Positions 1-36,706 of a DNA stretch of 36,706 nt are shown piece after piece (positions within the stretch are counted from its first letter, which is position 1; every line of letters starts with the position of its first letter). Below the pieces are notes generated by a model. It saw only the letters and a list, made by a program, of their open reading frames with translations. It ran no database searches and was not told the DNA's origin. The translations under genes and the position numbers were made by a program. Source of the stretch: a virus; the IMG/VR virus record IMGVR_UViG_3300026139_000066. One strand, 5' to 3'.

Positions 1-23
1 TCCTGCTGGCCCCAGGCGGGCTC
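1..23. repeat. Terminal 23-nt direct repeat, copy 1 (identical to 36684..36706); circular-contig overlap
   Basis: tcctgctggccccaggcgggctc is found at both extreme ends of the window. A minus-strand ORF reads in frame through the join. Confidence 0.9.
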
Positions 24-1319
24 GCAATGAGCGTTGTAGGTCTGATAGGTCAGCCCCCGGTCTTTGAGGATCGACCGCATCCGTCGGCATTGTTCGATTG
101 ACGGGAGTCTCATCATCCCGTTTGTGTACCCGGCCGCGTGACGGTCCTGACCGTCTCCGTCGATCTCAGCGCCGGGAAAACGAGAGAGAAAATCCAGGAG
201 CGCCGCGTCTGAGTTCGGCCCGTGGATTTGTTCCGTCACTCCGTATCGCTTGACCAGGGGGGCGGTCACGGCCTCCCGCGTGTTTGTCCCCGTGATCGAT
301 ACAACGATTTGATCCGGGCGAACGCCGAGCGCCAGCAGTTGCCGGATGAAATGGTCGTGCCAATCGCGGAGGATATTATCGACGTCGGCTTGAGTCTCCG
401 AACCCTCGCGGCGTCGTTCCATCTCGTTTCCCAGGTTAATCCTCCAATCCAGTCCAGGCACGGAACGAAGCAGACGGACGGCCTTGTCGAAAACGAACGG
501 GAGGTACTGGCGCATCGTTCCCCGGTCCCCGCCGAACCCTCCATAGATTCCGCCGGTGTGGATTGAGTACCCGGTTCCCCGCGTCCCGTCCACGCGTTTG
601 TACGTTTTATCCCCGCCCTCCGCGCCGTGGTGCTGAACGCACTGGAGGAGCGGTTGATATCGCGTTTGATCGGGAGCGGCCTTGTAATTTTTCATCGAGC
701 ACCCGTCGAGGACGCTCCACGTGACCCTGATTTTCCGCTCCGCGCAAAGTTTAAAAATCGCCCGGTATTTTTCCCAGACCGGTTCGTTCCAGGGCTCCCC
801 GTACTCTAAAGATTTGGCGATTGTGTAGAGTGGATATTCGCGGCCGTCGAAAGGCCCGCCGTGCTCTGTGTACCAACCGATTTGGCGAAAAAGCGAATAT
901 TTCCATCCGGCCGATTCGTGGGTTATCGGCCAGACAAAATCTCCGAAAAACCGAATCAGACTCCCGCCGTTGATGACGAGGTCATCCAGATACCGCTTGA
1001 CGTCGACCAACGGAAAACAGACGGCTTGATAAAAATCCATCCCCGTACGCGGGGGCGTGTGGTCGGCCTGCGGAATCTCGGGCTCAGGCTCGGGTTCCGG
1101 TTCGGGTTGGGGCTCCGGCTCCGGATGAGGCTCGGGCTCATCGTGGACATCACAGACGTCCGCCGGCATCTCCGGCTCCCCCGGACGCGGCTCGACGTAG
1201 TACCGCCGGGGGACGATCTTGGTGCACTTCGCCCCGGCCAGCAATCCCGTATCCTCACAGATCCAGGCGACAACCGTTGGCCGCGGCCTCAGGGCATCTA
1301 TGATTTTTTGGATGCACAT
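1..1319 (-). CDS. Putative glycoside-hydrolase-like (TIM-barrel, GH5-like NE motif) tail-associated/depolymerase protein. This is the 5' 1319 nt of a 454-aa ORF that continues across the circular junction to 36638.
   Basis: Hand translation of the minus strand. ATG at 1319 (cat 1317..1319) lies 1 nt after the TAA of the upstream ORF. I checked every in-frame triplet and found no stop down to position 1. Product: MCIQKIIDALRPRPTVVAWICEDTG...HDEPEPHPEPEPQPEPEPEPEPEIPQ...WRINLGNEMERRREGSE...GMMRLPSIEQCRRMRSILKDRGLTYQTYNAHCEPAWGQQD. A Pro-Glu linker is coded at about 1077..1142 and the NE dipeptide at 423..428. The ORF track misses it because it leaves the window. Confidence 0.7.
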   Translation of the reverse strand, partial: MCIQKIIDALRPRPTVVAWICEDTGLLAGAKCTKIVPRRYYVEPRPGEPEMPADVCDVHDEPEPHPEPEPQPEPEPEPEPEIPQADHTPPRTGMDFYQAVCFPLVDVKRYLDDLVINGGSLIRFFGDFVWPITHESAGWKYSLFRQIGWYTEHGGPFDGREYPLYTIAKSLEYGEPWNEPVWEKYRAIFKLCAERKIRVTWSVLDGCSMKNYKAAPDQTRYQPLLQCVQHHGAEGGDKTYKRVDGTRGTGYSIHTGGIYGGFGGDRGTMRQYLPFVFDKAVRLLRSVPGLDWRINLGNEMERRREGSETQADVDNILRDWHDHFIRQLLALGVRPDQIVVSITGTNTREAVTAPLVKRYGVTEQIHGPNSDAALLDFLSRFPGAEIDGDGQDRHAAGYTNGMMRLPSIEQCRRMRSILKDRGLTYQTYNAHCEPAWGQQ

Positions 1320-1320
1320 C

Positions 1321-1803
1321 TTACCCCTCTTGTTCGATCCATCCCAGTAGGTATATTCGTGTCGTTCCCTGACGGCTGATCTTGTACGTGACCCGCTGTT
1401 CGGCGTCCACCCGCTGGATCCACCATTCCGAGTACCGGTCTATCTGGCCGCTCTTTCCCGTGTCCGCGTCATTGACGCAAAGCCCCCCATCGTGATCCCA
1501 GTTTGCCGCCCCCTTCTTTTTCCACGAAGAGTAAACCCATGCCCCCGTTCCGCTTTGCCTCAGCTCTAACAGGACCGCAATCGCCCGAGCCGACGTCGCC
1601 GACGTAAAGTCGTAATCTTGCTCCGTATTGTTCATCGCCAGCGAGAGCGCCGTTGGATTACAAAACCGGAAATAGCAGGGTTTTTTTTCTATGCTGTCCC
1701 GAACCAGCGACCAGATCCCGTGTACGGTCCTGGCGTCGTCTCTCACGTGAGCCGATAGATCCCCGGCCCCCGCAAAATCTTTTTGTCGTCCGTCCATGTC
1801 CAC
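1321..1803 (-). CDS. Hypothetical protein between the tail fibre and the hydrolase-like gene
   Basis: 160-aa ORF in the track. It starts 7 nt after the fibre stop and its stop is 1 nt before the next ATG. No motif recognised. Confidence 0.55.
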   Translation of the reverse strand: MDMDGRQKDFAGAGDLSAHVRDDARTVHGIWSLVRDSIEKKPCYFRFCNPTALSLAMNNTEQDYDFTSATSARAIAVLLELRQSGTGAWVYSSWKKKGAANWDHDGGLCVNDADTGKSGQIDRYSEWWIQRVDAEQRVTYKISRQGTTRIYLLGWIEQEG

Positions 1804-1809
1804 CTCCCT

Positions 1810-4800
1810 CTAGGCCGTCACCGTCACCGGCCGAATCTCAATCCTGCATTTCCCGGTGCTCGGGTCCTTGCTCAGCTGTACGATCTGATAGAGCCGATTA
1901 TTGGCCGTCCCCTGGGCATCAAAAAACCGCCCCCTCGTTAAATAGACCGTATCGCCGACAGATCGGGCCAGCAGGATACGCGACACCACAACCCAGATCG
2001 TCGGCAGATTAAGCGCGTCCAAGATCTCGTCAGCCAGCGCGTCGGCCCCCGCCTTGTCGGTCAGCGTCGTCGATAGCGTCAGCGTGCCCTGGACGCCGCT
2101 CGTCCACTGTTCCAGCATCGCCTGTTTCTCAATCCACCGGTATCGCTGAGTGCTCGGCCATTCGTCATAATTGATTTTGAGCGCGCCGAACGAGGAATCA
2201 ACAGCCTCGTCACGGCCGATGTCGACGATCCTGTGTTCTGTGAGATAGACCGTATCCGACGGAGCCGCCGCCGGAGAAACCCGAAACCCGATTTTCCCGG
2301 CCGCATCCTGAAATGAATACGCCAGGCACGATTTTTCGAGCAGGCCGACAAACTCCTCTGTGCTCGTCTCCTTGTACAGTTTCGCCCCTTGCGCCGTCGG
2401 CCGCGCCGCATGGGCCTCCCATATCGATTCCAGGTTCAAGTCCGCCCATCCCAGGCCCCAATCCCGCCTGGCCATATCCAAGAAAATCATCGGCCCCGTC
2501 TCAATCGCCGCCCCACACTCGTCGGCCTGGCCCGAAAACGAACACTCGAGCGAATCCTCGGTCACGCTGTACCCTAGCGTTTTTGCGAGCTGGATCCGCC
2601 CCATCGTATAATCGACGACGTAGTCCGTCCCCTCCGTCAGCGCGGCGCCCCGGAAAAGAACTTCTGCCACCGAGGTAATCCGGCCGTCGTGGAGCTCGAA
2701 AATTAGATTTGCGGTGTCAACGCAAACCGGTATAACGTGAGTGACGGCGCCATAATATCGCGGCCGCGGGACTCCCGTTGCGCCCTCCTCCGCCTCAAAG
2801 CGAAGATCGAGCATCGGGAAATCGGTCAGGTTGTACGCCCGCTTCGGCAAATTACAATGGAGCCCCTCGCGGGCATCTTTAAGCGAAACCGAGAACCGAT
2901 AATCGGTGATCGACGTTGACGAGATCAGGGCCGTGGCAATAGGCTGAAAGTCAGAGTAGTCGAACCCCTCTCCGCCTGCCAGCAGGCGGACCTTGCGATT
3001 ACGCCAGATCCATGCGGCGCATCGGTCATCAAAATAGTGGCCCCCGCCCCAGGCCCGAGCCCGGCCGTTGATCAGCGAGACGCTTCCGCACGTCGCAATA
3101 ACCGAGCCTCGATAATGGGCCTCAAGCGTTTGCGTTATCTCTGACAGACCGTCAGCCGGGACAAGCGGCAAATAGCGTCGGCCGTTATAGACCGTCGAAC
3201 CTCTCTGCCAGTTGGTAAAAAACACCCACGCGGACGCGACCACCACCACATTCACCGGGTCCGCCCCGGACGAAATGCGGACGTAGATTTTCCCCGCCGC
3301 CGCGTCGTAATACCAGCCCCCGCTTGTTTCAACGGACGAAATCGACGTCCGCTTGACGAGGGCGGCCCCGTTTTCGGTGACGGCGTCTATCTCGATTTCC
3401 GGCCAAGAGACGCCCGTCTCATACGTATATGTCTGGCCGGACGTCAGCGCCCAACCGGACAACACGATGGCCGGGTTGACCTCCACCAGCGAGACGATCT
3501 TTTTTTTCGGCTGGAGGCACAGTGCCTCAAATTTCGTCGGAACGTACGCCTCCGGAGTGGTACAGGTGACGGCCGAAGATTCCGCCGAGTACCCCCCCAC
3601 CCCCCGCGATTTGATTTTAAACCAGTACGCCGTCTTGGCTACAAGTCCCGTCACCGTGATTCGATCACACCCCGCCGGCGGGCGGTGCGTGTAGTCGCTA
3701 TAGCTTGACCCGTCGGTCGATATCCTGACGACATACTGGACCGCGCCGGGGACTGGCGTCCAAGCGAGCGGGACGCGGTCCGGCCAACGGAGATCTCCAA
3801 TAGTCAAGCCCGATGGCACAGACGGCGCGGCCGCTATCGTACAGGATGCCGCGTCTGATAGATCCGTCGAGGTCGCCCCTTGCCAGGCCCGGACCTTATA
3901 GGCGTAGGTTTTACCGGCCTCCACCGCCGAATCGTAATAGACGCATTGATTGGCGATCGTGTCCGCGAGTTTCGAATAGGCGCCGCCGTCAACGCTCCGC
4001 TGGATCTCGTGCTTGTCCTCCTCCACGGAGTTATCCGCGAATCGGACCTCCACGCGCAGGGCGCCCCCGATCAGCAGGGGAGTCGCCGCAACGTCCGTCG
4101 GAACCGCAATCGCCGCCTTTGTCCGACACGTGACGACGGTACAATAGGCGCTGTTGCCGGAGAGGTTGTAGGCCCTGACGCGGACGTAGTAGAGCGTGTT
4201 TGACGAAAGCCCGGAGAGGTCGAAGGTCGTGATGTTGACACCCACGGTCCCAACCTCTGTATAGGTGGCCCCGTCGGTCGACCGCTCGATTTTAAAGCCC
4301 GTCTCATTATTGGCGTTGTCGGTCCAGTTGGCCCGGATCTTATCCGTACCGATGGCGAGAAGCGCGAGGCCGGACGGAGCCTTCGGCGGGTCCGACGTAA
4401 AAACCTTGACCTCCGCCGTTTTGCCGGAGGAGTCGGTTGCATTGAAAGCCTCAATCTGGTATTTGTACCAGGTCGCGGGCGTCAGCCCCGTTTTCGTGTA
4501 CGAGGTCTCGTTCTCCCCGGCCGTGTAAATCAGCGTTCCGTTTTGATAGATTTTAAACCCGGTCTCATTGTTGGAATTGTCCTGCCAGGTAACCTTGACC
4601 GACGTTGACGAGAGCGCCGTCGCCTCTACGTTCGTCGGCAGGGCAACCGCTTGGGGCGTCACGTTGGCGACGTTAGAATAGGCGGAGTTTCCCGCGACGG
4701 CCTCGTAAGCACGGACCCGGTAATAGTATTTTGTCCCGGGAGTCAGCCCCGTGTCCGTAAACGTCGTGACGTTCGCGCCGACCGTCGCAATCTGAGAAAA

Positions 4801-5502
4801 CGAATATTCGCTTGACGATGTCGACCGCTCGATTTTAAACAGCGATTCGCCGCTGGAATTATCCTTCCAGGTTAACGCGGCCGACGTGGATGATTTTTGC
4901 GCGGCCACGAGGTTGGATGGAGCGGCCAGCGCCTTGGCGGCTTCGGCGACGTTGGACCAATCCGACGACGTGTTATCGTTCCAGCACTTGACCCTAAACC
5001 AGTATCGGGCCTCGGTCAGCCCCGTCACCTCTTTCGATGTGACGAGATCATCCAGGACGCCGATGACCTGACTGAAATTGACGCCGTCTGTTGATTTGTA
5101 GACCTGTTGATAGAGGGCCTTGGACGAGCGGACCTGCCAGGTCAGCGTGCTCTTGCCGTCAACGATTTGCGTTGCGGCCAGGGACGCCGGAGACAATAGG
5201 CGCGTGTAGACCGGGCCGTAAATATCCCACTCCGACCAGAAGTCCACCCCGGCGACCGCCTGTTTGCCGGCGATATAGATCCAGTAGCACCCGCCCTCAG
5301 TCAGCCCCGTCAGCTGATAGGACGTCGCCGAGCCGGCCAAATAAATTGTCGCAGACGTTGGTCCGTTTGCGTTCGGCCCGGTCCGTATCCGTATCCCGTC
5401 GACGGCCGCATAGGCCGCGCCGTTGGTCCAGGCCAAATTGATCTGAGTGGGCGAGGGGGCCGTTGCCGACGATATTACCGGAGGAGTGACCGTATATCCC
5501 AT
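1810..5502 (-). CDS. Tail fibre / host-specificity protein with an N-terminal array of about 8 fibronectin type III-like repeats
   Basis: 1230 aa. Repeats include LTWKDNSSGESLFKIERS..YYYRVRAY, VTWQDNSNNETGFKIY and ANWTDNANNETGFKIERS..YYVRVRAY. A large C-terminal non-repeat domain follows. It lies downstream of the tape measure and Dit-like genes. Confidence 0.8.
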   Translation of the reverse strand: MGYTVTPPVISSATAPSPTQINLAWTNGAAYAAVDGIRIRTGPNANGPTSATIYLAGSATSYQLTGLTEGGCYWIYIAGKQAVAGVDFWSEWDIYGPVYTRLLSPASLAATQIVDGKSTLTWQVRSSKALYQQVYKSTDGVNFSQVIGVLDDLVTSKEVTGLTEARYWFRVKCWNDNTSSDWSNVAEAAKALAAPSNLVAAQKSSTSAALTWKDNSSGESLFKIERSTSSSEYSFSQIATVGANVTTFTDTGLTPGTKYYYRVRAYEAVAGNSAYSNVANVTPQAVALPTNVEATALSSTSVKVTWQDNSNNETGFKIYQNGTLIYTAGENETSYTKTGLTPATWYKYQIEAFNATDSSGKTAEVKVFTSDPPKAPSGLALLAIGTDKIRANWTDNANNETGFKIERSTDGATYTEVGTVGVNITTFDLSGLSSNTLYYVRVRAYNLSGNSAYCTVVTCRTKAAIAVPTDVAATPLLIGGALRVEVRFADNSVEEDKHEIQRSVDGGAYSKLADTIANQCVYYDSAVEAGKTYAYKVRAWQGATSTDLSDAASCTIAAAPSVPSGLTIGDLRWPDRVPLAWTPVPGAVQYVVRISTDGSSYSDYTHRPPAGCDRITVTGLVAKTAYWFKIKSRGVGGYSAESSAVTCTTPEAYVPTKFEALCLQPKKKIVSLVEVNPAIVLSGWALTSGQTYTYETGVSWPEIEIDAVTENGAALVKRTSISSVETSGGWYYDAAAGKIYVRISSGADPVNVVVVASAWVFFTNWQRGSTVYNGRRYLPLVPADGLSEITQTLEAHYRGSVIATCGSVSLINGRARAWGGGHYFDDRCAAWIWRNRKVRLLAGGEGFDYSDFQPIATALISSTSITDYRFSVSLKDAREGLHCNLPKRAYNLTDFPMLDLRFEAEEGATGVPRPRYYGAVTHVIPVCVDTANLIFELHDGRITSVAEVLFRGAALTEGTDYVVDYTMGRIQLAKTLGYSVTEDSLECSFSGQADECGAAIETGPMIFLDMARRDWGLGWADLNLESIWEAHAARPTAQGAKLYKETSTEEFVGLLEKSCLAYSFQDAAGKIGFRVSPAAAPSDTVYLTEHRIVDIGRDEAVDSSFGALKINYDEWPSTQRYRWIEKQAMLEQWTSGVQGTLTLSTTLTDKAGADALADEILDALNLPTIWVVVSRILLARSVGDTVYLTRGRFFDAQGTANNRLYQIVQLSKDPSTGKCRIEIRPVTVTA

Positions 5503-5504
5503 CG

Positions 5505-7004
5505 TCAGGGCTGTCCTATGAAATCACACGTCCACGACCACCTGTTGGCCGATATGTTTTCAGCCAATGGCGGGTCGACCATCCGGAACCAATACGAGTT
5601 GTTCATTGGGTCGGACGCGTTCGTACAAACCATCAGGCAATAGACGCCCCCGCATTCCCTTACGGCCTCCTCGATGTACGCCTGGGCCGCGTCCGAAAGG
5701 TTCGTCCACGAGCACGACCACGACCGAACCGCCGGCCGGGCCTGAGTCAGGAAAAGATTCCGCGACGGCGTCTCCTCGCTGGCACTGTCGTTGACATAGC
5801 CGCGGCCCCAGCCGCGCCGGAACGGACCGCCGAGGTCGCGTGATTTTCCAAGCACTATTGTCCCGATGGATATATACAGATTCGAGTTTGGCCGGTTGAT
5901 GATGTGGATCCGGTAATATCGTTTCGTTCTCGGCGCCGGCAAGATCCAATATCCATTGGCCGCGTTATACGCCAAGACGTCCGTGGTCAGGTTGGCCGTA
6001 AACGCCGCGTCATCGGCCCCAAATAGGGTGATTGTCGCCGTCGCCGTGAAGTTATGATTGAGGAGGGCGACAAAATCAACCTCCGCGGCCGCGCCGACGT
6101 CAAGGTCGATAAACTCTTCGGTGTGGATACGCCTGTTGTCCGCCGTATAAGTTGCCGCCCCGGTCTTTGTCTCGGCGTTGAACCCAAGGGCGTCCGATGT
6201 CGTTCCGCCGTCTGCGAAATAAAGCGTGAAATTCCCCGCCGGCCGGGCGATGGTGAATTTGCCGGTCTGCTCGCTATACGTACACGTGTAATCCCCGCCG
6301 GCGGCCGACATCACCGCGGCGATATGAGCGGCAAGGGTTTGGCCATTGTAATCTCCGGCCGTCAGAATGGCCACGAGTTTTCCCGCGCCCTCGTCGAAAC
6401 AAATCAGCCTGTTCCCGGCCGACACCGGACGCACGTTCAGGGTGTCGAAAAACACCGTTCCCGCGGCCGCCGTTTGCTGGTTGCACCGAAACTGCACGGT
6501 CTCGGTCGTCATCGCTAAAAAATAATACGAGATCAACTTCCACGTTCCATCGGTCGTAATGGATCCGATGGCCACGTTGCTCCCAATTTTTAGGTCGACC
6601 GTGACCGCGCCGCTCGTTCCACTCTTGGCGTAGCCTGAAACGTAATACCATTGTCCGGCAACCAGGTTGACGTTCTGGTAAAAATAACGGTTGGCGTCGG
6701 CGGATGTCGTCATGCGCAGACAGTTTCCGGCTTGGCCGTCGGCCCATACATCCAGAGCCGCGCCCGAAATTGGAGTGAACGGAGCGGCCGATTCGCAATC
6801 ACCGCCCGTGAGAATCGAGGAACTGAGCGTCATAAACAGCCGGAACAAGCCATTGCCCGATCCCGCTCCGCTCCGGCTCCTCCACGTCAACGCCGTGTCA
6901 TCGTCCTGCGTCGACTCCGCCGGGAACTGCGGGTTCTGTGACGACCGGGCGATGATCGTTCCGTCCCGCCATAAATTTTTGTACAGGATTCGAGAGTCCT
7001 TCAA
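5505..7004 (-). CDS. Distal tail (Dit-like)/baseplate protein with an inserted carbohydrate-binding-like module
   Basis: 499 aa, immediately after the tape measure gene. The middle segment (GGDCESAAPF..NCLRMTTSADANRYFYQNVNLVAGQWYYVSGYAKSG) looks like a CBM/galactose-binding-like jelly roll. The Dit call rests on position only. Confidence 0.5.
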   Translation of the reverse strand: MKDSRILYKNLWRDGTIIARSSQNPQFPAESTQDDDTALTWRSRSGAGSGNGLFRLFMTLSSSILTGGDCESAAPFTPISGAALDVWADGQAGNCLRMTTSADANRYFYQNVNLVAGQWYYVSGYAKSGTSGAVTVDLKIGSNVAIGSITTDGTWKLISYYFLAMTTETVQFRCNQQTAAAGTVFFDTLNVRPVSAGNRLICFDEGAGKLVAILTAGDYNGQTLAAHIAAVMSAAGGDYTCTYSEQTGKFTIARPAGNFTLYFADGGTTSDALGFNAETKTGAATYTADNRRIHTEEFIDLDVGAAAEVDFVALLNHNFTATATITLFGADDAAFTANLTTDVLAYNAANGYWILPAPRTKRYYRIHIINRPNSNLYISIGTIVLGKSRDLGGPFRRGWGRGYVNDSASEETPSRNLFLTQARPAVRSWSCSWTNLSDAAQAYIEEAVRECGGVYCLMVCTNASDPMNNSYWFRMVDPPLAENISANRWSWTCDFIGQP

Positions 7005-7018
7005 TTTTTACTCCCGCG

Positions 7019-9253
7019 TTAACTCGGCCTTACGTTTCGACCGCGGATCGCCAGCCGTCCCAGATCAAGGCCCTCTTGAGAGATGGAGATGATCTCCTCT
7101 TTGATTTTTTTTGTCCCGATATAGATGGGAACCGTAAGCGCTATCGGGCGGCCGTATGCGCCCCCGCCCGCGCGCCCGGACCCGCCCCCCCGTACTTCGT
7201 CGCGGACAATCCGCCTCAGCGTCTCCTCCGTCGCCATCACCTCCAGCCCCTTCTCCCCGGCCACGTATCGCCGCCCGCCGGTGAATAGCTCCGTCGGCTC
7301 CGTGAACACCGCGCCCGAAGCCAGGGGGATGGGCTGCTGCTGGATCATGGCCACCTGAGCCGCGCCCATCGCGGTAGCCACCGCCGCCATAGCCAGGCCC
7401 AACGGGAAAAACGGTTTGACCTGAAGGGCGGCAATGACCGCCTGGGCTACTCCGCTAATGGCCTGGGCAACATCAAGAGCCTTCTGTTTCCGCGCCGCCT
7501 CCCGCTTGGCGTCCAGTTTTTTCTTCTCGAACTCCGCGTCCAGCGCGGCGATAGCCTCCGCCCTCAGCGTCTCGTCCGTGATCGTCTGATCGATATATTT
7601 CAAGCGGGCCTGATATTCGGCGTCCAGGTTCGCCAGTGTATTACTCAGGGATTGCTGGGAGATCGAGGCCATACCGCCAATCAACGTATTCAGCGCCGAA
7701 AATGTGTTCTGGATGATTCCCTGGACGTCCGCGCCCCAGTCCTGCCAGGATTTGATTACGGGGGGCGTGAGGGCATTGGAATACTCAGCAAGCTGTGCCA
7801 CCGCCGCGGCCGCGTCCAGGTATGCGACCTCCAGGTCATCGACACTGTCGGCCAGCTTCGGGAGCTTGTCCTCGGAATGATCGAGCTCCAGCGCCCCAAG
7901 CTCACCGAGCGTTTTCTTGAATTCTTTCTGCTGCTCGATTAATTCCTTCCCTGGACGCAGCAACTCCTCGGTCGCCCGCTTTGCCCTGATCTTCGCCAAC
8001 GCCAGATCCCGGATCTCGTCGGCCGTCCGCGATATCGCCTTCGCCGCCTCCTTCTGTTGCTCCGACAAATCCTTAATGCCCTTGGCGTATTGATCCTGGC
8101 TGATGATGCCGTCGGCCAGGGCCAGCTTCAGGTCGGCGAGTTTTTTTTGCCGCTCCCCTTCGGCCTTTGCCTCCTCCTTCAACGTCGGAATACCGAGCAC
8201 CCGCAGCGTGGAAAAATATTCTGTTTGCGCCGCCGCGAGCCTCCCCTCCGCCGCGGCCAGCGCATCCGCCGCCGCCAAACCGAACATGTTCCCCTGTATC
8301 CACTCCCGGAGCTGGACGTAGTTGAGGCTATACTGCTGTGTCAGCAGGTAGAGCTTCGCGTGCGACCATCCAAGCGAATCGGCCATTTTAACGAGGCTCT
8401 CGTAGGCCGCCGCGTTGGCGTCGATGTCGGCCTTTTTTGCGAGAGCCAGTTCGCGGAGCTGTCCCTTTGCGCCCTTGATCCCCTGTTGCAGCGTCTCCAG
8501 CGCCCCCGTGAGGATCTGTGTCCCCGCCTGCATGAGGTTGGTATTGAGCACGACACGCCCAAACTCTTCCTTCGTGTTCTCCCACGCCTTTCGCAGTTGG
8601 TCGACCTGGCCGGAAAATGATTGGGTGGCCGCCTCCGCCCGGCCGTAAAGCCCCTCAAGCTGATTCAACAGGGCCGCTTGTTTTTGTTCCGCCGTCAGCG
8701 TCTCGTCGACCTTGATCCCGTAACGGGACAACGCCCCGTAATTTCCCTCCATCGCCTTCATTACGAGCCGTGACGCAGATTCCAGGTCGATCTTCATAAC
8801 CGTGGCCAGCCCGGCCGCGCCCCGGACGGCCCGCTGAATCCCCCTTGCGTCTAGGTCGGTCATCTGTACCATCAGCGCCGACGCGGAACGGACCTGCTCA
8901 TCCGTATACAGCGTGTCCCTCTCCATGTTCGCGGCGAACGCCTCTAGCGCCGGACCCACGATCTCGTAACTCCGCCCCGTTTGTCGGATGGCCTCGGCTA
9001 ATTCGTGCTGTGACTTTTGGTCCTCCACGGCGTTGCCGATAGACTCCCCAATTAAATCGACGAATGCACGGCCGGCCTGCTTGGCTAGGTCGTACGCAAA
9101 ATTAGCCCCAAGGATCTCCTTCCAAAGCCCGGTCATTTTCGGCTGGGCCGCCTCTGATGCTTTACCGGTCCCGTCAATCGCCCCCTCGAAATCTTTGACG
9201 GCCTTGACCGCTCCGGTGGAATCAACGGTAATTGAAAACTTGATGTCACCCAT
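7019..9253 (-). CDS. Tail tape measure protein
   Basis: 744 aa, Ala/Glu/Lys/Gln-rich with coiled-coil character and a hydrophobic Gly/Ala-rich segment near the C-terminus. It follows the G/GT chaperone pair. Confidence 0.85.
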   Translation of the reverse strand: MGDIKFSITVDSTGAVKAVKDFEGAIDGTGKASEAAQPKMTGLWKEILGANFAYDLAKQAGRAFVDLIGESIGNAVEDQKSQHELAEAIRQTGRSYEIVGPALEAFAANMERDTLYTDEQVRSASALMVQMTDLDARGIQRAVRGAAGLATVMKIDLESASRLVMKAMEGNYGALSRYGIKVDETLTAEQKQAALLNQLEGLYGRAEAATQSFSGQVDQLRKAWENTKEEFGRVVLNTNLMQAGTQILTGALETLQQGIKGAKGQLRELALAKKADIDANAAAYESLVKMADSLGWSHAKLYLLTQQYSLNYVQLREWIQGNMFGLAAADALAAAEGRLAAAQTEYFSTLRVLGIPTLKEEAKAEGERQKKLADLKLALADGIISQDQYAKGIKDLSEQQKEAAKAISRTADEIRDLALAKIRAKRATEELLRPGKELIEQQKEFKKTLGELGALELDHSEDKLPKLADSVDDLEVAYLDAAAAVAQLAEYSNALTPPVIKSWQDWGADVQGIIQNTFSALNTLIGGMASISQQSLSNTLANLDAEYQARLKYIDQTITDETLRAEAIAALDAEFEKKKLDAKREAARKQKALDVAQAISGVAQAVIAALQVKPFFPLGLAMAAVATAMGAAQVAMIQQQPIPLASGAVFTEPTELFTGGRRYVAGEKGLEVMATEETLRRIVRDEVRGGGSGRAGGGAYGRPIALTVPIYIGTKKIKEEIISISQEGLDLGRLAIRGRNVRPS

Positions 9254-9256
9254 CGT

Positions 9257-9583
9257 TTAGTCGTCCTCGGAGCTTGATCTCAACTCCTCGTCAATCCTCT
9301 GCATCGCCTCAATCCACAACGCCCGCGCCGGACCCCGGAGCCTCAACCGCTCGAACTCCCGCGCTGTAATTCCTACCCGCGCCGCCCATCCGCCGGCGTT
9401 CGCCGTGTACCAGCTCAAGGCCGCGGCTTCGAATGGGGTCATCCGCGCTGCCGCTTCGTTTACCAGACAGTTCGGGCATCGGCTTCGGTCCTCTCCTGCC
9501 CCGTGCCGGTGCTCCTCAGCCCGAAGGAGCGTCCGGCGCCAATCGGCGCATAGCGCGAGGCAGCGGATTAATTTTTTAAAAAA
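9257..9583 (-). CDS. T-frame extension of the tail assembly chaperone (GT fusion product by -1 frameshift, overall 9257..9975)
   Basis: The -1 frame relative to G is open from 9658 down to 9257. The 61-aa track ORF 9257..9442 is its distal part. Predicted junction: ...SENFLK-KLIRCLALCADWRRTLLRAEEHRHG... Confidence 0.65.
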   Translation of the reverse strand, partial: FFKKLIRCLALCADWRRTLLRAEEHRHGAGEDRSRCPNCLVNEAAARMTPFEAAALSWYTANAGGWAARVGITAREFERLRLRGPARALWIEAMQRIDEELRSSSEDD

Positions 9584-9975
9584 TTCTCCGACCGCCGTGC
9601 GACCTGTTGGATCTCCGTTGCCGCAAACCGGTCGCCCTCCCCGTCCTCCACAACGCCATCACCCGGACCAACACGCCGCTCGACCCGTGACGCCAACAAC
9701 ACCTTGAGAAACGCAGCGTGCTCCGCCTTGGCCTCGTCCGTGCACGGAAGCGCCCGGCCGCTCTCGGTCAAATCCCATTCTGCAATCGCGGCCAACGCCG
9801 AGGCCAATGTCAACTGTGACAGCCTGACGACGCCGGCCTCAGTGTACGCGTCCATCATATCGATTGCCGTCAGCGGCCGGAGCCGAACCCTCAGCACCGG
9901 CGGATCGATGATGTCGGTCGCCAGGTGAAGCTCCATCCACCCCGTCAACGGTTCCAGCTTTTTGATTTCGCTCAT
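9568..9975 (-). CDS. Tail assembly chaperone (G-like)
   Basis: 135 aa, between the major tail and tape measure genes. It ends ...SENFLKN* directly on a double slippery run. Confidence 0.75.
   Translation of the reverse strand: MSEIKKLEPLTGWMELHLATDIIDPPVLRVRLRPLTAIDMMDAYTEAGVVRLSQLTLASALAAIAEWDLTESGRALPCTDEAKAEHAAFLKVLLASRVERRVGPGDGVVEDGEGDRFAATEIQQVARRSENFLKN
9571..9584 (-). promoter_or_regulatory. Programmed -1 ribosomal frameshift slippery site (tandem heptamers)
   Basis: The minus-strand mRNA reads GAG AAT TTT TTA AAA AAT TAA in the G frame. It contains T_TTT_TTA and A_AAA_AAT, both in X_XXY_YYZ form, just before the G stop. Confidence 0.6.
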
Positions 9976-9978
9976 GCC

Positions 9979-11025
9979 TTACGCCAGGTAATCCGTCGAC
10001 TGCTTGTTGACGATCTCCACATAAGGGAGTGTCGAGCTCATGCCGGTGGGATTCGCCTGCGCCCGTTCGGCGACAAGCTCGATGCTGTGCTTGATGATCT
10101 TCTCCCGGCTCGGATCGGGGTTCTGGATGATCATTGAGGGGTAAAAGATCGTGATGCTATAGTAGAATCCAGACCCGGCCTCAAGCGGAGACGTCAGTTG
10201 AAGCGCAACCTTCTGCGGAGTCCCCGCAATGTGCGCGGCAAGGTAAGCGGCGTTCACCGCGGCAAAGCGGGGGAAATTCAGCTTCAGCGAGATGTCCGGA
10301 TAATCCGCCGCCGCGGGTAGGACGATTGTGGGTGACCCGGCCACGTACTGGCTGTCGTAGCTCCGGTTGAAGACGGGCTCGATCCCGCTGACGTCCAGCG
10401 GCGTCGTCGTCAGTACGTCCGTAGCAACGTCCCGGCCGTTCATGTAAACTTTGAGTTGGTTGAACGTGACCGGAACATCAAGCGCCGGGGTCAGCGCGGC
10501 CATTTGCACCGTGCCGTTGATGGAACTGTCGTCCTTGCAGTTGTCGCCGCGGCCCTTGGCCTCGTAAGCGATACGGCCATCCTCGACCTTCAGCGCCAGC
10601 CCCAGCGGCATCACCGACGGGGCCTCGTAGATGACGCCCGGGAACTCCGCGGCCAGGGTGTAGAACCCTGACCCGAAATCAGCCCATTTGATTTCGTGTT
10701 TATAAGCGGTGGTCGCCCCCTGCCTTGTCGGCGTTCCGGCCGTCCCAAACAGCAGGGCGAGGTGTCGGCCGATGGCGCCCAGCTCATAGCTGAGATCCCC
10801 TCCGATTGAGATGTCCGGAGGGTTGTAATCCGTCATCACGCCGGCCGGGCGAAACGTCGCTCCCGCGTGATCGCTCGGGGAATATTTCCGGGACGCTTTC
10901 AAGCCGCTGAGTTTTTTGCACAGCAGTTGATCTGAGGCGCCAAGGGCAACCGCCGTGCCCCAGGTCTCGCCCTTTTTCAGCCCTACCTTTTTGTCCAGGA
11001 CGGAAGGCCCTGTCGGTGTAGCCAT
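9979..11025 (-). CDS. Major tail protein
   Basis: 348 aa, directly upstream of the G/GT chaperones. The call is positional plus composition. No sheath gene was recognised, so a siphovirus-like tail is inferred. Confidence 0.7.
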   Translation of the reverse strand: MATPTGPSVLDKKVGLKKGETWGTAVALGASDQLLCKKLSGLKASRKYSPSDHAGATFRPAGVMTDYNPPDISIGGDLSYELGAIGRHLALLFGTAGTPTRQGATTAYKHEIKWADFGSGFYTLAAEFPGVIYEAPSVMPLGLALKVEDGRIAYEAKGRGDNCKDDSSINGTVQMAALTPALDVPVTFNQLKVYMNGRDVATDVLTTTPLDVSGIEPVFNRSYDSQYVAGSPTIVLPAAADYPDISLKLNFPRFAAVNAAYLAAHIAGTPQKVALQLTSPLEAGSGFYYSITIFYPSMIIQNPDPSREKIIKHSIELVAERAQANPTGMSSTLPYVEIVNKQSTDYLA

Positions 11026-11028
11026 GTT

Positions 11029-11262
11029 TTATTTCTCCTTGTTACCGTTTTCGACATTGGCCGCATGGCCCGTGCTGATCCACGCGGCCAAGACCGCCCC
11101 GTCAACGCGGTTTGCGGCATAGGTTTTACCCTGCTCCAGTAGGAGCTGGCCCTCGTACCAAAAGCCCGTCGGACCGGTCCAGATAAATTTGCGCGGGGTT
11201 TTCCCGTTGTCCTCGCCGGACGAGGAGGGCGGACCCGCTGCCGCCATGTTCGTTTTTGACAT
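11029..11262 (-). CDS. Small hypothetical virion-module protein
   Basis: ATG at 11262 is preceded by GGAGGCAAGG. The 77-aa product begins MSKTNMAAAGPPSS... The track's longer 104-aa version overlaps the upstream gene. Confidence 0.5.
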   Translation of the reverse strand: MSKTNMAAAGPPSSSGEDNGKTPRKFIWTGPTGFWYEGQLLLEQGKTYAANRVDGAVLAAWISTGHAANVENGNKEK

Positions 11263-11284
11263 CCTTGCCTCCTTGCCCGAATTC

Positions 11285-11773
11285 CTAGACGTATCCGAGC
11301 GTGTCGCTGAATTGAATCTCGACGCGAACGTCGAAAAAACCATGCCCGTTTTCTATCGCCAAATAGCCGTCGTCGGTGTCAGGCGGTTCCTTGATGAGTA
11401 ACTGGATCACGCCCAGGGATGGAAGCGCCGCCGCGTCGGAGCTCCCCATCTCGTCGGCCAGGGCAACCCGGATATCCTGCCAGCACTCCAGGATGCGAGC
11501 GCTTGTATCCGCGTTGTCCCGGACGTAACCCTTGATCGTGATTTCGAACGTCTCGTCGACGCTATGGTAGGAGTTGTAATTGCGCTGGCCCCCGCTCCCG
11601 AGGGTAACCATGTAGAGCGGATAGGCGCCCTGATACTCCCGCCAATGGACGTAACGAGTCATCACCCGGGCGGGCGTCGTCCAGTACGTTTCTCCGGCGG
11701 CGATCGCCGATAACACGGTGACAATCCGATTTCGAATCGCAAGCTCCCGCGGAACTGGAGGGGTCATTGGCAT
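11285..11773 (-). CDS. Tail completion/terminator-like protein
   Basis: 162 aa, between the neck genes and the major tail gene. Assignment by synteny only. Confidence 0.45.
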   Translation of the reverse strand: MPMTPPVPRELAIRNRIVTVLSAIAAGETYWTTPARVMTRYVHWREYQGAYPLYMVTLGSGGQRNYNSYHSVDETFEITIKGYVRDNADTSARILECWQDIRVALADEMGSSDAAALPSLGVIQLLIKEPPDTDDGYLAIENGHGFFDVRVEIQFSDTLGYV

Positions 11774-12391
11774 TTACCCATCGCTCCCGCCGCTTTGGGC
11801 CTGGGCCTGAGTCATGGCCTCGGCCTGCATATAGATGTAATCGGGAGCCATGATTTGTTCCAGGTGTTCGACGCGTCGGCGCATCGGCCCCGAGAACCAA
11901 AACGTTGGCGGAAGGCGGACCTCGTCCTTAAGAACAAACAGCGGTTTCAGTTTCCCCGTCTTGCCGACACGCTGGCAGTAGAGCAAGTTTCCCGCGATCG
12001 AACGAACGAAAAACCCATCGGAATAATCCGAGATCCGGCCCTCCGTTTGTCCCAGGGGAATCGTCAGCCGCTTATCTTTTTTTCGGATAGTCCCGCCCTC
12101 GTCCTGGATGCGGGCGTAGATGACACCCTTTGTGTTTCCGACACCGGTTCCCACGACGATCGAAAGCACCTCACCCGCCGCGCGGTGTTCCATTCCGATG
12201 TTGCGCGCCAAGTTTTCTGTTTTTCTTCCCTGGCCGCTGCGCTGCTGTTCGGCGGCAGAGCGCTCCAGTGCCTGTACAGACTCGGCGCCCCAGGCTGTCG
12301 TCAGCTTCCGAACCGCCCGCGGGATGTTCAGCGTCGTCGCTGTCTTTCGAAGCGCAGCTGTGACGTCTCGCTCAATTCGCATGTCCGTCAT
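11774..12391 (-). CDS. Head-tail joining protein (HK97 gp10-like / tail completion)
   Basis: 205 aa. The central segment TENLARNIGMEH..VVGTGVGNTKGVIYARIQDEGG resembles the gp10-like pattern. Synteny supports the call. Confidence 0.5.
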   Translation of the reverse strand: MTDMRIERDVTAALRKTATTLNIPRAVRKLTTAWGAESVQALERSAAEQQRSGQGRKTENLARNIGMEHRAAGEVLSIVVGTGVGNTKGVIYARIQDEGGTIRKKDKRLTIPLGQTEGRISDYSDGFFVRSIAGNLLYCQRVGKTGKLKPLFVLKDEVRLPPTFWFSGPMRRRVEHLEQIMAPDYIYMQAEAMTQAQAQSGGSDG

Positions 12392-12393
12392 CG

Positions 12394-12981
12394 TCAGATC
12401 CTCACCCCCCGATACTTTTCAAGAGTCGCCTTAACGACAGACAAAAACTCCCCCTCTTCTCGCCGCGTGACACTGCCATCGGAAAAGCTCCTCGACAGCT
12501 CCCCCCAGGAATGCGTTCGGTAGTCCTGGTAGTCTGCCGCGATCTGCACGAGCGCGGCCAGCTTGAGATCCTTCGGGAGCGCGGCTTGCGCCCAGCCCGC
12601 CTTATAGGACGAGAGCACTATGTTTTTACGTCCATGAGCCCATCGGCCGGCCCCAAGCCGGACCAAGATCCCGGTATCGGGATATAGTCGGTAGTCCTGA
12701 TCCTCACCCTCGACGAGGGCAACGCCGCCCTCGGTCAGCCCCGCAAGCGAGACGTTGGGATATCGGGGCAGCAGCAGCGTCTGCCGGCCGTTGCCGTCCA
12801 GGTATGCCGTCGCCTCGGTTTGCTCGAGGAGGCGCCGACCGACAGCCGCGTTGAATCGCTCGGATACCCCGTCGATTAAGATTTCGAGGATGGCGTCGTC
12901 CTCCGTTTCGCTGGATTTTTTACCGACGAACGCTCGCGCATCGTCCAGCGTGACCAGGGCAATCGACGTATCGATGGCCAT
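12394..12981 (-). CDS. Head-tail connector (gp6-like) protein
   Basis: 195 aa. The N-terminus VTLDDARAFVGKKSSETEDDAILEILIDGVSERF is typical of gp6-like connectors. Synteny supports the call. Confidence 0.6.
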   Translation of the reverse strand: MAIDTSIALVTLDDARAFVGKKSSETEDDAILEILIDGVSERFNAAVGRRLLEQTEATAYLDGNGRQTLLLPRYPNVSLAGLTEGGVALVEGEDQDYRLYPDTGILVRLGAGRWAHGRKNIVLSSYKAGWAQAALPKDLKLAALVQIAADYQDYRTHSWGELSRSFSDGSVTRREEGEFLSVVKATLEKYRGVRI

Positions 12982-12987
12982 TGCTCG

Positions 12988-13251
12988 TTACCGCTTTTTC
13001 GACGCCCCGCGGCCGCGGGTCTTGTCGCTTGCCCGGCCCGGCTCCATTTTGTTTTCGGGCGCGCCCGTGAGCGCCTTTGCCTCCTCCGGTAAACCGGCCC
13101 GCCCCTCGGCCAACAACACCGCCGCAATTCGTTCCGGGATCTCCACCTCCTGGCCGGCTTGAAAATCGACTGGATGGATGCCGTCGATACAAATCCGTTC
13201 CGCGCCCGTGAATCGAACCCTCATCGTCACCTCCATCGGTTGGTCGTGCAT
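12988..13251 (-). CDS. Small hypothetical head-module protein
   Basis: ATG at 13251 is preceded by GGGAGG. The product is 87 aa. The track's 111-aa version has an unsupported N-terminal extension. Confidence 0.45.
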   Translation of the reverse strand: MHDQPMEVTMRVRFTGAERICIDGIHPVDFQAGQEVEIPERIAAVLLAEGRAGLPEEAKALTGAPENKMEPGRASDKTRGRGASKKR

Positions 13252-13351
13252 GATGACCTCCCAATCTTTAGGAGCGGACGGGCGGCCGGATAACCTCCGT
13301 ACCGCCCGCCCGCCGCTCAACATGACAGTATGATGCCCCTATGCCTGGGCG

Positions 13352-13768
13352 TTAAACGGCCGGCATATGCCGGGCGCCCATCCGAATCACGGTCCCGATG
13401 AACGATCCGCCGGTGGCCGGCGCACCGGTCACGGTCACGAGATCGATCCGGAGATAGCGCTTGCCGCCTCGATAATAGAACCACGTCGACTTGTCGTCGT
13501 CCGTTGCGGCAAACGTCGGCTCAAGCGCTCCGGCAGCCGGTCCACCAGAAACGAGGTTGGAGTCCGACACGGCGGCCGCGTCGCTCAAGGCCGAGTTGTC
13601 ACCCTCCTTGAGCTCGAACGTGAATCCGCCGTCCGTGATCGTTTCGGACTGAATCAGAATGAGGGCCTCCTCGTACCCCTGCATGTCGACAATTGCGTCA
13701 CCGTCGTGCGCGGCCTTGTAGACCGTGCCGCCCTTGAAACTGATGACAGGATATTCGTTTTTTAGCAT
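13352..13768 (-). CDS. Hypothetical head-associated protein (possible decoration protein)
   Basis: 138 aa, immediately downstream of the major capsid gene. No motif recognised. Confidence 0.5.
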   Translation of the reverse strand: MLKNEYPVISFKGGTVYKAAHDGDAIVDMQGYEEALILIQSETITDGGFTFELKEGDNSALSDAAAVSDSNLVSGGPAAGALEPTFAATDDDKSTWFYYRGGKRYLRIDLVTVTGAPATGGSFIGTVIRMGARHMPAV

Positions 13769-13784
13769 GTTGTTCTCCTCACGC

Positions 13785-14930
13785 TTACGATTTCAGCGTG
13801 TAGATTTTGATGGCTTCGGGGAGGACGACCTGGCCGCCGACCCGCTTCCGGGCGCTGATTTCGACGCATCCGGTGGATTTGGATGTGTAGGGGTCGACCA
13901 TGATTTCAACCTCCAGGCGGTCGACGATGATGTAGCCGGACCGGAAATCTCCGATCACCACGGCCTTGGCCCCCTTACCCTCCGCCGGCATGTCCTTGCA
14001 TTCGACATAAGGCCGGCCGAGCACATTGGGCTGGCCCTGAACCTGGAAGCCCGGTTGCCACAGGTAATCGCCCGTGGTCGCGTTTTTCAACTTGGCGATG
14101 GCCAAGGTCGTCGCGCGCTTCCATAGCCAGGTCGCCGAACGGGCGTACCGGTCGTTCAGCGCGTAGAGCGTATCGAGAAGGTCGTCTGCCACGACCACGC
14201 CCGACGTGGTCACGCCCGTGAAGCCGGTGATGGCGGAATTCACCAGGATGCCCTCCGGCTTCCCCACCGCGTTGCCAGTGAGAAACGCTTCGCCCTCGAG
14301 AACCCCGAACTGTTCGCCGAACTCATCTACCAGGAATCCCTGCAGGTCAAACGCTGTGTCCTCAAGGTCCTGTTTGGAGATTTTCGCCAGCGCAAACATC
14401 TCATGAGTCGGGATCTCCTCAAGCCCAATCTTGGGGTTGGTCGTTTCCGACCTGGTCCCGATCTCGGTCACCCAGGCGGCCGAGGCGCTTTGCGTTTTCT
14501 TCGGGATCTGGATCGACCGGTTCTTGGTTTGCCGCACCTTCGCCAGCGTCCGGATCGGAGAATAAAGGACATCGAATTTGATGATGTCGTTGACGAACTC
14601 CACCGGGGCCCGATAGCCGCCGGTCGTCGGATCTCCGACGGTCATAACCTTTGTCTCAAGCTCGTCCAACGCCTTGCCCGTGAGCTTTTTTTTCAAGCCG
14701 GAGAAAAACGCCTTGGTCTCGGAGGCGGGGGTCGCTTGCTGATCGGGTTGCGGGGCGCTCAGCGTGGCAATCGCCTTTGAGAGCTCCGCCAGCCGCGCCT
14801 CGTATTTCCGTTCGTACTCGTCGAGATCGGACCGGCCGATCTTGCCCTTGAGCTGCTCTTCGTTTTTCGTCTGGAAATCGACGATGAGCTTTTTTTGTTC
14901 GTCGATAAGACTTTTCAGTTCTGCGTCCAT
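13785..14930 (-). CDS. Major capsid protein, HK97 family
   Basis: 381 aa. It has an N-terminal coiled-coil delta-like region followed by a capsid body (..GGYRAPVEFVNDII..IQIPKKTQSASAAWVTE..EGEAFLTGNAVGKPEGIL..). It follows the prohead protease. Confidence 0.9.
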   Translation of the reverse strand: MDAELKSLIDEQKKLIVDFQTKNEEQLKGKIGRSDLDEYERKYEARLAELSKAIATLSAPQPDQQATPASETKAFFSGLKKKLTGKALDELETKVMTVGDPTTGGYRAPVEFVNDIIKFDVLYSPIRTLAKVRQTKNRSIQIPKKTQSASAAWVTEIGTRSETTNPKIGLEEIPTHEMFALAKISKQDLEDTAFDLQGFLVDEFGEQFGVLEGEAFLTGNAVGKPEGILVNSAITGFTGVTTSGVVVADDLLDTLYALNDRYARSATWLWKRATTLAIAKLKNATTGDYLWQPGFQVQGQPNVLGRPYVECKDMPAEGKGAKAVVIGDFRSGYIIVDRLEVEIMVDPYTSKSTGCVEISARKRVGGQVVLPEAIKIYTLKS

Positions 14931-14937
14931 GTGGACC

Positions 14938-15648
14938 TCACTTTTGAAGTTGACCCCTGGTCCATTCGACCAGGGATTTCACGGCCTCAACGGCTTCCCG
15001 CCTCTGGCCGCTATCCGCAATCGGCGGCTCGTTCCCGGGGGGAGTGTCCGCAGGGGGCGGCTCTCCCGGGAGAAGTGCCTTTAGGGAATCGATGTATAGC
15101 GCCAAATCTTTTTTCTGCTCATCACTCAAACGTTCGTCTCGCAGCGCCTCAACGCACCCGGCCAGGTCGTCCAGCGATTTAACACCGGTGACGACGGCCC
15201 CGGGACACGCCTGAAAATTGCATATCGAAATCTCGTAGAGCTCGACCTCTTTCAATCGACGAACGCCGGCCTCGTTGTCCACCGCGTCCTTGACTGTCCG
15301 ATAGCCGATTGAAATTCCATCGAGCACTTCGGCCGTCATTGCCGCATAGACCTCACGCGCCTTCTGGTTGGCCTCGAGAAACAACTGTCCCTCGACGGAC
15401 AGGCCGTGATCGTCCTCTGCGGCAACGAGATATCCGATCGGGGGATCCCCGGCGTTGTGGCTCCACAGGAGTTTGATCTTGCGACCCTTTTTTTCCTTGA
15501 GCGTTTTCCGAAACGCCCCGCGCTCGACGATATCGCCGTACGAATCCAGCACACCCCAGATCGAGGCATACCCGCGAAACGACCCGGATTCCGAGATCGA
15601 GCCGTCCTCAAGCTTAAACCGAAAATATTTCACTTCTTGTTTTTTCAT
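14938..15648 (-). CDS. Prohead protease, HK97 family
   Basis: ATG at 15648 (cat 15646..15648) has a GGAGA RBS. The product begins MKKQEVKYFRFKLEDGSISESGSFRGYASIWGVLDSYGDIVERGAFRKTL.. and contains ..KLLWSHN.. The 96 residues upstream in the track ORF are Arg/Gly junk that overlaps the portal gene. Confidence 0.85.
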   Translation of the reverse strand: MKKQEVKYFRFKLEDGSISESGSFRGYASIWGVLDSYGDIVERGAFRKTLKEKKGRKIKLLWSHNAGDPPIGYLVAAEDDHGLSVEGQLFLEANQKAREVYAAMTAEVLDGISIGYRTVKDAVDNEAGVRRLKEVELYEISICNFQACPGAVVTGVKSLDDLAGCVEALRDERLSDEQKKDLALYIDSLKALLPGEPPPADTPPGNEPPIADSGQRREAVEAVKSLVEWTRGQLQK

Positions 15649-15656
15649 GGCGTCTC

Positions 15657-17717
15657 CTAGTCCACGATCGGGTAGGTGGTGCACAGGCAGTTGACGACGT
15701 TCCCGGCGTCTCCCCGCGGATCTCCCGGATACGCCATCGCCTGACCGTCGACGTGAAAATCCTCCGTAACCCCAACCTCTTGGCCGTCTGCCGAGATATG
15801 CGCATCCCTCGAGTCGGGAACAAACGAGCACATCCAGCCCTTGCGCGTCACAAACTCCGTGTCCTTGTACCCCTCCACCTGGCCCCAGTTTTCGACCTTG
15901 GCCGATTCGGTCCTGGCAATGGTTCGGCAGCGCCATTGCGCGAACGATTTCAGCTTGTCGATCAATCTCTGGGTCAGCTCCTCCGTGGTCCAGTTCTCGG
16001 CCTCCGCCAGCATCAGTTGGTCGCGGACAAGCGCCATTGTCGTCTTGGCGATTTTTGTCCCAGACTCAAGGATGATCTGGTCTAAATATTCCAGCGCCTC
16101 GGGCGACAGGTCATAGAGATCAACCTTCTCCTCGAGTTCGGGGAGTTCGCCCTTGGAGGCCCTAACCCCGGCCGCAATGGCGCGGCGGGCGGCCTGATAG
16201 GCCCAGGGACGAGCACGCTTGAAATACTCCCGGGCCTCGGCCTCAAGGTCGACGCTCCGCGCCTTGGAAACGCGGTCGGCCTGGTCCTTGAGGAACATGT
16301 AGGCGATGGCAACAAGGGATCGCTCCTTCGTCTCCACGCGGCGAACGAAGTTGTGCCAGAGGGCTTCTTTTCTGTCCGCGGGCGCCCAGGATTTCCGGGC
16401 CACGGGCCCGGTCCCGGCCTTGTCGTCGTCCGCTTGAGACGATGCGGGCGATTCTTGCGAGACCAGCGCACTTTGACCCGCCGTGACCATCTCCAGCGGA
16501 AGCGTAGCGTAAGAGACGAGGATCGCCTCCCCGCCGGCGGCCTTGCCGACCGGGGCGAGACCAACGCCCTTACGCTTTTCGTCGATCTTCATAAACTCAG
16601 CCGCGTTTATATAAGCGAATTTCTTTTCCCGGTCCTCTTGGAGCGCCTCGATCTGATTTCGATCCACCGACAACCACAGGTTGTCTCCAAACATCGGACA
16701 TAACCAGGTGTTCAGGTCGTCGACAAACTCGTCCATCAGCGGGAGTACAGTCTCTGTATAGAGGGACCGCCGCGCCTCCTGGAAATTGGAGTACGTTTTG
16801 TTTGCGGAGTCGCCGATTAATTCCGGGGCGATGTTGAACACGGCCGCGATTTCGCGCTTGTTATGCACAATCCCCTGGATCCAATCCAGCTCCTTTGGGG
16901 ATATGCTCATCTGTTGCCATGACAACCCGCCCTCAAGCAAGAGCGGCTCTCCGGCGTTCTCGTAACCCTGGTACTGCTCCTTGACGCTGGCCCTCAGCCG
17001 CTGATATTGTGCGTCTCCCAGTTGCAGCTCGGTTGCCAAAACGCCCGGCGGCCGCATGTCGTTTTGCAGCAGCCGCATGTTCCACTCGGCGGCCATGTTG
17101 GACACATCGACGCCGCGGGAGGCAACGGTCAGCGGGGAGAGCCCGTACCAGTCGTCCGTCGGATGGAATAGTTTCGAGTGCAGGACAAGCCTCGGGTCCA
17201 GCTGTGTTTTCTGCCCCCTGACCTCGTACTCGTACCCGCCGACCAACACGCCCCCAGAACCAGGCACTACGCGCATTCGCTGGGGCATCGGGAGAAACAG
17301 GGCCGCCGGCGGCATGGACGACATCGGACGCACCGCTTGGACGTAAGAATTACCGTGAAGCAGCAGTTGCGAAAATCGCCGCCGCATCCATGCGCGCTGT
17401 CCCTCGTATTCGTTTGGCCGCCATAGGAGATCTAGAAGCGGATGGTCGTCAATCTCCTTGTCCGCGCCGTCGGTAAGCCGGAATTGAATCCCCGCCGCCG
17501 CGGCCGCGATTTTCGTCACACACGCGTAGACGGCCATGCATTTCTCATAACCCTCTTTCGCAAGCGTCTGAAAATCCTGAGACGACCAGACCGCCCGCTT
17601 CCCGAGTCCGACAAGAATCGCTTGGACCAGCGGATCACGGACGGCCGAGGCGCGGGCCTTCGTGGCCGGCGGCAGGTCTCCGAACATAAGGAATCGGGCC
17701 CGCTGGATTATATTCAC
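15657..17717 (-). CDS. Portal protein fused to a C-terminal Mu F / SPP1 gp7-like minor head domain
   Basis: The N-terminal ~430 aa are portal-like. The C-terminus carries ARTESAKVENWG...GNVVNCLCTTYPIV, a MuF-like signature. The likely start is a GTG at 17717 that overlaps the TerL TGA (GTGA). The track's start at 17765 is an alternative. Confidence 0.8.
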   Translation of the reverse strand: MNIIQRARFLMFGDLPPATKARASAVRDPLVQAILVGLGKRAVWSSQDFQTLAKEGYEKCMAVYACVTKIAAAAAGIQFRLTDGADKEIDDHPLLDLLWRPNEYEGQRAWMRRRFSQLLLHGNSYVQAVRPMSSMPPAALFLPMPQRMRVVPGSGGVLVGGYEYEVRGQKTQLDPRLVLHSKLFHPTDDWYGLSPLTVASRGVDVSNMAAEWNMRLLQNDMRPPGVLATELQLGDAQYQRLRASVKEQYQGYENAGEPLLLEGGLSWQQMSISPKELDWIQGIVHNKREIAAVFNIAPELIGDSANKTYSNFQEARRSLYTETVLPLMDEFVDDLNTWLCPMFGDNLWLSVDRNQIEALQEDREKKFAYINAAEFMKIDEKRKGVGLAPVGKAAGGEAILVSYATLPLEMVTAGQSALVSQESPASSQADDDKAGTGPVARKSWAPADRKEALWHNFVRRVETKERSLVAIAYMFLKDQADRVSKARSVDLEAEAREYFKRARPWAYQAARRAIAAGVRASKGELPELEEKVDLYDLSPEALEYLDQIILESGTKIAKTTMALVRDQLMLAEAENWTTEELTQRLIDKLKSFAQWRCRTIARTESAKVENWGQVEGYKDTEFVTRKGWMCSFVPDSRDAHISADGQEVGVTEDFHVDGQAMAYPGDPRGDAGNVVNCLCTTYPIVD

Positions 17718-18928
17718 GCAAGGCTCCTTATGCGGGGTTCCGCAAGGTGACGGAGAATCCACCACGCCAGGGCAAGGGCAATGACACAGTCGTCGTGATA
17801 GCCCTCGGGAGCGCTATAGGACACCGTCCCGCTTCGGTTCATCGTGTACTCGTAGATGTCGAGTTCGTTTCGCTGAGTCGGATCATTTAGGATTTTGATT
17901 TCCTGTTTTTCGAACGCGAGCATCAGGGCCTCAATCAGTTGGCCCTTGGACTCGTTGGTAAATTTGTATCCCGTCACCGCCAACCCGGCGCGGCGGAGGT
18001 CGTCAAATATCGGGTCACCGATCCCCGTGGAATCCAATAGCAACCGGGCCCCGTATCGATTGACTGCCGCGATAATGCGGCTCTTTTGGACCGCCCAATC
18101 CAGCAGGTTGAACCGGTCTAGGAACACCTGACGGCCGACGGGATCAAGAATCGTCAGGACAGTAAAATCGGTAAGCCGCGCTAGGTCCAGGCCGGCAACA
18201 TAGTCGACGCCCTTGATTGGCCCCGCGGGCTCCGATCCGACACAGGCCGCGATGTTCCGGAATACGCCGGCCGAATTGTCCAGGAACTCGGCTAGATATT
18301 CTTGCGCATACACGTCCGCCGGAAGCGATTCGCGGGCGTGTTGGAGGTCCTCCGGGCGGATGAGCGGATTGTCAGAGCTGGGGAATTTCCACGACTTGAA
18401 CTCCGTTTGCAGCGGGTCCTGTCCCCGCGTCCATAGCTCGTAAAACCAGTTTTTGCCTTTGGGTGTTGATCCGAACAGCACGGATCCATGAGTGTCTGAG
18501 ACAGCCGGGCGGATCACCTCTTCCCAAACCCCGCGCCGCATCCGGGCGGCCTCGTCCAGGACGACGCGCTTCAGGCCAGAGCCCCGGAGCGTGTCCGGGT
18601 TGTCGGCCGATTTGAAATGCTCGACACCGCCGGACTTATACGCGATACGGAGCTCAGAGATCGAGACATCCTGGAACGCATAATCAGCCCCGCCGCGGCG
18701 GGCCGCGGAGACCTTCTCCCGGAATACCGATTTGGCCTGCGCGTAGATCGGGGACAGCCACCAGTTTTCCCCTCCGTGATTTATGGCCCCTTCGGACAGC
18801 CAGTTCGATTCCGTAATTGTTTTCCCCCAGCGTCGGCCGCAATTCATGATTTTGAACCGGGCCGGATGGCGGAGGACCTCCAGTTGATCGGGGCGGGGGG
18901 CGAATCCGACGACCCGAATCTCAGGCAT
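17714..18928 (-). CDS. terL: Terminase large subunit
   Basis: Walker A-like CGRRWGKT with an ATPase domain followed by a nuclease domain. ATG at 18928 overlaps the TerS-like stop by 8 nt. The alternative start at 19006 would overlap by 86 nt. Confidence 0.85.
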   Translation of the reverse strand: MPEIRVVGFAPRPDQLEVLRHPARFKIMNCGRRWGKTITESNWLSEGAINHGGENWWLSPIYAQAKSVFREKVSAARRGGADYAFQDVSISELRIAYKSGGVEHFKSADNPDTLRGSGLKRVVLDEAARMRRGVWEEVIRPAVSDTHGSVLFGSTPKGKNWFYELWTRGQDPLQTEFKSWKFPSSDNPLIRPEDLQHARESLPADVYAQEYLAEFLDNSAGVFRNIAACVGSEPAGPIKGVDYVAGLDLARLTDFTVLTILDPVGRQVFLDRFNLLDWAVQKSRIIAAVNRYGARLLLDSTGIGDPIFDDLRRAGLAVTGYKFTNESKGQLIEALMLAFEKQEIKILNDPTQRNELDIYEYTMNRSGTVSYSAPEGYHDDCVIALALAWWILRHLAEPRIRSLA

Positions 18929-19253
18929 GGCCGTTACCGTTACCGTTGCGTCCGTTGGCAAACTCAAACCGAAGAATCGATTCAACAGACCCGCCGTGAT
19001 TGACATCCAGCGGGAGGAGCCGGGGATAAACGTTATTGTAAAAATCGGCTAGGGCCAGCGGATGGGTCTGCAAAAATTTGACGTGACCCGTAATGTCGCC
19101 AAGCGCCCCGTAGACGGCCTGGATATTCTCCCGGGCCGTTCGGGTGAGTTTGTTTGGTACGCCCCTCTTGCGGCCCTTCGGGTTTCCGGATTGGCCCGGC
19201 TTGAACAGGTGCGAACCTGTTTTTTTTCTGTTCTGTGCAGCCCGGGTACTCAT
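18921..19253 (-). CDS. Small terminase-like protein (DUF5681-type N-terminus)
   Basis: ATG at 19253. The product MSTRAAQNRKKTGSHLFKPGQSGNPKGRKRGVPNKLT... is 110 aa, immediately upstream of TerL. Confidence 0.6.
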   Translation of the reverse strand: MSTRAAQNRKKTGSHLFKPGQSGNPKGRKRGVPNKLTRTARENIQAVYGALGDITGHVKFLQTHPLALADFYNNVYPRLLPLDVNHGGSVESILRFEFANGRNGNGNGHA

Positions 19254-19258
19254 CTCGG

Positions 19259-19450
19259 TTACCTGATCACCTTGAGGATTATGGCCGTAATCACGGGGAC
19301 GGCGCCGCCTAGGAACCCCAGGACCGCGGAGGTCATGGCGACCTTGATTCTGTTCTCCGTGACCTGTTCTAAGATTTTGTCGAGCTTGTCGTTCATCGCT
19401 TCTTGCCGCTCCCAAATCCGGTCAAGCTCACGTTTGACATCGTCTTCCAT
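19259..19450 (-). CDS. XhlA-like small membrane protein (lysis accessory / holin-associated)
   Basis: ATG at 19450. The 63-aa product has an N-terminal coiled coil (MEDDVKRELDRIWERQEAMNDKLDKILEQ) and a C-terminal TM helix (AVLGFLGGAVPVITAIILKVI). Confidence 0.5.
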   Translation of the reverse strand: MEDDVKRELDRIWERQEAMNDKLDKILEQVTENRIKVAMTSAVLGFLGGAVPVITAIILKVIR

Positions 19451-19452
19451 GA

Positions 19453-20172
19453 TCACTTCCCCTGAGTCGCAAGCTGAAAAACGAGTACGGCGGCGATACC
19501 GACGACCGCGCCGGCAACGAATGATTTGGCCTGTCGACCGGTGATGGATCGGGCTAGGTGCGTATAGGCGCGCCGGTCCGCGTCCCATGCGGCTAGCGCT
19601 CGATCCAGAGCTCCCCGCGTGATGGTCAGCCGGGAGCCGATAGCGGCCGTCTCTCGCTCCGCCGCGTCAACAGCGAGCCGGAGATTGGAGGAGACGATCG
19701 TCTCCGCCTGATACCGGGCCTGCCAGGCCTCGGCGGCCAGCAGGTGATTGAGCACCGCTTCGGTCCCGGCGAGGGTGCAGATATAGAGCCCCCCTGCGTT
19801 CGGGACAATCGAGCCCGTCCCGATGCGCTGATTTATTTGACCGGACAGGTCATCGGGCGACAGGGAGGCGGTCAGCGCCTGTAATTGTTTGAGGTCGGAT
19901 TGGATGACGGCGTGTTTTTTCTCAGCGAGAGCGGCGGCTTCGAGCGCCTGTTTTTTTTCAGCTTCGGCGGCCGCTTGCTGTTTTCGGAGAGCGGCCAGCT
20001 CCGCATCTGATCGGACGCGGTAGGACTGATATTCCCGGGTTAGAGCATCGGCGGCGCCGCGCCATTTGAGGGCGGCCCGCCGCTCCGCTTGACCGTAGAG
20101 GATCAACGACGTGATGACGACGGCCAATATGGCGGCCGCGATGATCAGGGCGGATTTGAGTTTGGCGCTCAT
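19453..20172 (-). CDS. Membrane-anchored coiled-coil protein (spanin-like/lysis accessory)
   Basis: ATG at 20172. The 239-aa product has an N-terminal TM (LKSALIIAAAILAVVITSLILYG), a long Ala/Glu/Gln coiled coil and a C-terminal hydrophobic helix. It lies directly downstream of the endolysin. Confidence 0.5.
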   Translation of the reverse strand: MSAKLKSALIIAAAILAVVITSLILYGQAERRAALKWRGAADALTREYQSYRVRSDAELAALRKQQAAAEAEKKQALEAAALAEKKHAVIQSDLKQLQALTASLSPDDLSGQINQRIGTGSIVPNAGGLYICTLAGTEAVLNHLLAAEAWQARYQAETIVSSNLRLAVDAAERETAAIGSRLTITRGALDRALAAWDADRRAYTHLARSITGRQAKSFVAGAVVGIAAVLVFQLATQGK

Positions 20173-20177
20173 GGATC

Positions 20178-20669
20178 TCACCACATCATACCCTCGATAA
20201 ACGCCGCTGTTGGGCGGGGGCGAACGAGATACGCCGTGTCGATGTGGACGAGGTTTTGGCCGGCGGCCAGGTAGGATTTCCATCCGACGCGGAGGAGCGG
20301 CCGGGTGGAGATGATCGTATTTTTGAGGGCGATTAATTCGTCCGGTGATGTGACGGCCAGGTCCAATGCCAGGCCGAAGAGATGGGCGGAGAGCTCTTCC
20401 CCGGCGACGGCGTGGTTTCGATTGACGCAACGGTATCCGGAGTTGATCGGGATGGGGCGGCCCCAGGCCGTACGGATCGCGGAGAACGCCGCAAATAACT
20501 CCCGGTACGGTTCGCCGGGGTGGTCGGGGTCGAGGTCAAACGGGAGCTGATGACAGCAGGGACAGGCGTATTCGGAGGCGAGAATGTAGGGTGCGATAAA
20601 TTGCGGGGAGGCGCCCTTATGCGCAGACGCCCCCCCGCTGGAAGGAGAGAAGAAGGAGGAACCGCTCAC
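20178..20669 (-). CDS. Endolysin, peptidase M15 (D-Ala-D-Ala carboxypeptidase-like) family
   Basis: 163 aa. The motifs ..INSGYRCVNRNHAVAGEELSAHLFGLALD.. and VHID match the zinc-binding H..D..H pattern of M15A/M15_3 lysins. The start is a GTG in the track, so its position is uncertain. Confidence 0.8.
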   Translation of the reverse strand: MSGSSFFSPSSGGASAHKGASPQFIAPYILASEYACPCCHQLPFDLDPDHPGEPYRELFAAFSAIRTAWGRPIPINSGYRCVNRNHAVAGEELSAHLFGLALDLAVTSPDELIALKNTIISTRPLLRVGWKSYLAAGQNLVHIDTAYLVRPRPTAAFIEGMMW

Positions 20670-20733
20670 GCGGTCAATGTGGGATATGGTGTGTCAAGAA
20701 GCAAGCGAAAACGCAATATATGGGGGAAAGCAT

Positions 20734-20750
20734 GTTGTCATAATGACAAC
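20734..20750. promoter_or_regulatory. Perfect 17-bp palindrome GTTGTCAT-A-ATGACAAC in the intergenic gap upstream of the lysis/packaging genes. Candidate operator.
   Basis: 8-bp arms with a 1-nt spacer, located 19 nt downstream of the XRE regulator stop in a lower-GC 99-nt gap. A TATATT hexamer follows on the minus strand. Confidence 0.4.
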
Positions 20751-20768
20751 TTTGCTACTCAGTACGAA

Positions 20769-21146
20769 TCAGTCGATGTTTTTTCCGAACTGTAGGAGAA
20801 GCAGCCGTCCGTACTCGTAGAGCCGGTCTGATGACAACACGAAATGAGCCAGTCTTTGTTTTTCGACGACACCGGCGGCGTTCTGGCGGAGGAACGAATC
20901 GGTGTATCTCCGCAGCCACTCGGAATCCAGGCGGACATGTCCGGGGTCTAGCCCCATCTGTCTGGCCGCAACGAGGTCCTCGTATGCACGACGGATAGCC
21001 TGCTCGGTAATCCAGCGTGTGGCCGATCCGGACTCGTACCGGATCACGGTAGAGACAGAGACCCGGGCGCGCGCCGCCAGTTCAGCGCGGGAAATGCCGG
21101 CCCGCGATCGGAGCCTGGCAAACTCTCGATAATCTTGGTCGGTCAA
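20769..21146 (-). CDS. XRE-family helix-turn-helix transcriptional regulator
   Basis: 125 aa. The segment ..AGISRAELAARARVSVSTVIRYESG.. is a classic HTH_XRE. The start is a TTG at 21146 with GGAAGGA upstream. Confidence 0.75.
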   Translation of the reverse strand: MTDQDYREFARLRSRAGISRAELAARARVSVSTVIRYESGSATRWITEQAIRRAYEDLVAARQMGLDPGHVRLDSEWLRRYTDSFLRQNAAGVVEKQRLAHFVLSSDRLYEYGRLLLLQFGKNID

Positions 21147-21206
21147 TGTTGGCGTCCTTCCGGGGACGGGACCGGGGGCTCCGGCCCCGCCCCCCTTTGC
21201 CGGCTG

Positions 21207-21443
21207 TTACTTGCCGGGCGACAGCACTTGTTTGGCGACCTTGAACGAGCCGATGGCTCCAAAGATCACCTGCACCAGCACCACCAGCAGGCCGATCGTG
21301 ATCGGCGTCCCGGATTCGACGGCCTTGTAGGCGACGACCAGGACGGACACGACGACCGCGATGATGTTGGGGTCGACCCTGATCACCTGTTTGACGACCT
21401 GGGTGATCGTCACGACGAGGGCGACGAGCGCAACAATGTCCAT
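21207..21443 (-). CDS. Holin-like small membrane protein
   Basis: 78 aa with 2-3 hydrophobic helices (MDIVALVALVVTITQVV.., IIAVVVSVLVVAY, ITIGLLVVLVQVIFGAIG) and a charged C-terminal tail. Confidence 0.5.
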   Translation of the reverse strand: MDIVALVALVVTITQVVKQVIRVDPNIIAVVVSVLVVAYKAVESGTPITIGLLVVLVQVIFGAIGSFKVAKQVLSPGK

Positions 21444-21452
21444 GTGGACCTC

Positions 21453-21893
21453 CTATGATTTTTCAGCCGGGGACTCCGGCTGTTCGTGATGGTGGATTTC
21501 GACTTCCACTCGCGGCGTGAGCGAATAACACTTGTCTACACTGAGATATGTTATTTGGGAGTCGTCCCGATAGGCGACTCCGTTTAGGGCGTCTTCGACG
21601 GCCTTGGCAACGTTCGAGGCGTCCGGCCGCGTGACGTGTGGGATGCTCTCGTATCCCTCCTTGCCGTTGCGCAACTTGAGGCGCTTGGGCGGCTGGAAAT
21701 ACGCCTCCACCTCTAGCCAGATCGGCCCGGTCAGCGGAACATGACGCGGGAATTTAGACGTGAAGGCCACGCGGACAAGGTTTTCGAAGCGGGCCGTTTT
21801 CTCGGGTGTGAACGCGTGAGCGCGGCCATGATTGACGACGACGCGGGCGCGGGCCTTTCCGACCGGCTGGCCGGGAACGGTGAAGCGCATCAT
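21453..21893 (-). CDS. rusA: RusA-family Holliday junction resolvase
   Basis: 146 aa. The N-terminus MMRFTVPGQPVGKARARV.. and the segment ..RPDASNVAKAVEDALNGVAYRDDSQI.. are typical RusA motifs. Confidence 0.85.
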   Translation of the reverse strand: MMRFTVPGQPVGKARARVVVNHGRAHAFTPEKTARFENLVRVAFTSKFPRHVPLTGPIWLEVEAYFQPPKRLKLRNGKEGYESIPHVTRPDASNVAKAVEDALNGVAYRDDSQITYLSVDKCYSLTPRVEVEIHHHEQPESPAEKS

Positions 21894-22252
21894 GGCCGGA
21901 CCTCCGCCCGCCGGCCGTCGAACATCTCTAGCTGCACGCCGGGATCGGAGGACAGATGCGGCCAGGTCGTGAGTAGGATTGTGATCCTGGCCTGGACCTT
22001 TTCCGGGGCCATGTGCGGCCGTAGATAATCGCGGTATCTCTGGACCTCCTCGGGCGCCCTGGGAATGAAGATCCCCTCATTGCAAGAGCAGACGGGGAGC
22101 GTGGCATAGATGGCCCTGAGTTTCCGGTCGTCGACATGCATGGCACACCGGCGCTCCAACTTCGCGGCGAGCTCCCTCCGGGGGATGGCGTTTTCCCTCC
22201 CTCGATGACTGGATAGGATCTGCATGATCCGCGCCCGGATCATTTCGTTCAT
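21890..22252 (-). CDS. Hypothetical protein
   Basis: ATG at 22252. The 120-aa product begins MNEMIRARIMQILSSHRGRENAIPRRELAAKLER... There is an ATGA overlap with rusA. The 207 residues upstream in the track ORF overlap the RlpA-like gene in another frame. Confidence 0.5.
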   Translation of the reverse strand: MNEMIRARIMQILSSHRGRENAIPRRELAAKLERRCAMHVDDRKLRAIYATLPVCSCNEGIFIPRAPEEVQRYRDYLRPHMAPEKVQARITILLTTWPHLSSDPGVQLEMFDGRRAEVRP

Positions 22253-22269
22253 GATTTCCCCCTGCCTCC

Positions 22270-22773
22270 TCACATTTCGGGGCCAATGCGGACGGAAGCC
22301 ACTCCCGGCCGGAGGAGTCCGATCTCCCGCGCCGCGGCCGTCGATAGGTCCAGTCCCCGCCCGAGCCGGGGATGCGGTCCCCGGTCCGTGATACGGACGA
22401 TGACCGACCGACCGTTTGCGATGTTCGTCACCCGGATGCGCTTGCCGAACGGGAGCCACGGCGAAGCGGCGGTCATTTCGCGGTCGTCGAAGACGGAGCC
22501 GGAGGCCGTTCTTCGGCCATTGTGTTCGAGCCCATACCAGCTGGCCAGCGTCTCGAACGACGCCCATTCCTCCAGGTAGATGAGCCGATCCGAGAGCGCG
22601 GACATCGCGTCTCGGTTCGCGGCGATCTCCGGCGCGAGCTCCCGCGCCGCCCACGAGCGGCCGTTGTCCACGCCAGTGCTCCACCCCAACGCAAACGCCA
22701 GAGTGGACGCCAGCGCCAGGACCACGGGCCAGAAGATCCATGTCACCGAACGGGGGATGATGATCGTCATCAC
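22270..22773 (-). CDS. Membrane-anchored RlpA-like (double-psi beta-barrel) lytic transglycosylase family protein
   Basis: 167 aa with an N-terminal TM (VTWIFWPVVLALASTLAFALGW). The C-terminus ASWYGLEHNGRRTASGSVFDDREMTAASPWLPFGKRIRVTNIANGRSVIVRITDRGP..LDLSTAAAREIG matches the RlpA DPBB pattern. Confidence 0.8.
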   Translation of the reverse strand: MMTIIIPRSVTWIFWPVVLALASTLAFALGWSTGVDNGRSWAARELAPEIAANRDAMSALSDRLIYLEEWASFETLASWYGLEHNGRRTASGSVFDDREMTAASPWLPFGKRIRVTNIANGRSVIVRITDRGPHPRLGRGLDLSTAAAREIGLLRPGVASVRIGPEM

Positions 22774-23012
22774 GCCCTCCTTGCTTTCGCCGCCCGCCGC
22801 TCCGCCGCCGCGTCCTCAATGCGCTCCTCGCATTCGGTGCAGACCATCTCGCCGTCGATGACATCCAGCTCATCGGCCGTAAACCATCTCAAGCACGCCC
22901 AGCACCGGCGGCAGTTATCCTCCGGCTCCTGGTACCCGTCATCCTCCGGCGTTCCCCGGAGTCGGCCGGACTCGAAAAATGGGCCGATGGATTCTCCCCT
23001 GATTGTTCTCAT
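22770..23012 (-). CDS. Small zinc-ribbon protein
   Basis: 80 aa with CRRCWAC...CTEC. GGAGGAGACA precedes the ATG. Confidence 0.55.
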   Translation of the reverse strand: MRTIRGESIGPFFESGRLRGTPEDDGYQEPEDNCRRCWACLRWFTADELDVIDGEMVCTECEERIEDAAAERRAAKARRA

Positions 23013-23025
23013 TGTCTCCTCCTTC

Positions 23026-23130
23026 TCACCGGAACAGGATAAACCCCACCATCCCGGCGATCATGAGCGCCAGGACGATCCAGCCAAAAATCCCAACCAC
23101 GTCGTCGTCGTCAAGGCGGTTGTTGCGCAT
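23026..23130 (-). CDS. Very small membrane protein (34 aa)
   Basis: ATG at 23130 is preceded by AAGGGGAGG. The product MRNNRLDDDDVVGIFGWIVLALMIAGMVGFILFR has a single TM helix. Confidence 0.4.
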   Translation of the reverse strand: MRNNRLDDDDVVGIFGWIVLALMIAGMVGFILFR

Positions 23131-23152
23131 GCCTCCCCTTGTGCAACCCTTA

Positions 23153-23614
23153 TCATAACGACTCACCGGTAGTGGTTTTGACATCAACTTCCGCTTCGGA
23201 GCCGTTAAATTCCGAAGGACTAGCCGAGAGAAACGGAAGGCCACCAAGCCAAGCGCTTAACTGCTCGTCGTCACTCATGCCAAGGTCCATTTCCATCAGT
23301 TCGTCCGGGCAGAACGTCGCAGCCACGATAGTATCTCCACAGAACCTTTCTAGTTCGAGCCAAAGCAGCCTTCCAGGGATTCCCCATAGTCCTACTACGC
23401 GATAGTGGTACCCATTAAACGCCAATACGGTTGGATATTCGTCTCCATCTGGAACAATTTTGATGTGGCCGGTCTCTGGGCAAGACCGGTCATATTTCCA
23501 TCCATTCATCGCTTTCACAATTTGCGGACAATTACCGGTAATGTGAAATCCGCCACAATAGAAGCAATGAATGTCGTACTTTTGTTGTGTTCCAAGCCAA
23601 CGTTTTTCTTTCAT
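23153..23614 (-). CDS. Hypothetical protein with a zinc-knuckle-like CX2CX3HX4C motif
   Basis: ATG at 23614 follows AGGAGAA. The 153-aa product contains CFYCGGFHITGNC and has an acidic C-terminus. It lies in the lower-GC island. Confidence 0.55.
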   Translation of the reverse strand: MKEKRWLGTQQKYDIHCFYCGGFHITGNCPQIVKAMNGWKYDRSCPETGHIKIVPDGDEYPTVLAFNGYHYRVVGLWGIPGRLLWLELERFCGDTIVAATFCPDELMEMDLGMSDDEQLSAWLGGLPFLSASPSEFNGSEAEVDVKTTTGESL

Positions 23615-23642
23615 GTTTAATTCTCCTAAACCCATAGATTAT

Positions 23643-23885
23643 TTATGTGTTTTGAGTAATCATGGCAGCGATACGCTCTGCTGCACAACCCGCATCGTGG
23701 CTACCGTACCAATGTCCACATCTCGCGCATATTCTGTCTTCGTCCACGCGCTTTGGCTTGTTCGTGGCGAAAAATAGGTTTGGAAAACCAGAAATGTTCG
23801 CAAGCTGCTCTGCACACACGCAACAATATGTTTCGCCACCGATACGAAATGCTAATGCCTTCATTCGTCCTCGTTTGAGCTTCAT
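23643..23885 (-). CDS. Small Cys-rich hypothetical protein
   Basis: ATG at 23885 overlaps the upstream TGA (ATGA). The 80-aa product contains CCVC...CARCGHWYGSHD. Confidence 0.5.
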   Translation of the reverse strand: MKLKRGRMKALAFRIGGETYCCVCAEQLANISGFPNLFFATNKPKRVDEDRICARCGHWYGSHDAGCAAERIAAMITQNT

Positions 23886-24409
23886 GCCGGACCTCCCGTC
23901 ATCTGGTGACATTCGCCACACTCAAGTGGAATCTGCGGACTGGTAGTCTCGACGGGGATTTCCACAACACCCTGCCATGCGTGGCCACATGCGTCGCATA
24001 TGCACGGCCCTTGCCACCAATGCGTATCGGATGAGAACCCGCCAGCCGTCCTGATCGTCTGGCGAAGCTCGTGGTATAGGTCTATGTCGTCCCGGTTAAA
24101 ATCGCACGCGGCCATGCACTCTTCCATCCACAACAGTAGCTTTTGGGCGACCTTGAGGAGCGGTGGAGCCGCGCAGATCAGACGTGCGTTGGATTCCATA
24201 ACTGCAAGCTCACTACTGCGGTAATATGGTGAATCTGGAGAAAGGCAAGATTGTGTGCTCGGTGCCCCTCTCATGGACGTTGCAGCGATTGCACCGAAAT
24301 CATGTGACTCAATAATGAGCCGTCCTCCGCCATTCGTAGCACCAACTACAGACTGCCACGGTCCGGGCGTCGCGTCACAGACCAGCATTGTGGGATCTGT
24401 TTTGATCAT
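23882..24409 (-). CDS. Hypothetical protein with an Ead/Ea22-like 'PGPW' N-terminus and a C-terminal Cys cluster
   Basis: ATG at 24409 follows GGAGGTG. The 175-aa product contains ..CDATPGPWQSVV.. and ..CICDACGHAW...CGECH.. Confidence 0.5.
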   Translation of the reverse strand: MIKTDPTMLVCDATPGPWQSVVGATNGGGRLIIESHDFGAIAATSMRGAPSTQSCLSPDSPYYRSSELAVMESNARLICAAPPLLKVAQKLLLWMEECMAACDFNRDDIDLYHELRQTIRTAGGFSSDTHWWQGPCICDACGHAWQGVVEIPVETTSPQIPLECGECHQMTGGPA

Positions 24410-24770
24410 AAAGCACCTCCTTGGGGTTGAATAAGTCTTTACGTGGTTTGGCTTGCTGCTCATGTAGCCAGTCAAGCATTGCAAAAACATTGCGCTTACT
24501 TACGTGCTGGATTGCCCCGGTGTAAACGCCCCATCCTTTCGGGTACAAGCGAAGCGCAAAACCGGTCTTTTCATGTGGGCCTTTGAGGCAGTCAATCGGG
24601 TAGTCGGCATAGTCGTAGATGTTTGTTATCCGCCAATGGAAATACGGAAGCTTCGGCTTTGATGAACGAATCCGGCTTTTTGCGACCCGGCAAGGGATCT
24701 GCTCGATAAGCGAGTTAACCTCGGCGTCGGGCATGACATCAAAAAGGGAAAGTTGGAGGTATTGGATCAT
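24375..24770 (-). CDS. Hypothetical protein
   Basis: ATG at 24770 overlaps the upstream stop (ATGA). The product is 131 aa. No motif recognised. Confidence 0.5.
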   Translation of the reverse strand: MIQYLQLSLFDVMPDAEVNSLIEQIPCRVAKSRIRSSKPKLPYFHWRITNIYDYADYPIDCLKGPHEKTGFALRLYPKGWGVYTGAIQHVSKRNVFAMLDWLHEQQAKPRKDLFNPKEVLYDQNRSHNAGL

Positions 24771-25009
24771 CGGAAAATCCTCTCCCACTCCTCGCGCTGC
24801 CATTTCTCCCATTTCGCAAACCAAATAGCGTTTGCCATCTGGCTATACTCAGCCTCGGCCTTGGAAAACAGATCAGCAACCGGGCCATCTGTCGGCCTGC
24901 CAGCGGAGACAAAAGCTTCTCCGCACCTAGCGTACTCAGCGGCTATATCAGTTGCCTTTAGCCAGACCTTGGGAGGGATTGGGTTACCTCCGTGGATCAC
25001 CTCAAACAT
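24767..25009 (-). CDS. Hypothetical protein
   Basis: ATG at 25009 follows GGAGGTTTC. The product is 80 aa. Confidence 0.5.
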   Translation of the reverse strand: MFEVIHGGNPIPPKVWLKATDIAAEYARCGEAFVSAGRPTDGPVADLFSKAEAEYSQMANAIWFAKWEKWQREEWERIFR

Positions 25010-25144
25010 TGAAACCTCCTTTCTCCGCGACGCTCTTTGTCGCGGGCGCGATACCCGTTGTCGCATCTTCATTCACGCTTCGTTCGAGAACGAAAGCAAG
25101 TCCGATGACGCAGTTTGGAGAAGATTCTCCACCTGTTAAAAACC

Positions 25145-25363
25145 TCATGCCCATAGGTGACAACCTTCGCCGATCTTGAGCGCGTGGGCTAAAACGGCCT
25201 TCTCTTGCCCTTCGGCGTTGAGGACAAGACCGCACCAATACTTACCGGAGGACCTCACGAGTGCCGGACACCGACCGCCATAAGTGCTTGTCATGCCGTG
25301 TTTTTCCGCCATTCCGCACGGTGAGCCCATGCAACACTTCCCGCAGTTTTCACATGCTTTCAT
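25145..25363 (-). CDS. Small CxxCxxCC (YkgJ-like putative zinc/iron-chelating) protein
   Basis: 72 aa. MKACENCGKCCMGSPCG.. carries the CxxCxxCC signature, and there are further Cys residues. Confidence 0.55.
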   Translation of the reverse strand: MKACENCGKCCMGSPCGMAEKHGMTSTYGGRCPALVRSSGKYWCGLVLNAEGQEKAVLAHALKIGEGCHLWA

Positions 25364-25414
25364 CGGTCATGTTCTCCGGCTGTTAAATTCGTTCTGCTGT
25401 TTTCTGGCTCCCTC

Positions 25415-25906
25415 CTATTTCGGTAACGTTCTAATAATTGATCGACCGTCAACGAGGGTATTCGTTTCGCGCCGTTTCGAGGCCGCTGTCCGATAACATT
25501 CGATGAATCGTTTTTTTACGAATTCGTTATTGGGCTCCGCCTGACCAAATCCACCCCATCCTCCAAATGCCAACCGTACGGCCTCGTTCAAGGCCGGATC
25601 ATCGACGGGGCGTCCGGCTATCAGCGCGATGTTGGCCCTGTGCCAGGCGTCCAGCGCCGCCGATTCAACGCGCTCGTCCTGAAGCCCCAGGGCCGCCTCG
25701 CGGATTTCGGCGACGGTGGGAAAGGACGTGTATCTCCGCGTGGATACGATCGCGTCCACACCCCGCTTCAGCTCCGTCAGCGACAGGTCTGACAAGTACT
25801 CAAAATATAAATCTAGTTTTTGTTCGGACACCGCGTCGCGATCAAAAATCGTTTGCAGGATCAGCATCAAGGTCAAGAATTGCTGGTACTCGCGCTCTCG
25901 GATCAT
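25415..25906 (-). CDS. Helicase-loader-like protein (G39P-like N-terminal domain)
   Basis: 163 aa from the ATG at 25906. The segment ..LYFEYLSDLSLTELKRGVDAIVSTRRYTSFPTVAEIREA.. resembles the SPP1 G39P loader pattern. It follows the replisome organizer. The start is uncertain because it overlaps the upstream gene by 65 nt. Confidence 0.45.
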   Translation of the reverse strand: MIREREYQQFLTLMLILQTIFDRDAVSEQKLDLYFEYLSDLSLTELKRGVDAIVSTRRYTSFPTVAEIREAALGLQDERVESAALDAWHRANIALIAGRPVDDPALNEAVRLAFGGWGGFGQAEPNNEFVKKRFIECYRTAASKRRETNTLVDGRSIIRTLPK

Positions 25907-26612
25907 TGGCCTTCCCCTCTGATAATTGTTGCCGGGCGGCGATGGCCCGGAACCCCTCGTAAATATCCCGCCGCTGGGCAACTGGACGAGGGTTTGATTT
26001 CATCCCGCCGCCGCGCTCCTGAGACCTAGCCAACCAGTTAACGACGAACCGGCGGTAGTTTTTCTTTTTCCCCTTCGCTGGATTTGCCTTGATCCATTCG
26101 AGCATCGCCGCGAGCTCGCGGTCGATATCACAGGCAGGATAAGCGGCGGACCATGCGGTAAAGTCGGAATCGGTGATTCCAACCCAAGAAAGATTAGGAG
26201 AAGAAAGATCATCAGAAGAAAGAAGAATAGAGTAAAGGGAGGTATCATTTCGCGAAGCCGTTTCGCAATTTCGCGCAATCTGTTGTTTTCTCCTTTTAGA
26301 TAAAGCGTATTCTTCCCAATTACAAATGTAATAAATGCCGTTTCCACGGTCCTCGATCTTCTGATATTTCAGGCACTTTGAAATTGTGCTTTCCAGTAAT
26401 TCGACAGAACACGTAAACATCCCGGCAAGTTGGGCGATGGGGTAAGGCGTGGTATCGTTGGCCCGAATAAAGCCGTCGTCTTTATTTGCCAGAGCCATCA
26501 GGTCAACCCATATCGCCCGTTCCTCGTGGGTTAATTCGTGGCGCGTTGATCCCCAAATCCACTTGTCGGACCACAGTGGGAACCAATCGTAGACTTCTTT
26601 TCCACGTTTCAT
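25842..26612 (-). CDS. Phage replisome organizer / replication initiator (DnaD/O-like)
   Basis: 256 aa. The N-terminus DWFPLWSDKWIWGSTRHELTHEERAIWVDLMALA.. resembles the replisome-organizer N-domain. The low-complexity linker coincides with an AT-rich repeat region. Confidence 0.65.
   Translation of the reverse strand: MKRGKEVYDWFPLWSDKWIWGSTRHELTHEERAIWVDLMALANKDDGFIRANDTTPYPIAQLAGMFTCSVELLESTISKCLKYQKIEDRGNGIYYICNWEEYALSKRRKQQIARNCETASRNDTSLYSILLSSDDLSSPNLSWVGITDSDFTAWSAAYPACDIDRELAAMLEWIKANPAKGKKKNYRRFVVNWLARSQERGGGMKSNPRPVAQRRDIYEGFRAIAARQQLSEGKANDPRARVPAILDLDADPANDF
26186..26278. repeat. Iteron-like direct repeats inside the replisome organizer gene (candidate ori)
   Basis: Three tandem 15-bp units start at 26186, 26201 and 26216, each beginning AAGAAAGA. 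They are followed by TTTCGCGAA (26248), TTTCGCAA (26261) and TTTCGCGCAA (26269), then an AT-rich stretch to about 26345. Confidence 0.35.
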
Positions 26613-26637
26613 CGGTTATCCTTTCGCTGAGAAAAGC

Positions 26638-26701
26638 GGCCGGGCGGGACAGCAGGTGGATACTGTCCGACGCGAGGGGGGCGCGCTTTTTTCGCCCGGC
26701 C
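26638..26701 (-). terminator. Nested stem-loop, possible intrinsic terminator or regulatory RNA structure
   Basis: The outer 9-bp stem is GGCCGGGCG (26638..26646) with CGCCCGGCC (26693..26701). The inner 6-bp hairpin is GGACAG (26647..26652) with CTGTCC (26663..26668). On the minus strand the structure is followed by GCTTTTCTC. Confidence 0.3.
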
Positions 26702-26716
26702 AGAAGGAACCCATGA

Positions 26717-27547
26717 CTAGAACGCTCTCGAGGAAACGTCGTCCTCGGAGTACACGCTGACCCCGGGAATCTTGGCGTCGCCCTTCAGCGCCCGGACGAC
26801 CCGGCCGATTTTGACTTCATCGGGAATCAGATATTCGCGGGGGAGCAGGGCGGCGTCCTTGATACGAAATTTCCAGACCTTCCGCAGTGAAAGCCCAGTG
26901 GCAACCGGCGCGTCGGGGACGACGGGAGCCTCCTCGATCTTGGCCTCCATAACGTTGACGGCTTCCTGTGCGAGCGCTTCGGCCTTGGCAAAATTGCCCT
27001 TCGCTTCGGCCTTCTCCACGGCGCGGAGTTTCTTGTCGGCCTCGGCCCGGGCCTCGGCTTCGATTCTGGCTCGCTCGGCCTCTGCCTCACGGCGCTTCCG
27101 ATCTTCCTCGGCCAAGTAACCGGCGATGGTCCGCTTGACAATCTTTTCCGCCTCATCAAGCGGCGCCGTGAATTTTTTCTTTTCGGCCAGGAGGGACCGG
27201 TGGAGCTCGTAAGCCTTGGAAATCTGCGGGTCAAACGTCTCGGCAATCCTTGCGGCCAGGGCTTTGACACTTTTGAGGAATCCGTTGGCCCTGTCGAGCG
27301 ATGGCTGGTCGTTGACGCGGAGGGTCAGGGCGTACTTCGGAGCGACCAGCGCTTCCTGGCGGGGATCCCCGCCAGCCAGCTCGTCCTCGGATTCCGGGGA
27401 GGGCTCCTCGGGGAATTCCGATTCCTCGGAGGGAAACTCCTCCCGCTCGAGCGCCTGGGCCGGGGAAGCGAACTTTCTCCGGCGCGCCGGTCCAATCACC
27501 TTCTTGACGACGACTTCATCGGCCTTGTTCTGAACCTGAGTTTCCAT
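26717..27547 (-). CDS. Gp157-like coiled-coil protein (recombination-module accessory)
   Basis: 276 aa with an acidic N-terminus and a long coiled coil. The C-terminus LRKVWKFRIKDAALLPREYLIPDEVKIGRVVRALKGDAKIPGVSVY resembles Siphovirus Gp157. It is adjacent to the Sak4-like ATPase. Confidence 0.5.
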   Translation of the reverse strand: METQVQNKADEVVVKKVIGPARRRKFASPAQALEREEFPSEESEFPEEPSPESEDELAGGDPRQEALVAPKYALTLRVNDQPSLDRANGFLKSVKALAARIAETFDPQISKAYELHRSLLAEKKKFTAPLDEAEKIVKRTIAGYLAEEDRKRREAEAERARIEAEARAEADKKLRAVEKAEAKGNFAKAEALAQEAVNVMEAKIEEAPVVPDAPVATGLSLRKVWKFRIKDAALLPREYLIPDEVKIGRVVRALKGDAKIPGVSVYSEDDVSSRAF

Positions 27548-27549
27548 CG

Positions 27550-28593
27550 TCAGCCCTCCATCCCGGCGTAAGCCTTGGCCGTGTGCTTCGCGGCGGACTT
27601 GGCCTTGCCCTTGCGGAGGTGGTCCGCCCAGCGGTTGAGGTAGTCGATCGCGGTCTCGGCCTCGACATTGGACAGATCGCCGGTGTCGGTGATCACCCGG
27701 CCGTGTTTCTTTTCGATCTCACCGCGGATCCCGGTCCAGATCGTCCCTTCCGAAATTCCGAGCGTCTTGAGATCACCCGATTTCGTCTTGATCTTTTCGA
27801 CCTGCTCCGGTCGAGCCGAGACAAGAGTGGGTTCGGGGATTTCGTTTTCGGCGGATTCCTCGAAAGGAATCTGGGGCGGAAGGGATTCGACCGGCTTGGC
27901 GCCGACCAGCCAGGCCATGATCTGCTCGCCCGTCTTTTTCGTCGGCTTGAAGATCTGGCCGTCGAACATCGCGGTCCGGTCTTTGGATGCGACGGCGTTG
28001 TGGTCCATCGCCAAATCGAAAACCGTGGTGAACTCGTACTCCATGCCGTCCCGCTGGATCGGCGCCATGCCGACCTTCTTCGGGGCCGACTTGCCCTTTT
28101 CGTTGATTTCCAGGACGTAATCCTGCTTGGATCTCATGGTGCAAATCAGGATGATATTGGCGTTGAGGATGCGCGCCTTGAATTGCTCGTGCTCTTTTGT
28201 AATACCGGCCCAGTTTGTGTAGGAGTTTCCCCCGCGCTGGTCCAAGGCCTCCTTTTTCGATAGAAGCCCGCCCTCTCCCGCCCAAGCATGAGAGATCGAA
28301 TCGACGACCAGCACGTCATAATTTTCGGCTTGTGCGGCCTCAATCGCCCGGACGTACTTGTCGATGGTGTAGGGCGGATCGAGCTCGAGGACATCGAACG
28401 CGAGTCCTTTCAGCGGCCCCCTGTCCATGTCGGCATAGAGAGACGCGGAGCCGTTCTCGGTATCGATCACGGCGATTTTCTTTCCCATGCCGGAAGCAAG
28501 GAGAAGGGCGGAGAATGTCTTCCCGGAACCGCTCGGGCCTGTCAGGGCAATCTTCGGCTTGTGTTGTTTGCGTTCCGCCTTGACGAATGTCAT
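27550..28593 (-). CDS. Sak4-like RecA-fold ATPase (AAA_24 family) single-strand annealing/recombination protein
   Basis: 347 aa. Walker A is LTGPSGSGKTF and Walker B-like is YDVLVVDSISH. The remaining core (..ICTMRSK..) is typical of the family. Confidence 0.8.
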   Translation of the reverse strand: MTFVKAERKQHKPKIALTGPSGSGKTFSALLLASGMGKKIAVIDTENGSASLYADMDRGPLKGLAFDVLELDPPYTIDKYVRAIEAAQAENYDVLVVDSISHAWAGEGGLLSKKEALDQRGGNSYTNWAGITKEHEQFKARILNANIILICTMRSKQDYVLEINEKGKSAPKKVGMAPIQRDGMEYEFTTVFDLAMDHNAVASKDRTAMFDGQIFKPTKKTGEQIMAWLVGAKPVESLPPQIPFEESAENEIPEPTLVSARPEQVEKIKTKSGDLKTLGISEGTIWTGIRGEIEKKHGRVITDTGDLSNVEAETAIDYLNRWADHLRKGKAKSAAKHTAKAYAGMEG

Positions 28594-28602
28594 GTTGTCC
28601 CC

Positions 28603-28869
28603 CTAGAACGGGATGTCTCCCGGGTCTGCATCAGAGGGGAAGGCATCCGCGGCGGCGGCGGTTGCGGACGGCCGGGCCGTCGGCCGCTCGTCGGCCGGGG
28701 CCGTGATGATATAGTCCGGCGAGTTCTCGGACTGCCGATTGTCCGCCGGCCAGATCGTATAACGATAATCAAGGCCGGTGGGATTGGTGATGGAAACAGA
28801 GAGAAAAGGCTTGCCGTCTGGGGTCGTCCGTTTCCATGCGGCCCCGACTCGTTTCGTTTTAGCGCTCAT
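28603..28869 (-). CDS. Short SSB-like protein with a canonical C-terminal D-I-P-F tip
   Basis: ATG at 28869 follows GGAGGATACC. The 88-aa product is MSAKTKRVGAAWKRTTPDGKPFLSVSI...AFPSDADPGDIPF. Confidence 0.5.
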   Translation of the reverse strand: MSAKTKRVGAAWKRTTPDGKPFLSVSITNPTGLDYRYTIWPADNRQSENSPDYIITAPADERPTARPSATAAAADAFPSDADPGDIPF

Positions 28870-28882
28870 GGTATCCTCCTTC

Positions 28883-29056
28883 CTACAGCGCCAGCGATAA
28901 CTGGACCGCCGGGGAGGGCATGTCCCCCCCGGTCGGCCCCTCCTTCCGTACCCGATTTTCGCGTTCCCGGTGGTGCACCTCCTGCGGTTGACAGTATCCA
29001 CATGCGGATCCCAGATGGAGGAATCCGCAGATCGGACAGCGTTGAGCGCTGGTCAT
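28883..29056 (-). CDS. Possible 57-aa zinc-ribbon ORF (below the track cutoff)
   Basis: Hand translation gives MTSAQRCPICGFLHLGSACGYCQPQEVHHRERENRVRKEGPTGGDMPSPAVQLSLAL*. It fills an otherwise empty 236-nt gap, but there is no clear RBS. Confidence 0.3.
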   Translation of the reverse strand: MTSAQRCPICGFLHLGSACGYCQPQEVHHRERENRVRKEGPTGGDMPSPAVQLSLAL

Positions 29057-29105
29057 AGCGTGTCGTCGATGTCCGAGGCGCGCTCGGCGAAATATTGATA
29101 CAGAT

Positions 29106-29414
29106 TCATTGGGCTCCTCCCGTTCCGATTTTTCCTACCGCCGCCTCGAGCGCCGACAACCGGGATTCGATGGCGGCGAACCTAGAGCTCTCGTTATCGC
29201 GCCGTTGACGCCAGGACCGAGCCCGGCATTTGTCGGAGCAAAACCGAGCCGGCCTGTCCGGGTTTTCCTTTGCGGGCGTGAAAATCGTTTCGCACGCCGT
29301 ACAGGGGCGAGGACCCGGTTTCCCGGCCCTTGGACGTTGGCCGCGTACGTACGCGTTTAAACGGCAAGGAGACGGCAAGGAACCGGCAACGGCGGCGGTC
29401 TCGCGGGGAATCAT
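29106..29414 (-). CDS. Small zinc-ribbon protein
   Basis: 102 aa with CTACETIF...FCSDKCRARSWRQRR. There is an ATGA overlap with the upstream HTH gene. Confidence 0.5.
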   Translation of the reverse strand: MIPRETAAVAGSLPSPCRLNAYVRGQRPRAGKPGPRPCTACETIFTPAKENPDRPARFCSDKCRARSWRQRRDNESSRFAAIESRLSALEAAVGKIGTGGAQ

Positions 29415-29698
29415 GCGCCCTTGATCCTTTCGGCGATGAGTCGTCCCGCAGCGTCGGCGGAGTCAATGTCGATGGTACGGAGGCGGTCCGCGTGGTCGCT
29501 GAAAGTATGCTTCTTAAGGAATTGACGTATCCTGGCCGTGACAAGGTATCCAGGATTCCTGTCCCCGCTCATCCAGCGGTAAAAGACGTTCTCGGATACG
29601 CCTATCTCCTCGGCCAGAATCCGGGCGGGTAATTCGCCATTCCGGTATATCCGGCGCATGGTTTCAAGCTCTTGTTTCGTGATCCGTTCTCGTTTCAT
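29411..29698 (-). CDS. Helix-turn-helix DNA-binding protein (Cro/excisionase-like)
   Basis: 95 aa. The segment ..ELPARILAEEIGVSENVFYRWMSG.. is HTH-like. It is the first gene after a promoter-like gap. Confidence 0.6.
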   Translation of the reverse strand: MKRERITKQELETMRRIYRNGELPARILAEEIGVSENVFYRWMSGDRNPGYLVTARIRQFLKKHTFSDHADRLRTIDIDSADAAGRLIAERIKGA

Positions 29699-29706
29699 GA
29701 GCCTAT

Positions 29707-29734
29707 CCTATAATAATGATTTATGACTTGTCAA
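29707..29734 (-). promoter_or_regulatory. Candidate sigma70-type promoter for the recombination/replication module
   Basis: On the minus strand there is a perfect TTGACA (29734..29729), a 16-nt spacer, then TATAGG (29712..29707), in an AT-rich 49-nt gap just upstream of the HTH gene. The -10 element is weak and sits very close to the start codon. Confidence 0.3.
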
Positions 29735-29747
29735 GCATTTTCTTTCG

Positions 29748-30269
29748 CTATCTTTTCCACTCGGAAATGATAAAGTCCTTCGGTATTTTATCATACGGAA
29801 TAGGAAGAAATGCGGCGCGGCTAGGGCCAGAAGGCTTGGTCATTAACGCAAGCCTCTCGGTCCCGCATAGCTTGAGCCAGTCAATCATTTTTAGTATGTC
29901 AATGATCTTCCATTCGATGAATTCTACGCCGGACTCATCCGAATATCCGTGTAGGTAAAATTGACTAGCAATCTTGAAGAACTCTCCGCGCTCCTTTGTG
30001 TGTCGGTTTTGCCAAAACTCCATAGTGAAGGTTCGGTACTTGTAGAACGCGAACGATAGCGCCTTTTCCTGGCCGGTCAGTTGCGCTCCGCTTTTTAGGC
30101 GGACCCGCATATCAATGGCAAACTGCTGATCCAGGACGAACAGTTCGGAAGCCCGGCTAAATCGATCTATGCTCTCGGGCGGTACATCGAATACATTACA
30201 AATAACCCGATCGCACGCCGGGCGCATCCGAATCGACTGTTGATATTCAGGGGTATCTTCAAGCGGCAT
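29748..30269 (-). CDS. Hypothetical protein (orphan ORF in a low-GC segment)
   Basis: 173 aa from the ATG at 30269, which overlaps the ParB-MTase stop by 11 nt. No motif recognised. Confidence 0.5.
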   Translation of the reverse strand: MPLEDTPEYQQSIRMRPACDRVICNVFDVPPESIDRFSRASELFVLDQQFAIDMRVRLKSGAQLTGQEKALSFAFYKYRTFTMEFWQNRHTKERGEFFKIASQFYLHGYSDESGVEFIEWKIIDILKMIDWLKLCGTERLALMTKPSGPSRAAFLPIPYDKIPKDFIISEWKR

Positions 30270-31455
30270 TGACGCACCCTCGCTTGAGACAAATATCGAT
30301 GGCCTTGGGGTCAACGTCGCAACCGATCACCCTTCGCCCGAGCTTTGCCGCCGCAAGGATCACGGTCCCACTTCCCGCAAAGGGGTCAAATATAAATTCT
30401 CCGAGCTTCGATGAATTACGGATAAGGCGCTCGATTAAGTCCATCGGCTTCTGCCATTCATGGAATCGGTCACCGATCCGACCGTCCGGAGCGTTGACGT
30501 TCTGGCAGGCGTATTGATGCGTCCCGTCGCTTGGCTTATTGATGGCCGGGGCATCCGGGCCGCGATAGTAAAGGATGATCTGATAATTCGACGTGTATCT
30601 TTTATTCGGTTGACGCTGGCCTGTGTTGTTATAGTTCCAAATCAAAACCTGTTCCAATTTTAGGCCGTGAGAATCCATGCGGAGATAGGCCGCGATTTCG
30701 GCCGGGTCCGCGCTGGCAAAGATATACGCCTGTCCGGTTGGCTTTACGCGGGAGAGGCAAGCGGATACGTGTCCCGTAAAGTCTCCCTCCGTAAAATAGG
30801 GCGGGTCAGTCAAGAGTAGGTCGATCGGAGGTGTTGTCTTTAATACATCCAGGCAATCTCCCTTGATGATGACGGGGCGCTCTGACAGCGCGGCCTTCGT
30901 CTCGGCTATATGGCGTTCGCGGCGAACCTCGATGTTCTTTTCTGCCTTGGCCTTCGATACGGGCTTATGTTCGAGGATCGCCTTTTGTAATTCCGGGCTT
31001 CGCTCCACTTCCTCGGCAAATTTCGCGTCCCGCTTGATCGTCGCGGGGGAGACGCCGTGTTCTTTGGCAAGGCGGGCGGCCGTCGAAGCTGGTTCATTTT
31101 GATCCAGCTTTTTAGGCCCCCGTTCTCCGTCTGCTTTTTTAAGCCGGTTATACCGCCGCCCCCTTAGCAGGCTCATTTGATCCGGCGTGAGGTTGCGTCG
31201 TCCGAGTTGGTTCCTGTCGATCCAGTCGGCCGCCGCCGCCCGGTTCGGCAATTCAATCGCCGTTGTTTTATACGGAAGTTGGAGCCGCTCGCAAATCTCG
31301 AAGCGGTTATGCCCGTCCAAAATAATCCCGTCCCAAATGACAAGCGCATCCCGGCAACCTTCGGCCCGGATATTCGCTTCCAGTTGGATTCGCTCATCCT
31401 CTGACAGCGGCGGGATCAGCGCGTGAAACTCCGGGTCAATAATTGGCTTGGTCAT
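30259..31455 (-). CDS. ParB-like nuclease domain fused to a beta-class N6-adenine/N4-cytosine DNA methyltransferase
   Basis: 398 aa. The N-terminus carries ..VIWDGIILDGHNRFEIC.. (ParB/Srx-like DGHxR). The methyltransferase motif IV LLLTDPPYF comes before motif I FDPFAGSGT, which is the beta-class order. Confidence 0.85.
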   Translation of the reverse strand: MTKPIIDPEFHALIPPLSEDERIQLEANIRAEGCRDALVIWDGIILDGHNRFEICERLQLPYKTTAIELPNRAAAADWIDRNQLGRRNLTPDQMSLLRGRRYNRLKKADGERGPKKLDQNEPASTAARLAKEHGVSPATIKRDAKFAEEVERSPELQKAILEHKPVSKAKAEKNIEVRRERHIAETKAALSERPVIIKGDCLDVLKTTPPIDLLLTDPPYFTEGDFTGHVSACLSRVKPTGQAYIFASADPAEIAAYLRMDSHGLKLEQVLIWNYNNTGQRQPNKRYTSNYQIILYYRGPDAPAINKPSDGTHQYACQNVNAPDGRIGDRFHEWQKPMDLIERLIRNSSKLGEFIFDPFAGSGTVILAAAKLGRRVIGCDVDPKAIDICLKRGCVNAA

Positions 31456-31467
31456 CGTGCCTCCATA

Positions 31468-31475
31468 AAATAAAA
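31468..31475. repeat. 8-bp target-site duplication AAATAAAA (left copy)
   Basis: Directly abuts the left IR and is identical to 34480..34487. Confidence 0.8.
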
Positions 31476-31498
31476 GGTAATGTTCACTTTTAGGGCTT
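31476..31498. repeat. Transposon terminal inverted repeat (left): GGTAATGTTCACTTTTAGGGCTT
   Basis: 23/23 match to the reverse complement of 34457..34479. It overlaps the last codons and the stop of vsr. Confidence 0.9.
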
Positions 31499-31894
31499 TA
31501 AATTATCTTTGATCCACTTGCTTAAAACGTTTTCCTTCTCCGTTTGGCATTCCCATACGACTAAAACCTTCCAGCCCAAACCGATAAGCTTTGATTTGGA
31601 TTCGCTAAAAGAGTTTACGTTGCGTTCAAACTTCTTTTTCCAGTACTCCTCGTTGCTTTTGGGCGTTGTAGCCTTTTTGCAGTCGTGCCTATGCCAAAAG
31701 CATCCGTGAACGAATATAACCGTTCCATGCTTGGGAAGAACTATGTCTGGCTTTCCAGGAAGGTCTTTTCTGTGAAGCCTGAAGCGGTATCCCGCTTTGT
31801 GGAGAGCCGACCTCACCATCATTTCCGGCTTGGTATTCTTGCTCCTGACGCGAGACATTATCTCGCTTCTCTTGTCTTTGCTGACTTTGTCCAT
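31490..31894 (-). CDS. vsr: Very short patch repair (Vsr) endonuclease
   Basis: 134 aa. ..RSEIMSRVRSKNTKPEMMVRSALHKAGYRFRLHRKDLPGKPDIVLPKHGTVIFVHGCFWHRH.. is the canonical Vsr motif set. Confidence 0.9.
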   Translation of the reverse strand: MDKVSKDKRSEIMSRVRSKNTKPEMMVRSALHKAGYRFRLHRKDLPGKPDIVLPKHGTVIFVHGCFWHRHDCKKATTPKSNEEYWKKKFERNVNSFSESKSKLIGLGWKVLVVWECQTEKENVLSKWIKDNLKP

Positions 31895-32610
31895 TACACG
31901 CCGTAGCTCGAAAGCATGTAGGGTTTCATGCCGTCAACAAAGTCATGAACCTTCAGCTTTAGCTGAACGTTATTGCCAGGATGCCTTATGTCGTCCTTTC
32001 TCATATGGCAGTAGCTTGCTCCGTTTCCGCCCTTTCTCTGAAAAACGATATAGTCGCCTATGGTCAGGTTTCCTCTTGCCGTGAATCCTATGTCGTATCC
32101 CACGTGCCTCAAAACGTCGTCCATCTTGTATATTCTGAACAAGCTCTCAGGGCTGGCAAAAAGCACAAGAATCTCTCTGCTTGTTTTTGCGGCCAAAGAC
32201 CATTTGACCATTCTTCTGGCTATCGGAGAGAATATGCCTAGAGCCTTCGGTTGCTCGCTTTCTGAAAACAGCTTTTGCGATACATTTCTTGCTTTCGAGA
32301 GAAAAAGCTCCTCTAGCCAATCTTGGCACGAAAGCCCAAACTCTCCGCAAAAATGCTCTATTGAAGTTCTGGTCATCTGGTTATAGGCCATCTCCCCGTA
32401 CGATTTTATGTTGGCGTCTATATTCCGTCCGCACGTGAACTCCAGAGTCACGTCTCTTTTTTCTGCGTGTATTCCAGAGCTGATTCCTGTTCTGAAATTG
32501 CCCGTTATGGAGTACGCGCTTTTTATTGCATTTATTACTGAAGGATGATCGCTGACACTATTTCTAAACAAAATTTCTACGTTTCTTCCCCTGTACGCGT
32601 TTCTGTTCAT
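31894..32610 (-). CDS. Type II restriction endonuclease candidate (MspI/HinP1I-like)
   Basis: 238 aa, lying between the C5 MTase and vsr with 1-nt TAATG overlaps on both sides. From memory, the C-terminal ..VFQRKGGNG..NNVQLKLK.. resembles the HinP1I/MspI family. No search was run. Confidence 0.6.
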   Translation of the reverse strand: MNRNAYRGRNVEILFRNSVSDHPSVINAIKSAYSITGNFRTGISSGIHAEKRDVTLEFTCGRNIDANIKSYGEMAYNQMTRTSIEHFCGEFGLSCQDWLEELFLSKARNVSQKLFSESEQPKALGIFSPIARRMVKWSLAAKTSREILVLFASPESLFRIYKMDDVLRHVGYDIGFTARGNLTIGDYIVFQRKGGNGASYCHMRKDDIRHPGNNVQLKLKVHDFVDGMKPYMLSSYGV

Positions 32611-33533
32611 TAGGCCGCCTTTATCGATTCGTAAACGTGACTTATCATTTGCGGAATTACCGCATTTCCAAGCTGCTGGTATCCCTGAATCCCATCGGAC
32701 ACGAAATGGCTTTTAGAAAAGCCCATTAGCGTCTTGCACTCGTCTATCGAGAGCTTTCTTATGCCGTTAGGCGTAAGATACAGTCCGGTTCTGGCCCCGA
32801 CTCCGCCCCCATAGGCCGACAGGGTTATCGCGTGACCCTTGGGACTGTAAATCCTCTCTCCCTGGCCTCCCTTGTTAACGATTCCAATTCTAAGGGGCTT
32901 TAGGGCCTGCTTGACGTCCGACTTTTCGATCCTTATGTCGTCCCTGTTTATGAACAGGGACTTTTCCGCACTTGTATCCATAACGTTTTCGAGATACACT
33001 TTTCTAAAGGATTCTTTAGGGGGCTTGTACTTAAGCTTGCCGTCCCTTCTAAGACAGACGAAATAAACCCTTGACCTGCTTTGCGGTATCCCGAAATGCG
33101 AGGCGTTCAATATATGCTTGTGAACGTCGTAGCCGATTTCTCCGAGCTTAAATTCTATGGTTTTCATTACGTTTCCGCTGTCTATCGTCAGAATGTTCTT
33201 TACGTTTTCAAGCAGCAGAACGTAAGGCTGATGGTATTGGGCTATTCTGACTATCTCGTAAAAGAGTCTGCCCCTTTCGTCCTTTATGCCGCCATGATTT
33301 CCGGATATGCTGAACGACTGGCACGGAAAGCCCGCACAAAGAATGTCGTGCTTGGGAATCTTTCTTTCGTGAATTTCGGTAATGTCTCCATGGGGCTTTT
33401 CTCCGAAATTTCTGCGATACGCGTCCTGAACCTTCAAATCGTTGTCCGAAGAAAAAACGCATTCCATGCCCTGCTTTTCCAAAGCGACCCTAAAACCTCC
33501 TATTCCACAAAACAAATCTATAAACTTATACAT
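32610..33533 (-). CDS. DNA (cytosine-5) methyltransferase, M.HhaI-like
   Basis: 307 aa. Motif I is DLFCGIGGF, motif IV GFPCQSFS, motif VI LLENVKN, motif VIII QSRSRVYF and motif X QLGNAV. The TRD segment RIGIVNKGGQGERIYSPKGHAITLSAYGGG closely parallels M.HhaI (RLGIVGKGGQGERIYSTRGIAITLSAYGGG, recalled from memory). Confidence 0.95.
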   Translation of the reverse strand: MYKFIDLFCGIGGFRVALEKQGMECVFSSDNDLKVQDAYRRNFGEKPHGDITEIHERKIPKHDILCAGFPCQSFSISGNHGGIKDERGRLFYEIVRIAQYHQPYVLLLENVKNILTIDSGNVMKTIEFKLGEIGYDVHKHILNASHFGIPQSRSRVYFVCLRRDGKLKYKPPKESFRKVYLENVMDTSAEKSLFINRDDIRIEKSDVKQALKPLRIGIVNKGGQGERIYSPKGHAITLSAYGGGVGARTGLYLTPNGIRKLSIDECKTLMGFSKSHFVSDGIQGYQQLGNAVIPQMISHVYESIKAA

Positions 33534-34398
33534 AGAGCATCCCCCTCATTATGTTTGTAAAAACTTCGTTCGTATGATTTGTCCTGTTGTTGTACTTGAA
33601 TGCCGCCTCTGCAACGTACAGAGGCATATATTTCTTGGTATAGTGGTGATGCTGTCCAAGCCAAGCCCTTTTCAGGAGAGACCAAAACCCCTCTATTGTA
33701 TTGGTGTGAACGTTTCCGTTAACGTATTCCTTTTTGCCGTGGTTTACGACTCGATGAGAAAGCATTTTACCCACGTTGGAGTAAATCCTGTACTCATCCG
33801 TGTGTATCTCCGACTTGTCGATGTTCACGTTGTTCAGAATGAAATCTCTTATGTCGCCTTGATTCGCCTTTTGAACCGGCATAGCTACAACGGAACCCTT
33901 CCTTTGGACTATTCCTATAACCTGCTGCTTCTTGGTTCCCCTTCCTCTTTTGTTGTTGGGCTTGTTATAGCGAGGCTTGCCTCCGATATAGGTTTCGTCT
34001 ATTTCGATAATTCCGTCGAGTATGGGGGACTTCGATCCAAGCATGGCCTTTCTGAGCCTCTGGCTCACAGAATACGCCGTTTTTACCGGAATATCAAGGT
34101 GTCTGGCAAGCTGTCGGCTGGAGATGGATTTTTTCGCGTCGGATATGATCGAAATCGCTATGAACCATTTAACAAGGGGAAGTCTTGTCCCGTGGAAAAT
34201 AGTGTTTACAGTGGGGGAAAACGACTTTCTACATCCCGAACACTGCCATCTGGATCGCCTGTTTTTTTCAGTGTGACGGCTTACGTTTTTGGACTTGCAA
34301 TAGGGACAGTATTTCATTTTCGCCCATCTCAAGTTGGATATGTATTCCAAACAGTCTTCGTCCGACCTGAATCTTTCTATAACGCTTATTAGCCTCAT
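33526..34398 (-). CDS. IS1595-family (ISXO2-like) DDE transposase with an N-terminal zinc ribbon
   Basis: ATG at 34398 gives a 290-aa product. It contains ..CPYCKSKNVSRH...WQCSGCRKSFS.. followed by ..IEIDETYIGGK.. and ..IHTDEYRIY...HTNTIEGFWSLLKR.., which are typical of the family. Confidence 0.9.
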   Translation of the reverse strand: MRLISVIERFRSDEDCLEYISNLRWAKMKYCPYCKSKNVSRHTEKNRRSRWQCSGCRKSFSPTVNTIFHGTRLPLVKWFIAISIISDAKKSISSRQLARHLDIPVKTAYSVSQRLRKAMLGSKSPILDGIIEIDETYIGGKPRYNKPNNKRGRGTKKQQVIGIVQRKGSVVAMPVQKANQGDIRDFILNNVNIDKSEIHTDEYRIYSNVGKMLSHRVVNHGKKEYVNGNVHTNTIEGFWSLLKRAWLGQHHHYTKKYMPLYVAEAAFKYNNRTNHTNEVFTNIMRGMLYV

Positions 34399-34456
34399 TG
34401 TCCATTCCTCTTTGTTTTTTTGTGAGACCATAATAGCGCACGCACAAAGACGTGTC

Positions 34457-34479
34457 AAGCCCTAAAAGTGAACATTACC
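34457..34479. repeat. Transposon terminal inverted repeat (right): AAGCCCTAAAAGTGAACATTACC
   Basis: Reverse complement of 31476..31498. Confidence 0.9.
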
Positions 34480-34487
34480 AAATAAAA
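34480..34487. repeat. 8-bp target-site duplication AAATAAAA (right copy)
   Basis: Directly abuts the right IR and is identical to 31468..31475. Confidence 0.8.
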
Positions 34488-34854
34488 AGCCCGGCTCGCT
34501 CCTGCTGTGATCCCCGCCGCGCGATATGCGCTTTGAGACAGAATACGAACCGGGCGTTATTTGTTTTGTTCATTGGCGAAGATCACAAAAACAACCTACG
34601 CTTTTTTGCGTAGAATGTCAAGGGGGAATTTGCCCCGGCCTTTTGGTTCGTAGCCCTCCCCGCGTCCCAGAACGTCCCCCATTTTCGACGACCAGAAAAC
34701 AAAGATTTTTGAAGATTTTTTACCCGTTTATTATCAATAACTTACGGGGCATATTTAAGCGGATTGTATTATCGATCAGCGCTCGATCGCCGCTATGATC
34801 CGCATCGCCGTCCAGAAACATTTGGACGGTTTGGACGCGGCCGCGCAAGCCCCG

Positions 34855-35175
34855 CTAAAGCTCCACCGGCGGGAGGGAGCGGCGGGCCTTGGAGTCGTGC
34901 CAGCGCAAAAACAGCAGGCAGCAAACGGCGTGATCCAGGTGGCCCTCGCCCGTCTCCGGGTCCCGCTCCTCTCCGGCCTGCCAGGCCGCCAGGTGTCTCA
35001 TCATGGCCGCGTAATAGCGGCGGACACCTTCGGGGACGTGCTGCCAGTTATCGGGAGCGTATTTGGTCGCGCCGAACGTGAGCACCCGGACCGCGCCCGC
35101 GAGCGTGTCGAGCGGCAAGAGATCCCAGCGGGCCTTCTCATCGTCCCGCTTTTCTCCGACGTAGGCGACGGTCAT
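34855..35175 (-). CDS. dATP/dGTP diphosphohydrolase N-terminal-domain protein (MazG-associated family)
   Basis: ATG at 35175 overlaps the upstream stop (ATGA). The 106-aa product contains ..KARWDLLPLDTLAGAVRVLTFGATKYAPDNW.., which matches the family signature as I remember it. Confidence 0.6.
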   Translation of the reverse strand: MTVAYVGEKRDDEKARWDLLPLDTLAGAVRVLTFGATKYAPDNWQHVPEGVRRYYAAMMRHLAAWQAGEERDPETGEGHLDHAVCCLLFLRWHDSKARRSLPPVEL

Positions 35176-36173
35176 CGTTTGAACCTGTCCACCATCGCAC
35201 CGGCCAGGCTCTCGCCTTTCCAGATCGGGACGTGTACCCGCTGGAAGTTCCCGCTCTTGGCGATGAAGTCGATCGCGTAGCCTTGGCTCCAGGACGTCGG
35301 ATCGCTGTGCTTCCAAATGGGCTGCATCTGGGACAGGCAGCCGGGATTGAACGCCTTACAGATACCGATACCGGGGTAGACGATCGTCGCCGTGTCTTCC
35401 CGATGAGTGCAGAAGAACGTCACGTTCCCAGCAGTCTTCTGGACGGCATCCCGGGCGGCGTTTTTCGAATAGGCCAGGGAATGCGTGAAGAACATCTTCC
35501 CGAGCTGGAGCCAGCCGCGGGGCAAGCCGGCGCCGTAAATCTCCGTCCGCCGGTAGTAGGGAATCCCGCGCTCCTCGAGCCGGAGAAGGGCATAGGGAGA
35601 AAACGCGGCCCGGAGAAATTCCGCGTCCCGGCCGTGGGCCATCGTGGTATCAACACACCAGCGCTCTACCCGGTCCTCGTGATTGCCCTCGAGGTAGTGG
35701 ATTTCGGCATCCGGGGCTGCCTTCTGGAGCTCATCCAGGAACCACGCCGCGGCCAGGACATCCTCCTGGTAGGAATAATCGCAGGTGGCCACGAACCCGA
35801 TCGGCTGATGCTTGGCAAGCCAACCGCCGCATTCGATCAGATCTCCGCCTATCACCAGGACGTCGGGCTTGAAAATGCGGACATCCCGGAGCATGGCCTC
35901 GACGGCCGGCCGGTCCATCATCATTCCGTGAACGTCGCCGAAGGACATCCTGATCTGATCTGCCTTGCATCGCTTGGGGTCATGCGGCCGACACTTCGGG
36001 ACGGGGCGGGCGTTCCGCATGTCGTTGTACTCATCGAGGAGCTGCGCCCGGTCCGCCATGAGCGCCTTGATGGTCCGCTGGAAGTCGGCGATCTTGGACT
36101 GGGCATCGATGACCTTTTCCATCGCCGGGTCTGACGTGATGTGCTTTCCCTTGAGGTCGATTTTTGCGGTCAC
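35172..36173 (-). CDS. Calcineurin-like metallophosphoesterase
   Basis: 333 aa with motifs GDVHG, GGDLIE and LEGNHED in the canonical order. Confidence 0.8.
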   Translation of the reverse strand: MTAKIDLKGKHITSDPAMEKVIDAQSKIADFQRTIKALMADRAQLLDEYNDMRNARPVPKCRPHDPKRCKADQIRMSFGDVHGMMMDRPAVEAMLRDVRIFKPDVLVIGGDLIECGGWLAKHQPIGFVATCDYSYQEDVLAAAWFLDELQKAAPDAEIHYLEGNHEDRVERWCVDTTMAHGRDAEFLRAAFSPYALLRLEERGIPYYRRTEIYGAGLPRGWLQLGKMFFTHSLAYSKNAARDAVQKTAGNVTFFCTHREDTATIVYPGIGICKAFNPGCLSQMQPIWKHSDPTSWSQGYAIDFIAKSGNFQRVHVPIWKGESLAGAMVDRFKR

Positions 36174-36619
36174 AGCAAATCTCCTTTTGGCGTCTCGGGA
36201 TGGACAACGATCGGGACATATTCGCCGGGCGTGGCTTCGACGTAGGCCAGGGCCTTATGATTCTTGGCGTGGGTTTTCAGGGTCTCCTCGGACACGCCCC
36301 AGGCCCGGGCAAGGTCCGGGACGGGATATCCCATGCCGCGCTCGAGGCCGTAGAGTCGGCCCTTCATCAGGTCCACGGGCTTTTTGCTGAGCAGGTGGAC
36401 TCCGGCCAGTGGGATGGCCTTGACCTTGGGCGGATGCACTGACAGGGCAGCCGCCGGCGGGAGCGGCGCGAACGGTGATTCGTGCCGGGGCGGCAGCCCC
36501 TCCCCGCGCCTCACGGCCGCGACGTCGTCACGCCTGGCGCCGGTAGACTTGGCGACGCGGCGGTTCTCCCATTCCGGATGACGTTGCAAACACTTCTTTA
36601 TCCGATCTGGCAATTCCAT
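36170..36619 (-). CDS. Hypothetical protein with HTH-like segments
   Basis: 149 aa. ATG at 36619 follows AAGGAGG and lies 18 nt after the wrap-around ORF stop. Confidence 0.5.
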   Translation of the reverse strand: MELPDRIKKCLQRHPEWENRRVAKSTGARRDDVAAVRRGEGLPPRHESPFAPLPPAAALSVHPPKVKAIPLAGVHLLSKKPVDLMKGRLYGLERGMGYPVPDLARAWGVSEETLKTHAKNHKALAYVEATPGEYVPIVVHPETPKGDLL

Positions 36620-36637
36620 AGTGCCTCCTTCAATTTG

Positions 36638-36706
36638 TCAACCGGCCAGCGCCCGCTGTTCGGCCCAATCGGCCAGCCGGATGTCCTGCTGGCCCCAGGC
36701 GGGCTC
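36638..36706 (-). CDS. 3' end of the boundary-crossing 454-aa glycoside-hydrolase-like ORF
   Basis: The same frame continues ...EPAWGQQDIRLADWAEQRALAG then TGA (tca 36638..36640). Total is 1319+46 unique nt = 1365 nt = 455 codons. The next gene's GGAGG RBS follows. Confidence 0.7.
   Translation of the reverse strand, partial: EPAWGQQDIRLADWAEQRALAG
36684..36706. repeat. Terminal 23-nt direct repeat, copy 2 (identical to 1..23)
   Basis: Exact match to positions 1..23. Confidence 0.9.

What the first reader, a model, noticed from the sequence alone, without database searches (positions are those of the whole stretch)
31468..34487. Unit transposon (IS1595-type) whose cargo is a whole R-M-Vsr cassette, freshly inserted in a phage genome
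Four minus-strand genes are bracketed by transposon ends. They are an IS1595/ISXO2-like transposase (33526..34398), a C5 methyltransferase (32610..33533), a restriction endonuclease candidate (31894..32610) and Vsr (31490..31894). A perfect 23-bp inverted repeat, GGTAATGTTCACTTTTAGGGCTT, sits at 31476..31498, with its reverse complement at 34457..34479. The IRs are directly flanked by identical 8-bp direct repeats AAATAAAA (31468..31475 and 34480..34487). Eight bp is the duplication size reported for the IS1595 family. Sample lines inside the block count about 37-45% GC, against about 57-65% in the flanking phage genes. The 3,004-bp block therefore behaves as one transposable unit, not a composite of two IS copies, and it carries a complete restriction, modification and mismatch-repair package on a virion-packaged genome. 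R-M systems have been argued to be mobile selfish elements. I cannot place this architecture (single IS1595 transposase plus R-M-Vsr cargo inside one IR pair, riding a phage) in a described family.
Basis: partly seen in the sequence, partly recalled or inferred. Interest (0 to 1): 0.85.

Follow-up and report, generated by a model that had tools for sequence, protein, structure and literature searches.

The report
Self-transposing restriction-modification cassette in a phage
A 3-kb jumping gene of the IS1595 family carries a complete restriction, methylation and repair package as built-in cargo; it has hopped, intact, into a phage genome and into at least four other DNA sites, showing how a DNA-cutting defence system can move as its own transposon.

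Summary
Perfect 23-bp inverted repeats (31476-31498, 34457-34479) and an 8-bp duplication AAATAAAA bracket a 3,004-bp block. The block holds four overlapping minus-strand genes: IS1595 transposase, C5 methyltransferase, nuclease and Vsr. Transposition is shown, not just inferred. Two independent contigs of the same phage lack the block and keep one copy of the 8-mer. The same element (99.5-100% identical) sits at four or more other sites; two of them show matching AT-rich 8-bp duplications on both sides, a third on separate contigs. The methyltransferase is a full-length M.HhaI relative with conserved recognition loops. The nuclease has a predicted HinP1I fold and the MspI/HinP1I catalytic D…NxK. 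The cargo is therefore probably a GCGC system. Relatives with 51-77% transposase identity keep the same gene order, and the cargo genes diverge in step under purifying selection, so this is an old lineage. The architecture does have a described class: transporter IS (tIS) of the IS1595 family, such as tISCpe8 and MTnSag1. Furuta et al. (2010) reported IR-flanked R-M units with 8-bp duplications. I found no description of a complete R-M-Vsr operon as IS1595 cargo, nor of one in a phage. Virion packaging, enzyme activity and specificity are untested.

The parts
31468..31475 (.). Target-site duplication, copy 1 (AAATAAAA)
   Evidence: A single copy is present in the empty-site contigs L018 and L019, where the two BLAST pieces overlap by exactly these 8 bp.
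31476..31498 (+). Terminal inverted repeat at the vsr end (GGTAATGTTCACTTTTAGGGCTT); the vsr stop codon lies inside it
   Evidence: The same end abuts different flanking DNA in L006-L008, L010-L013 and L016.
31490..31894 (-). vsr, very-short-patch T:G mismatch endonuclease (134 aa)
   Evidence: PF03852 4e-32 and TIGR00632 148 bits against a cut-off of 98. E. coli Vsr structure 1cw0 matches at 6.7e-26, with the PGxPD and HGCFWH motifs aligned.
31894..32610 (-). Type II restriction endonuclease candidate, HinP1I/MspI-like (238 aa)
   Evidence: Nothing reaches a curated cut-off in Pfam or NCBIfam. MspI matches at 0.015, with D53/N67/K69 aligned to MspI residues that count, in the printed alignment, to D99/N117/K119; that these are MspI's catalytic residues is from memory. 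These three residues are invariant in 60 homologues. The AF2 model has pLDDT 93.7. The top Foldseek hits are HinP1I 2fkc (E 1.3e-10, TM 0.69), 1ynm and then MspI.
32610..33533 (-). C5 cytosine DNA methyltransferase, M.HhaI-like (307 aa), predicted GCGC
   Evidence: PF00145 4e-77. M.HhaI matches at 9e-89 over residues 3-302 against 13-316, including the stretches GKGGQGERIYS and AITLSAYGGG.
33526..34398 (-). IS1595-family DDE transposase (290 aa) with N-terminal zinc ribbon; its stop overlaps the M start by 8 nt
   Evidence: PF12762 7e-38, PF12760 8e-09 and NF033547 2e-53. D134, D201, N233, K243, E264 and four Cys are invariant in 35 homologues.
33605..33625 (.). Hairpin inside the 3' end of tnp; its loop is the junction point of the transposase-deleted derivatives
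   Evidence: dG -15.3 for the 40-nt segment 33596-33635 that contains it. The junctions map to 33614 (L006, L010) and 33617 (L007, L015).
34430..34458 (-). Promoter-like site TTGACA-17-TATTAT (11/12 matches); the -35 straddles the inner edge of the inverted repeat and lies upstream of tnp
   Evidence: TTGACA, TTGTCA or TTGACT occupies the same position in relatives L020, L023 and L024. Function is inferred.
34457..34479 (-). Terminal inverted repeat at the transposase end
   Evidence: The same end abuts different DNA in L003-L005, L007, L011, L013 and L015.
34480..34487 (.). Target-site duplication, copy 2 (AAATAAAA)
34489..34556 (-). Phage-borne long hairpin followed by the U-run that served as the insertion target (terminator-like)
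   Evidence: dG -41 kcal/mol, z -5.4, 0 of 200 shuffles as stable. There is no Rfam match.
30259..31455 (-). Phage N6/N4 DNA methyltransferase gene directly downstream; its RBS begins 4 nt after the duplicated 8-mer, and it is co-oriented with the element
   Evidence: PF01555 3e-26 and phrog_67; sequence.

Best explanation
The block 31476-34479 is an autonomous transporter insertion sequence (tIS) of the IS1595 family. A single DDE transposase gene is followed, with overlapping stop and start codons, by three passenger genes:
- an M.HhaI-like C5 methyltransferase;
- a HinP1I/MspI-fold restriction endonuclease;
- Vsr.

All four genes lie inside one pair of 23-bp terminal inverted repeats.

Shown here:
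- The unit moves as a whole and makes 8-bp duplications of very AT-rich targets.
- It entered this phage in the T-run behind a terminator-like hairpin, 4 nt upstream of the RBS of a phage methyltransferase gene (12 nt upstream of its start codon). It lies in the same orientation as the phage genes.
- The duplication restores both the U-tract and the RBS context, so no phage gene is broken.

Inferred:
- Transcription starts at a near-consensus promoter whose -35 overlaps the inner edge of the transposase-proximal repeat.
- The four genes are translated as one coupled operon in the order tnp, M, R, vsr.
- The R-M pair recognises GCGC. M protects the carrier replicon, including the phage's 244 GCGC sites. 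R cuts unmodified DNA and penalises loss of the element.
- Vsr repairs the T:G mismatches produced by deamination of the 5-methylcytosines that M creates.
- For the phage, the likely pay-off is self-methylation against GCGC-type host restriction and a nuclease usable against unmodified competitors or host DNA.
For: Structure:
- IR 23/23 and TSD 8/8.
- The transposase passes the curated thresholds of Pfam and NCBIfam for IS1595, and the catalytic candidates are invariant.

Transposition:
- Empty sites in L018 and L019 are 100% identical to both flanks and hold one copy of the 8-mer.
- The same insertion is seen in independent assemblies L001, L002 and L009.
- Element copies that are 99.5-100% identical lie at other sites:
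  - between acyl-CoA dehydrogenase and enoyl-CoA hydratase genes, TSD TTAAATTT, with the two ends on separate contigs;
  - a site with TSD AAACTTTA, again with the two ends on separate contigs;
  - a site with TSD TTATTTTA, both ends on one contig;
  - a site with AAACATTA on the left, where the contig is cut after 'AAA' on the right.

Cargo identity:
- M.HhaI matches at 9e-89, with the stretches GKGGQGERIYS and AITLSAYGGG conserved.
- R has a HinP1I fold (E 1.3e-10, TM 0.69) with D53/N67/K69 invariant.
- Vsr.

Old, selected unit:
- Relatives with transposase identity of 77, 75, 68, 60, 56 and 51% keep tnp-M-R, with or without vsr.
- In the five relatives inspected for ends (77, 75, 68, 60 and 56%) the unit lies inside its own IRs with 8-bp AT-rich duplications.
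- pN is 0.15-0.25 against pS of 0.70-0.91 for all four genes.
- 26 R-family clusters share their exact longest-contig length with a transposase-homologue cluster.

Promoter.
Phage context: terminase, portal, protease, major head, tape measure and tail genes, plus a 23-bp terminal overlap.
Against: - No activity data exist for any of the four proteins.
- R fails the Pfam R-HinP1I cut-off (16.9 against 25 bits) and is only 15-17% identical to HinP1I and MspI.
- GCGC specificity is inferred from M alone.
- GCGC is not avoided in the phage (244 sites, observed/expected 0.97), so there is no sequence footprint of long co-existence.
- Packaging of the enlarged genome into virions is not shown, and no close cultured relative of the phage exists (portal 31-41% identity).
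- The element (45% GC) and the phage (59% GC) differ strongly in composition, so the cell in which the jump occurred is unknown.
- M-R pairs of the same family also occur without any transposase or IRs, in Borreliella lp28-5, Rickettsia tillamookensis and one IMG/VR contig. The R-M module is therefore not obligatorily transposon-borne.
- Several metagenome contigs through the repeat are probably chimeric (L007 joins the left flank of one site to the right flank of another).
Confidence: 0.88

Rival explanations
1. The junctions are assembly chimeras: a bacterial IS/R-M region was wrongly stitched into a phage contig.
For: - Metagenome assemblers do mis-join at repeats.
- L007 appears to join the left flank of one site to the right flank of another.
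- L002 breaks exactly at the IR.
Against: - The same two junctions occur in four independently assembled contigs from different samples: the window, L001, L009 and L002 (one junction).
- The junctions carry a perfect 8-bp duplication.
- The empty-site contigs hold exactly one copy of that 8-mer. Chimeric joins do not create target duplications.
Confidence: 0.01
2. The element is a real insertion, but the cargo is not a working R-M system. The 238-aa protein could be a different kind of nuclease or inactive, with M acting as an orphan methyltransferase and Vsr as its partner.
For: - R has no hit that reaches a curated cut-off in Pfam or NCBIfam.
- All database homologues are labelled hypothetical.
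- Decayed copies exist: L025 has a fused or truncated M, and L056 a split M.
Against: - R is conserved in the canonical position between M and vsr, with overlapping stop and start codons.
- It has a confident HinP1I-like predicted fold and the invariant D…NxK triad that aligns to MspI residues D99/N117/K119 (their catalytic role is from memory).
- It is under purifying selection (pN 0.19-0.23 against pS 0.82-0.91).
- HinP1I cuts GCGC, the site methylated by M.HhaI (established knowledge).
Confidence: 0.08
3. The carrier is not an infectious phage but a defective prophage or phage-like plasmid. On that reading the element is not being shuttled in virions.
For: - Packaging was not tested.
- The window is not in IMG/VR.
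- No integrase or lysis genes were identified among the ORFs scanned.
- Only distant cultured relatives exist.
Against: - A full set of head, packaging, tail and replication genes is present on one strand.
- The contig has a 23-bp terminal overlap, as expected for a circularly assembling complete genome of 36.7 kb.
- The same genome, with and without the element, recurs in several samples.
Confidence: 0.15
4. The block is moved in trans or by another mechanism, such as a composite transposon, homologous recombination or R-M-driven insertion, and not by its own transposase.
For: - Transposase-deleted copies that keep both IRs exist at a site with an 8-bp duplication (L015, L016). Trans-mobilisation is therefore plausible for derivatives.
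Against: - There is only one transposase gene and only two IR copies in the window, so no second IS is present.
- An 8-bp duplication is the one the literature reports for IS1595-family elements (PMC5704250).
- The IRs, the promoter position and the transposase co-diverge with the cargo in relatives.
- There is no flank homology between sites.
Confidence: 0.04

Closest known systems
Transporter IS (tIS) of the IS1595 family, e.g. tISCpe8 (lnuP, Clostridium perfringens) and MTnSag1 (lnuC, Streptococcus agalactiae)
   Same: - A single IS1595-family DDE transposase plus passenger gene(s) sits inside one pair of roughly 25-bp terminal inverted repeats.
- 8-bp target duplications are made (PMC5704250).
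- The class is defined in 10.1101/2021.05.26.445724.
   Different: - The described examples carry a lincosamide resistance gene and mobilisation functions.
- Here the cargo is a three-gene R-M-Vsr operon coupled to the transposase gene.
- That operon is conserved across a deep clade (transposase identity down to about 51%).
- One copy lies in a phage genome.
Transposon-like R-M units of Furuta, Abe and Kobayashi 2010 (PMC2853133): the X. oryzae PstI-type system with 65-bp IRs, and the N. gonorrhoeae unit with 26-bp IRs
   Same: - R-M genes are flanked by terminal inverted repeats and 8-bp direct repeats, with an empty site in a related genome.
- The Neisseria unit also contains a COG3677 transposase-like gene.
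   Different: - In those cases the transposase was absent or judged a likely inactivated derivative.
- The Neisseria R-M gene was truncated, only one insertion each was seen, and the authors left the mobilising activity open.
- Here the transposase is intact.
- At least five insertion sites of one near-identical element are seen, and the association is conserved in a clade.
HinP1I / HhaI (GCGC) Type II R-M systems
   Same: - M aligns full-length with M.HhaI, including the stretches GKGGQGERIYS and AITLSAYGGG.
- The predicted structure of R is closest to HinP1I and then MspI, with the same D…(N/Q)xK active site.
   Different: - R is only about 15% identical to HinP1I and fails the Pfam family cut-off.
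- It belongs to a small unannotated family: 140 clusters among 5.8 billion proteins, all labelled 'hypothetical'.
- Specificity is untested.
Dcm-Vsr and EcoRII-type C5-methyltransferase/Vsr pairings
   Same: A Vsr mismatch endonuclease is encoded next to a C5 methyltransferase, presumably to correct 5mC deamination (established knowledge; E. coli Vsr homology).
   Different: - The expected mismatch context is GCGC-derived, not CCWGG.
- vsr is the last gene of a transposon-borne operon, and its stop codon lies inside the terminal repeat.

Membership tests
IS1595 family (insertion sequences) | Transposase with the DDE_Tnp_IS1595 (ISXO2-like) catalytic domain | tested here: met
   PF12762 130.4 bits (cut-off 27), covering the full profile 2-153; NF033547 181.4 bits (cut-off 75).
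IS1595 family (insertion sequences) | N-terminal zinc-ribbon DNA-binding domain | tested here: met
   PF12760 35.7 bits (cut-off 25.4). C31, C34, C53 and C56 are invariant.
IS1595 family (insertion sequences) | Intact catalytic acidic/polar residues (DD[N/E/H]K-type motif) | tested here: met
   D134, D201, N233, E236, K243 and E264 are invariant in 35 homologues. Assigning which residues are catalytic is by analogy, not by structure.
IS1595 family (insertion sequences) | Terminal inverted repeats and 8-bp target-site duplication | tested here: met
   23-bp perfect IRs. 8-bp duplications occur at the phage site, at three other sites of this element where both flanks are seen, and at five sites of relatives.
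IS1595 family (insertion sequences) | Assignment to an ISfinder subgroup (ISPna2, IS1016, ISNwi1 and so on) and an ISfinder name | not testable with these tools
   ISfinder is not available here. The end sequence GGTAATG resembles the GGnnnTG-type ends I recall for one subgroup, but this was not checked.
Transporter IS (tIS) | Passenger genes located inside the IS ends and moving with them | tested here: met
   The full 3,004-bp unit is seen with different flanks in the window and L013, and in L011 with its right flank cut after 3 nt. Empty sites are in L018 and L019.
Composite (compound) transposon | Two IS copies flanking the cargo | tested here: not met
   There is one transposase gene and only two IR matches in the window.
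Tn3-family unit transposon | Tn3-type transposase with resolvase, ~38-bp IRs and 5-bp duplication | tested here: not met
   The transposase is of IS1595 type, there is no resolvase, the IRs are 23 bp and the TSD is 8 bp.
Type II R-M system, HhaI/HinP1I (GCGC) type | C5 methyltransferase with an M.HhaI-like target-recognition domain | tested here: met
   9.2e-89, residues 3-302 against 13-316 of M.HhaI. The stretches GKGGQGERIYS and AITLSAYGGG are nearly identical.
Type II R-M system, HhaI/HinP1I (GCGC) type | Sequence membership of the endonuclease in Pfam R-HINP1I | tested here: not met
   16.9 bits against a cut-off of 25, over a 40-residue stretch only. There is no NCBIfam hit.
Type II R-M system, HhaI/HinP1I (GCGC) type | HinP1I/MspI fold with a D…(N/Q)xK active site | tested here: met
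   AF2 pLDDT 93.7. Foldseek gives 2fkc at E 1.3e-10 with TM 0.69/0.67. D53, N67 and K69 are invariant and align to MspI residues D99/N117/K119 (catalytic role from memory). The structure is predicted, not solved.
Type II R-M system, HhaI/HinP1I (GCGC) type | Methylation-sensitive cleavage at GCGC | not testable with these tools
   This needs enzymology or methylome data.
Vsr endonuclease | Vsr domain above curated thresholds | tested here: met
   PF03852 110 bits (cut-off 27), TIGR00632 148 bits (cut-off 98), and 1cw0 at 6.7e-26.
Tailed phage genome (carrier) | Terminase, portal, protease, major head, tape measure and tail genes on one replicon | tested here: met
   PHROG hits; 23-bp terminal overlap.
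Tailed phage genome (carrier) | Packaged into virions with the insertion | not testable with these tools
   No read or virome data are available.

The most novel reading that the evidence does not exclude
A whole clade of IS1595 transposases (about 50-100% identical to this one, dozens of protein clusters in metagenomes) may have lived for a long time in obligate partnership with a HinP1I-like GCGC R-M system, usually with Vsr. In this reading the four genes form one coupled operon, making a 'self-transposing restriction-modification element'. The transposase supplies mobility and the R-M supplies post-segregational stabilisation. The element crosses between bacterial chromosomes of different GC content and phage genomes, and it spawns transposase-less derivatives that keep both IRs. 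This would be the cleanest natural case so far of an R-M system behaving as an autonomous DNA transposon, and a route by which phages acquire R-M and self-methylation.
Probability: 0.5. Interest if true: 0.72.

Novelty: new variant of a known kind. Interest (0 to 1): 0.6.

Why it matters
The idea that restriction-modification systems are selfish mobile elements rests mostly on indirect signs such as odd GC content, linkage to mobility genes and single insertion events. This element supplies direct signs:
- It has intact ends, an intact transposase and intact R, M and Vsr genes.
- Occupied and empty alleles of one site are both seen.
- Near-identical copies occur at several sites.
- Transposase-deleted derivatives exist.
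- A deep family of relatives keeps the same layout.

The hypothesis becomes directly testable with one 3-kb clone, through transposition, addiction and protection assays.

Phages are reported to tolerate IS poorly (PMC3429520). This phage nevertheless gained a three-gene defence and anti-defence package in a single step, through an AT-rich intergenic target that leaves phage genes intact.

The endonuclease also belongs to a small, unannotated HinP1I-like family that annotation pipelines currently call 'hypothetical'.

Tried and rejected
- Megablast of the element against the GenBank phage and PLSDB plasmid collections gave no match.
- An exact IR scan of IMG/VR found nothing. The scan of GTDB representative genomes also found nothing.
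- The IR scan of JGI metagenome contigs returned only 4 loci, two of them new (L015, L016).
- A transposase search in GTDB genomes found only relatives of 47% identity or less. None had M, R or Vsr within 5 kb, so the host was not identified that way.
- The IMG/VR transposase search found one distant relative without cargo.
- An exact-protein look-up of R found nothing on record, although the gene is present in many loci.
- A tblastn of R against phages gave no match.
- PHROG scans of the small ORFs flanking sites 3 and 'X' (L007, L010) gave no hits, so those contexts stay unclassified.
- An Rfam scan of the region gave no match.
- Siguier et al. 2009 (PubMed id 19286454) and the tISCpe8 paper (PMC2753038) are not held. 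I therefore could not check whether R-M passengers were already listed for IS1595.
- Literature searches for R-M as tIS or IS passenger genes gave no direct precedent beyond PMC2853133.
- I considered and rejected a composite transposon, a Tn3-type unit transposon and an assembly chimera (see the rival explanations and the membership test).
- I considered whether the neighbouring dATP/dGTP diphosphohydrolase gene marks a Z-genome phage. Two of the three ORFs of PurZ-like size gave no Pfam hit; the third (9979-11025) was scanned against PHROGs only. This was not pursued.

Full report
**1. Observation**

The sequence shows GGTAATGTTCACTTTTAGGGCTT at 31476-31498 and its exact reverse complement at 34457-34479. 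AAATAAAA lies immediately outside each arm, at 31468-31475 and 34480-34487. With up to three mismatches allowed, the 23-mer has only these two matches in the window, and none in 100 shuffles.

Four minus-strand ORFs fill the interval:
- 33526-34398, 290 aa
- 32610-33533, 307 aa
- 31894-32610, 238 aa
- 31490-31894, 134 aa

Their ends overlap. The stop of the first gene overlaps the next start by 8 nt, and the next two junctions are both TAATG. The element is 45.4% GC and the rest of the window is 59.1%.

**2. Gene identities**

*Transposase.* It matches DDE_Tnp_IS1595 (130 bits, cut-off 27), Zn_ribbon_IS1595, and the NCBIfam IS1595 model (181 bits, cut-off 75). In an alignment of 35 homologues, D134, D201, N233, E236, K243, E264 and the four zinc-ribbon cysteines are invariant.

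*Methyltransferase.* The 307-aa protein matches PF00145 (4e-77). It aligns with M.HhaI over nearly its full length (9e-89). The alignment includes the stretches GKGGQGERIYS and AITLSAYGGG, which I recall as the M.HhaI recognition loops. I therefore predict GCGC specificity.

*Nuclease.* The 238-aa protein has no hit that reaches a curated cut-off in Pfam or NCBIfam.
- It aligns weakly with MspI, such that D53, N67 and K69 fall on MspI D99, N117 and K119 by residue count in the alignment; I recall these as its catalytic residues.
- These three residues are invariant in 60 homologues.
- An AlphaFold2 model built with that alignment is confident (pLDDT 93.7, pTM 0.88).
- Its best PDB matches are HinP1I (2fkc, E 1.3e-10, TM 0.69/0.67; 1ynm) and then MspI.
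- HinP1I cuts GCGC (established knowledge), which fits the methyltransferase.

*Vsr.* The 134-aa protein is Vsr (PF03852, TIGR00632; E. coli Vsr 1cw0 at 6.7e-26).

**3. Proof of transposition as one unit**

A look-up of the downstream phage methyltransferase protein returned two contigs from other samples, L018 and L019. They match both flanks at 100% identity but lack the block. Their two BLAST pieces overlap by exactly the 8 bp TTTTATTT.

The occupied site recurs in independent assemblies L001, L002 and L009.

Look-ups of the transposase and Vsr proteins, plus an IR scan, found the same element at 99.5-100% identity in other contexts:
- **Site 2** lies between an acyl-CoA dehydrogenase gene (L003-L005) and enoyl-CoA hydratase/thiolase genes (L006-L008, L012). 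TTAAATTT is present on both sides.
- **Site 3** has AAACTTTA on both sides (L007 and L015 on the left, L010 and L016 on the right).
- **Site 4** (L011) has AAACATTA on the left; the contig ends after 'AAA' on the right.
- **Site 5** (L013) has TTATTTTA on both sides.

Of the 80 positions in the five target octamers of this element and five of its relatives, 75 are A or T. Only 85 of 33,694 positions in the phage start an all-A/T octamer.

**4. Context in the phage**

The window encodes terminase, portal, head protease, major head protein, tape measure and tail fibre proteins. It also encodes a replication organiser, an AAA_24 ATPase and an N6/N4 methyltransferase. All are on the minus strand. 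Its ends share a 23-bp direct repeat, as expected of a circularly assembling complete genome. The nearest cultured phages have portal proteins only 31-41% identical.

The element sits in the U-run that follows a long, unusually stable hairpin at 34489-34556 (dG -41 kcal/mol, z -5.4). It lies 4 nt upstream of the RBS of the phage methyltransferase gene, which is 12 nt upstream of its start codon, and is co-oriented with the phage genes. The 8-bp duplication leaves a U-tract after the hairpin and the original spacing before the RBS, so no phage gene is interrupted.

**5. Expression (inferred)**

A TTGACA-17-TATTAT site (11 of 12 matches) lies at 34458-34430 on the minus strand. Its -35 straddles the inner edge of the IR. 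Relatives keep TTGACA-like hexamers at the same place. The overlapping stops and starts argue for a coupled operon in the order tnp, M, R, vsr.

**6. An old lineage, not a one-off capture**

| Locus | Transposase identity | Layout | 8-bp duplication | Other cargo identities |
|---|---|---|---|---|
| L020-L022 | 77% | tnp-M-R-vsr, 3,010 bp | AAAAATAA | M 76%, R 70%, Vsr 66% |
| L023 | 75% | tnp-M-R-vsr | ATGATTTT | M 73%, R 66%, Vsr 69% |
| L024 | 68% | tnp-M-R | AAACATTT | M 69%, R 57% |
| L054 | 60% | tnp-M-R-vsr | AAAGATAA | M 72%, R 46%, Vsr 60% |
| L025 | 56% | decayed | TAAATTTT | M 54%, R 48% |
| L056 | 51% | tnp-M-R, vsr upstream and divergent | not determined | M 64-67% (gene split), R 47%, Vsr 43% |

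Apart from M in L054, the cargo diverges in step with the transposase. Nonsynonymous differences (0.15-0.25) are far below synonymous ones (0.70-0.91, saturated) in all four genes.

Transposase relatives of 47% identity or less in GTDB genomes and one IMG/VR contig have no such cargo within 5 kb.

The R family is small: 140 clusters among 5.8 billion proteins, all labelled 'hypothetical'. Of the R clusters listed, 26 share their exact longest-contig length with a transposase-homologue cluster. This is an indirect lower bound on co-occurrence.

The M-R pair also exists without transposase or IRs in three places:
- Borreliella burgdorferi N40 lp28-5;
- Rickettsia tillamookensis, between ftsH and a gene whose product carries ferredoxin-type iron-sulfur domains (sdhB-like, my reading);
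- one IMG/VR contig.

**7. Comparison with what is known**

The TnCentral paper defines a transporter IS (tIS) as IS-like but carrying passenger genes, and as restricted to the IS1595 and IS66 families (10.1101/2021.05.26.445724). MTnSag1 and tISCpe8 are IS1595-family examples with 25-bp IRs and 8-bp repeats (PMC5704250).

Furuta et al. 2010 (PMC2853133) described R-M units flanked by IRs with 8-bp duplications. One, in Neisseria gonorrhoeae, has a COG3677 transposase-like gene. That gene was judged a likely inactivated derivative and the R-M gene was truncated, and the authors left the mobilising activity open. They also cite Siguier et al. 2009 for R-M or M genes associated with IS. I could not read that paper.

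I found no description of any of the following:
- a complete Type II R-M plus Vsr operon as IS1595 cargo;
- a conserved clade of such elements;
- a copy in a phage genome.

Phages are reported to tolerate IS poorly (PMC3429520).

**8. Open points**

- No activity, specificity, methylation or packaging data exist.
- GCGC is not under-represented in the phage (244 sites, observed/expected 0.97). It is low in the element, but only 2 sites are involved.
- The element's GC content (45%) matches the Syntrophomonadaceae-like chromosome of site 2 (about 47%; named relatives of its acyl-CoA dehydrogenase are 63-72% identical, mostly Syntrophomonadaceae and including two Methylocystaceae-labelled MAGs). 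It does not match the phage (59%). The cell in which the jump happened is unknown.
- Some metagenome contigs that run through the repeat are evidently mixed. L007 joins the left flank of site 3 to the right flank of site 2.

**9. Verdict**

This is an active, or very recently active, IS1595-family tIS whose passengers are a probable GCGC R-M system plus Vsr. It is caught polymorphic in a phage population and present at several other loci. I rate it a new variant of a known kind, with an interest score of 0.6.

Noticed in passing
window 33605-33625; L007 1139-1175, L015 100-140, L006 358-453, L010 1533-1560: Transposase-deleted derivatives of the element exist. L007 and L015 keep the transposase-end IR plus 8 nt and then join window position 33617. 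L006 and L010 carry unrelated upstream DNA joined at 33614, which creates a 31-aa ORF (MNIAEAAFKYNNR…) with its own RBS that overlaps the M start. Both junctions fall in the loop of a perfect hairpin in the 3' end of tnp. The hairpin is not conserved in relatives.
   Followed up: partly
L003 3838-3965: In one chromosomal copy the M gene is followed by a TnpB (IS200/IS605 OrfB)-like fragment, …[35 protein letters not shown], instead of R. It diverges at window position 32606. L012 from the same sample has the normal M-R-vsr end, so this is either a rearranged variant or a chimeric contig end.
   Followed up: no
window 34489-34556 (minus strand): A long, very stable hairpin (dG -41 kcal/mol, z -5.4) is followed by a U-run in the AT-richer intergenic region of the phage. 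It is terminator-like but much longer than usual and has no Rfam match. Its U-run is the transposon target.
   Followed up: partly
window 34855-36173: Just upstream of the insertion site the phage encodes a dATP/dGTP diphosphohydrolase N-terminal domain protein (PF18909, MazZ-like) and a calcineurin-like phosphoesterase. Two of the three ORFs of PurZ-like size (19453-20430, 21890-22873) gave no Pfam hit. The third (9979-11025) was scanned against PHROGs only and gave none.
   Followed up: partly
L002 3299-3302 against window 31069-31180: A variant of the element-bearing phage has a 112-bp deletion inside the N6/N4 methyltransferase gene directly downstream of the insertion (product called as 326 aa instead of 398). 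It also has a substituted segment near window 27971-28112.
   Followed up: no
window 1-23 and 36684-36706: A 23-bp terminal direct repeat of the contig suggests a circular assembly, that is, a complete genome of about 36.7 kb.
   Followed up: partly
L058 3049-4720 (B. burgdorferi N40 lp28-5), L059 4066-5723 (Rickettsia tillamookensis), L057 5059-6720 (IMG/VR contig): M-R pairs of the same family (R 43-54% identical) occur without any IS1595 transposase or recognisable IRs. The R gene is annotated 'hypothetical protein' in RefSeq and GenBank. In Rickettsia the pair sits 25 nt after ftsH.
   Followed up: partly
L056 4522-7551: In a relative with 51% transposase identity, vsr lies upstream of and divergent from tnp instead of at the end of the operon, and the M gene is split into two ORFs.
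   Followed up: no
window 30259-31455: The phage's own N6/N4 DNA methyltransferase carries an N-terminal extension of about 200 aa with no Pfam domain (phrog_21315, unknown function). The phage therefore already encoded an orphan methyltransferase before gaining the C5 system.
   Followed up: no
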